Shown here piece after piece: positions 1 to 32,000 of a stretch of DNA of 32,000 nucleotides. The stretch's first letter is position 1. The number at the start of each line of letters is the position of its first letter. The position numbers and the translations under genes are program-made. Under the pieces are notes generated by a model, which saw only the letters and a program-made list of their open reading frames with translations, was not told the DNA's origin and did no database searches. Source of the DNA: Candidatus Helarchaeota ASGARD archaeon Hel_GB_B (GTDB lineage: Archaea; Asgardarchaeota; Lokiarchaeia; Helarchaeales; HEL-GB-B); assembly GCA_005191425.1 (NCBI GenBank), contig SUPR01000004.1:1-32000 (forward strand), in the 5' to 3' direction.

Positions 1-490
1 TGTTTATTTTAATAAAAGTTTCATCGACAAAAATAAGTTTAGAGCCAAATTTGGAAGCCCACGCCATTTTTATCCGGACTGAATTATAAATTGAAGTCAT
101 TACCTTTTTCATTAATAATGAAATGGACGAATTACCGCATTTAAGCATAAATGAAAGTCCGGTTAAGTCCAATCTACCGCCATTACATAGTTTTATAATA
201 AATTTATTAATTAAACCCAAAATTTCGTTATGAAAATAACTGGTATGTGCATAAAAAGAACGTCCACAATCTTTACAAAAATATGTCTGGGACAGGGATT
301 TTTTAGATATGTCATGACCATTTTTCTTAATATTCAATGAAGAACACCCATTATTAGTATTTGGACAGAGGAATGGCACATCAAGAATGCCACTCGTACT
401 ATTAACACGGTATACTAACCTTTCATAATATTTATAGTTAAAGTCATCTTCTAAACCGCCCCGAAAACGTGCTAACCTCTTGTATATCAC
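1..490 (-). mobile_element. DDE transposase gene, N-terminal part (IS1595/IS6-like), running off the window edge
   Basis: Absent from the ORF track because it is edge-truncated. My minus-strand translation from GTG at 490 stays open for 163 codons to base 1. It reads ...LCPNTNNGCSSLNIKKNGHDISKKSLSQTYFCKDCGRSFYAHT... (C..C/C..C zinc ribbon), then an HTH-like stretch, then ...KLIFVDETFIKIN, resembling the first catalytic Asp block (DETF/Y) of IS DDE transposases. Family is guessed from motifs only. Confidence 0.5.
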
Positions 491-860
491 TAAATATATA
501 AAAATATTATCAAAAAATATATAATCGAAAAAATAGAATCAATATTTATATATTTTTGTCGAAAAGTGGAATTTGAAAAATCTCAATTAATTTTCAATTT
601 TATTTAAAATAAGGAAATAATTTATAAATAATTGTTTAATATTCAAAATAATATTTTAAAAAACGAAATTACCTATATTTTATAATATGAATGACATTTT
701 TATTAGTAAATATACAACAAAAAGTAAAAAAGGTTAGATATTTAAGAAATAATAAAAATGTTATTAAATCAATACAAATCTTGTATATTTTATTAAGAAA
801 AAATCAATATAGATTCAAAAAATTAATAAATTTAAAAAGCAAAGCAGAAAAGGGATTTAT

Positions 861-1808
861 TTGAGTTCTAATGAAAAAGGAAGTTTGACATCTATTCGAT
901 TTCATGCAAGAGGCGGTCAAGGAGGAGTCACAGCAGCTCAATTGGTGGTATATGCATACAATGGTCCTGCTAAATGTTTTCCAAGGTTCGGTGCTGAAAG
1001 AATGGGTTCTCCTACAGAAGCATTCACTAAAGTTTCTCAAGATGCGGAAGCTATAAGGTCCAATGAACAAGTTTATACTCCTCGATATGTTTGCATTTTA
1101 GATGATACAATTATAAATGATGTTTGCGTTACTAACGGTTTGGCACCGGGAGGTTGGCTAATAATCAATACTGTAAAAAATATTGATACATTAAAAAAGT
1201 TTATTGGTAGGTCAGACGTTAATTATGCACTCATTGATGCTACAGGGCTTGCTATTGAAATGCTAGGTAGGCCGATTACCAATACTGCAATTTTAGGTGC
1301 TTTATCTAAAGTATCTGGTTTATTCTCTATTAAAGATTTAGAAAAAGCTATTGAATTTCAATTTAGAGGTGATTTGGTCAAAAAAAATATTGATCTAGTA
1401 AAAGCAGTTTATGACAAAGTTCAAATTTATAAAGTAGATATTCCTTATGATTCTAAGAAAGCAGAGAAACCTAAATGGAATCACGTTGAAGTTGAATATC
1501 AAGGTGCTAAAGATTATGAAATTGGTGCTGTTTGGTATACTCAAGGAGCTTCTTTACAAGTAAATACCGGGTCATGGGGTGCTTATAAAATTCTCTATGA
1601 CCCAGACCATTGTATTCAATGCCAAAAATGTTTTTATGTATGTCCTGATATGGCAATTTTACGAGAAAAGCAATCTAATGGAGAGTGGCATATTGTAGGC
1701 ACGGACGCAAAACATTGTAAAGGATGTAGGTTATGTGTCGAAGTTTGTCCTGGAAAAGACGGGGTAAAAGCTAGATCTGCTAAATTAAAAGAGGAGGTAG
1801 AGTTTTAA
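861..1808 (+). CDS. 2-oxoacid (pyruvate-type):ferredoxin oxidoreductase, fused gamma + delta subunits
   Basis: N-terminus IRFHARGGQGGVTAAQLVV is the gamma-subunit signature. The C-terminus carries two ferredoxin-type motifs, CIQCQKCFYVCP and CKGCRLCVEVCP, typical of the delta subunit. TTG start, with no in-frame ATG nearby. The stop abuts the next ATG (TAAATG). Confidence 0.85.
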   Translation: MSSNEKGSLTSIRFHARGGQGGVTAAQLVVYAYNGPAKCFPRFGAERMGSPTEAFTKVSQDAEAIRSNEQVYTPRYVCILDDTIINDVCVTNGLAPGGWLIINTVKNIDTLKKFIGRSDVNYALIDATGLAIEMLGRPITNTAILGALSKVSGLFSIKDLEKAIEFQFRGDLVKKNIDLVKAVYDKVQIYKVDIPYDSKKAEKPKWNHVEVEYQGAKDYEIGAVWYTQGASLQVNTGSWGAYKILYDPDHCIQCQKCFYVCPDMAILREKQSNGEWHIVGTDAKHCKGCRLCVEVCPGKDGVKARSAKLKEEVEF

Positions 1809-3044
1809 ATGAGTGTTCAACCAATGGAACCATTTTTTAAAGAGATAAAAGAACCTATTGAATTAGCAATGACTGGAAATTATGCTGTTGCAGGTGGAGT
1901 CACCCAGACTGACCCTGATGTTATATGTGCATTTCCAATTACACCCCAAACACAATCAGTAGAAGGGTTATCAGATGTAATTTATAATGGACGTTTAAAA
2001 GCAGCATTTGTTAATGTTGAATCTGAGTTAGCAGCAATGAGTTTTAGTACAGCAGCTTGCGCTTCAGGAGCAAGGACATTTACCGCCACAGCAAGTCAAG
2101 GGTATATGTTAATGATGGAAGCACTACCAATGGCAGTGGGCTGGCGAGTTCCATTAACTATGCTAATCTCAGCTAGGGCATTTAACGCACCCAATCTAAG
2201 CATCTGGAATGCTTGGGAATTCACATTGGCAGATTTGGGTTGGAATACAATTGTCGCAGAAAACGTTCAAGAAACTTATGATAATTCGATAATTTCTGTA
2301 ATGATTGCTGAAAAAACACTTTTTCCTACTATGTTTGTCCACGATGGATTCATTATCTCGCATGCAGTCCATAAATTTATTACATTAGCTGATGAACAAG
2401 TACGAAAATTAACACCTCAATTAAAAAGACATGTAATTACCCCTGAAAAACCTGGCTTATGGGGCTCTCTTGTTACTCCTGAGCAATTAATGGAACAAAG
2501 ATTAGCAATCGACCTTGCAAAAAAAGAAGTACCCCCTAAAATTGATGAAGCTTTTAAGGAATTTGGTAAAGAAACTGGAAGATATTATAATCAAATCGAG
2601 ACAAATAAATGTGATGGCGCAAAAGTCGCAATTATTTCTATGGGGTCAGTTTGCGGTAATATCGCATCATGGCAAGACAAAAACCCAGGAATTGGATTAA
2701 TTAAAATCAGAACATACCGTCCGTTCCCGACATTTCAACTTCGTAAAATTATTGAAGATTGTGGTATAGAAAAAGTCGCAATTATAGAGAAATTTGATGC
2801 TCCGGGTGCACCACTTGCTCAAGTAGGATCTAGCGTTATACCTGCCTTATACCCATTAGGAATACCCATAAAAGATTTTATAGCTGGATACGGTGGCAGA
2901 GATATAACAAAAGACGAATTTGACTTGATTAAAAGAAAAATGGACAAAGTGACTGGTATTCCATCTCAATTTTACGAATATATTGGTGTTAGAGAGTCTA
3001 AAGGAAAATTATGGGATCCAAACCCGATGGAGGTTTCAAAATGA
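1809..3044 (+). CDS. 2-oxoacid:ferredoxin oxidoreductase alpha subunit
   Basis: N-terminus MTGNYAVAGGVTQTDPDVICAFPITPQT matches the PorA/VorA/KorA family pattern (GNxAxAxG...YPITPxT). The 411 aa length is typical and it sits between the gamma/delta and beta genes. Substrate (pyruvate, 2-ketoisovalerate or 2-oxoglutarate) cannot be told from sequence by eye. Confidence 0.85.
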   Translation: MSVQPMEPFFKEIKEPIELAMTGNYAVAGGVTQTDPDVICAFPITPQTQSVEGLSDVIYNGRLKAAFVNVESELAAMSFSTAACASGARTFTATASQGYMLMMEALPMAVGWRVPLTMLISARAFNAPNLSIWNAWEFTLADLGWNTIVAENVQETYDNSIISVMIAEKTLFPTMFVHDGFIISHAVHKFITLADEQVRKLTPQLKRHVITPEKPGLWGSLVTPEQLMEQRLAIDLAKKEVPPKIDEAFKEFGKETGRYYNQIETNKCDGAKVAIISMGSVCGNIASWQDKNPGIGLIKIRTYRPFPTFQLRKIIEDCGIEKVAIIEKFDAPGAPLAQVGSSVIPALYPLGIPIKDFIAGYGGRDITKDEFDLIKRKMDKVTGIPSQFYEYIGVRESKGKLWDPNPMEVSK

Positions 3045-4129
3045 GCGAAAGTAAAAAATCTGAAGTTGTAAAAATAGATGACCTGTTAAAAAAAGACTCA
3101 CATAATTATTTTCTCTATATTAACTATGACAATGAAGCGTTTATGAATACGGGAATTCAAGAATCTGGTTCCACACCCCCATTCGCATCAACGACAACAG
3201 GACCTGGTGGCAAAAAAATTAAGGGAAAAATCGGAATTAAACAAGATATCATCAATTCGCTCGTTTTCTTAGGGTATAAAAGTGGGTTTTTTGCAACTGC
3301 AAATCCAGCATACCCTGTTGATTTAATAGGAAAAGTCGTAGAAGCAATGAAAACTCCGGGCTGTGGCTTTATTCATATAATTTCTCCATGTATGCGTGGA
3401 TGGCGATACCCAGAAAACCAAACTTATACAATATCAAAACTTGCAACAGAATCTGGCTATTTTCCTTTATTTTCTATTCATGTTAAAGATGGAAGACCTA
3501 CATATGCTCTTAATAGGAAAATAAATACAGATAAAGAAAAATTATTCAAATTTATTTCAATGATGGGTAAATATAGACATTTATTTAAACCTGACAAACT
3601 TGATTTCAACCTCGATTCTATTTATAACAGTGTCTTACGACGGAACCAAAACATTCTCGATCTAGTCGATAAATTTAAAGGCAAATCGGAAATTCGGGTA
3701 TATTCAGGAAAATTATCTAGATTTCCAAACCAAGAACATATTTGTGGTGGACATGGATTATGCCTTGGGTGCGGTGAAGGTGAAATTATAAATCAAGTAG
3801 CAATTGCTGCTCAAATGGTCGCTGGAAAAAATGTAATTTATACAAACGCTACTAGTTGTCTAGAAGTTTCAACATCAAAAGACAATTTAGGTTCATGGAA
3901 AGTTCCATGGGTACACCATCTATTTGAAACAGCTGCTACTGTAGCTGATGGGATATCAACTGCTTATAGAATTTTAAAATCAAAAAATAAATATAAAGGA
4001 GACCTTCCATATATAATTGCATTAGGCGGAGACGGTGGCACCTTCGACATCGGTTTTCAATTCTTAAAAAGTGCTCTCGTACGATCTGGAACTTGGGGTA
4101 TAATGAATGATCTTCTTGCTGAAAAATAA
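3041..4129 (+). CDS. 2-oxoacid:ferredoxin oxidoreductase beta (TPP-binding) subunit, apparently circularly permuted
   Basis: The YDNEAFMNTGIQESGSTP...TTTGPGGK...ISPCMRGW...FPLF...GKYRHL block (normally the C-terminal half) comes first. The GHGLCLGCG...TSCLEV...VPWVHHLFETAA...GGDGGTFDIGFQ block (normally the N-terminal half) comes last. I prefer ATG 3041, which has GGAGG 8 nt upstream and an ATGA overlap with the alpha stop, over the track start at 3011. Confidence 0.8.
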   Translation: MSESKKSEVVKIDDLLKKDSHNYFLYINYDNEAFMNTGIQESGSTPPFASTTTGPGGKKIKGKIGIKQDIINSLVFLGYKSGFFATANPAYPVDLIGKVVEAMKTPGCGFIHIISPCMRGWRYPENQTYTISKLATESGYFPLFSIHVKDGRPTYALNRKINTDKEKLFKFISMMGKYRHLFKPDKLDFNLDSIYNSVLRRNQNILDLVDKFKGKSEIRVYSGKLSRFPNQEHICGGHGLCLGCGEGEIINQVAIAAQMVAGKNVIYTNATSCLEVSTSKDNLGSWKVPWVHHLFETAATVADGISTAYRILKSKNKYKGDLPYIIALGGDGGTFDIGFQFLKSALVRSGTWGIMNDLLAEK

Positions 4130-4154
4130 AATAATTAATAATATACCATTTTTT

Positions 4155-4661
4155 TTATGTTAAATTATTTATTATATCATTATATGACATAGTTTTATTA
4201 CAATACATGCATTCTATTTCTAATGGATTTTTTCTCTTTAATTTATAATGTGTTTTTACTGGTTCATTACTGTTTGTGATACAATTTGGGTTTATACATT
4301 TAATATTAACATCAGTTATTTCATCAGGTAGTTCAACTCTTTTTTTACTTACTACATTCATATTTCTTATAATGCTAATAGTGGCTTCAGGTGATATTAA
4401 AGCAATAACATTAATTTCATTCGGGTCTAATTCTCTGTTTTCAATTTTCACAACATCTTTATATCCAGTTTCTAATTTTCCAGAGGGGACATTCATTGCA
4501 ACAGAGATTATATTGCCTTCTTTTCCAGTTATTTTCAATATCCTCAATACATATAGCGCATTTCCCGGATTAATGTGGTCAATAACAGTACCTTCCTTAA
4601 TCTTTCTAATTCTTAAAGATTCCTCTAAATCATTTTGTACCATTTTCAAACTTCCTTTCAT
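4155..4661 (-). CDS. pyrI: aspartate carbamoyltransferase regulatory chain
   Basis: IRKIKEGTVIDHINPGNALYVLRILK matches the PyrI allosteric-domain signature (IKNGTVIDHI). The C-terminal zinc domain has CINPNC...CMYC. An alternative start is the second Met (MVQ...). Confidence 0.8.
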   Translation of the reverse strand: MKGSLKMVQNDLEESLRIRKIKEGTVIDHINPGNALYVLRILKITGKEGNIISVAMNVPSGKLETGYKDVVKIENRELDPNEINVIALISPEATISIIRNMNVVSKKRVELPDEITDVNIKCINPNCITNSNEPVKTHYKLKRKNPLEIECMYCNKTMSYNDIINNLT

Positions 4662-4715
4662 GAGTATAAATTAAAGTTAAAATTAAAATTATAAATAATT
4701 ATCTTATTATTAAAA

Positions 4716-5342
4716 ATGATTAAATTGAATAAAGAATTTTTTATGAAAATAGGTATAATTGGGTTTATTGGATCAATTATATTATATGTTATCACATTTT
4801 TTATACCTTATTTAAGTGATTTAGAGATCATCATATATGATATTTTAATACTAATATTTGGACTAAGTGTTTCTATTTCATTATACCTATTAAGTGAAAA
4901 ATTTGGAAGGAATGGAATCAAAATCGCTTCTATTTGTATTATAGATACGATAATTATTAGTGTAATTAGTGAATTAACATATAATATAAATAAACCGCCT
5001 TTTTACTCACTTGAATATTATAATGCTTTAAGCTTTATTTATGGGCTTGGAGTTGTAAACTTTTTTCTATACATTATTACTTCTATGAGTTTTGGGTTCT
5101 CTGTACTATCTATTGGGCGTGATTATTCAAGTAAATTTTTACAAATATCTGCTATTCTCTGGTTTATTGAAATGATCGTTTCATTTTTCATTTCATTTTT
5201 TTCATACCTAATAATTTTTAGATGGGTCGTCTATGGTATTACAAGTTTTTGCATTTTGATTATGATTAAAATTAACCCATTATCTAAAGAAAAAAGTTCT
5301 GATAAAATAAAAATTAAAATAGGATTCGAGAAAAATAAGTGA
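4716..5342 (+). CDS. hypothetical polytopic membrane protein
   Basis: 208 aa ORF with about 6 long hydrophobic segments and no recognisable motif. Its stop overlaps the alternative GTG start of the following GTPase gene. Confidence 0.5.
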   Translation: MIKLNKEFFMKIGIIGFIGSIILYVITFFIPYLSDLEIIIYDILILIFGLSVSISLYLLSEKFGRNGIKIASICIIDTIIISVISELTYNINKPPFYSLEYYNALSFIYGLGVVNFFLYIITSMSFGFSVLSIGRDYSSKFLQISAILWFIEMIVSFFISFFSYLIIFRWVVYGITSFCILIMIKINPLSKEKSSDKIKIKIGFEKNK

Positions 5343-5347
5343 AAATT

Positions 5348-6550
5348 ATGCTAATTGGAATTGTAGGAAAACCTAATTGTGGAAAAACAACATTTCTTAA
5401 TGCTGCTTGTCTAACCTCTGCGAAAGTAGCAAATTATCCATTCACTACTATTGAACCAAATCTTGGAAAAGCTTATGTTAGAAAAAATTGTGTTTGTAAA
5501 GAATTAAATATTAAAGATAACCCTAAAAATTCTTTATGTATTGATGGTATTCGATTAATACCAATCGATCTGTTGGATGTTGCGGGGCTTGTCCCAGACG
5601 CTTGGAAAGGAAGAGGTCTTGGTAATAAATTCCTCGATGATTTAAGAAGAGCTGATGCACTTATTCATGTAATCGATGCCTCTGGCTCTACAGATTCAGA
5701 AGGAAAACCAGTTGAACCAGGTAGTTGGGATCCTCTAAATGATGTTATATTCTTAGAAAAAGAAATTACTTATTGGTTTAATAATATTGTAAACAGAGAT
5801 TGGCAGAAATTTGTTAGGACGCTAAAAGCTGAAAAAATATCTTTCGTCGATAAAATGTGTGACCGCCTCTCTGGACTGTCTATTAAACGAAAACATGTAG
5901 TCCAAGCATTAAAAGAGGCTAATTTGAACCCGGACAAACTTTCTGAATGGACTGAAGACGATATTTTTTCATTTTCGGACGCATTAAGAAAAATTTCAAA
6001 GCCCATGTTAATATTAGCAAATAAAGGTGATCAAAATACAGCTAAAAAAAATATTAAACGATTGCAAGAGTCGACAAATTATATTGTTATTCCTGGATGC
6101 GCTTTAGGCGAATATTGGCTACGAAAATATGCTGAAAAAGGACAAATCAAATATATTCCGGGCGATCCTGAATTTGAAATTTTGAACCCAAATTCGTTTT
6201 CAAAACAAGAACTTGAAATATTAAATAATCTTAAAGCTTATATGAAGGAAAACGGGTCAACCGGAGTCCAGAAAGCTTTAGACACTGCTGTTTTTGAATT
6301 ATTAGATATGATAACTGTATTCCCTGTTCATAACCCATCAAATTTTACAGATAAAGATAATAATGTCTTACCAGATGTCTATCTTGTTAAAAATGGGACA
6401 AATATTAAAGAATTCGCAGGAAAAATTCATACTGACCTTCAACAATCTTTTTTACATGGAATTAACGCTCGGACTAAACAACGATTAGGCGAAGGATATA
6501 TCCTTCACGACCGAGATATCGTTAAAATCGTTTCAATAAAAGGGACATGA
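5348..6550 (+). CDS. OBG/YchF-superfamily GTPase (Ygr210-like) with C-terminal TGS-like domain
   Basis: P-loop [14 protein letters not shown]2 region YPFTTIEPN and G3 DVAGLV. The C-terminal DRDIVKIVS is TGS-like. ATG 5348 chosen; the in-frame GTG 5339 (track start) is the alternative. Confidence 0.8.
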
Positions 6551-6649
6551 CTATATTGTCTTATCTATAATTAGTTAAAGTTTGATCTTATAATATTTTT
6601 TTAAAAAATCTAAAATTACTTTATCATAAATAACAAAGACTATCATTTT

Positions 6650-7009
6650 TCACTTATTTCTGTATTTTTTTTCATAATATCCCGGTTCTTTCTTAGTACC
6701 GAATGACCTCACACCATATAATAATAATTGGGTTTTAAGTTCATTTGCATAATTTTGGTCTATTTCGCCTCGTTTTAGACAATAATTTATAATTTCTATA
6801 GCTTGGCCATCAGTATCTGCCCGCCTAATAAACGATATCACATCAGGATTTTGTAATTCATCAGGTATTTTGTTATCTTCTGAATTATCTGAAGTTTCTT
6901 TTGACCTAATACTTCTTATTGTTAAATTACTTTTATTTTCTAAAATTTCCTTCAATAAATTTGGAAATTCTTTTTTAAATTTCTCTTCATCGTCTGATAT
7001 TCTGCTCAC
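6650..7009 (-). CDS. conserved archaeal hypothetical protein (DUF2095-like)
   Basis: 119 aa with FPNLLKEI...SFIRRADTDGQAIEIINYCLKRGEI...GVRSFG...GYY. This resembles my memory of the archaeal DUF2095 family, so the assignment is tentative. Confidence 0.45.
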   Translation of the reverse strand: MSRISDDEEKFKKEFPNLLKEILENKSNLTIRSIRSKETSDNSEDNKIPDELQNPDVISFIRRADTDGQAIEIINYCLKRGEIDQNYANELKTQLLLYGVRSFGTKKEPGYYEKKYRNK

Positions 7010-7295
7010 CTTGCTTTAATTTTTCTATTTCTTTCCCCACAGGCCAGTAAATTAAAAATAAAATAACTATTCCGCTTACTATAAACAAAATCATAACTGG
7101 AATATACGGAAAAGTGAGAAATAACCCGACTATTATAATAATTATCAAAATATACACTGCATTTTTTACTCTGTTTAATATATGCAAAAATTCTTTTTCT
7201 ATTTTCTGCTTTATTTCTAATTCTTTATTTTGTAGCTCTTCAATTGCTTTCTTTTTCTGTTTCCAAGATTTAGTCGATTTCTTTTGAGTTGCCAT
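6987..7295 (-). CDS. small membrane protein with N-terminal charged helix
   Basis: 102 aa: a Lys/Glu-rich N-terminus followed by two hydrophobic segments (VYILIIIIIVGLFLTFPYIPVMILFIVSGIVILFLIYW). Overlaps the next gene by 23 nt. No recognisable family. Confidence 0.4.
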   Translation of the reverse strand: MATQKKSTKSWKQKKKAIEELQNKELEIKQKIEKEFLHILNRVKNAVYILIIIIIVGLFLTFPYIPVMILFIVSGIVILFLIYWPVGKEIEKLKQGEQNIRR

Positions 7296-7636
7296 TATTG
7301 ATCACTTTTTTACTTAAAATAATATTAGACTTCACAATATAAAAAATTGTAAAATCATGTTTAACCATTAAATTTGATTTTTACTTAATAATTCTATTTT
7401 AATTACAGAATAATAAATTTTTTAAACAATTAATTTCTCGAGATTTTAGAGAATTTATTTCTTAGATTTGTCAATTAAAAACCTAATTTTAATGAATTTT
7501 AATTTAATTCAATTTAATTTAATTTTTTTGATTTAAATTTCAAGAAAATTCGCTGGTTTAATTTATAAATTTGGAATAAACTGAAATGATGTGTTTTTAA
7601 ATAATTAATGTTTCCACAAAATTTAATAATTTAAAC

Positions 7637-7647
7637 AAAAAATAAAA
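7637..7647 (-). terminator. oligo-T archaeal-type terminator after the vhuU-like gene
   Basis: The minus strand reads UUUUUAUUUUUU directly 3' of the structured element at 7648-7718. Confidence 0.4.
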
Positions 7648-7718
7648 ATCGGGTAGCTCTTGCAAGAGCTGGTATCTATTGGCTTAGTTTTCATCCAATA
7701 GAATCATTCCAACCCGAT
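7648..7718 (-). promoter_or_regulatory. structured 3'-UTR element, candidate SECIS
   Basis: Minus-strand RNA: AUCGGGU-UGGAAUGAU-UCUAUUGG(AUGAAAACUAAG)CCAAUAGA-UACC-AGCUCU(UGCA)AGAGCU-ACCCGAU. That gives a 7-bp closing stem, an 8-bp hairpin and a 6-bp hairpin. It starts 19 nt after the stop of a TGA-containing gene and is the only GC-containing structured patch in the spacer. Confidence 0.45.
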
Positions 7719-7736
7719 AATATTTCTGTCAGGAAC

Positions 7737-7883
7737 TTATTCGGTTCCAATCTTGATCTCACGCGAAATAATTTCATTGCCTTCAGAATCTAAAATAGCA
7801 AGATGTGCACTACATGAAAGTCAGTTATCGTAAGATCTTATTACCATCTCAAAGATATTAAGAAATTTTTCATCAATTGGCAT
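7737..7883 (-). CDS. vhuU: small selenopeptide carrying the C-terminal Ni-binding motif of the [NiFeSe] hydrogenase large subunit (VhuU-like); TGA at 7821-7823 read as Sec
   Basis: Absent from the ORF track because of the in-frame TGA. My translation is MPIDEKFLNIFEMVIRSYDN-U-LSCSAHLAILDSEGNEIISREIKIGTE, ending at TAA. RSYDN-U-LSCSAH aligns with the large-subunit motif R.YDPCxxCxxH, with Sec at the first Cys. A GGTGA Shine-Dalgarno lies 7 nt upstream of the ATG. The gene starts 18 nt after the large-subunit stop, in a different frame. Confidence 0.8.
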
Positions 7884-7900
7884 AAATTATCACCTTAAAT

Positions 7901-9211
7901 TTAGGTCGGGATAATAGGATCCGGGATTTTTATTTTTTCTAATATTTTTTCTTCAAATATTTGTTTTGCAAGGGTTTCCATTACTTTTTGTTCTCCGCCA
8001 ACTGAATTATTCGTAGCAACTATCAAATTTGCTTTAGTTATTATTCCTTTTGAATCACTCCAATAATTATGAATGAGTAGTCCACGTGGCGCTTCTACAC
8101 ATCCAACACCCATGCCTTCTCTAGGCTCTACATCTGAAAGTTTTACATCTGTATCACAAATGTCTGGGTCTTCTAAAAGTTCTTTCATTCTTTCTACGGC
8201 TTCGACAAGTTCAACAATTCTTGCCCAATTATTTACAAGTGGCATATGGCAAGGATGACCCACTATCTCTCGTAATTCTTTTAATGCTTTATCAGCAATT
8301 GGTGTCTTCATTTTATCAGCAACATTAAGCATTGGTAAAGGCCCGCCATCCCAAATACCATCTGGATAGCCTACAGGTTTGTAAAATATATGAGTTGCCA
8401 AAGAATATGAAGTTACATATTCTCCTAAAAAGTTCATATATTCTTGAGGCTTTGTATCTTCCACAATTTTTCCTTTTGGATCCATTACACGAATTGTCCC
8501 ATCGTAAATATCATGTACTCCATTATTAGCGATTCCTACATTATATAATTCAGTAACTCCTAACGTCTTGATGACATCAAGATAGTGATTTACGACCGTT
8601 TTAGCAAGGTCAACAGTCCAGAGAGTAAGTTCTACCAATCTATCCATCTTTTTAAGATATCTATCTCGGATTTCTTCTGGTAATGGACGAGCTACTCCAC
8701 CTGGTAAAGAATTCATTGGATGAATAGCTTTACCTGCATAATCCTTAATAAAAAGCTGCGCAATCTTCATAATTTCAAGGGCATTCAAGCCCCATTCTGG
8801 TTTCTTTTTAATAATCCCAACGACATTTCTAATTGCTGGGTCTGCAGTTGGCCCAAATATTAAATCAGGCGCCGCAAGAGCAAAAAAGTGGAGCGCATGA
8901 CTGGAAATTTGTTTGGCGTTAATCATAAGTCTCCTTAATTTTTCAGCAGTTTTTGGTATTTTAAGACCCCATGCATCATCTACAGCTTTACTTGAAGCTA
9001 AATGATGTGGAACGGGACAAATACCGCAAATTCTGGGTGTAATACGAGGGGCTTGTTCCATTGGACGTCCTTCAAGGAATTTTTCAAAAAATCTGGTGGA
9101 AGTAATACTAAACATTACCTTGTCGACTTTTTCATCGTCCGTAAGTTTAATTGTTAATTTCCCATGTCCTTCAAGGCGTGTTAGGGGTTCAATATCTATT
9201 ACTTTACCCAT
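7901..9211 (-). CDS. [NiFe(Se)] hydrogenase large subunit, group 3 (HoxH/Mvh-Vhu-like), lacking the C-terminal metal-binding motif
   Basis: IEPLTRLEGHGKL and the N-terminal Ni-binding motif PRICGICPVPH are present. FEKFLEGRPM...KLRRLM...SHALHFF closely resembles bidirectional group 3 large subunits as I remember them. The ORF ends ...KIPDPIIPT without DPCxxCxxH. An AAGGTGG Shine-Dalgarno lies upstream. Confidence 0.85.
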   Translation of the reverse strand: MGKVIDIEPLTRLEGHGKLTIKLTDDEKVDKVMFSITSTRFFEKFLEGRPMEQAPRITPRICGICPVPHHLASSKAVDDAWGLKIPKTAEKLRRLMINAKQISSHALHFFALAAPDLIFGPTADPAIRNVVGIIKKKPEWGLNALEIMKIAQLFIKDYAGKAIHPMNSLPGGVARPLPEEIRDRYLKKMDRLVELTLWTVDLAKTVVNHYLDVIKTLGVTELYNVGIANNGVHDIYDGTIRVMDPKGKIVEDTKPQEYMNFLGEYVTSYSLATHIFYKPVGYPDGIWDGGPLPMLNVADKMKTPIADKALKELREIVGHPCHMPLVNNWARIVELVEAVERMKELLEDPDICDTDVKLSDVEPREGMGVGCVEAPRGLLIHNYWSDSKGIITKANLIVATNNSVGGEQKVMETLAKQIFEEKILEKIKIPDPIIPT

Positions 9212-10188
9212 AAAAAACCACCTTTTCCAATCTTTTTCATAAGAATGGTAAAAGATTTTATTAAATTATAAAAGACCTATATTATATCATTTATGTCTTT
9301 TTTGTTGTGAAATTCAATTATTTTTTTGAATATATTTCCAGCGAGACCGATATTGATTTTTTTTACTTTTAGGGAAATTCTGATTTCATTGTAAATTTTG
9401 AAATACTTGCATATCAATAATTTTAGATCTTCTATAATTTATTTAGTATTTATGTCTATAATTCCAAAAATCTATTTAAAATATTTTCTATTTTTTTTAA
9501 AAATGAGATAAAGCTCATTATTTTTTTACAAAAACATACTTTTTTGGAAATAGTACAATCTGAAATAATCATAATATTAAAATTAGTAAATTAAAGAATT
9601 AGAAATAATTTATAAATTCTTTAAATTAGTTTAAAATCATTTTATTTGGTCGTATTTTATTAAAAGATTTTATTTATAATAAGCGATTTGGAGATATATT
9701 AAGACATAAATAAAAATACCAGAAGTTTAGTTAATCTCAGTAAAATAATCATAGTAGAATTTGGACACTATTCAAATTCAAAATATAAAATATAAAATCA
9801 TATGGAATATTTAAATTAAAAACAAAAAGATAATAATATATTGAAAATAGTAATTAATCATGGTTAATATTGAATAATCTAATATAGATTAAAATAGATG
9901 AAATAAAAGGACATCTATAAATTAGAAATAAATTAATTTATAACTCATTTTTTTATTGAAATTTAAATGATAATTTTGTAAAAATTTATTCTATTCTGTA
10001 TATGGTTTTTAAAATATAGTTAAGATCAAAAAATGGAATCAAATACTTAAAAAAGATATCGAATAAATTAAAAATATAAACAAATAAATATTGGTAATGA
10101 AATAATTTATAAAATAAAAATGGAAAATTCAAACAGAAAAAAATATTTGTGTAAAATATTATAAATTACTAAAAAATGTCGAGGTAAA

Positions 10189-11913
10189 ATGAAAGGAATA
10201 TTGGTAACTCGATGGGATGACAAACTAGGAATTGTTGTAGAGGGTAAGTATCCTGCTACATTAGAAATATCTGAAGATCATATGATGCGAATATTCACCA
10301 CACATGCAATGGGCGGTGGAGAAGCTGGCTTTTTATCTATGATGGTCGAAGATATTAATATTGCATCATATTATACTGGATTACCAAAAGAAGGGTCGAG
10401 TCAATATTATATCGCATTGATTTTAGACAAGGACGAAGCAGATAATGCAGATCAGTTTGAAGAAGCTTTAATTGAGACTACAAATAATTTATTACCTGAA
10501 ATAAAAAGTCCTGCTTTTTCTGAAATATTGAAACGAAATTTCTTTAAAATTCCACAATTGCTTGAAATGACTGAAGAAATGCGATATGCAAATATATTTA
10601 AAAATGAAAAAAGAGTAAAAGTTTTACAAAAGCTTGGCTATGGTGCAACCACACTTGATGAAGTCCAAAAATGGCTTAGTGACCAATTTGAGGAGGAAAT
10701 TCTTGACTTAGAAAATGTTTTACTCCCATTTGAAAAAAATAAGATGATCCTTAAATTAAAAGTTGAGACTGGAGAAAATAATGAGGAATTAGACTGTGTA
10801 TTTTTAATAAAAGATGCATTTATTATGAGGTCTCCTGCTGAGAAACTATATAAAATGGCAAAAGAAGGGGCTATCCCTGAAATGGGGAAAATATTTAAAG
10901 AATATATTAAAGAAGTTGAAGATTATTTTAGAGAATATAAATTAGATGATAAAGACAATATTGAAATTGCAAATTTAATTTCTGATCCAGATTTGAACTA
11001 TTTAATTTCAATTCTTCGAGATAAATATGTAAAAAAAGATGAACTACCAAATATATTAAATAAAACGGCAGAAGAAACTCAAGATATGCTTAATATTTTA
11101 AGGCAAAATAAGATAATACGTTCATATAAAGATAAAATGAATGATGAATACATTTTTCTTTTATGCGATATTCAATTTCCGACATTTTTCCCCGAATACT
11201 TAATTGATTCAATTAGAAGACGGTGGATGGAAAAAGATATTGAACAAGAATTGGCAATAACTCATTTGGAAATATTAAAAAGCGTTTTCAGAGGTGAAGA
11301 AGAATTTGCTCTAATGGAAGTTGAAGAAGAAGTTGAGGGTGAAATTGAGGGAAAAGAACCTGTAAAGGTCAAATTGAAAGCAGAAGTTACTTCTGTAGAA
11401 GAAGTTTCTATTCCAGCCGAATATAAAAAGGAAGAAGCACCTATAACTCCACCTCAAGCCGAACAAATAACAATGAGTGATGAAGAAATTTTTAGAATGA
11501 CCTCGGAGGTAAATACACTTCGAGTAAAAGCGAAAACTCTATTGAGTAAGAAGGAATATGAAGAGGCACTGGAAGCTATTAATAAGGCAATTGAATTGTC
11601 AGAAAAACTTGTAGCCGCAGGAAATGTGGAATTTAAAAAGCGCATTAAAAAATTCAAAGAAGTTGTTGGAACTTTGAATAAATTAATCGCGAAAAAACAT
11701 ATTGAAAAAGAAAAGAAAATCGATAAAGCCGCTCTTAAGGATGAAAGAACAAAAGTATTGGAAGACGCAGATATTGCATTTACATCTAGTAGATATGAAG
11801 ATGCTATCAAATTATTAGAAAGAGCAATAGAAATATCTAATCTACTAGGTGAAGACGCATCGGAAATTAAGTCAATGGTAGAAAATATAAAAACTCATTT
11901 AGGATCAATTTAA
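10189..11913 (+). CDS. hypothetical multidomain protein: longin-like N-domain, winged-helix-like middle, acidic linker, TPR/MIT-like helical C-terminus
   Basis: 574 aa with a GAGGT Shine-Dalgarno upstream. The N-terminal ~105 aa is paralogous to the N-terminus of the ORF at 19057-19764. The C-terminus holds a repeated helical motif, KKEYEEALEAINKAIELSEKL and SSRYEDAIKLLERAIEISNLL. An E/V-rich acidic stretch lies around aa 375-400. Confidence 0.6.
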   Translation: MKGILVTRWDDKLGIVVEGKYPATLEISEDHMMRIFTTHAMGGGEAGFLSMMVEDINIASYYTGLPKEGSSQYYIALILDKDEADNADQFEEALIETTNNLLPEIKSPAFSEILKRNFFKIPQLLEMTEEMRYANIFKNEKRVKVLQKLGYGATTLDEVQKWLSDQFEEEILDLENVLLPFEKNKMILKLKVETGENNEELDCVFLIKDAFIMRSPAEKLYKMAKEGAIPEMGKIFKEYIKEVEDYFREYKLDDKDNIEIANLISDPDLNYLISILRDKYVKKDELPNILNKTAEETQDMLNILRQNKIIRSYKDKMNDEYIFLLCDIQFPTFFPEYLIDSIRRRWMEKDIEQELAITHLEILKSVFRGEEEFALMEVEEEVEGEIEGKEPVKVKLKAEVTSVEEVSIPAEYKKEEAPITPPQAEQITMSDEEIFRMTSEVNTLRVKAKTLLSKKEYEEALEAINKAIELSEKLVAAGNVEFKKRIKKFKEVVGTLNKLIAKKHIEKEKKIDKAALKDERTKVLEDADIAFTSSRYEDAIKLLERAIEISNLLGEDASEIKSMVENIKTHLGSI

Positions 11914-11928
11914 TTTTTAACTGTTTTT

Positions 11929-12468
11929 TTATTCATCATTGTAAAATTCATTTGAATTAATATAATCATAAAGTATTTCTTCATAATTAAATTTTATCTC
12001 ATTAATTAAAGATGACCTTGTTTTCATAATTTCCTTAGTTTGTATTAATTTGTCCATATACTCTCTTGAATTTTTTATTATTTTTATATTATTGTAAATA
12101 ATGAATTCTTTTAACTTATTTATTCCCTCTGAACTAAAACGATAAATTTCCTTAGTTTTACGGCAGTGACCATATTTGGTAGTCTGTAAATAATCACATA
12201 TCTTCTGTGATTCCCATTCTTTTAGAATTTCTTTTATAATCCTGTGCATAACAGGAAAGGTAATATTATCTGAAATTAATAATTTTAAAATGACCTTAGT
12301 TATCTGAGAACTAGGAAAATCATTACTATTCCATTTTGAATTATTTTTTACTATAAATTCTGCCATCAATATAGAAAGAATATCTTTATTATCTTTTAAT
12401 TTGTTAAAAATTCCTTTTTCAAATGAACATAATTTGTCTGTGTCTTCTTGTTCTTTTAAAGTAGCCAT
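11929..12468 (-). CDS. hypothetical protein
   Basis: Long ORF on the same strand as the F420 genes. ATG 12468 (MATLKEQ...) preferred over the track TTG at 12501. No recognisable motif, apart from a possible winged-helix-like segment YGHCRKTKEIYRFSSEGINKL. Confidence 0.45.
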   Translation of the reverse strand: MATLKEQEDTDKLCSFEKGIFNKLKDNKDILSILMAEFIVKNNSKWNSNDFPSSQITKVILKLLISDNITFPVMHRIIKEILKEWESQKICDYLQTTKYGHCRKTKEIYRFSSEGINKLKEFIIYNNIKIIKNSREYMDKLIQTKEIMKTRSSLINEIKFNYEEILYDYINSNEFYNDE

Positions 12469-12565
12469 TGAAATCAAACTCAAATAACTTAATTTTATCA
12501 ATTAAATAATAAGAAATTATAATTTAAAATGTTTTAATAATTATATCATAAATATTATAAGTAGA

Positions 12566-13219
12566 TTATGTAAAATTGAAATTTAATGATATAAGATATG
12601 ATAATGCAAGTGATTTATTACAATTTGTAAATTTATAGAGAGCGTCTAAATCGTCTTTATAATCTATATCCAATCCAATTCTGAATGAATTAAAAATTTT
12701 TACTTTAAATTTGTTTTTAAATTCTGAAATATGTTTTCTGAAGCTATCATTACCGTAAAAAGTTTTAATTTTTAAATCTGCATCGAAAAGAAGTGAATTT
12801 GTGCCGTCATTTCGGTTTGATGGTACAATAATTATTTGGGCATTAGTCTTTTTTTTTGTTTCAAGCATGTTTTCGATATCTTGTTTATCAATGAGTGGAA
12901 CATCTGAAGGTAAAATTAAAAAATAACTTGCATTAAATCGTTTACAATAATTTATTGCATTATCCAGAGCTATATTAATTGATGGAGCCGAATCAACTAA
13001 AATTTTTATTTTTTGGTCTTTAAATCTCAAAATGTTATCTGACGGAGTTGTTATAACTATTTTTATAATTGATGGTATTTGTTTTAAGGTAAATAGAACA
13101 TCTTGGAGCATTAAATAAGCAAATTTTTGTCTCTCACTGTCGGATAAAATATGGGCAAGTCTCAATTTTGAGTAATGAAAATTTTTAACTGGAATAATTG
13201 CAATTATTCTATCAGACAT
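12566..13219 (-). CDS. cofC: 2-phospho-L-lactate (or PEP) guanylyltransferase, F420 biosynthesis
   Basis: IAIIPVKNFHYSKLRL...MLQDVL...ILPSDVPLI...NDGTNSL matches the CofC/FbiD pattern (PVK..SKSRL, DLP, DGGTN). It lies adjacent to cofD. Confidence 0.8.
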   Translation of the reverse strand: MSDRIIAIIPVKNFHYSKLRLAHILSDSERQKFAYLMLQDVLFTLKQIPSIIKIVITTPSDNILRFKDQKIKILVDSAPSINIALDNAINYCKRFNASYFLILPSDVPLIDKQDIENMLETKKKTNAQIIIVPSNRNDGTNSLLFDADLKIKTFYGNDSFRKHISEFKNKFKVKIFNSFRIGLDIDYKDDLDALYKFTNCNKSLALSYLISLNFNFT

Positions 13220-13234
13220 TTTTATATCAACATA

Positions 13235-14161
13235 TTATTTATCAAGGAGTTTATTTAATGCATATCTTGCCAAATTGACTTTTTTTTGGGTGGAATCCAT
13301 AATGGTATCAAAATGATAGACATTAATTCCTAATTTTTTAATTTTTTCAAGATATTTTATATCTATATCATCAATTATAAGTGATTTTATAAAAGATTGA
13401 TAAATCTTAGCTACTCCAAGTGCTGAAACTTCATATCCAAGTCCCAGCATTAATTTATCAGCAGGTCCTTTAATAGGTTTGTCTCCAACAATTGGGCTAA
13501 TTGCAATGGAATTCTTTTTCTTAATAGTTTCTTTTATTCCTTTGATTTTTATTATGGGACCTATACTTACAATCGGATTACTTGGGCATATAATAATTCC
13601 ATCTGCATTTTCTAATGATTCAATTACACGAGGAGCTGGTTCAGCTTTTTCAATATTCTTATAAATTACATCATCTACTTTATCCGATGCATGGTATTTT
13701 ATAAGATATTCTTCAAAATGAAAAGTCCCTCTTGGTGTTTTTATAAATGTAGGTGTATATGTATTTGTCATAGGTATTATTTTTGCTTTAATTGATAATT
13801 TTCTACTTAAAGTCTCGGTAATTTTATCAAGATTATACCCCTGTCTATAAAGCCAAGTTCTATATATATGAGTTGCCAGATCTTTATCCCCTAATTGAAA
13901 CCAAGTTTCTAATCCATATATACCAAGCATTTCTAAGCAATTAAAAGTATCATTAGCGACACCCCAACCTTTACTAGTATCGACCATATTAGCTAATGTA
14001 TACATGATTATATCTATATCTGGGCTAATGTATAACCCTTGAAAATCGATTCTATCATCTCCTGTATTTACTATAATTGTTAAATTTTCATTTGGCATTA
14101 TATTTGCCAATCCCAATATTAATTTTGCAGCTCCGACACCACCTGCCAATACGGTTATCAA
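13235..14161 (-). CDS. cofD: LPPG:FO 2-phospho-L-lactate transferase, F420 biosynthesis
   Basis: N-terminus ITVLAGGVGAAKLILGL and a 308 aa length match the CofD family. TTG start forms a TTGA overlap with the upstream gene's stop. Confidence 0.85.
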   Translation of the reverse strand: MITVLAGGVGAAKLILGLANIMPNENLTIIVNTGDDRIDFQGLYISPDIDIIMYTLANMVDTSKGWGVANDTFNCLEMLGIYGLETWFQLGDKDLATHIYRTWLYRQGYNLDKITETLSRKLSIKAKIIPMTNTYTPTFIKTPRGTFHFEEYLIKYHASDKVDDVIYKNIEKAEPAPRVIESLENADGIIICPSNPIVSIGPIIKIKGIKETIKKKNSIAISPIVGDKPIKGPADKLMLGLGYEVSALGVAKIYQSFIKSLIIDDIDIKYLEKIKKLGINVYHFDTIMDSTQKKVNLARYALNKLLDK

Positions 14162-14781
14162 AATTTTTCACCCCACTTATTCAAGAAACAAATATCATTT
14201 AATTTTAACCTGGGAGGTGGACTTGGTATATTTTCTGTCAATGTATATCCAATTGTTATAAAGGCTTGTGGTTCAATATCTTCTGGAATGTTTAGCACCT
14301 TTTTTACGATTTCTTGAGCAAATAATGGCGCACAATACCAGCATGCTCCAAGACATTCGTTATGAGCTGCTAATAACATATTTTGTATCGCAGCACTAAC
14401 ACTCTGAACTCCCATCTGGTGTTCGATAATCTGTCTTTTCTCATCTGAATATTTTTCCATTCGTTTCATATCAAGACAAGGTACTATCAATACTGGTGCA
14501 GTTGAAAATGTTATAATTGATTTGTTTATAATTTTCTGTATCTGTTCAGTTTTATATCCGTCTTTTTTTAGATCATTTTTATATTTATTTGCCATTTTTA
14601 TAGCAAGCTCTTTTTTTATAATTTTATCCTTCACGATTAAAAAATACCATGGGTTAGAATTGTGAGCTGAAGGCGCCATAATTGCTAATTGAAGTATATT
14701 TTTTATTTTGTCATCTTCAACTTCTTTATTTTTATATTTTCTAATACTTCTTCGTGTTTTAAGTCCATCAATTAATTTCAT
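14158..14781 (-). CDS. nitroreductase-family flavoprotein (FbiB C-terminal-domain-like)
   Basis: TRRSIRKYKNKEV...AIMAPSAHNSNPWYFLIV is the nitroreductase-fold signature. The gene is translationally coupled to cofD. Confidence 0.75.
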   Translation of the reverse strand: MKLIDGLKTRRSIRKYKNKEVEDDKIKNILQLAIMAPSAHNSNPWYFLIVKDKIIKKELAIKMANKYKNDLKKDGYKTEQIQKIINKSIITFSTAPVLIVPCLDMKRMEKYSDEKRQIIEHQMGVQSVSAAIQNMLLAAHNECLGACWYCAPLFAQEIVKKVLNIPEDIEPQAFITIGYTLTENIPSPPPRLKLNDICFLNKWGEKF

Positions 14782-14992
14782 TTTTGACCAATTTAAAAGA
14801 TGAATTCAAACTTAATAATTTTATTAGAACAATTTAATATCAAAATAAAAATATCAAAAAATTTTCTAAATTAAAGCCTTAATAGATAAAAGCAAATGGA
14901 AATATCTCAATATAAGAAAATATCATATATATTTTAAGATAACTGGAAAAATTATTTATATCAAATCATAAATATCGTAAATTCATAATTAA

Positions 14993-15062
14993 GGGATCAG
15001 ATCGTTGCGATTTCATCATTAATTCTAAGTTTCAGCCTGGGGCGATCGTGTCTTCATTTCCC
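14993..15062 (-). ncRNA. C/D box sRNA (2'-O-methylation guide)
   Basis: Minus strand: GGGA-A-AUGAAGA(C)-CACGAUCGCCCCAGG-CUGA(D')-AACUUAGAAUUA-AUGAUGA(C')-AAUCGCAACGAU-CUGA(D)-UCCC. The terminal 4-bp stem is GGGA/UCCC, and a 12-nt guide sits before box D. It is the GC-richest patch in a 568-bp AT-rich spacer. Confidence 0.65.
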
Positions 15063-15349
15063 AAATTTAAAATTAGATCTGTTTATGTTAATTGATATAT
15101 TTGCATAATTCTTTAAATTGAAAAAGCTAAAAAAGTTTTCCATACACCTTAAGTTTTTGGATATCTTTGATTAAATAGATTTGTAATCGGTTAACATTAA
15201 TATAAATATTCATAATACTTTTCCATTTTAGCATAATATATTAAAGAAGAATTGTAAATTAGTAAGAAAAATAATAAATATTTAGACTTTTCGTTGTTAA
15301 TAAATTATATTTCTCATAAAAATAATGTTAGATAATTTTTTTTGCTTAA

Positions 15350-16288
15350 TCAAACTTTTATATTACGACCATTATTTATTAATTTTCTTAAATGAGGATA
15401 TTTTTTTATTATTTCTTCTTTGCTGGGAAGAAATGTTTTATAAGGTTGATATAATTCTCCAGCTTTTGTTTTTTCTATGACTTGTTTCAACATTTGTTTC
15501 ATATTTTTATTAATTTCAAACCCCAAAAAGTGTCTGAACCTAGATTTAGCACAATATGCTGTTGTACCATTTCCCATAAATGGATCAAAAATCAAATCTC
15601 CTGGTTTAGAGCAAAAATCGATGCACTTCATAACTAATTTTTCTGGTAATTTAGTACTGTTCTTTTTTTGTCCAGGTCGATATATCCTTGGAATTTCCCA
15701 AACGTCCAGTGGATAATGCTCAATCTTATTAAAAAAATATTTTTTTAGGTTTTTTACCACGAATAAAATATGATAATGACTTGTGACAAACTTTTTTTTG
15801 GTAAAAACTCCAAATTGATATTTCCATATAATATGATTGATTACTTTTAAATTAGCTCGTTCGATAGCTATTAATATATCCTTTAAATTATTCCACCCAG
15901 AAAAAATAAATGCACTCGCTGTTTCCTTCATAATTCGAGGGAGTCTTGAGATCCAATTCAATGTGAAATTATTATAATTTTTAAGAACTTCATTATATCC
16001 TTCAATTACAAATCCTGAATCTCTATTATATTGAGAACCTTTTCCATCAAAATTTATTCCGAATGGTGGGTCTGCAATAATTAAATCAACGAAATTTTCA
16101 GGTAATTTATCCATTCCTTTAATACAATCTTTAAAAATTATTCTATCAATTGGTATTTCAAAAAATGCATTCTCATATAAATTTTTCGCCTCTTTATATT
16201 CCCAGTCATACTGTACCTTAAATTCTAGAGCTGCTAATCCAGCTATATATGGTTTTTTCCTCTTTTTTTTATTTTTGGAATTATTCAT
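15350..16288 (-). CDS. beta-class DNA methyltransferase (N6-adenine or N4-cytosine)
   Basis: Catalytic motif IV, IIADPPFGINF, precedes the SAM-binding motif I, FDPFMGNGTTAYCA. The order IV then I indicates the beta class. No restriction endonuclease candidate is adjacent. Confidence 0.8.
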   Translation of the reverse strand: MNNSKNKKKRKKPYIAGLAALEFKVQYDWEYKEAKNLYENAFFEIPIDRIIFKDCIKGMDKLPENFVDLIIADPPFGINFDGKGSQYNRDSGFVIEGYNEVLKNYNNFTLNWISRLPRIMKETASAFIFSGWNNLKDILIAIERANLKVINHIIWKYQFGVFTKKKFVTSHYHILFVVKNLKKYFFNKIEHYPLDVWEIPRIYRPGQKKNSTKLPEKLVMKCIDFCSKPGDLIFDPFMGNGTTAYCAKSRFRHFLGFEINKNMKQMLKQVIEKTKAGELYQPYKTFLPSKEEIIKKYPHLRKLINNGRNIKV

Positions 16289-16567
16289 AATTAAATCCTT
16301 ATAATTTAGGTTTGTAATTAGTAATATCTTCCTTCCATAATAAAAAAATAACTACGATAAATACTTATCAATTTACATAAAATAGATTTAAAAATCATGA
16401 ATACAAGGAAAATAATAAAACTTTACATATAAATTAACGATGATTCATCATTTGCTTCAAATTTAATAAAAAATTTTTGAAAATACACATAAAACATAAT
16501 CATTTAAATTATTAAATTAATTCAAATATCACTCTATGGTTTAAATTAGGTAAATTCGGTGTAAATA

Positions 16568-17305
16568 GTGCTAAGATACTATGATTTAAATGTAGAAATA
16601 GATATTAACAACGATTTTAATTCTATTGCTAAAAACCTTTTGTTTTATAAAGATCTTGGATACTATGGATTAGGAATTGTATATCCTTTAAATAAAATAA
16701 AAGAATTTAATGATTTAAGAAGAAGTTTGGAAGATGATAAATTCAAATTATATTCCAGGATAAATATTAAAGCAAAAAATATACAAGGATTAAAGTCCAT
16801 ATTAAAAAACATTAGAACAAAATATGATTTAATAGCAATTGAATGTTTTGATATTAATACTGCTCATTGGGCTATTCAAGATTCTAGACCGGATATAATT
16901 GTCCTCAACGATTTTGGTATAAATAATTATGGTTATTCAACAGCAAAATTATTAAGTAATAATAATAAAGCTCTTGAGTTATCTTTAAAATCATTGATTC
17001 GAGACCCATATTGGAGAAAATCGAAATTTTTAAGGGTGAATTCAAAAATTATGCAACATATCATAAAGGCTAAATCTTATTTTATTATAACTACAAACTC
17101 GAAAGCAGGTCATATATATTATATAAGGGCTCCAAGGGACTTGATGACTTTATTATACTTATTAGATGTACCAGAAAACATTGCAAAAAAGTCCGTTTCA
17201 GAGTTTCCTGAAAAAATTATCCTACAAGCTTTAGACAAAAAAAACCCTAATATAATTAGTAAAAATATACGCGTCATTAATAATAGAGGAAATAATGGAG
17301 AATGA
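16568..17305 (+). CDS. rnp3: RNase P protein component 3 (Rpp30 homolog)
   Basis: Starts MLRYYDLNV (the family typically starts ..YDL.V). It is 245 aa and immediately followed by, and overlapping, the Pop5 gene. GTG start. Divergent sequence, so moderate confidence. Confidence 0.65.
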   Translation: MLRYYDLNVEIDINNDFNSIAKNLLFYKDLGYYGLGIVYPLNKIKEFNDLRRSLEDDKFKLYSRINIKAKNIQGLKSILKNIRTKYDLIAIECFDINTAHWAIQDSRPDIIVLNDFGINNYGYSTAKLLSNNNKALELSLKSLIRDPYWRKSKFLRVNSKIMQHIIKAKSYFIITTNSKAGHIYYIRAPRDLMTLLYLLDVPENIAKKSVSEFPEKIILQALDKKNPNIISKNIRVINNRGNNGE

Positions 17306-17628
17306 AATTAGAAAAACATCGATTTGTGGTATTTAAATTCTATTCTGAGAACACTATTTTAAAAGATAATTTTATAAAAGGAATTTGGGACTCTATTTAT
17401 AAAATCTTTGGGTATAAAGGTGCATCTGAAACTGGTCTATGGATAATAGAATTTGATAATGTTAATAAGAAAGGGATTATCAGGTGTTCTGTGAAATCTC
17501 TTAATTATATTAAAATTGCATTAATTTTAACAACATATATTCCCAAAGATAATCCAGTAATGTTTCAAATTGTAGGTGTTTCGGGGACAATTAAAAAAGC
17601 AAAAGAAAAATTTTATAATGAATGCTAA
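17302..17628 (+). CDS. rnp2: RNase P protein component 2 (Pop5 homolog)
   Basis: KHRFVVFKF...IFGYKGASETGLWIIEF...GIIRCSVKS...VGVSGTIKKAKEKF matches the Pop5 pattern (RYI.FE, GIVRC, SGTIK). ATGA overlap with the upstream gene. Confidence 0.75.
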   Translation: MKLEKHRFVVFKFYSENTILKDNFIKGIWDSIYKIFGYKGASETGLWIIEFDNVNKKGIIRCSVKSLNYIKIALILTTYIPKDNPVMFQIVGVSGTIKKAKEKFYNEC

Positions 17629-17652
17629 AAATATTAATTTCCTAAAAAATTT

Positions 17653-18258
17653 TTATGTACCACGACGTTGGTGCGCTCTAATACTTGGCCTTAATTTTTC
17701 AGCGCCAATTCCTTTATTATATAATCCACGAGATTTTTTACCAGCTCCTGTTAATCCTCTAAAAACTCTTCTTCTATGCTGTTTCTCACATATCCAATTT
17801 ATTTTTGGATCATTTTTTATAACAGGATGGCTTGGGTCTACCATAATTATTTCATACCATTTATGTTTTCCGTCTTCAGCTACCCAATAGGAGTTTAATA
17901 CTTCCATATTTGGGTATTTTTTTGCTGCTCGTTCTTCTGCTATTCTTCTTAAATTTTTACGCATAGTTATTTTAGTTACACCTTGTTTTTTCGGCTTTCT
18001 ACCTCTTGAAGGTCGTGATTTTCTCCTTCCGCCCCTTCTGACCTTAGAACGTACAATAATATAACCTTGTTTAGCTTTGTAACCTAATTCTCTTGCTCTA
18101 GATATTTTTGTTGGTTTGTCTACTCTAACTACCGAACCCTCTCGGCGATATTTAATTAATCGCTCTCTCTGTAAATCTTTAATTGGGCTATTCTTAGCTT
18201 TTGCCCTATACCAAGTCTCAGAGATATATCTATAAGCTGATTTGACCAATGATATCAC
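17653..18258 (-). CDS. rpl15e: 50S ribosomal protein L15e
   Basis: [11 protein letters not shown]...[17 protein letters not shown]...[24 protein letters not shown] is diagnostic. The track start is GTG 18258. TTG 18249 (MVKSAY...) fits family N-termini better. Confidence 0.9.
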
Positions 18259-18460
18259 TCTAATTTATATTAAAATAGTTAAATATTTTCAAATTGGAAC
18301 TTCTTATAAAAACTTTTTCAATTAAATATGAAATTAAATTTTTTCTTAATTAAATAATTTAATATCAACAACTAAGTATTCTATAAAAATTTATTGATTA
18401 ATTTAAAGATTGAATAATGACCTAGCTTTTTCCTCTAATATTAAAAGATAGCACTAAATA

Positions 18461-19060
18461 TTAATGTAATTTCCTAATTATAAATAAATAATCCTCTAAA
18501 TTTTCTGAATTTACATGAATATAATCAATTTTTTGTATTTTTTTGAGTAGATTTTCTACATATTTTAAAGTGAAAAACTTTTTATGAAATGAAATTAATA
18601 GAACCCCGTTATTCTTGTCTAAAATATCAAAGATAATCGTTAAATGTTTTTCAATATCTATTAAATTTTGCGCTACTGTTAAAGAAACACAAATATTTAT
18701 TTTCTCTGATTTCAATGGTAAATATTCAACATCGGCTAAAATTGTTGAATAATTATTATGCCTTAATTTAACCTGATTTTTATTAATTCCCTCTTTTAAC
18801 ATCATAATTGAAAAATCTAATCCAATATAGTAAAAATTATGACCTAACTTGCTTAAAAACTGCTCATAAACTATTAAAGTTCCACAACCAATATCTAAAA
18901 TTATTTCTTTGTTTTGAAAATCGTAAATTTTTTTTAGTTCATAAAAAAGAGCATTGAATTTTGCTTTTTGAATATTTTCATATCTCAAGTCATAATGATC
19001 GGCTGTTTGGTCATATTTACTTTTTATATCTTTTTTTTTAATTCCATTATATTTTTTCAC
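18461..19060 (-). CDS. class I SAM-dependent methyltransferase
   Basis: Motif I, ILDIGCGTL, preceded by YDQTADHYDLRY. 199 aa. The start overlaps the stop of the upstream longin-like gene by 4 nt. Substrate unknown. Confidence 0.7.
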   Translation of the reverse strand: MKKYNGIKKKDIKSKYDQTADHYDLRYENIQKAKFNALFYELKKIYDFQNKEIILDIGCGTLIVYEQFLSKLGHNFYYIGLDFSIMMLKEGINKNQVKLRHNNYSTILADVEYLPLKSEKINICVSLTVAQNLIDIEKHLTIIFDILDKNNGVLLISFHKKFFTLKYVENLLKKIQKIDYIHVNSENLEDYLFIIRKLH

Positions 19061-19764
19061 GCCACTTTTAAATCAATAATTTTTGTCCTCAAATTACTCA
19101 ATTCTCTATTTAATTTTTCTTCAGACATTTTTAAATTTTTAACATAATTTTCTAATTCCCTAATTCTCAGATCTTTTTTCTTAAGTTCTTTTATTAATTG
19201 TATATTTTCATCGATTAATGTATTTTGTGAATTTGATAAATTTTTCAACATTTTTAGTTGCTCAATTTGATATTTATAAGTATCCAATTCGTCTTTTAGT
19301 TTTAAAATCTCTTGATCTTTTTCAGAGATAATTTTATGATTTAATTTTTCAAGAGAAACCAATTTTTTAATATGATATAATAAAATTTTTGTATACAAAA
19401 TAGCCAAACGTGTTTCTATTTTTTGATAATCGTTATTTTTAATTAATGGTATTAATAATAACGCATTTTCTGTTAAAAAATTTTGATATTCTAATGCGTT
19501 TTCTTTTTCTGTTAAAATAAGCGACAAATAATAACACGCGTTTAGCTCATCTCTTAAATCAAAAAAATAGCTGGCAACATTAAGATCTTTACGAGAAATC
19601 ATTAAAAACCCACTTTTTAAACCACCCATCGAGTGAAATGTATAAATAGTCATTAAATCTTCAGTAGAAATCGAAAATAACCCTTCAGGGGGAAACTGAG
19701 CTTCTAACAAAGCACCAAGACCTATTTGGTCATCCCATTTAGCCAATATAATTCCATGTGGCAT
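19057..19764 (-). CDS. hypothetical protein: longin-like N-domain + C-terminal coiled coil
   Basis: The N-terminal ~105 aa aligns by eye with 10189-11913: GIILAKWDDQIG / GILVTRWDDKLG, ISTEDLMTIYTFHSMGG / ISEDHMMRIFTTHAMGG, GFLM / GFLS, LNVASYF / INIASYY, YYLSLIL / YYIALIL. The C-terminal ~95 aa has a heptad-like K/E/L-rich sequence. Confidence 0.6.
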   Translation of the reverse strand: MPHGIILAKWDDQIGLGALLEAQFPPEGLFSISTEDLMTIYTFHSMGGLKSGFLMISRKDLNVASYFFDLRDELNACYYLSLILTEKENALEYQNFLTENALLLIPLIKNNDYQKIETRLAILYTKILLYHIKKLVSLEKLNHKIISEKDQEILKLKDELDTYKYQIEQLKMLKNLSNSQNTLIDENIQLIKELKKKDLRIRELENYVKNLKMSEEKLNRELSNLRTKIIDLKVA

Positions 19765-19968
19765 TGAAGTTCCTCAATTTTATTCTCTTTTTTTTAAAAA
19801 GTAATTTAATTTTGTTTTTCATAATATTAATATTTCTTGGTAAATTCGTGGTAATTTACACTAGAAAGAATGACATCCAGATAAAAAAAGATTACTTATA
19901 TAAAAAATTGAGCCGATTTTTTAAATAAAATTATTTGTTTAAATATGAAAAGTAAAAAAAAGTTTAAA

Positions 19969-20616
19969 TTAGTATCCAAAAAATGTTGATAACGCCCAAT
20001 ATCCAGGATATGGTGATGGAATCGTTAGTAAGAACGCCTCAAATATACAAAGAAACATTACAAATAATTGTAATGGACCCCATCCTAATACCTTTCCCAT
20101 TAATTTTCCAATGTCTTCAATTAATTTAAATGCCATATAACAGAACAATAAGATCAAGACATATATTATTATCATAACCCATGTCGGATTAAATCCAAGT
20201 CCTTGGAAAAAATTCAAGACAAAATTAAACTGAAACGCTATCAATGAAATTACAATCAGTCCAGCAATAATACCAATAATAGCAGCCCACGGCAGGTCAT
20301 TAATTGGTTTTAATAACAATCCAAGTCCAACAATAATTAATAATACAATTGTTGATGTATGAGCTGCTCCAGATGAAGCAATGGAATTTGACCATAAAAT
20401 GAACCCCGCGCCCGTAGCAAAAATACCTACGATAATACCCAAAATACTTGCTAAAATTTCTGTCCATCTTACCTTTTCATCTTCTTCTCTTTTACCCTGA
20501 AATATTCTGATAAAAAACCACGACCCCGCTGATAACCCTGCTAAAAGTAATGTAATATTCGAATACGTCGCAAAAAATTGAAATAAACTTACCATTAATG
20601 TTAGAAAATCTTGCAT
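19969..20616 (-). CDS. hypothetical polytopic membrane protein
   Basis: 215 aa with about 6 hydrophobic, Gly/Ala-containing segments. Its codon composition is less AT-skewed than the flanking spacers. No recognisable family. Confidence 0.55.
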   Translation of the reverse strand: MQDFLTLMVSLFQFFATYSNITLLLAGLSAGSWFFIRIFQGKREEDEKVRWTEILASILGIIVGIFATGAGFILWSNSIASSGAAHTSTIVLLIIVGLGLLLKPINDLPWAAIIGIIAGLIVISLIAFQFNFVLNFFQGLGFNPTWVMIIIYVLILLFCYMAFKLIEDIGKLMGKVLGWGPLQLFVMFLCIFEAFLLTIPSPYPGYWALSTFFGY

Positions 20617-21170
20617 TTTACCTCAATGATATTTAAGTAAAATAGATTTTATAAAGTTTTGTAAATAATTAAATCACTTGAAATTTGCTAATTGGGAATA
20701 TAAAAATATTATAAAGGTTATTTGATATATTCACTACCTCTTATATTTAATTATTTCACTAATTTTTCAATTTTATTCAATTATACTCTTGAATGTTGTT
20801 GAAATTAAATGTCTTTTTGTGTATAATTTTTATTTTAATTCTATTTTTTTTCATTCTAATTTTATATATAAACTTAAACAAATTTTTTATAAAATAAGTA
20901 AATTAAAACGAACAACTAATATCTAACAATATAATATCTAACAGTATTTAATCGACAGTTTCTCTAAAATTGATTTTATGTTTATAAATTAAATTTTAAA
21001 TCTATTATCTTCTGACCAATTTGAATATTTTTGAATCATAAATTTGCTTTTTTCCTTAGAAAATTACAAACTAAAGAGAAAAAGATTTTTATTTTTCTAT
21101 TGACAATGATCAATTACTATTTAATTGAAATAAAATAAAAGGAAAAAGGCATAATTTTAGTGATTATCTT

Positions 21171-21593
21171 ATGACTATCAAGGAAAAAAAAGCAAGATCA
21201 AACGATGAATCTAAAGTTAAAGAGAAAAAGATGATGAAAGTTACTTATATTTTGTGCAGTTTTCTTTCAATTATTCTAATTTTAGTCTTAATTTTGTTTA
21301 AAATATATTATTCTCAACTTTCTGATATACTTGAACTTGTAAATCCACTTTTTTTTGGCTTTTTAAGGGTATTATTTTCGATTGGTACTTTTATTTTTGC
21401 TTATTTAGCGTTAGCAAACTATTTAGAATATAAAAGACAAGTTATTGGCTGGGGATTTACGATTTTTCTATTGGTTGTCTTAGCAATATTTATATATTTT
21501 ATGTTTGATTTTCCTTTAGCCCCTACTGAAATGATGTTAAGTTTAGTTGGTAGTAGTCTTTTTGTATTTTATTTATATATAATACAAGATTAG
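21171..21593 (+). CDS. hypothetical membrane protein
   Basis: 140 aa with a Lys-rich N-terminus followed by about 4 hydrophobic segments. No recognisable family. Confidence 0.45.
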   Translation: MTIKEKKARSNDESKVKEKKMMKVTYILCSFLSIILILVLILFKIYYSQLSDILELVNPLFFGFLRVLFSIGTFIFAYLALANYLEYKRQVIGWGFTIFLLVVLAIFIYFMFDFPLAPTEMMLSLVGSSLFVFYLYIIQD

Positions 21594-21953
21594 TTACTCT
21601 TTTTATAATGTGTCGATTTATACTAAATAAATCAATTTTTATTAAAATTATTTAATATTTTTATTTTTAATGAGCCGATTCACTTATAATTTAATTATAT
21701 TTGGGAATTAGGAGATTTAATAAAGAAGTATTAATAAAATTTAAATTTAAAGAAAAAATAATAAGAATTCAAAACAAACCAAAAAAATAAAATTATTGAT
21801 GAACAAAATATTAAATATTCGAATAAAAGAATCGATCAAAAATTAACATTAAAAGATAATTATACATGATTCGAATATATAGAATTAGATCGATAAAAAA
21901 ACAAAAATAGTTTAAATAATAATATTAAAAAATAATTGGAGTGAAAATATAAA

Positions 21954-22670
21954 ATGTTTACACCAGCTGGTCTAGGATATGATCGAGCTATTACAATTTT
22001 TAGTCCTGATGGTAGATTATTTCAAGTTGAATATGCAATAGAAGCAGTCCGTAGAGGGACTACTGCTATAGGTATATGTTATAAAGATGGAGTGGTTCTT
22101 GTTGTGGAAAAAAGAATATTAGATTTACAAGAACCAGATTCTATTGAAAAAATATTTAAAATAGATAATCACATCGGGTGTGCAATTGCTGGGTTAACAG
22201 CTGACGCTCGAGTTTTAATAGATCAAGCTCGAATCGAATGTCAAATTAATCTTCTCACTTATGATGAACCAATAAGTGTAAAAAGACTGACAAAAAAAGT
22301 TTGTGAATTAAAACAGAAATATACACAATATGCTGGAGTACGCCCATTTGGAGTTTCTCTTTTAATTGCCGGTGTTGATGATGTTGATGGGCCAAGCATC
22401 TATATGACTGACCCTTCAGGTGCATATTGGGGATATTACGCAACAGCAATTGGAGCAGGGGCACAAAGCGTTAGAGAAATTTTAGAAAAAGAATATAAAA
22501 AAGATTTATCAAAGGATGAAGCAATACTTTTAACTTTGAAATGTTTGAAATCTATTCTTGATGAAGAATTAGACCCCTCAAAAGCTGAAATAGCTTTAGT
22601 TGATGCATCGGATAAAACATTCAAGATTTTGCCCCCAGACGAATTGAAAAATTATGTTGATAAATTATAA
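21954..22670 (+). CDS. psmA: proteasome subunit alpha
   Basis: GYDRAITIFSPDGRLFQVEYA is the alpha-subunit signature. 238 aa. Confidence 0.95.
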   Translation: MFTPAGLGYDRAITIFSPDGRLFQVEYAIEAVRRGTTAIGICYKDGVVLVVEKRILDLQEPDSIEKIFKIDNHIGCAIAGLTADARVLIDQARIECQINLLTYDEPISVKRLTKKVCELKQKYTQYAGVRPFGVSLLIAGVDDVDGPSIYMTDPSGAYWGYYATAIGAGAQSVREILEKEYKKDLSKDEAILLTLKCLKSILDEELDPSKAEIALVDASDKTFKILPPDELKNYVDKL

Positions 22671-22703
22671 TTTTTATTATAATTTTTAGGAAGTTAGGAT
22701 GTA

Positions 22704-23420
22704 TTGTCGGGTATTCGTGGAGATAAAAGAATAGATATTGGAAAAAATATAATTGCAAGTTATGAAGAAAAAGGGTTGAAATTTGAAATAATAGTAGACC
22801 CTGATAAATCTTGGGAATATCGAGATGGAAAAGACATTGATTTATCTAATGTACTTATTGGATACACTATATTTGAAGATGTCATGCGTGGAGAAAGGGC
22901 AAATGTTGAAGATTTAATTGATATTTTTGGCACTGATGATGTATTTAAAATAGCAGATAAAATTCTAAAAGAAGGAAATATTCAGCTTACAAAAGAACGA
23001 AGGAAAAGGTTACTGGAAGAAAAAAGGAAATTATTAATTAATTATTTGATTAAAAATAGTATTGACCCCACAAAAAATCTCCCGCATCCCCCGGCAAGAA
23101 TCGAGAGAGCTATTGAAGAAGCTAAAGTCCATATCGATCCATTTTTGGATATTAAAAAGCAAGCAGAAAATGTTGTCTCAAAAATTTCTTCTATAATTCC
23201 CATTAGATTAGAAGTATTACGAATTGCTCTAAAAATTCCAAGTAAATTTTCTGCAAAATCATATGGAATAATTGAAAAATATGGGACAATTGAAAAAGAT
23301 GAATGGCAAAAAGATGGTTCATGGATTGTCATTGTCCAACTTCCTTCTGGACTACAACAGAAATTAATTGATGACATGAATAATTTAACAAAAGGAAAAT
23401 TTGAATTAAAAAGATTATAA
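22704..23420 (+). CDS. ribosome maturation protein SBDS/Sdo1 homolog
   Basis: IASYEEKGLKFEIIVDPDKSWEYRDG matches the SBDS N-terminal (FYSH) domain. The ~238 aa length and the conserved position between psmA and rrp4 also fit. TTG start. Confidence 0.85.
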   Translation: MSGIRGDKRIDIGKNIIASYEEKGLKFEIIVDPDKSWEYRDGKDIDLSNVLIGYTIFEDVMRGERANVEDLIDIFGTDDVFKIADKILKEGNIQLTKERRKRLLEEKRKLLINYLIKNSIDPTKNLPHPPARIERAIEEAKVHIDPFLDIKKQAENVVSKISSIIPIRLEVLRIALKIPSKFSAKSYGIIEKYGTIEKDEWQKDGSWIVIVQLPSGLQQKLIDDMNNLTKGKFELKRL

Positions 23421-23504
23421 CAATAATTCGATTGGATTACCTATATACCAAATATTTACACTCCTTTTATTTTTTAAACAATAAAAGTTACTGTAGTGAA
23501 AATC

Positions 23505-24323
23505 ATGTTTGATGAAGACAATTTCAACGAAAATGGAGAATTAAATAATTTGAATAAAGACGAAGAGAATAAAATAAAATCCGAAATTGGAAATAATGAA
23601 ACCAAAAGTGAAAAAGAAGAAGAACCAAGTAGAAAATTAGTAATGCCTGGTGAATTACTTAATGAAGGAAATTATAAAGCAGGTATAGGCACTTATATAG
23701 CTGATAAAAAGATTTATGCTGCAACTCTAGGTTTATTAGAAATAAAAGGGCAGTATGTTAATGTAATTCCAATTAAAGGACCATATATACCCAAGGTGGG
23801 TGATTCTGTTATAGGAATGGTAATTAATACATCTATTGTATCTTGGAAAGTTGACATTTTTTCACCTTATATTGCGACTTTACACGCAACAAATTACCTA
23901 AATAGACCATTTAACCCCCTTAGAGACGATATTAGACAATATATTGACATTGGTGATACTATTTATGCAGAAATAATATCTTTTAATAGGACAAGAGATC
24001 CTGTTTTATCAGTACGAAATAAAGGACTGGGTAAATTAAAAGGTGGTCGGTTAATTCATATGGTACCTACTAAAGTCCCAAGATTGATTGGTAGGAGAGG
24101 TTCTATGATTAATTTAATAAAAGATTATACCCATTGTAAATTTAAAATTGGTCAAAATGGGGTAATTTGGCTTCAAGGAAATAAATTTGAGGACGAATTT
24201 TTAGTTGTTAAAATAATTAGGAAAATTGAGAGAGAAGCACACACATTGGGTTTAACTGATCGTATAAAAGAATTTATTGAAAAAGAAAAGAAACGGAGTG
24301 ATGTTGATAATGGAGTTAATTAA
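23505..24323 (+). CDS. rrp4: exosome complex RNA-binding subunit Rrp4 (S1 + KH)
   Basis: VMPGELL...GDSVIGMV (S1) and RLIGRRGSMINLIK (KH, GxxG) are present. A ~45-aa low-complexity N/E/K-rich N-terminal extension is unusual. GTG 23496 is the alternative start. Confidence 0.9.
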   Translation: MFDEDNFNENGELNNLNKDEENKIKSEIGNNETKSEKEEEPSRKLVMPGELLNEGNYKAGIGTYIADKKIYAATLGLLEIKGQYVNVIPIKGPYIPKVGDSVIGMVINTSIVSWKVDIFSPYIATLHATNYLNRPFNPLRDDIRQYIDIGDTIYAEIISFNRTRDPVLSVRNKGLGKLKGGRLIHMVPTKVPRLIGRRGSMINLIKDYTHCKFKIGQNGVIWLQGNKFEDEFLVVKIIRKIEREAHTLGLTDRIKEFIEKEKKRSDVDNGVN

Positions 24324-25071
24324 GTTAGAAAAACCTGAAAAATTAATAGATGAAAATAACATTAGAGTGGATGGGAGAAAATTAAATGATTTAAGACCTA
24401 TTAAAATGGAAGTAGGTGTTTTACCCAAAGCAAATGGTTCAGCTTATGTGGAAATGGGCGGTAATAAAATACTAGCTTCTGTTTATGGCCCAAGAGAGGT
24501 ACATCCACGTCATTTAGCTGAATCAAATAAAGCTGTTTTTAGATGTTTATATAGAATGGCTACATTTTCAGTTGATGAGAGAAAAAGCCCCGCACCTAGT
24601 AGAAGAGAAAATGAATTATCTATGGTCATTGGGCAGGCTTTGGAACCTGCAATATTTCTAAATTATTATCCTAAAACTATGATCGAATGCACTATTCTAG
24701 TAATTCAAGCTGATGGGGGCACAAGATGCGCAAGTATTAACGCTGCTTCGCTAGCATTAGCTGATGCTGGAATTGCAATGCGCGGATTAGTTTCTGCAGT
24801 GGCAATTGGTAAAGCTGATGGCAAATTAATTGTAGATTTAAATAATGTTGAAGACCAATTTGGCGAAGGTGATTTACCAATAGCAATATTATATCCATTA
24901 AAAGAAGTTTCATTGATTCAATTTGATGGAATACTGACAAACGAAGAATTCCAGCAATGCATTAATTTAGCCTATGATGCGTGCGAGATTATTTTCAATA
25001 AACAAATAGAAGCACTTCATAAAAGATATTCTAAAGAAATTATTGAAAAGGACAATAAAAAGGAGGCATAA
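24310..25071 (+). CDS. rrp41: exosome complex exonuclease Rrp41 (RNase PH domain)
   Basis: RVDGRKLNDLRPIKMEVGVLPKANGSAYVEMGGNKILASVYGPRE is the RNase PH signature. ATG 24310, with GGAG about 10 nt upstream, is preferred. The track start is TTG 24277. Confidence 0.9.
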   Translation: MELIKLEKPEKLIDENNIRVDGRKLNDLRPIKMEVGVLPKANGSAYVEMGGNKILASVYGPREVHPRHLAESNKAVFRCLYRMATFSVDERKSPAPSRRENELSMVIGQALEPAIFLNYYPKTMIECTILVIQADGGTRCASINAASLALADAGIAMRGLVSAVAIGKADGKLIVDLNNVEDQFGEGDLPIAILYPLKEVSLIQFDGILTNEEFQQCINLAYDACEIIFNKQIEALHKRYSKEIIEKDNKKEA

Positions 25072-25075
25072 GTAT

Positions 25076-25906
25076 ATGAGTTCATATGATGTTATACCTG
25101 AAATTGAGAAAAATTATATTAAAGAATTGTTATCAAAAGGTAAAAGACTTGATGGTAGGGCATTAGACGAATTTAGAGAAATTAAAATAGAGAAAGATAT
25201 AATTAAAAAAGCAGAAGCTTCTGCCCGAGTTACTATCGGAAATACTATTGTTATTATCGGTATAAAAGTTTCAGCTGGGCCTCCATATCCTGACAGTCCA
25301 GATTCTGGAGTAGTTACAATCAATGCTGAATTACTACCTTTGGCATCATCACATTTTGAATCAGGTCCGCCGAGCGCATTTGCTATTGAAGTTGCAAGAG
25401 TTTGCGATAGAGGGATTAGACATTCTGATATTATCGATAAAACAACCTTATGTATAATTGAAGGTGAGATCGTTTACATTATTTTTGGGGACATATACGC
25501 AATCAGTTTTGACGGCAATTTATTTGATGCAGGTGAATTAGCATTAACTACAGCATTAAGCTCTCTTAAAATACCTGAATATGAAATAATAGAATCTGAA
25601 AATGGTAAAAAGGAAGTTAATTTTATTAATTCGTGGAAAAAAGTTGAAGTTAATGATATTCCTGTTAGCATTTCTATTGGTAAAATTGGTAAAACCCTTT
25701 TCATAGACCCTGATGAAAAAGAAGAATTAGCACTCGACTCACGAATTACCTTTACTTTTAATAAAAATAACGAGCTGATATCACTTCAAAAAGGTTTAAG
25801 CGGACACTTTTCAAAAGAAGAAATACTTAAAGGTATGGAAATGGCTTTATCAAAAGTCGATATGTTGAGAAACAAAGTAATTGAATGCATTAAAGATTTT
25901 GAATAG
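25076..25906 (+). CDS. rrp42: exosome complex subunit Rrp42 (RNase PH-like, inactive)
   Basis: GKRLDGRALDEFREIKIE and the position after rrp41. ATG 25076 has AGGAGG upstream and lies 4 nt after the rrp41 stop. The track start TTG 25043 is less likely. Confidence 0.9.
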   Translation: MSSYDVIPEIEKNYIKELLSKGKRLDGRALDEFREIKIEKDIIKKAEASARVTIGNTIVIIGIKVSAGPPYPDSPDSGVVTINAELLPLASSHFESGPPSAFAIEVARVCDRGIRHSDIIDKTTLCIIEGEIVYIIFGDIYAISFDGNLFDAGELALTTALSSLKIPEYEIIESENGKKEVNFINSWKKVEVNDIPVSISIGKIGKTLFIDPDEKEELALDSRITFTFNKNNELISLQKGLSGHFSKEEILKGMEMALSKVDMLRNKVIECIKDFE

Positions 25907-26044
25907 AAATTTTTTTTTAATTTTTATTTATTTTGTACTTTCCTTTAATTATAGAGTTAATTTTACGACACAACAAAATATTTTTAAGATTTGTTATTAA
26001 TTTGAAAAAGTACAATTATTCCAATAATATGGATGTATAATAAA

Positions 26045-26302
26045 ATGACAAGAAGAACAAAAAAGGTCTTAATGACCGGTCGGTTTGGAACGAGATATGG
26101 TGCTACTCTTAGAAAAAGAGTAAAAACAATTGAATTAAAATCAAGATCAAAATTCAGATGTCCTATTTGTAGAGTAAAAGCTGTAAAAAGAAAATCTAGT
26201 GGCATATGGGAATGTCAAAAATGTGGCCATGTAATGACTGGTGGTGCTTGGGTATTAGAAACTGCTGAAGGAAAAAGATCTAAAAGAATCTTGAGGAAAT
26301 GA
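26045..26302 (+). CDS. rpl37ae: 50S ribosomal protein L37Ae (eL43)
   Basis: MTRRTKKVLMTGRFGTRYGATLRKR plus the zinc ribbon CPIC...CQKCG. ATG 26045 fits family N-termini; ATG 26033 is the alternative. Confidence 0.9.
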   Translation: MTRRTKKVLMTGRFGTRYGATLRKRVKTIELKSRSKFRCPICRVKAVKRKSSGIWECQKCGHVMTGGAWVLETAEGKRSKRILRK

Positions 26303-26342
26303 TCGACATTTAATCCATAATATAATTTTAAAAGGCAATTAT

Positions 26343-26933
26343 TTGATAATTATTACAACTTCAAGAAGACCAAAACCCCCAACTCGTATTTTGTGTAAAT
26401 TTTTAACAAATTTAATACCAAATTCAATAAAATTTAATAGAGGTAGGAGCAGTCTTAAGGATCTCATTATTAAGGCAAATGAATTAAATTCCAATTTAAT
26501 TATATTAATCGATTCATTAAAAGGAAATCCGTCAAGAATTCGCTTTTTTAAAATTGATGGGATTAAAGGTAAATTTCATCCTCTCGAAATATACATTCAA
26601 GGAATTTTCTTAGGTTATGAAAAATTAAAACGCAAGATTGTTAATAAAAATTCTAAAATAGAAATAAGAGCAATACAAAAAGATAAAAAAATTACACTAT
26701 TAGGCGAAAATTTAGCCCAAATTTTTAATACAAATTTTATTATTAGTCCATTACCATTAAAAAAGATAAATTATAGAAACGGAATAAAACATGAAACTCC
26801 AATAAAATCAAGTGAAAAATTAATTTACATCTATCTTATTAAAATTAATTCAAAAATTAACATTATATTTTGTAAAAAAAATTTAGAAATGCTTGGCCCT
26901 AGAATTATTATTAAAGATTTTAAATTAAAGTAG
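26343..26933 (+). CDS. Brix-domain (Imp4-like) ribosome biogenesis protein
   Basis: IIITTSRRPKPPTRILCKFL...FNRGRSSLKDL...GNPSRIRFF matches the archaeal Brix pattern (ITTSR.PS.RTR.F...RG...P). It holds the conserved superoperon position after rpl37ae. TTG start. Confidence 0.7.
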   Translation: MIIITTSRRPKPPTRILCKFLTNLIPNSIKFNRGRSSLKDLIIKANELNSNLIILIDSLKGNPSRIRFFKIDGIKGKFHPLEIYIQGIFLGYEKLKRKIVNKNSKIEIRAIQKDKKITLLGENLAQIFNTNFIISPLPLKKINYRNGIKHETPIKSSEKLIYIYLIKINSKINIIFCKKNLEMLGPRIIIKDFKLK

Positions 26934-26941
26934 GTATTATT

Positions 26942-27211
26942 ATGCGAGATTTAATTGAAAAAATTTCATTAAAAATTGATATTGATTTTAAAGATTATGA
27001 ACATGCAAAAATAATCTATAATACAATATTACCTGAAACAAATTCATCTCCAAATGACCGGTCTATTGTGTCAGCAAAATTAATAGATAAACAATTAAAA
27101 TTATCCATTAATTCAAAAGATTTTATTAATTTAAGAGCTGTAATCAATTCTTATCTAAAATGGTTTACTATTTCTTTACAAATTATTAATGAAACAATTA
27201 ATCAATTATAA
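26942..27211 (+). CDS. pcc1: KEOPS complex subunit Pcc1-like
   Basis: 89 aa with AKIIYNTILPE...RS...LSINSKDFINLRAVINSYLKWF, resembling the Pcc1/CTAG pattern (L.PE..., A.D..ALRA..NS.LRW). Superoperon context also fits. Confidence 0.6.
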   Translation: MRDLIEKISLKIDIDFKDYEHAKIIYNTILPETNSSPNDRSIVSAKLIDKQLKLSINSKDFINLRAVINSYLKWFTISLQIINETINQL

Positions 27212-27313
27212 TAATGTCTAATTATAAATAGAAATCATTAAATATTAATTATATTATGAATACAAATAATTAAAAAAAATAAAGAGTATTCGTTTTATTA
27301 ATCCAAAAAATAT

Positions 27314-27715
27314 ATGGTGTTATTATTTATGATGAAACTACCTCCACAACTAAAAAACCAATATGAGCAATTAATTCAAACAGAACAAAGAATCAGGACA
27401 TTTAATAGTCAAAAAAGTCAGTGGGAAATTCAAAAAGCAACAATAGAAAATGCCATTTCAGAACTTGAAACCACTAAAGAAAAAAACCCTAATACTGAAG
27501 TTTATAAGAATGCCGGTGCTATTTTAATCAAAGTTAATGATATCGATAAAGCAATCCAAGATTTGAAAGAAAAAGAAGAATTATTAAATATGAGGTTAAA
27601 AACTGTTAACAAACAAATTGAACGTATTAACCAGCAATATGAAGCCATGAAGGATAAATTTCAGAAGTCAATTCAACAATTTACTCAACCGCAAGATTTC
27701 CAAAATCCAATGTAA
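27314..27715 (+). CDS. pfdB: prefoldin beta subunit
   Basis: KLPPQLKNQYEQLIQTEQ...ELETT...VYKNAGAILIKV...LKEKEELLNMRLKT has the typical coiled coil / beta hairpin / coiled coil layout. The real start is probably ATG 27329 or 27332. Confidence 0.85.
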   Translation: MVLLFMMKLPPQLKNQYEQLIQTEQRIRTFNSQKSQWEIQKATIENAISELETTKEKNPNTEVYKNAGAILIKVNDIDKAIQDLKEKEELLNMRLKTVNKQIERINQQYEAMKDKFQKSIQQFTQPQDFQNPM

Positions 27716-27722
27716 AAATTTT

Positions 27723-28031
27723 ATGCTTAAAATGAATAAAGAGTCTATTAATATTGGGGTTCCTGATTTAAATGAGGAAGAACTGTTAGAAATTATTAAA
27801 TATACTGAAGATACAATCCGCAATTATATTTTTTCAAAAATAAATCCAAAATTTGTTGATGATTTTAATTTAGAAATTGTTTTAGAGAAATTAGAAGAGT
27901 TAACTGTAAATATTAATATCGAACTTAATTTTTCAAATATAGAAATTCCTAATGCAAATGAAATTGTCAATGAATCGCTAGAAATTGGTGTGAAAGCATT
28001 AAAAGAAAAAGTAAGTTCCTTAAAAAATTAG
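27723..28031 (+). CDS. small acidic hypothetical protein (DUF3194-like, superoperon-associated)
   Basis: 102 aa starting 8 nt after pfdB. A small uncharacterised gene at this superoperon position is conserved in archaea, as far as I recall. The family name is tentative. Confidence 0.45.
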   Translation: MLKMNKESINIGVPDLNEEELLEIIKYTEDTIRNYIFSKINPKFVDDFNLEIVLEKLEELTVNINIELNFSNIEIPNANEIVNESLEIGVKALKEKVSSLKN

Positions 28032-28282
28032 CCGCCCATTAAAGTGAAATTTATTATCATAATTACTATAATTAAAACTACGGACCCAATCATTATATAG
28101 GTAAAAGTTTTATCTTTTTTCTTTTGCTTTTTTTCCCATTTGCGATATTTAGTTTCACATTCAGAACTACAAAAATCATTATCTGGGTCAGGTTCCATTG
28201 CCAGCCCACAGACTGTACAATGTTTATGTGGTTCCCATTTTCTAACCCATCTTTTAGTTTTTTGTTCCGAAATTATTAACAC
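28028..28282 (-). CDS. zinc-ribbon protein (DUF2116-like) with C-terminal TM anchor
   Basis: HKHCTVCG...FCSSEC, then a Lys-rich stretch, then the hydrophobic tail YIMIGSVVLIIVIMIINFTLM. Confidence 0.55.
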   Translation of the reverse strand: MLIISEQKTKRWVRKWEPHKHCTVCGLAMEPDPDNDFCSSECETKYRKWEKKQKKKDKTFTYIMIGSVVLIIVIMIINFTLMGG

Positions 28283-28364
28283 CTATTTTAAACAAATTAA
28301 AAGTTGTAATTTTATTGGTCTATATATTGTTTATTTGTTAATTAAAACTTGAATTCTTATATTT

Positions 28365-31157
28365 TTAAATTTTTTGAAGTAAATTACTAATATAATCTAT
28401 TGAATATTTTTCTATTTCATTAAGATGTGCTATATTAATACCTCCTCCTTGTCCCAGATTATCTTTTCCACCGCCACCGCCACCAAATTTATTGAGTATA
28501 TTTCTAATCGCTTTTCCGCAATTAAAACCTTTTGATGTCAATTTTTTGCTTGTCATAAGAATAATATTTAATTTTTGACTTTTTGCTATAAATTCTAATA
28601 TAAAATTCTGATCAAAATTAATTATTTCATTTCCAATGACAATCATATCATTTATTTCTTTATTATCAAATATTTTAATGACAAATTTTGATTCGTTAAT
28701 TTTTATTGCATTTTGGTTCAATTCGTCCAACATTTTTAAGGCGATATCTTTTAGTAGTGCCCTTTTTTCTTTTTGTAATGATTTCCATTCTTCAAAAAAT
28801 CTTTTAGTTGTTTTCAAAAGTTCATCTTCTCTCACGCTTAACAGATTAGATGTGTCTTTTAATATTTTTTCTTGTTTATGAATAAATCGAATTGCAGGAA
28901 TACCTGCAACGTATTCTAATCTGACAATACCGTCCTGAATTCTTCTTGCATTCTTGATCTTTATAAGTCCGACTTCTCCGGTATAATTTAAATGTAGTCC
29001 CGCGCATGCTTCATCATCCCAATCTGCAATAGATACTATTCTAATATCTTTTCCCGGAACAACGCCCCCTTGATATAACCTAAATCCATACTTTTTTTCC
29101 GCTTCTACTCGTTCGTGGACTTTTTTTGTAAGTGCCCGATTTTCCATAACAATTTTATTAGCCCAATCTTCTATTTCCCATATTTCTTCCATAGTTAAAT
29201 TTTTAAAATGAGTAATATCTAATCTTGCATGTTCAGGAGTTTTCTCAGTACCAGCTTGCCACACATGTTTACCTAATACTTTACGAGCAGCTGCATTTAT
29301 TATATGAGTTGCTGTATGATGTCTGACTAATGCAAATCTTCTATCTTTATCTATTTTACATTCAACTTTTTCTCCTGCCACTAATTTGGTATTTGGTTTT
29401 TTAAGTATATGTACAACGACATTTCCAATTTTTTCTACATTAACTACTTTAGACTCATTTATTTTACCAGTATCATTTAGTTGTCCTCCCCCTGTTGGAT
29501 AAAAATATGTTTTGTCCAAAATTATATATTTTCCTTCAATATTTTTGATAATATTCGATTGAAATGTTAAAATTGTGTGGTCATCATAATATGCTAATTG
29601 GGTATCTGGAATTCCTTTAATTTTCTCCTTTAATACTTCTTTAATACCCATAGATTTTTCTATTTCTTGCTGCTTATTGCGTTTTTCATCAATAAGAAGA
29701 TAAATATTTCCAGGGATTTCAATTTCACAATTTTCGTCTTTTGCAATTTCTTCAATCAATTCTGGTGGAATTCCTCTTGATTGGTACAATTCAATAATCT
29801 TATCTACATCTAACTTCTCATTTTTTCTTATTAATGACCTAATAAATTTTTTTCCTGTCTTTAAGGTATTTTTATATCTCTCTTTTTCAATCTCATAAAT
29901 TGGCTTTAAAATTTCTTCTGCATCTTCTACTCTTTTATATGTTTTTTTAAGATATTTCAAATGGTCATACATAATTTCAAGTAAATCAATATTATCAAGC
30001 GAATAATAATCTTTTAAACTAAAACATCTTCTTAAAATAACTCTTAAATTATACCCACCGCCAACATTTGAAGGAATAGCTCCATCAGCGATTGTAAAAA
30101 CAAGTGTTCTTAAATGGTCACAAATCGCGTAATGCGCTTCTAATGGGCCCAATAATTTTTCCATTTCATAATAATCAATTCCAATTTCTTTTGCGATCTT
30201 TTTTCTAACTAAATTAACATCATTTACTTCATCTACATTTAATAATCCGGATAATATGGTATATTTATTGATGATTCGTTCATCAATTGAAATACCCGTT
30301 GACCTTTTCATTTTTTCAAGGACTGGACCGAATGTAGCTTCATAAATCGTTGGAGTCCCTAATGTAAACCAACCTACTCTTTCAATTCCCCAGCCTACAT
30401 CAACAACTGTCATGTCCATTTGTTTAAAACTATTATCTGGTAAAATTTCATATTGCATAAACACACTATTAACAATCTCAAGCCCTTTACTAAAAGATTC
30501 AAGGCACGGTCCGAAATTTCCTCCCCCAATCCAAATATCCTCTCTAAGTGTAACTTCATTTTCTGGTACCTTCATTTCTTTTGTAATAAATTTAAAGTCT
30601 AAATCTATACACCTGTCCATCCAATAGCCATTTGATCCTATATTTCTTAATTTTTCCGAATTAAAACTATGTTGACCTCCCATTATAAAGCTACTGAGAT
30701 GTCTTCCAGTCTTCCCTACATTATCAATGTCATTAAATCCTTTCCCTCCAAATCTAATACATGGTTGCGGTACGATTAACGGATTTGCAGGTGGTACCGC
30801 GCCTTGTAAAACTGATTTTTGAAATAATGTAATACTTGCAATAGTATAATATAAATCGTCTCTCCAACGCGCAACGACTGGAAATTCATCTATTCGCGTA
30901 TGTCCATGTTCCTCAAAAAAATTACACCAATTTTTTATTGTTTCATGAAAATCCCACCCATTTTTTTTCTTCCCCAAAAACTTATATCCTCCTATACACA
31001 ATGTATCACCGCAATTTTTACTATCTGGATCCAATGTCCAATAATAATCTCCACATATTGGACATCTTAACCTAACAAATCCCTTCTCTCTAAATAATTC
31101 TACTTCATATTTATTTTTCCCGAATTTCTTCCGTAAATCTTTTTTATTTAAACTCAT
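28365..31157 (-). CDS. alaS: alanine--tRNA ligase (archaeal type)
   Basis: RCPICGDYYWT...FFEEHGHTRIDEFPVVARWRDDLYYTIASI (archaeal N-terminus). The editing domain has HHTATHIIN and CAGLH. The C-terminus has a DHHA1-like GGGGGGKDNLGQGGG. ATG 31157 preferred; the track start is TTG 31169. Confidence 0.95.
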   Translation of the reverse strand: MSLNKKDLRKKFGKNKYEVELFREKGFVRLRCPICGDYYWTLDPDSKNCGDTLCIGGYKFLGKKKNGWDFHETIKNWCNFFEEHGHTRIDEFPVVARWRDDLYYTIASITLFQKSVLQGAVPPANPLIVPQPCIRFGGKGFNDIDNVGKTGRHLSSFIMGGQHSFNSEKLRNIGSNGYWMDRCIDLDFKFITKEMKVPENEVTLREDIWIGGGNFGPCLESFSKGLEIVNSVFMQYEILPDNSFKQMDMTVVDVGWGIERVGWFTLGTPTIYEATFGPVLEKMKRSTGISIDERIINKYTILSGLLNVDEVNDVNLVRKKIAKEIGIDYYEMEKLLGPLEAHYAICDHLRTLVFTIADGAIPSNVGGGYNLRVILRRCFSLKDYYSLDNIDLLEIMYDHLKYLKKTYKRVEDAEEILKPIYEIEKERYKNTLKTGKKFIRSLIRKNEKLDVDKIIELYQSRGIPPELIEEIAKDENCEIEIPGNIYLLIDEKRNKQQEIEKSMGIKEVLKEKIKGIPDTQLAYYDDHTILTFQSNIIKNIEGKYIILDKTYFYPTGGGQLNDTGKINESKVVNVEKIGNVVVHILKKPNTKLVAGEKVECKIDKDRRFALVRHHTATHIINAAARKVLGKHVWQAGTEKTPEHARLDITHFKNLTMEEIWEIEDWANKIVMENRALTKKVHERVEAEKKYGFRLYQGGVVPGKDIRIVSIADWDDEACAGLHLNYTGEVGLIKIKNARRIQDGIVRLEYVAGIPAIRFIHKQEKILKDTSNLLSVREDELLKTTKRFFEEWKSLQKEKRALLKDIALKMLDELNQNAIKINESKFVIKIFDNKEINDMIVIGNEIINFDQNFILEFIAKSQKLNIILMTSKKLTSKGFNCGKAIRNILNKFGGGGGGKDNLGQGGGINIAHLNEIEKYSIDYISNLLQKI

Positions 31158-31758
31158 CTGAATAACCAATCATTCTAATAAAATTATCCAAATAAATCCT
31201 AATTTTTATACTTTAAATTTTTGTTTACTCTCTTTTTTCAATAATTCCTTTTTTTATAAGAATAATTCAAAAATATAGGTCATATATAAAATAATATATC
31301 CGTTAAAAAAGAACTATAATTAATTTGAATATTTTATGTTTCATTAAATTATAAAAATAAACAACTAATAACCTATAAAATTAAAATAAATATTGAAAAA
31401 ATAGTTTTAAAACTTTGAAAGAAAAATTAAAGTTTTCTTAAAAAAGAAATTTAAAAAATAAGATTAAACTCAAAAAAGAGTTGTTTTTCTAATAGATTTA
31501 TTGATTCAAGATTAGTACCAATTATTAAAGTGAAACTATTTTTCTTATAAATAATAGAAATATCTTTATTATCTATAGAATAAGCAAGATTTAAAGAGTT
31601 TATGGTTAGATGATATTATATGATATTGAGTATTTAATTATTATATTTATTTCAATTAATTTAATTATTTTTGAAGCTTAACATCTTTTAACTTTTTCTC
31701 GAATTAATTATTAAAGTTTAAAAACTTTTAATACCACAAGATTTAAACTAGCAAACCT

Positions 31759-31790
31759 CTTAATTTCTCACGAACTTAATTTCTCTCGAA
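31759..31790. repeat. tandem 16-nt direct repeat upstream of leuS
   Basis: cttaatttctcacgaa (31759-31774) is directly followed by cttaatttctctcgaa (31775-31790), with one mismatch. A degenerate related copy, tttctcgaattaatt, lies about 65 nt upstream. Confidence 0.6.
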
Positions 31791-31832
31791 ATACTAGAAA
31801 TTTTATATCAATTACTTTATCTATAATGGTGT

Positions 31833-32000
31833 ATGAATATGGATTCAGAAGAAACAAACACTATTATTTATGATCCAGAGAAAATCGAAAAAAAGTGGCA
31901 AAAGAGATGGGCCGATAATAAAATATTTGAAGTTAAAATAGATTCAAAGAAAAAGAAGTTCTATTGTCTAGAGATGTACCCCTATCCATCATCTACTTTA
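31833..32000 (+). CDS. leuS: leucine--tRNA ligase, N-terminal 56 codons (continues past window)
   Basis: Absent from the ORF track because it is edge-truncated. My translation is [56 protein letters not shown]. The IE.KWQ..W...F and YCL.M.PYPS(G.LH) patterns match the LeuRS N-terminus leading into the HIGH motif. Confidence 0.75.

Follow-up and report, generated by a model that had tools for sequence, protein, structure and literature searches.

A circularly permuted PorB-type beta subunit in a three-gene 2-oxoacid:ferredoxin oxidoreductase locus of Asgard archaea

The closest described counterparts of the 2-oxoacid:ferredoxin oxidoreductase (OFOR) locus analysed here are the archaeal PorABCD enzymes and the oxalate oxidoreductase (OOR) of Moorella thermoacetica. 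PorABCD, represented by the Methanosarcina acetivorans PFOR (PDB 9bt4) and the models NF008819 (PorB) and NF040682 (PorA_Arch), gives alpha, beta and gamma their best matches at family level and has the same cofactor motifs and four cysteine ligands; however, it is a four-subunit system, whereas gamma and delta are fused here, the halves of the beta subunit are swapped here at canonical residue ~128-130, and all scores against the PorABCD NCBIfam models fall below the equivalog cut-offs. OOR (PDB 5c4i/5exd) is a three-subunit OFOR, matching the three-gene architecture of this operon, and has the same fused domain III+V subunit, so that there is precedent in that enzyme for fused gamma and delta; its beta chain is collinear, in contrast to the permuted chain described here. 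Both alpha and beta score higher against Por than against OOR models, giving no evidence for oxalate specificity. TPP enzymes at large vary in the order of their PYR and PP domains or in the chain that carries them (transketolase versus pyruvate decarboxylase), and these domain swaps and the permuted beta subunit are alike in being rearranged TPP modules with a preserved cofactor site; the swaps, however, move whole domains, whereas the cut in the permuted beta falls within the PP domain, in the GDG-X(~25)-NN motif itself. Other natural circular permutants, including the GTPases YlqF/RbgA, DNA methyltransferases and swaposins, keep their fold with the order rotated, usually explained by duplication followed by trimming; they have other folds and functions, and to our knowledge OFORs and TPP domains are not represented among them. 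A search of the full-text literature, whose coverage leaves out most subscription journals, turned up no account of an OFOR beta subunit with permuted order, in line with the original prediction, which knew of none.

In the window, the whole 32,000-nt stretch of DNA analysed, the alpha and gamma-delta subunits are encoded beside beta, and the three genes span 861-4129 (Table 1). The gamma-delta ORF comprises a POR/CoA-binding domain III at residues 18-184 (Pfam POR, 1.1e-23) and a 2x[4Fe-4S] ferredoxin domain V at residues 243-301 (Pfam Fer4_21, 9.9e-11), bearing out the fusion noted in the original prediction; its NCBIfam matches are PorC (6.6e-49), PorD_Arch (8.6e-18) and, over residues 46-299, OxalOxreddelta (1.8e-23). 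The alpha subunit reaches 292 bits against PorA_Arch, below the cut-off of 550. The beta start codon (ATG, 3041) and the porA stop codon overlap in the sequence ATGA, and the beta gene is translationally coupled to the intact alpha and gamma-delta genes. An alternative in-frame ATG lies at 3011; the start at 3041 is favoured by the orthologs, which begin MSE.., and by an identical database protein (P0001) of 362 aa. The original prediction had delimited this ORF correctly but described it as starting near HNYF, and the start in fact lies 21 residues upstream of that motif. An Rfam scan of the window gave no match, and the promoter/terminator scan used bacterial models and is uninformative for an archaeal host.

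Table 1. Genes of the OFOR locus and segments of the permuted beta chain (window coordinates; residues numbered in the beta protein).
Feature	Position (nt)	Strand	Basis or remark
Fused gamma-delta subunit, 315 aa	861..1808	+	Pfam POR, Fer4_21; NCBIfam PorC, PorD_Arch, OxalOxreddelta
Alpha subunit, 411 aa, domains I + II in canonical order	1809..3044	+	Pfam POR_N 8.9e-50, PFOR_II 7.6e-13
Circularly permuted beta subunit, 362 aa plus stop	3041..4129	+	ORF, PDB and doubled-canonical alignments
New N-terminal head, residues 1-23, without canonical counterpart	3041..3109	+	Canonical alignments start at residues 20-24
C-terminal-half segment of canonical PorB, residues 24-212	3110..3676	+	Alignments to 5c4i_C, P0123
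YDNEAFMNTG, residues 29-38	3125-3154	+	In C-terminal-half segment
Cluster ligand C117 (in ISPC)	3389-3391	+	In C-terminal-half segment
Junction of old C-terminus to old N-terminus, residues 213-223	3677..3709	+	Predicted beta strand
N-terminal-half segment of canonical PorB, residues 224-348	3710..4084	+	Residues 225-348 match 5c4i_C 8-127
CLGC, residues 241-244	3761-3772	+	In N-terminal-half segment
C273 (in TSC)	3857-3859	+	In N-terminal-half segment
GDG, residues 330-332 (GGDGG 329-333)	4028-4036	+	In N-terminal-half segment
New C-terminal tail, residues 349-362	4085..4126	+	Low model confidence

The beta ORF is a PorB-type OFOR beta subunit with its halves swapped, that is, a circular permutant. 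In phmmer comparisons with PDB chains, its downstream part matches the beginning of the OOR beta chain (i-E 1.4e-21) and residues 24-185 match 5c4i_C 131-287 (i-E 5.6e-23); the same reversed pair of stretches is obtained with 9bt4_C, and the best PDB sequence match is 5c4i (2.8e-47). When a canonical PorB joined to itself (P0123x2) is used, residues 24-348 align in a single contiguous stretch to positions 142-469, across the 331/332 junction, with 39% identity (E 2e-65), and doubled P0124, P0125 and P0127 give the same result; against the single-copy P0123, residues 24-213 align to 142-330. The two halves, each 38-46% identical to canonical PorB, are thus complementary parts of one subunit and align contiguously across the junction, as the original prediction had it. 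The collinear order (CxxC half, GDG, DN half, C-terminus) is absent from the protein, and the swapped order is far above chance expectation. For the reversed order of Pfam matches, also anticipated, TPP_enzyme_C is the sole Pfam match (model 75-151 at residues 24-113) and stays below its cut-off (15.1 versus 21.9 bits) and PFO_beta_C has no match in the protein, which makes this test too weak to use. The NCBIfam scores are likewise below cut-off (PorB 219.7 versus 405; VorB 183.3 versus 405), because the permutation splits the protein into two half-length matches.

The motifs quoted in the original prediction are all present (YDNEAFMNTG, ISPC, FPLF, GKYRHL, CLGC, TSC and GGDGG). FPLF, GKYRHL and the C-terminal helix known from canonical relatives all fall within the first of the two homologous segments, whereas the second contains WVHHLFE and closes at the invariant R348. 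The supposed short linker between them does correspond to a junction, but most of it is inherited from the canonical chain: the C-terminal helix of canonical relatives is matched by residues 186-212 and their N-terminus (KLSELPTEDY) by residues 224-233 (KLSRFPNQEH), and the junction is crossed with 0-7 gap columns in alignments to doubled P0123, P0124 and P0125, so that the new part amounts to ~10 residues at most (213-223). The head is conserved within the permuted family (I10, D14, L16, R18) and is predicted to form a strand (5-11) and a helix (12-16); the tail shows conservation at M355 (0.81), N356 (0.89) and L359 (0.87). Since the aligned region runs from residue 24 to R348, the chain break, in sequence terms, is placed within the TPP/Mg motif, after the GDG helix and ahead of the YDNE strand, consistent with the proposed cut inside GDG-X-N; the motif itself, GDG...(D/N)N..NTG, is present and divided between the chain termini.

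Across 24 members of the permuted family, down to 51% identity, D30, N31, E32, N36, T37, G38, G330, D331 and G332 are invariant, as are C117, C241, C244 and C273. These cysteines align to the canonical cluster positions, and their ligand role, which we take from the D. africanus PFOR, presumably holds here; the retention of all four had been noted before. Mean column identity across the 24 members is 68%, dN between the beta gene and its ortholog L001 is 0.117 with saturated dS, and dN/dS against more distant orthologs is 0.17-0.24; the permuted beta is under strong purifying selection. The AlphaFold monomer model has a pTM of 0.82, with pLDDT 94 in the head (residues 11-20) and 87-92 in the junction region (residues 201-230); confidence is low over residues 33-66, 274-284 and 352-362, and the tail has pLDDT <50. 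The best Foldseek matches of the model are the OFOR beta chains 9bt4_C and 5exd/5c4i (RMSD ~2 A over 120-126 columns), covering one half, as is to be expected when the aligner is order-dependent. Judged by its sequence and predicted fold, the permuted beta looks functional rather than wrecked, as had been argued, and most likely acts as an ordinary OFOR beta subunit.

The permuted order is not confined to the window. It is conserved in orthologs, occurring in at least 120 protein clusters (full length in all of the best 120) and in ~150 GTDB species representatives, the closed chromosome CP070831.1 among them, and a protein identical to the window's beta is found on 6 contigs from NCBI, JGI and ENA. 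Nearly all of the 80 genomes or loci listed are labelled Asgard archaea, the closest prokaryotic relatives of eukaryotes, with records assigned to Hel-, Loki-, Thor-, Hermod-, Hod- and Sigyn-archaeota. The order gamma-delta, alpha, beta is seen in 62 of these 80 loci (tightly packed in 60), most of the others being cut by contig ends, and the gamma-delta fusion is kept in related loci; in one locus (L009) the beta gene is solitary, alpha and gamma-delta missing within 6 kb. The family constitutes one tight clade (51-100% identity) apart from every canonical PorB: at 50% identity it falls into a single cluster (488 bits, against <=211 bits for the top full-length canonical protein), and a neighbour-joining tree recovers it as monophyletic on a stem of 0.20. 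Canonical PorB paralogs are also encoded in Asgard genomes (P0312, equivalent to L051 frame 2; P0321, Hodarchaeota; P0324, Promethearchaeota).

We propose, with a probability of roughly 0.85, that the protein is a selectively maintained circular permutant of the PorB beta subunit acting in a three-gene OFOR of gamma-delta, alpha and permuted beta. The domain concerned is domain VI, which comprises the TPP diphosphate-binding PP domain and the proximal [4Fe-4S] site. The chain starts just ahead of the beta strand bearing YDNE..NTG, passes the fourth of the cluster cysteines and what was the C-terminal helix, continues through the nearly linker-free join to the old N-terminus (CxxC, TSC) and finishes past the GDG strand and the helix that follows it. 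On folding, its two termini would rebuild the normal GDG-helix-strand-N unit, by which Mg-TPP and the cluster would be bound as in canonical enzymes. From the known beta-alpha-beta topology of the TPP motif, the break is expected in the loop that leads from helix to strand, at the sheet end remote from cofactor and metal, where a cut should be tolerated; the new head and tail, both conserved, probably close over the break. The complex would decarboxylate a 2-oxoacid to acyl-CoA with reduction of ferredoxin, the substrate most likely resembling pyruvate or another short 2-oxoacid. Most likely the permuted order originated a single time, in an ancestor shared by many Asgard lineages, through tandem duplication of a canonical porB that included a C-terminal helix, fusion of the copies in frame and trimming of the two outer ends, and the permuted enzyme persists as a paralog beside canonical PORs.

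Compatible with this proposal, and possible though on balance unlikely, is a neofunctionalised paralog, in which the permutation accompanies a changed substrate, partner or direction, for example a different 2-oxoacid, operation as a CO2-fixing synthase or a different assembly through the head and tail. The coexisting canonical PORs, the long stem of the permuted clade and the conserved head and tail are consistent with such a change. GIQES and WVHHLFE(T/S), both invariant in the permuted family, replace GIQRS and FEN of canonical relatives, and the former substitution could reflect an altered function. In Loki-type loci beta is followed by an enoyl-CoA hydratase gene (36 of 80 loci), and a gene resembling ADP-forming acyl-CoA synthetase is found near it (12 of 80). 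However, neither neighbour is present in the 32,000-nt window, and alpha, beta and gamma all score best against pyruvate-type models.

As to the origin of the permutant, fission of the gene and renewed fusion of its parts the other way round, perhaps started by insertion of an element at the motif, appears rather improbable. Canonical relatives with inteins a few residues from the break (P0122, between YV and C-YDNE; P0135 and P0163 nearby) would fit this route, as would the finding of no tandem double-length beta among the best 150 representatives, where the proteins with three matched stretches are garbled or contain inteins. The head and tail likewise gave no significant sign of duplication relics: a forced hhalign placed the tail MN(E/D)xL on canonical YMNTG or DNEAY, and in a column-shuffle test the observed score was reached in 0.36 (tail) and 0.34 (head) of the shuffles. 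Lacking significant similarity to their presumed source segments, the head and tail leave the duplication route an inferred one. On the other hand, no split beta genes were found, the apparent halves being contig-edge fragments (P0187, P0213), a protein with a non-homologous, frameshift-like N-terminus (P0251) and a contig on which alpha and beta are both broken, fitting sequencing frameshifts (P0121/L081), and the near-seamless join of old C-terminus to old N-terminus is what in-frame fusion of tandem copies predicts.

A decayed, non-catalytic relic, i.e. a rearranged pseudo-enzyme retained as a scaffold without TPP chemistry, would agree with the PorB and TPP_enzyme_C scores below curated cut-offs and with the NCBI name, but it is very improbable, given that the low scores come from the split into two half-length matches, that the cofactor- and cluster-binding residues are all invariant, and that the gene is under strong purifying selection and coupled to intact partner genes. 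An artefact, in which a metagenome assembler joined the halves in the wrong order, might be suspected because the source of the window is a metagenome-assembled genome (P0001 carries the label of a Ca. Helarchaeota MAG), yet it is already effectively refuted, misassembly being excluded by recurrence of the same order and length in ~150 genomes from many studies and assemblers, despite divergence to 51% identity and with a conserved, confidently modelled junction.

The selectively maintained permutant represents a natural experiment in which the hallmark GDG-X-NN TPP motif tolerates a split across the chain termini, and a discrete character mappable onto the Asgard tree. More tentatively, the permutation may be a single ancient, rare genomic change defining an unrecognised OFOR class, with the new ends, head and tail altering assembly, cofactor loading or substrate use; it would then serve as a phylogenetic marker for Asgard branching and mark a separate enzyme of the 2-oxoacid catabolism from which these archaea are believed to draw their energy. 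OFORs are regarded as the core step by which Asgard archaea gain energy (Imachi et al. 2020, PMC7015854). The canonical PorBs of this group have names and a PF02775 match, whereas the widespread permuted paralog is a 'hypothetical protein' at NCBI, a label due to its swapped halves, and mostly has no Pfam match, so that metabolic reconstructions can miss the beta subunit of this OFOR.

A phmmer search of all PDB chains with the 362-residue beta subunit of this 2-oxoacid:ferredoxin oxidoreductase (OFOR) matched the beta chain of the Moorella thermoacetica oxalate oxidoreductase (5c4i_C) twice in reversed order, with query residues 225-348 falling on residues 8-127 and query residues 24-185 on residues 131-287; the Methanosarcina PFOR beta chain 9bt4_C gave the same reversed two-stretch pattern. 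When the canonical PorB relative P0123 was joined to itself, blastp returned one alignment of query residues 24-348 to residues 142-469 that crosses the junction (39% identity, E 2e-65), and the relatives P0124, P0125 and P0127 joined to themselves likewise each gave a single junction-crossing alignment of query residues 24-348. This is the contiguity expected in the original prediction of a circularly permuted subunit, and on the evidence of these alignments the permutation is real. The termini had also been placed inside the TPP/Mg-binding motif; the break indeed lies between ..ER-GHD and F.Y.CYDNE, and since only about 3 canonical residues are unaccounted for there, the cut falls, in sequence terms, inside the GDG-X(~25)-NN motif. 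The short linker proposed between the halves stands only in part: there is a new junction of at most about 10 residues, but the rest is ancestral sequence, with residues 186-212 aligning to the C-terminal helix of the closest canonical relatives (FRHLFKP....IDE.Q..VD..W..LLKK) and residues 224-233 (KLSRFPNQEH) to their N-terminus (KLSELPTEDY). The old C-terminus is thus joined nearly seamlessly to the old N-terminus.

The AlphaFold2 model built with the family alignment (pTM 0.82, mean pLDDT 73) has six core strands alternating with helices as expected, with pLDDT values of 87-92 in the junction region (residues 201-230) and 94 in the new N-terminal head (residues 11-20), and low confidence in the cofactor loop (33-66) and C-terminal tail. 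Its best PDB matches in Foldseek are OFOR beta chains, accurately aligned over one half only (120-126 columns, RMSD about 2 Å, 36-37% identity); because this aligner is order-dependent, a half-length match is expected for a permutant. The TPP motif has a beta-alpha-beta topology in which a first strand terminates at GDG, a return helix follows and a second strand then carries the chain to NN. This topology would put the cut helix-to-strand loop at the sheet edge, remote from Mg-TPP, and the loop may be a permissive site for new termini.

The permuted order is not an assembly artefact. Six contigs in NCBI, JGI and ENA encode the identical database protein, P0001, from a Candidatus Helarchaeota MAG; the top 120 database clusters all fall within 340-375 aa, with query coverage of 93-100% and identity of 51-100%. 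In a scan of GTDB species, each represented by a single genome, 150 permuted beta loci were confirmed. Of the best 80, nearly all bear Asgard labels (Hel-, Loki-/Promethearchaeia, Thor-, Hermod- and Hodarchaeota, and Sigynarchaeum), and among them are a 3.7-Mb scaffold and the closed chromosome CP070831.1. Two operon-bearing contigs, L002 (WJJB01000299.1) and L039 (DATKTW010000155.1), are binned as Bathyarchaeota and the actinobacterial family Nanopelagicaceae; as both are short, these labels are probably binning errors rather than occurrences outside Asgard.

Selection acts on the permuted gene. In a 24-member alignment (mean column identity 68%), D30, N31, E32, N36, T37, G38, C117, C241, C244, C273, G330, D331, G332 and R348 are invariant, so that all four cluster cysteines are kept as foreseen. 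Against the 83%-identical ortholog at locus L001, dN is 0.117 with dS saturated, and dN/dS is 0.17-0.24 against more distant orthologs. The invariant cofactor and cluster residues and the low dN/dS argue for a functional permutant rather than a wreck, its activity being predicted from sequence.

The OFOR operon consists of three co-oriented, close-packed ORFs spanning 861-4129 (Table), and the gamma-delta fusion noted originally is borne out by the presence of both domains in a single ORF. No ORF of at least 60 aa lies on the reverse strand beneath the beta gene, and an Rfam search of the whole window gave no matches. Outside the operon the window is ordinary archaeal chromosome, also encoding a [NiFe]-hydrogenase large subunit, CofC/CofD, L15e, prefoldin and AlaRS; the proteasome/exosome cluster and RNase P genes place the operon in a core chromosomal context, not a mobile element.

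Table. Operon genes and selected neighbours in the window
Feature	Position	Strand	Remarks
gamma-delta fusion, 315 aa	861-1808	+	Pfam POR, residues 18-184; two-cluster ferredoxin domain, residues 243-301
alpha subunit, canonical	1809-3044	+	POR_N plus PFOR_II
permuted beta, 362 aa	3041-4129	+	start overlaps alpha stop as ATGA
pyrI (aspartate carbamoyltransferase regulatory chain)	4155-4661	-	directly beyond operon; without adjacent pyrB
RNase P subunits p30 and Pop5	16568-17628	+	
proteasome alpha, SBDS, Rrp4, Rrp41, Rrp42	21954-25906	+	conserved archaeal cluster

The order gamma-delta, alpha, beta recurs in 62 of the best 80 loci (close-packed in 60 of those); in 17 of the remaining 18, a contig end lies upstream of beta or within the operon. 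The one exception is L009 (L009:6016-7065; JBGLND010000001.1, a 3.7-Mb scaffold of a higher-GC Asgard), where beta stands without partners: the 6 kb upstream are unrelated, neither alpha nor gamma-delta is found within 6 kb, and alcohol-dehydrogenase-like and ribonucleotide reductase-like genes flank it. At L016:2388-4772 and L019:1619-4008, unrelated ORFs spanning about 2.4 kb lie between gamma-delta and alpha; at L074:4568-5985 the interruption falls between alpha and beta, is about 1.4 kb long and contains a cold-shock-like gene encoded on the other strand. Partial second copies of the beta 3' end are seen at L017:2079-2240 and L065:6114-6275 (residues ~309-362) and at L048:3596-3946 (residues ~250-362, a 116-aa ORF). 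Each is separated from the full gene upstream by 0.7-2.5 kb holding unrelated genes; these copies look like insertions into the beta 3' end with target duplication.

Alpha, beta and gamma-delta all score highest with pyruvate-type models, yet under equivalog cut-offs. The complex is predicted to be an active OFOR with TPP and three [4Fe-4S] clusters, which would convert a short 2-oxoacid and CoA to acyl-CoA and CO2 with reduction of ferredoxin. GIQES is invariant in the permuted family (GIQRS in canonical relatives), and the new head and tail are conserved within it; together with a downstream enoyl-CoA hydratase, these features leave room for a specialised role. In Loki-type loci among the best 80, that hydratase (ECH_1) lies directly downstream of the operon in 36, a UPF0047/YjbQ protein neighbours it in 34 and an ADP-forming acyl-CoA synthetase-like protein is near it in 12 (examples at L042:7132-7899, L044:3029-3445 and L021:646-2082); all three are absent from the window.

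The full-text literature searched, whose coverage is incomplete, yielded no account of an OFOR beta subunit in permuted order or of any TPP enzyme whose PP domain is permuted. IMG labels some permuted members plainly PorB; NCBI names them hypothetical, most having no Pfam match, whereas canonical Asgard PorBs carry PF02775 and go under the name 'thiamine pyrophosphate-dependent enzyme'. The permuted beta is therefore an annotation blind spot, and it matters because OFORs are regarded as central in Asgard energy metabolism (PMC7015854). It is a known enzyme in a new variant form, not a new type of system, and a naturally occurring example of a TPP motif divided between the chain termini.

In a search of 50%-identity representatives, 1.84 billion in number, one entry (P0023; 488 bits, one stretch, 1-361) stands for the whole permuted family; all other non-fragment proteins score at most 211 bits and align as two canonically ordered stretches. 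In a rough neighbour-joining tree, with the Asgard permuted sequences un-permuted in silico beforehand, the permuted betas group together as a single clade with a stem length of 0.20, which points to a single origin. The permutation is a possible rare-genomic-change marker. PorBs of Altiarchaeales and Bathyarchaeia are among the nearest canonical relatives. In a Lokiarchaeota genome, a canonical-order PorB (P0312, L051:3-860), a 493-aa 2Fe-2S/ferredoxin/PorB fusion, lies directly upstream of the permuted operon, so both beta forms coexist side by side; with further canonical Asgard PorBs in Hodarchaeota (P0321) and Promethearchaeota (P0324), the permuted operon is an extra paralog, not the sole POR. 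The near-seamless junction favours an origin by tandem duplication, in-frame fusion and trimming. This route remains inferred, since no doubled or split beta was found among the best 150 matches in the representatives, including the half-length candidates examined, and the head and tail retain no significant trace of the canonical segments from which they would derive.

Inteins interrupt the same TPP motif in some canonical PorBs from Altiarchaeales and metagenomes: in P0122 the insertion point, between ..GHDFTYV and CYDNE, is roughly 5 residues away from the Asgard break point; P0135 contains a pair, the first past GGDGA and the second past YDNEAYMN, and P0163 a single intein past YDNEGYMN.

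Follow-up and report, generated by a model that had tools for sequence, protein, structure and literature searches.

A split vhuA–vhuU hydrogenase locus with a predicted selenocysteine codon and a SECIS-like 3′ element in Candidatus Helarchaeota

In the genome assembly of the Candidatus Helarchaeota archaeon Hel_GB_B, a gene for a hydrogenase large subunit stops ahead of the C-terminal Ni site. This raises the question of whether the enzyme is truncated or whether its missing ligands are supplied by a second gene, and to which family of hydrogenases the product belongs. We analysed the first 32,000 nt of contig SUPR01000004.1, called the window below, and compared the locus with relatives from 80 metagenomic loci (a metagenome scan with alignment) and from genome loci. 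Judged from its predicted proteins and the RNA that follows them, the locus is very probably the vhuA–vhuU pair of a group 3c (Mvh/Vhu-type, F420-non-reducing) [NiFeSe] hydrogenase of Candidatus Helarchaeota (Asgard).

Anatomy of the split large subunit

The vhuA translation carries PRICGICPVPH at residues 59–69, and Cys62, Gly63, Ile64, Cys65, Pro66 and His69 are invariant among 14 aligned VhuA sequences. The ORF closes with TAA, and the motif DPCxxCxxH is absent from the 436-aa translation. After a spacer of 17 nt, a small ORF opens with an ATG at 7883-7881, in a frame different from that of vhuA (Table 1). It reads MPIDEKFLNIFEMVIRSYDN-TGA-LSCSAH-LAILDSEGNEIISREIKIGTE-TAA, with the TGA at 7823-7821, the Cys codon of LSC at 7814-7812, the His codon of SAH at 7805-7803 and the stop at 7739-7737. 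The frame 5′ of vhuU is closed by a stop immediately ahead of the codon that precedes the ATG. A Shine–Dalgarno-like site is found at the equivalent place in relatives, AAGGTGAT in L001 and GGTGGAGGA in L002. Four public records include this contig, and in all of them the gap of 605 nt that holds vhuU is left without a gene call. An earlier note, made from the letters alone, had described a large subunit with the first motif but not the second, followed by a separate ORF in another frame with its own GGTGA that ORF callers miss; this description holds, except that the spacer was given as 18 nt.

Table 1. Positions of the features of the vhuA–vhuU locus in the window.
Feature	Position	Strand	Basis
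vhuA, group 3c [NiFe(Se)] hydrogenase large subunit, 436 aa	7901..9211	(-)	ORF, translation, PDB and NCBIfam matches
Ni/Fe-binding motif RICGICPVPH, VhuA residues 60-69, with Cys62 and Cys65	9005..9034	(-)	translation, alignment
Shine–Dalgarno-like GGTGA (putative function), 6 nt 5′ of the vhuU ATG	7890..7894	(-)	read from sequence
vhuU, 48-codon predicted selenoprotein gene including Sec21, TAA stop	7737..7883	(-)	translation, NCBIfam match, 9sfi_M alignment, orthologs
UGA, predicted Sec21, first ligand of D-x-[C/U]-x-x-C-x-x-H	7821..7823	(-)	alignment to MvhA Cys and 9sfi_M X (Sec)
Cys24-Ser-Ala-His27, second C-terminal metal ligand and His at expected cleavage site	7803..7814	(-)	alignment to xxCxxH
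C-terminal extension LAILDSEGNEIISREIKIGTE, 21 aa	7740..7802	(-)	pattern kept in ~59 orthologs
SECIS-like module, three-way junction	7648..7718	(-)	folding, covariation, covariance model
Outer helix P1	7718-7712 with 7654-7648	(-)	
Lower stem UGG/CCA	7711-7709 with 7672-7670	(-)	
AUGA core	7707-7704	(-)	
Upper stem, 8 bp	7702-7695 with 7682-7675	(-)	
Apical loop AUGAAAACUAAG, 12 nt, A-rich, 3′ end AAG	7694-7683	(-)	
3′ core dinucleotide UA	7674-7673	(-)	
Hairpin P3	7670-7655	(-)	
U-run UUUUUAUUUUUU, directly 3′ of P1	7637..7648	(-)	read from sequence

The two proteins were compared with structures of related hydrogenases, among them the Hdr–Vhu–Fwd complex of Methanococcus maripaludis, which includes VhuA and VhuU (PDB 9sfi; PMC13518236). 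When VhuA and VhuU are concatenated with U read as C, residues 5–472 align in one stretch to the fused MvhA chain 5odc_F, with ...sydnClsCsaH of the window opposite ...aydpClsCatH. Both metal-binding motifs are thus present, RICGICPVPH in VhuA and DN-U-LSCSAH in VhuU, and both align to the MvhA motifs. The UGA, preceded by SYDN, aligns with the Cys of DPCLSCATH in MvhA and with X (Sec) of 9sfi_M, which agrees with the earlier proposal that the C-terminal Ni ligands come from the small ORF, with TGA at the position of the first Cys or Sec. The residue following the motif Asp is Asn and not the usual Pro. The tail of 21 residues after the motif had also been called similar to a cleavable extension, and it resembles that of FrhA, HVMVVDDEDKSVIKNEM (3zfs_A). 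Its pattern [LIV][IV][IV][LV]D.EG.E is conserved in about 59 VhuU orthologs. In the maturation of [NiFe] hydrogenases in general, a C-terminal extension is cleaved after the His. Given this general step and the M. maripaludis VhuU chain in 9sfi, which is only 27 aa long, the extension is presumably cut off after His27 by the maturation endopeptidase.

A SECIS-like three-way junction in the 3′ UTR

Downstream of the vhuU stop, the RNA folds into a SECIS-like module (Table 1) with a minimum free energy of −28.8 kcal/mol (z = −4.0), and none of 200 shuffled sequences was as stable. RNAalifold on four relatives gives the same three-way junction, with compensatory changes in 8 of the 23 pairs. A covariance model of the element finds one match 3′ of vhuU in 38 loci, with 89.2% of cells paired; 21 of the 23 pairs changed on both sides among these loci, and the score is 0.684, compared with 0.215 when shuffled and at most 0.132 when slid. 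Run over the window, the model matches the SECIS-like module only (70.1 bits; next best 10.5). The outer parts and the upper stem differ in what supports them. All nine upper-stem pairs changed on both sides in the 38 loci, likewise in an unfitted MAFFT alignment, and RNAalifold on the unfitted MAFFT alignment of 15 diverse elements recovers the upper stem alone; for P1 and P3, the support thus comes from the model-fitted alignment, the four-sequence alignment and the folds of single sequences. Regarding the latter, 51 of 56 distinct modules fold individually to the three-way junction. P3 is a short G+C-rich hairpin that comes after the kink-turn hairpin. The U-run directly 3′ of P1 is likely an archaeal transcription stop.

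The core and the placement of the element show distinct differences from its relatives. Among 38 aligned relatives the 3′ core is GA in 29 and AA in seven, and the window has UA. The other 'TA' in this tally, L056, is AA after correction of an alignment shift. Five copies of the contig (L004–L008) have the identical U in the core, which rules out an error of assembly. Since the published PatScan patterns demand [G/A]A at this place, they would not match the window. In the window, the TAA stop lies 32 nt 5′ of AUGA, whereas in most lineages the vhuU stop is the UGA of AUGA itself, and the 5′ strand of P1 is formed by the last vhuU codons.

When the whole window was searched with Rfam at gathering thresholds, no RNA family matched, SECIS and tRNA-Sec included, and at E values up to 10 over 7400-8000 there were only chance snoRNA and RNA-OUT matches with E above 2; the eukaryotic SECIS model of Rfam likewise has no match at E up to 10 over this 601-nt region. 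Two other ideas about the region were rejected. A bacterial-type SECIS right 3′ of the UGA amounts, by eye, to no more than a 4-bp AUGU/ACAU pairing, in an organism that is an archaeon. A relic 'IGLE-UGA' 30 nt beyond the TAA could be reached by read-through in the window, where it shares the frame, but in L001 it is out of frame.

Compared with the SECIS of published Asgard frhA and vhuU genes (PMC4989117; PMC11227280), the element shares AUGA, a stem of 8–9 bp, the UGG_CCA lower stem and an A-rich loop of 11–12 nt ending in G. Its upper stem of 8 bp lies within the 7–15 bp that define the Asgard eSECIS-like or lokiSECIS element. It is of the eukaryote-like AUGA kink-turn type, in contrast to the methanococcal GAA_A type (PMC11227280). 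With the eukaryotic SECIS (kink-turn, AUGA...GA), it has in common the 3′ UTR site, the AUGA 5′ core, the helices flanking the core and the A-rich apical loop; it differs in a much shorter upper helix, the additional P3 and P1 and the UA core. We tentatively propose, as a possibility on the weaker side of even, that the Sec signal of Asgard vhuU is a conserved three-way junction that goes beyond the simple AUGA hairpin in the text of PMC4989117 and PMC11227280, of which the Helarchaeota version in the window, detached from the stop, bears a U at a kink-turn position where the others have G or A.

Conservation of the UGA and of the frame beyond it

A search of genome contigs with the single VhuA protein found two true relatives, and the comparison of VhuU extends over 59 distinct peptides. 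In 58 of these the Sec position is an in-frame TGA; the remaining one, L052, reads TGG there together with CGC for TGC, and a Cys codon occurs at this position in none. The residue preceding Sec is Cys in 55 of the 59 variants and Asn in the window and two close relatives. The frame 3′ of the TGA is conserved in the orthologs: its codons have pN values of 0.11–0.20 and pS values of 0.69–0.96, and the codons on the 5′ side of the TGA are under equally strong purifying selection. No tRNA was detected by ARAGORN in the 32-kb window, nor is any Sec-machinery gene found there.

Among readings other than Sec insertion, the one that survives best is still highly improbable: the UGA would either terminate translation, leaving a peptide of 20 aa, or be read as Cys or Trp through near-cognate suppression or a changed code. 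Such a reading could draw on the TGG (Trp) of L052 at the Sec position and on the non-canonical UA core of the SECIS, in a setting where Sec insertion is predicted from sequence. However, termination would cost two of the four Ni–Fe ligands, yet the frame downstream is under selection, and a covarying SECIS is conserved downstream in every lineage. TGA is the normal stop of 9 of the 32 window ORFs, so the code is standard and any recoding must be local. Finally, a Cys codon occurs in no relative, which argues that selection maintains Sec itself.

Even less credible is that the locus is a decaying pseudogene, in which a stop, a frameshift and a nonsense TGA have disrupted a once-fused gene for the large subunit. 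The orphan position without vhuD and vhuG would fit such decay, as could the two substitutions in L052. Against this, about 60 loci with 54–86% identity are built in the same way, and the identical VhuA protein is found on 12 contigs, of which the five copies compared (L004–L008) also have identical vhuU and 3′ UTR. Synonymous change is saturated and replacement change is low on either side of the TGA, and neither a dN/dS near 1 nor frame-breaking indels were found among close relatives. None of the four metal-ligand positions is lost, the SECIS is likewise intact, and its RNA structure carries compensatory changes.

Family, partners and implications

The earlier note took the large subunit to be HoxH-like or similar to groups 3b/3d and the split to be an independent or unusual occurrence; this classification is wrong, whereas its analogy with VhuA/VhuU stands. 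In a PDB search, the best match of the window VhuA is M. maripaludis VhuA (9sfi_g; E 1.9e-129, 435.6 bits), followed by MvhA (5odc_F; E 3.9e-121, 408.2 bits) and a second MvhA (351.6 bits). HoxH (5xf9_D), which aligns over the full length, has E 1.2e-79 and 271.4 bits; FrhA has E 4e-38 and 134 bits, a sulfhydrogenase E about 2e-33 and about 119 bits, and group 1/2 hydrogenases reach at most 108 bits. VhuA and MvhA outscore HoxH by ~140–165 bits and group 3b by ~290–320 bits. Among NCBIfam models, the top match of the large subunit is VhuA (NF041785), with 484.8 bits over model positions 1–417 of 418. The 48-aa peptide (U as C) matches VhuU (NF041786) with E 2e-15 and 56.3 bits, residues 1–40 on model positions 1–40, which is far beyond chance. 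Both scores miss the equivalog cut-offs (800 and 70 bits, respectively), which appear to be tuned to methanogen sequences; since both models are matched end to end, no part is missing, and the lower scores are due to divergence from the proteins of methanogens. By these alignments, the large subunit is a member of group 3c (Mvh/Vhu) and not of 3b/3d.

The start of the small protein is also shared. Residues 3–28 of VhuU align with residues 2–27 of M. maripaludis VhuU (9sfi_M) and the N-termini coincide, which makes the two splits homologous and excludes an independent origin. The best 120 VhuA homologs come from Thor-, Jord-, Frey-, Njord- and Helarchaeota, and every one has the length of the split form, 435–442 aa. 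An independent split of a HoxH-like or group 3b/3d subunit, converging on VhuA/VhuU, can take up the full-length HoxH alignment and a precomputed Pfam label named 'HoxH' (PF27537), but is scarcely plausible against the higher VhuA and MvhA scores, the VhuA rank in NCBIfam, the common VhuU start, the vhuD(FlpD)–vhuG–vhuA operons of relatives and a split form that is universal in hundreds of Asgard homologs. The locus is an unannotated, ordinary member of the known VhuA/VhuU arrangement and not a new kind of split.

Within this arrangement, we compared the window with each known system. In Methanococcus, the large subunit is likewise split, VhuU starts at the same residue, Sec is the first C-terminal ligand and a similar tail follows the His. 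The window differs in having D-N-U where methanogens have D-P-U, in lacking adjoining vhuD, vhuG and vhuB and in keeping about 17 extra linker residues (420–436), which are present in fused MvhA and missing from the 418-aa methanogen VhuA. MvhA (Methanothermococcus/Methanothermobacter; PDB 5odc, 9sw2) is collinear over VhuA plus VhuU and all ligand motifs match, but it is a single fused polypeptide with Cys in place of Sec and needs no SECIS. HoxH (group 3d, NAD-reducing; PDB 5xf9) is homologous over its full length but scores clearly below the group 3c proteins; it is fused, contains Cys and lies in a diaphorase operon, of which none is seen in the window. The nearest precedent is in Asgard archaea. 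Sec-containing VhuU with a eukaryote-like SECIS ('lokiSECIS') was published for Lokiarchaeota (Mariotti et al. 2016; PMC4989117), and Huang et al. (2024; PMC11227280) report Sec-VhuU in 68.3% of Sec-using Asgard archaea and the Sec trait in 85.9% of Lokiarchaeia/Helarchaeales genomes. The window shares the family, the superphylum, the clade (Lokiarchaeia/Helarchaeales) and a VhuU that is about 50 aa long and has a single Sec; it differs in the Asn before Sec, the SECIS detached from the stop, the UA core and the absence of vhuD–vhuG upstream.

The gene neighbourhood also differs between the relatives. In Thor- and Freyarchaeial relatives, FlpD (vhuD) and Oxidored_q6 (vhuG) lie directly 5′ of vhuA, which is the group 3c layout, whereas no FlpD, Oxidored_q6 or Hdr domains were found among the scanned window ORFs. 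The Hel relative L090 (86% identical) has hdrC/hdrB-like genes 3′ of vhuAU, which the window lacks. Upstream of vhuA there is an ORF-free gap of 977 nt. A TGA-interrupted vhuD or vhuG hidden in this gap was considered and rejected, as stops occur throughout all six frames and the G+C content is 17%. The orphan vhuAU could mean a different set of partners in this clade.

From this anatomy we infer how the enzyme would be made. The spacer of only 17 nt and the separate ribosome-binding site of vhuU make it probable that the two genes are co-transcribed. Most of the large subunit, including the N-terminal ligands Cys62 and Cys65, would be provided by VhuA. At codon 21 of vhuU, the ribosome would meet the UGA, and the kink-turn SECIS-like element in the 3′ UTR, about 114 nt downstream, would recruit Sec-tRNASec together with the Sec-specific elongation factor of archaea; Sec would then be inserted and translation would continue to the TAA. 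Sec21 and Cys24 would then join the Ni–Fe site, and the 21 residues after His27 would most likely be removed, so that VhuA retains a bound peptide of about 27 aa, as it does in Methanococcus. Genes for the small subunit (VhuG) and for the electron-transfer partners must lie elsewhere than in the window.

Asgard archaea with a split Sec-VhuU have been known since 2016, and the knowledge of [NiFeSe] hydrogenases and Sec decoding is therefore unchanged. The UA core, the detached SECIS and the conserved P1 and P3 helices are modest leads on the requirements of kink-turn SECIS elements in archaea. Should P1 and P3 be functional determinants and the UA core be active, the rules of SBP2-independent SECIS recognition at the archaeal–eukaryotic transition would be widened, and surveys of selenoproteomes based on patterns would miss some genes. 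As the present locus illustrates, mini-ORFs with Sec systematically escape annotation. A hydrogenase that seems truncated and catalytically dead in automatic calls would in fact be complete, and metabolic reconstructions of Helarchaeota (H2 cycling, syntrophy) should therefore count it.

The gene pair and its family

The large-subunit gene, vhuA, encodes a protein of 436 aa that carries PRICGICPVPH at residues 59-69 and holds no Dx[C/U]xxCxxH motif anywhere in its translation. After a spacer with GGTGA inside, the short ORF vhuU reads MPIDEKFLNIFEMVIRSYDN, TGA (7823-7821), LSCSAH, LAILDSEGNEIISREIKIGTE and TAA (7739-7737), and its frame is shut upstream by a stop immediately 5' of the codon before the ATG. 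Translation of both ORFs agrees with the description in the earlier note, except that the spacer, given there as 18 nt, measures 17 nt. As had also been claimed, the ORF escapes automatic callers: the gene calls of four public copies of the contig leave this stretch blank.

Coordinates and parts of vhuA, vhuU and the SECIS module
Feature	Position	Strand	Detail
vhuA ORF, 436 aa	7901-9211	minus	from translation; TAA stop
vhuU start ATG	7883	minus	different frame from vhuA
P1 outer helix			AUCGGGU/ACCCGAU
Lower stem			UGG/CCA, 3 bp
Unpaired stretch			AAUGA, between lower stem and upper stem
Upper stem			8 bp, with 12-nt loop AUGAAAACUAAG
3' core			dinucleotide UA
P3 second hairpin			(AG)CUCU-UGCA-AGAG(CU)
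U-run			following P1

Regarding the class of the large subunit, we searched all PDB chains with VhuA and VhuU concatenated, U written as C. The best match is 9sfi_g (E 1.9e-129, 435.6 bits), the VhuA chain of 418 aa in the M. maripaludis Hdr-Vhu-Fwd complex, followed by the fused MvhA chains 5odc_F and 9sw2_F (408 and 352 bits), the group 3d HoxH 5xf9 (271 bits), and several chains each of group 3a FrhA (about 134 bits) and group 3b sulfhydrogenases (about 119 bits). The MvhA alignment is unbroken from residue 5 to 472 and places ...SYDNCLSCSAH over ...AYDPCLSCATH. In NCBIfam the top rank is VhuA NF041785 (484.8 bits, model positions 1-417 of 418), and the 48-aa peptide by itself matches VhuU NF041786 at E 2e-15; both scores lie below the curated equivalog cut-offs (800 and 70 bits, respectively), so the window proteins are diverged relatives of methanogen VhuA/VhuU and not near-identical orthologs. 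M. maripaludis VhuU has been solved as a 27-aa chain; its residues 2-27 pair with residues 3-28 of the window VhuU and the Sec positions coincide, so both VhuU proteins start at the same residue. About 17 linker residues of the window VhuA are shared with fused MvhA and missing from methanogen VhuA. By sequence, the large subunit is group 3c. The earlier note had taken it for a HoxH-like or group 3b/3d-like enzyme, which these scores contradict, and its ground for an independent split therefore falls away.

UGA21 of vhuU would be read as Sec, directed by the SECIS in the 3' UTR; VhuU and VhuA would then join to complete the Ni-Fe site, and VhuU would probably be trimmed after His27. Our data bear on the sequence-level steps only, and the biochemical steps are taken from the Methanococcus enzyme and general [NiFe] maturation.

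Conservation of the split and of the in-frame UGA

All 120 best database homologs, labelled Thor-, Jord-, Frey-, Njord- and Helarchaeota, have the split form with a length of 435-442 aa. Metagenome contigs scanned with a 14-sequence alignment yielded 80 loci, and translation downstream of vhuA, with TGA written as U, recovered vhuU in about 60 of them. Among 59 distinct VhuU peptides from all fetched loci, 55 read D-C-U, three (the window and its two closest relatives) D-N-U and one D-R-W (TGG). The comparison of Cys with TGA proposed in the earlier note thus gives 58 peptides with TGA and none with a Cys codon at the Sec position. Before Sec the window has Asn, where the 55 have Cys and methanogen VhuU has Pro.

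The earlier note had also called for a check of in-frame conservation past the TGA, and this conservation was found: in comparisons of the window with relatives of 82-86% identity, synonymous change behind the TGA is saturated (pS 0.69-0.96) and replacement is low (pN 0.11-0.20), and the pattern ahead of the TGA is the same. TGA is the stop of 9 of 32 ordinary window ORFs; the code in use is therefore the standard one, and the recoding signal must be local.

One related locus, L052 (about 4315-4455), has CGC TGG (Arg-Trp) where the others have TGC TGA (Cys-Sec), with the remaining peptide and the SECIS kept; possible readings are decay of this copy, an error in sequencing or a true Sec-to-Trp replacement. 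Seven loci (L016, L017, L030, L042, L046, L064, L088) have a vhuA of split length (about 434-438 aa) and no vhuU or SECIS match in the fetched flank; one of these genes, from Thorarchaeota, bears the annotation 'vhu subunit A' and lies in a vhuD-vhuG-vhuA operon. For these loci, VhuU must either be encoded at another site or be missing.

The SECIS module

The 3' UTR folds at -28.8 kcal/mol (z = -4.0 against shuffled sequence). Published Asgard vhuU/frhA SECIS elements (PMC4989117; PMC11227280) have three features in common with this one: AUGA, an A-rich loop with a final G, and the UGG_CCA lower stem. When the window was folded jointly with two close relatives and a distant one, RNAalifold returned an identical three-way junction with 8 of 23 pairs compensatory, and a covariance model from these four sequences matched exactly once per locus, always just past vhuU, in 38 diverse loci. 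In the 38-locus alignment, which is fitted to the model, 89.2% of cells pair, both sides have changed in 21 of the 23 pairs, and the covariation score is 0.684, compared with 0.215 for shuffled sequence and at most 0.132 with partners slid. Unfitted, MAFFT with RNAalifold recovered the upper stem from 15 diverse elements (8/8 pairs compensatory), and single-sequence MFE folds contain the outer helix and upper stem in 51 of 56 distinct elements. A broader covariance model built from the 38 matches finds the SECIS alone in the window at 70.1 bits (runner-up 10.5 bits, filters off); with this model, no second selenoprotein gene of the vhuU-SECIS type was seen there.

The 3' core is UA in the window, whereas 29 of 38 relatives have GA and 7 have AA; the window's U is identical in five fetched copies of the contig. 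Non-G residues at this position are found in natural kink-turns such as ribosomal Kt-23, and by analogy a UA-core SECIS may plausibly function. The search patterns of Huang et al. (2024; PMC11227280) require [G/A]A, and the window element would escape them.

Most lineages end vhuU on the UGA within the SECIS AUGA, and the last codons form the 5' strand of P1; Mariotti et al. (2016; PMC4989117) saw this use of the stop codon for one Loki gene. In the window and three relatives (L001, L009, L045), a TAA stop precedes a wholly non-coding SECIS. Window positions 7704-7718, the P1 strand and AUGA core, read ATC GGG TTG GAA TGA ('IGLE-stop') and resemble the true vhuU end 30 nt upstream (7737-7751; ATT GGA ACC GAA TAA, 'IGTE-stop'), a likeness suggesting that the SECIS was separated from the ORF by a small duplication. 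Comparable relics occur in L001, L009 and L045 (VGLE-, FGME- and PGLG-stop). Two Thorarchaeota-like loci repeat the full module downstream of vhuU (L021 4495-4580, 5320-5405 and 5886-5970; L015 4493-4578 and 6656-6740), with two or three recurrences at 38.8-44.2 bits, each with a copy of the last ~10 vhuU codons (...ELVRKELVTGGG-UGA) ahead of it; apparently, tail and SECIS have been duplicated together more than once.

Gene neighbourhood and distribution

In NCBI, the exact VhuA sequence and two proteins encoded nearby are assigned to MAGs of Candidatus Helarchaeota archaeon. The window (28% G+C) holds archaeal housekeeping genes: a proteasome/exosome cluster, RNase P subunits, L15e, AlaRS, POR, and cofC and cofD of F420 biosynthesis. 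The latter two and a nitroreductase-family gene lie at 12566-14781, ~3.4 kb from vhuAU; this block is syntenic in the 86% identical relative L090, and the neighbouring hydrogenase is of the F420-non-reducing type. After POR gamma/delta-like and POR alpha-like genes, a 372-aa ORF (3011-4129; 34-nt overlap with the preceding ORF) has no Pfam match at E up to 1e-4, and its position suggests the POR beta (TPP-binding) subunit.

Thor- and Freyarchaeial relatives have the order FlpD(vhuD)-Oxidored_q6(vhuG)-vhuA. In the Helarchaeota clade, a long AT-rich gap free of ORFs takes the place of vhuD-vhuG: in the window, 977 nt of 17% G+C (9212-10188) separate the divergently transcribed vhuA and TPR-protein gene, with stops in all six frames and no open frame, and L090 has a similar gap of about 885 nt upstream of vhuA. 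By archaeal standards, such a gap is unusually long; possible readings are a promoter region, an ncRNA or a remnant of lost vhuD/vhuG. The supplements of PMC11227280 include Helarchaeota FrhG-type small-subunit sequences, making it plausible that the partner is encoded elsewhere in the genome. L090 continues vhuA-vhuU with hdrC-like and hdrB-like genes; even these are missing from the window. In seven Lokiarchaeia-like loci (L048 4361-5990, L054, L065, L073, L063, L079, L087), the order is vhuA, hdrC-like, hdrB-like, vhuU plus SECIS, and the large-subunit halves lie about 1.5 kb and two genes apart.

Methanococcus has been known for decades to carry Sec-VhuU beside VhuA. Lokiarchaeota Sec-VhuU with a eukaryote-like SECIS was reported in 2016 (PMC4989117), and Sec-VhuU was found in 68.3% of Sec-using Asgard archaea in 2024, the Lokiarchaeia/Helarchaeales clade explicitly included (PMC11227280). 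The window pair is therefore a correctly detected, unannotated member of a known family. Small RNA-level points, namely the conserved P1/P3 junction, the UA core and the detached SECIS, may be new; the running text of both papers, figures aside, does not mention the P1/P3 junction.

A vhuU with in-frame TGA and a SECIS match also occurs in L002, L010 and L018 (Jordarchaeia-like), in the complete genome of Freyarchaeum deiterrae (L089) and on the contig of a Njordarchaeota-labelled protein (L044). In the Jord and Freya elements, UUGA replaces AUGA and the apical loop holds a mini-stem, like type II SECIS. According to Huang et al. (2024; PMC11227280), clades beyond four subdivisions 'appear to lack Sec usage'; given these Jord-, Freya- and Njord-type loci, the published distribution of Sec may need extending.
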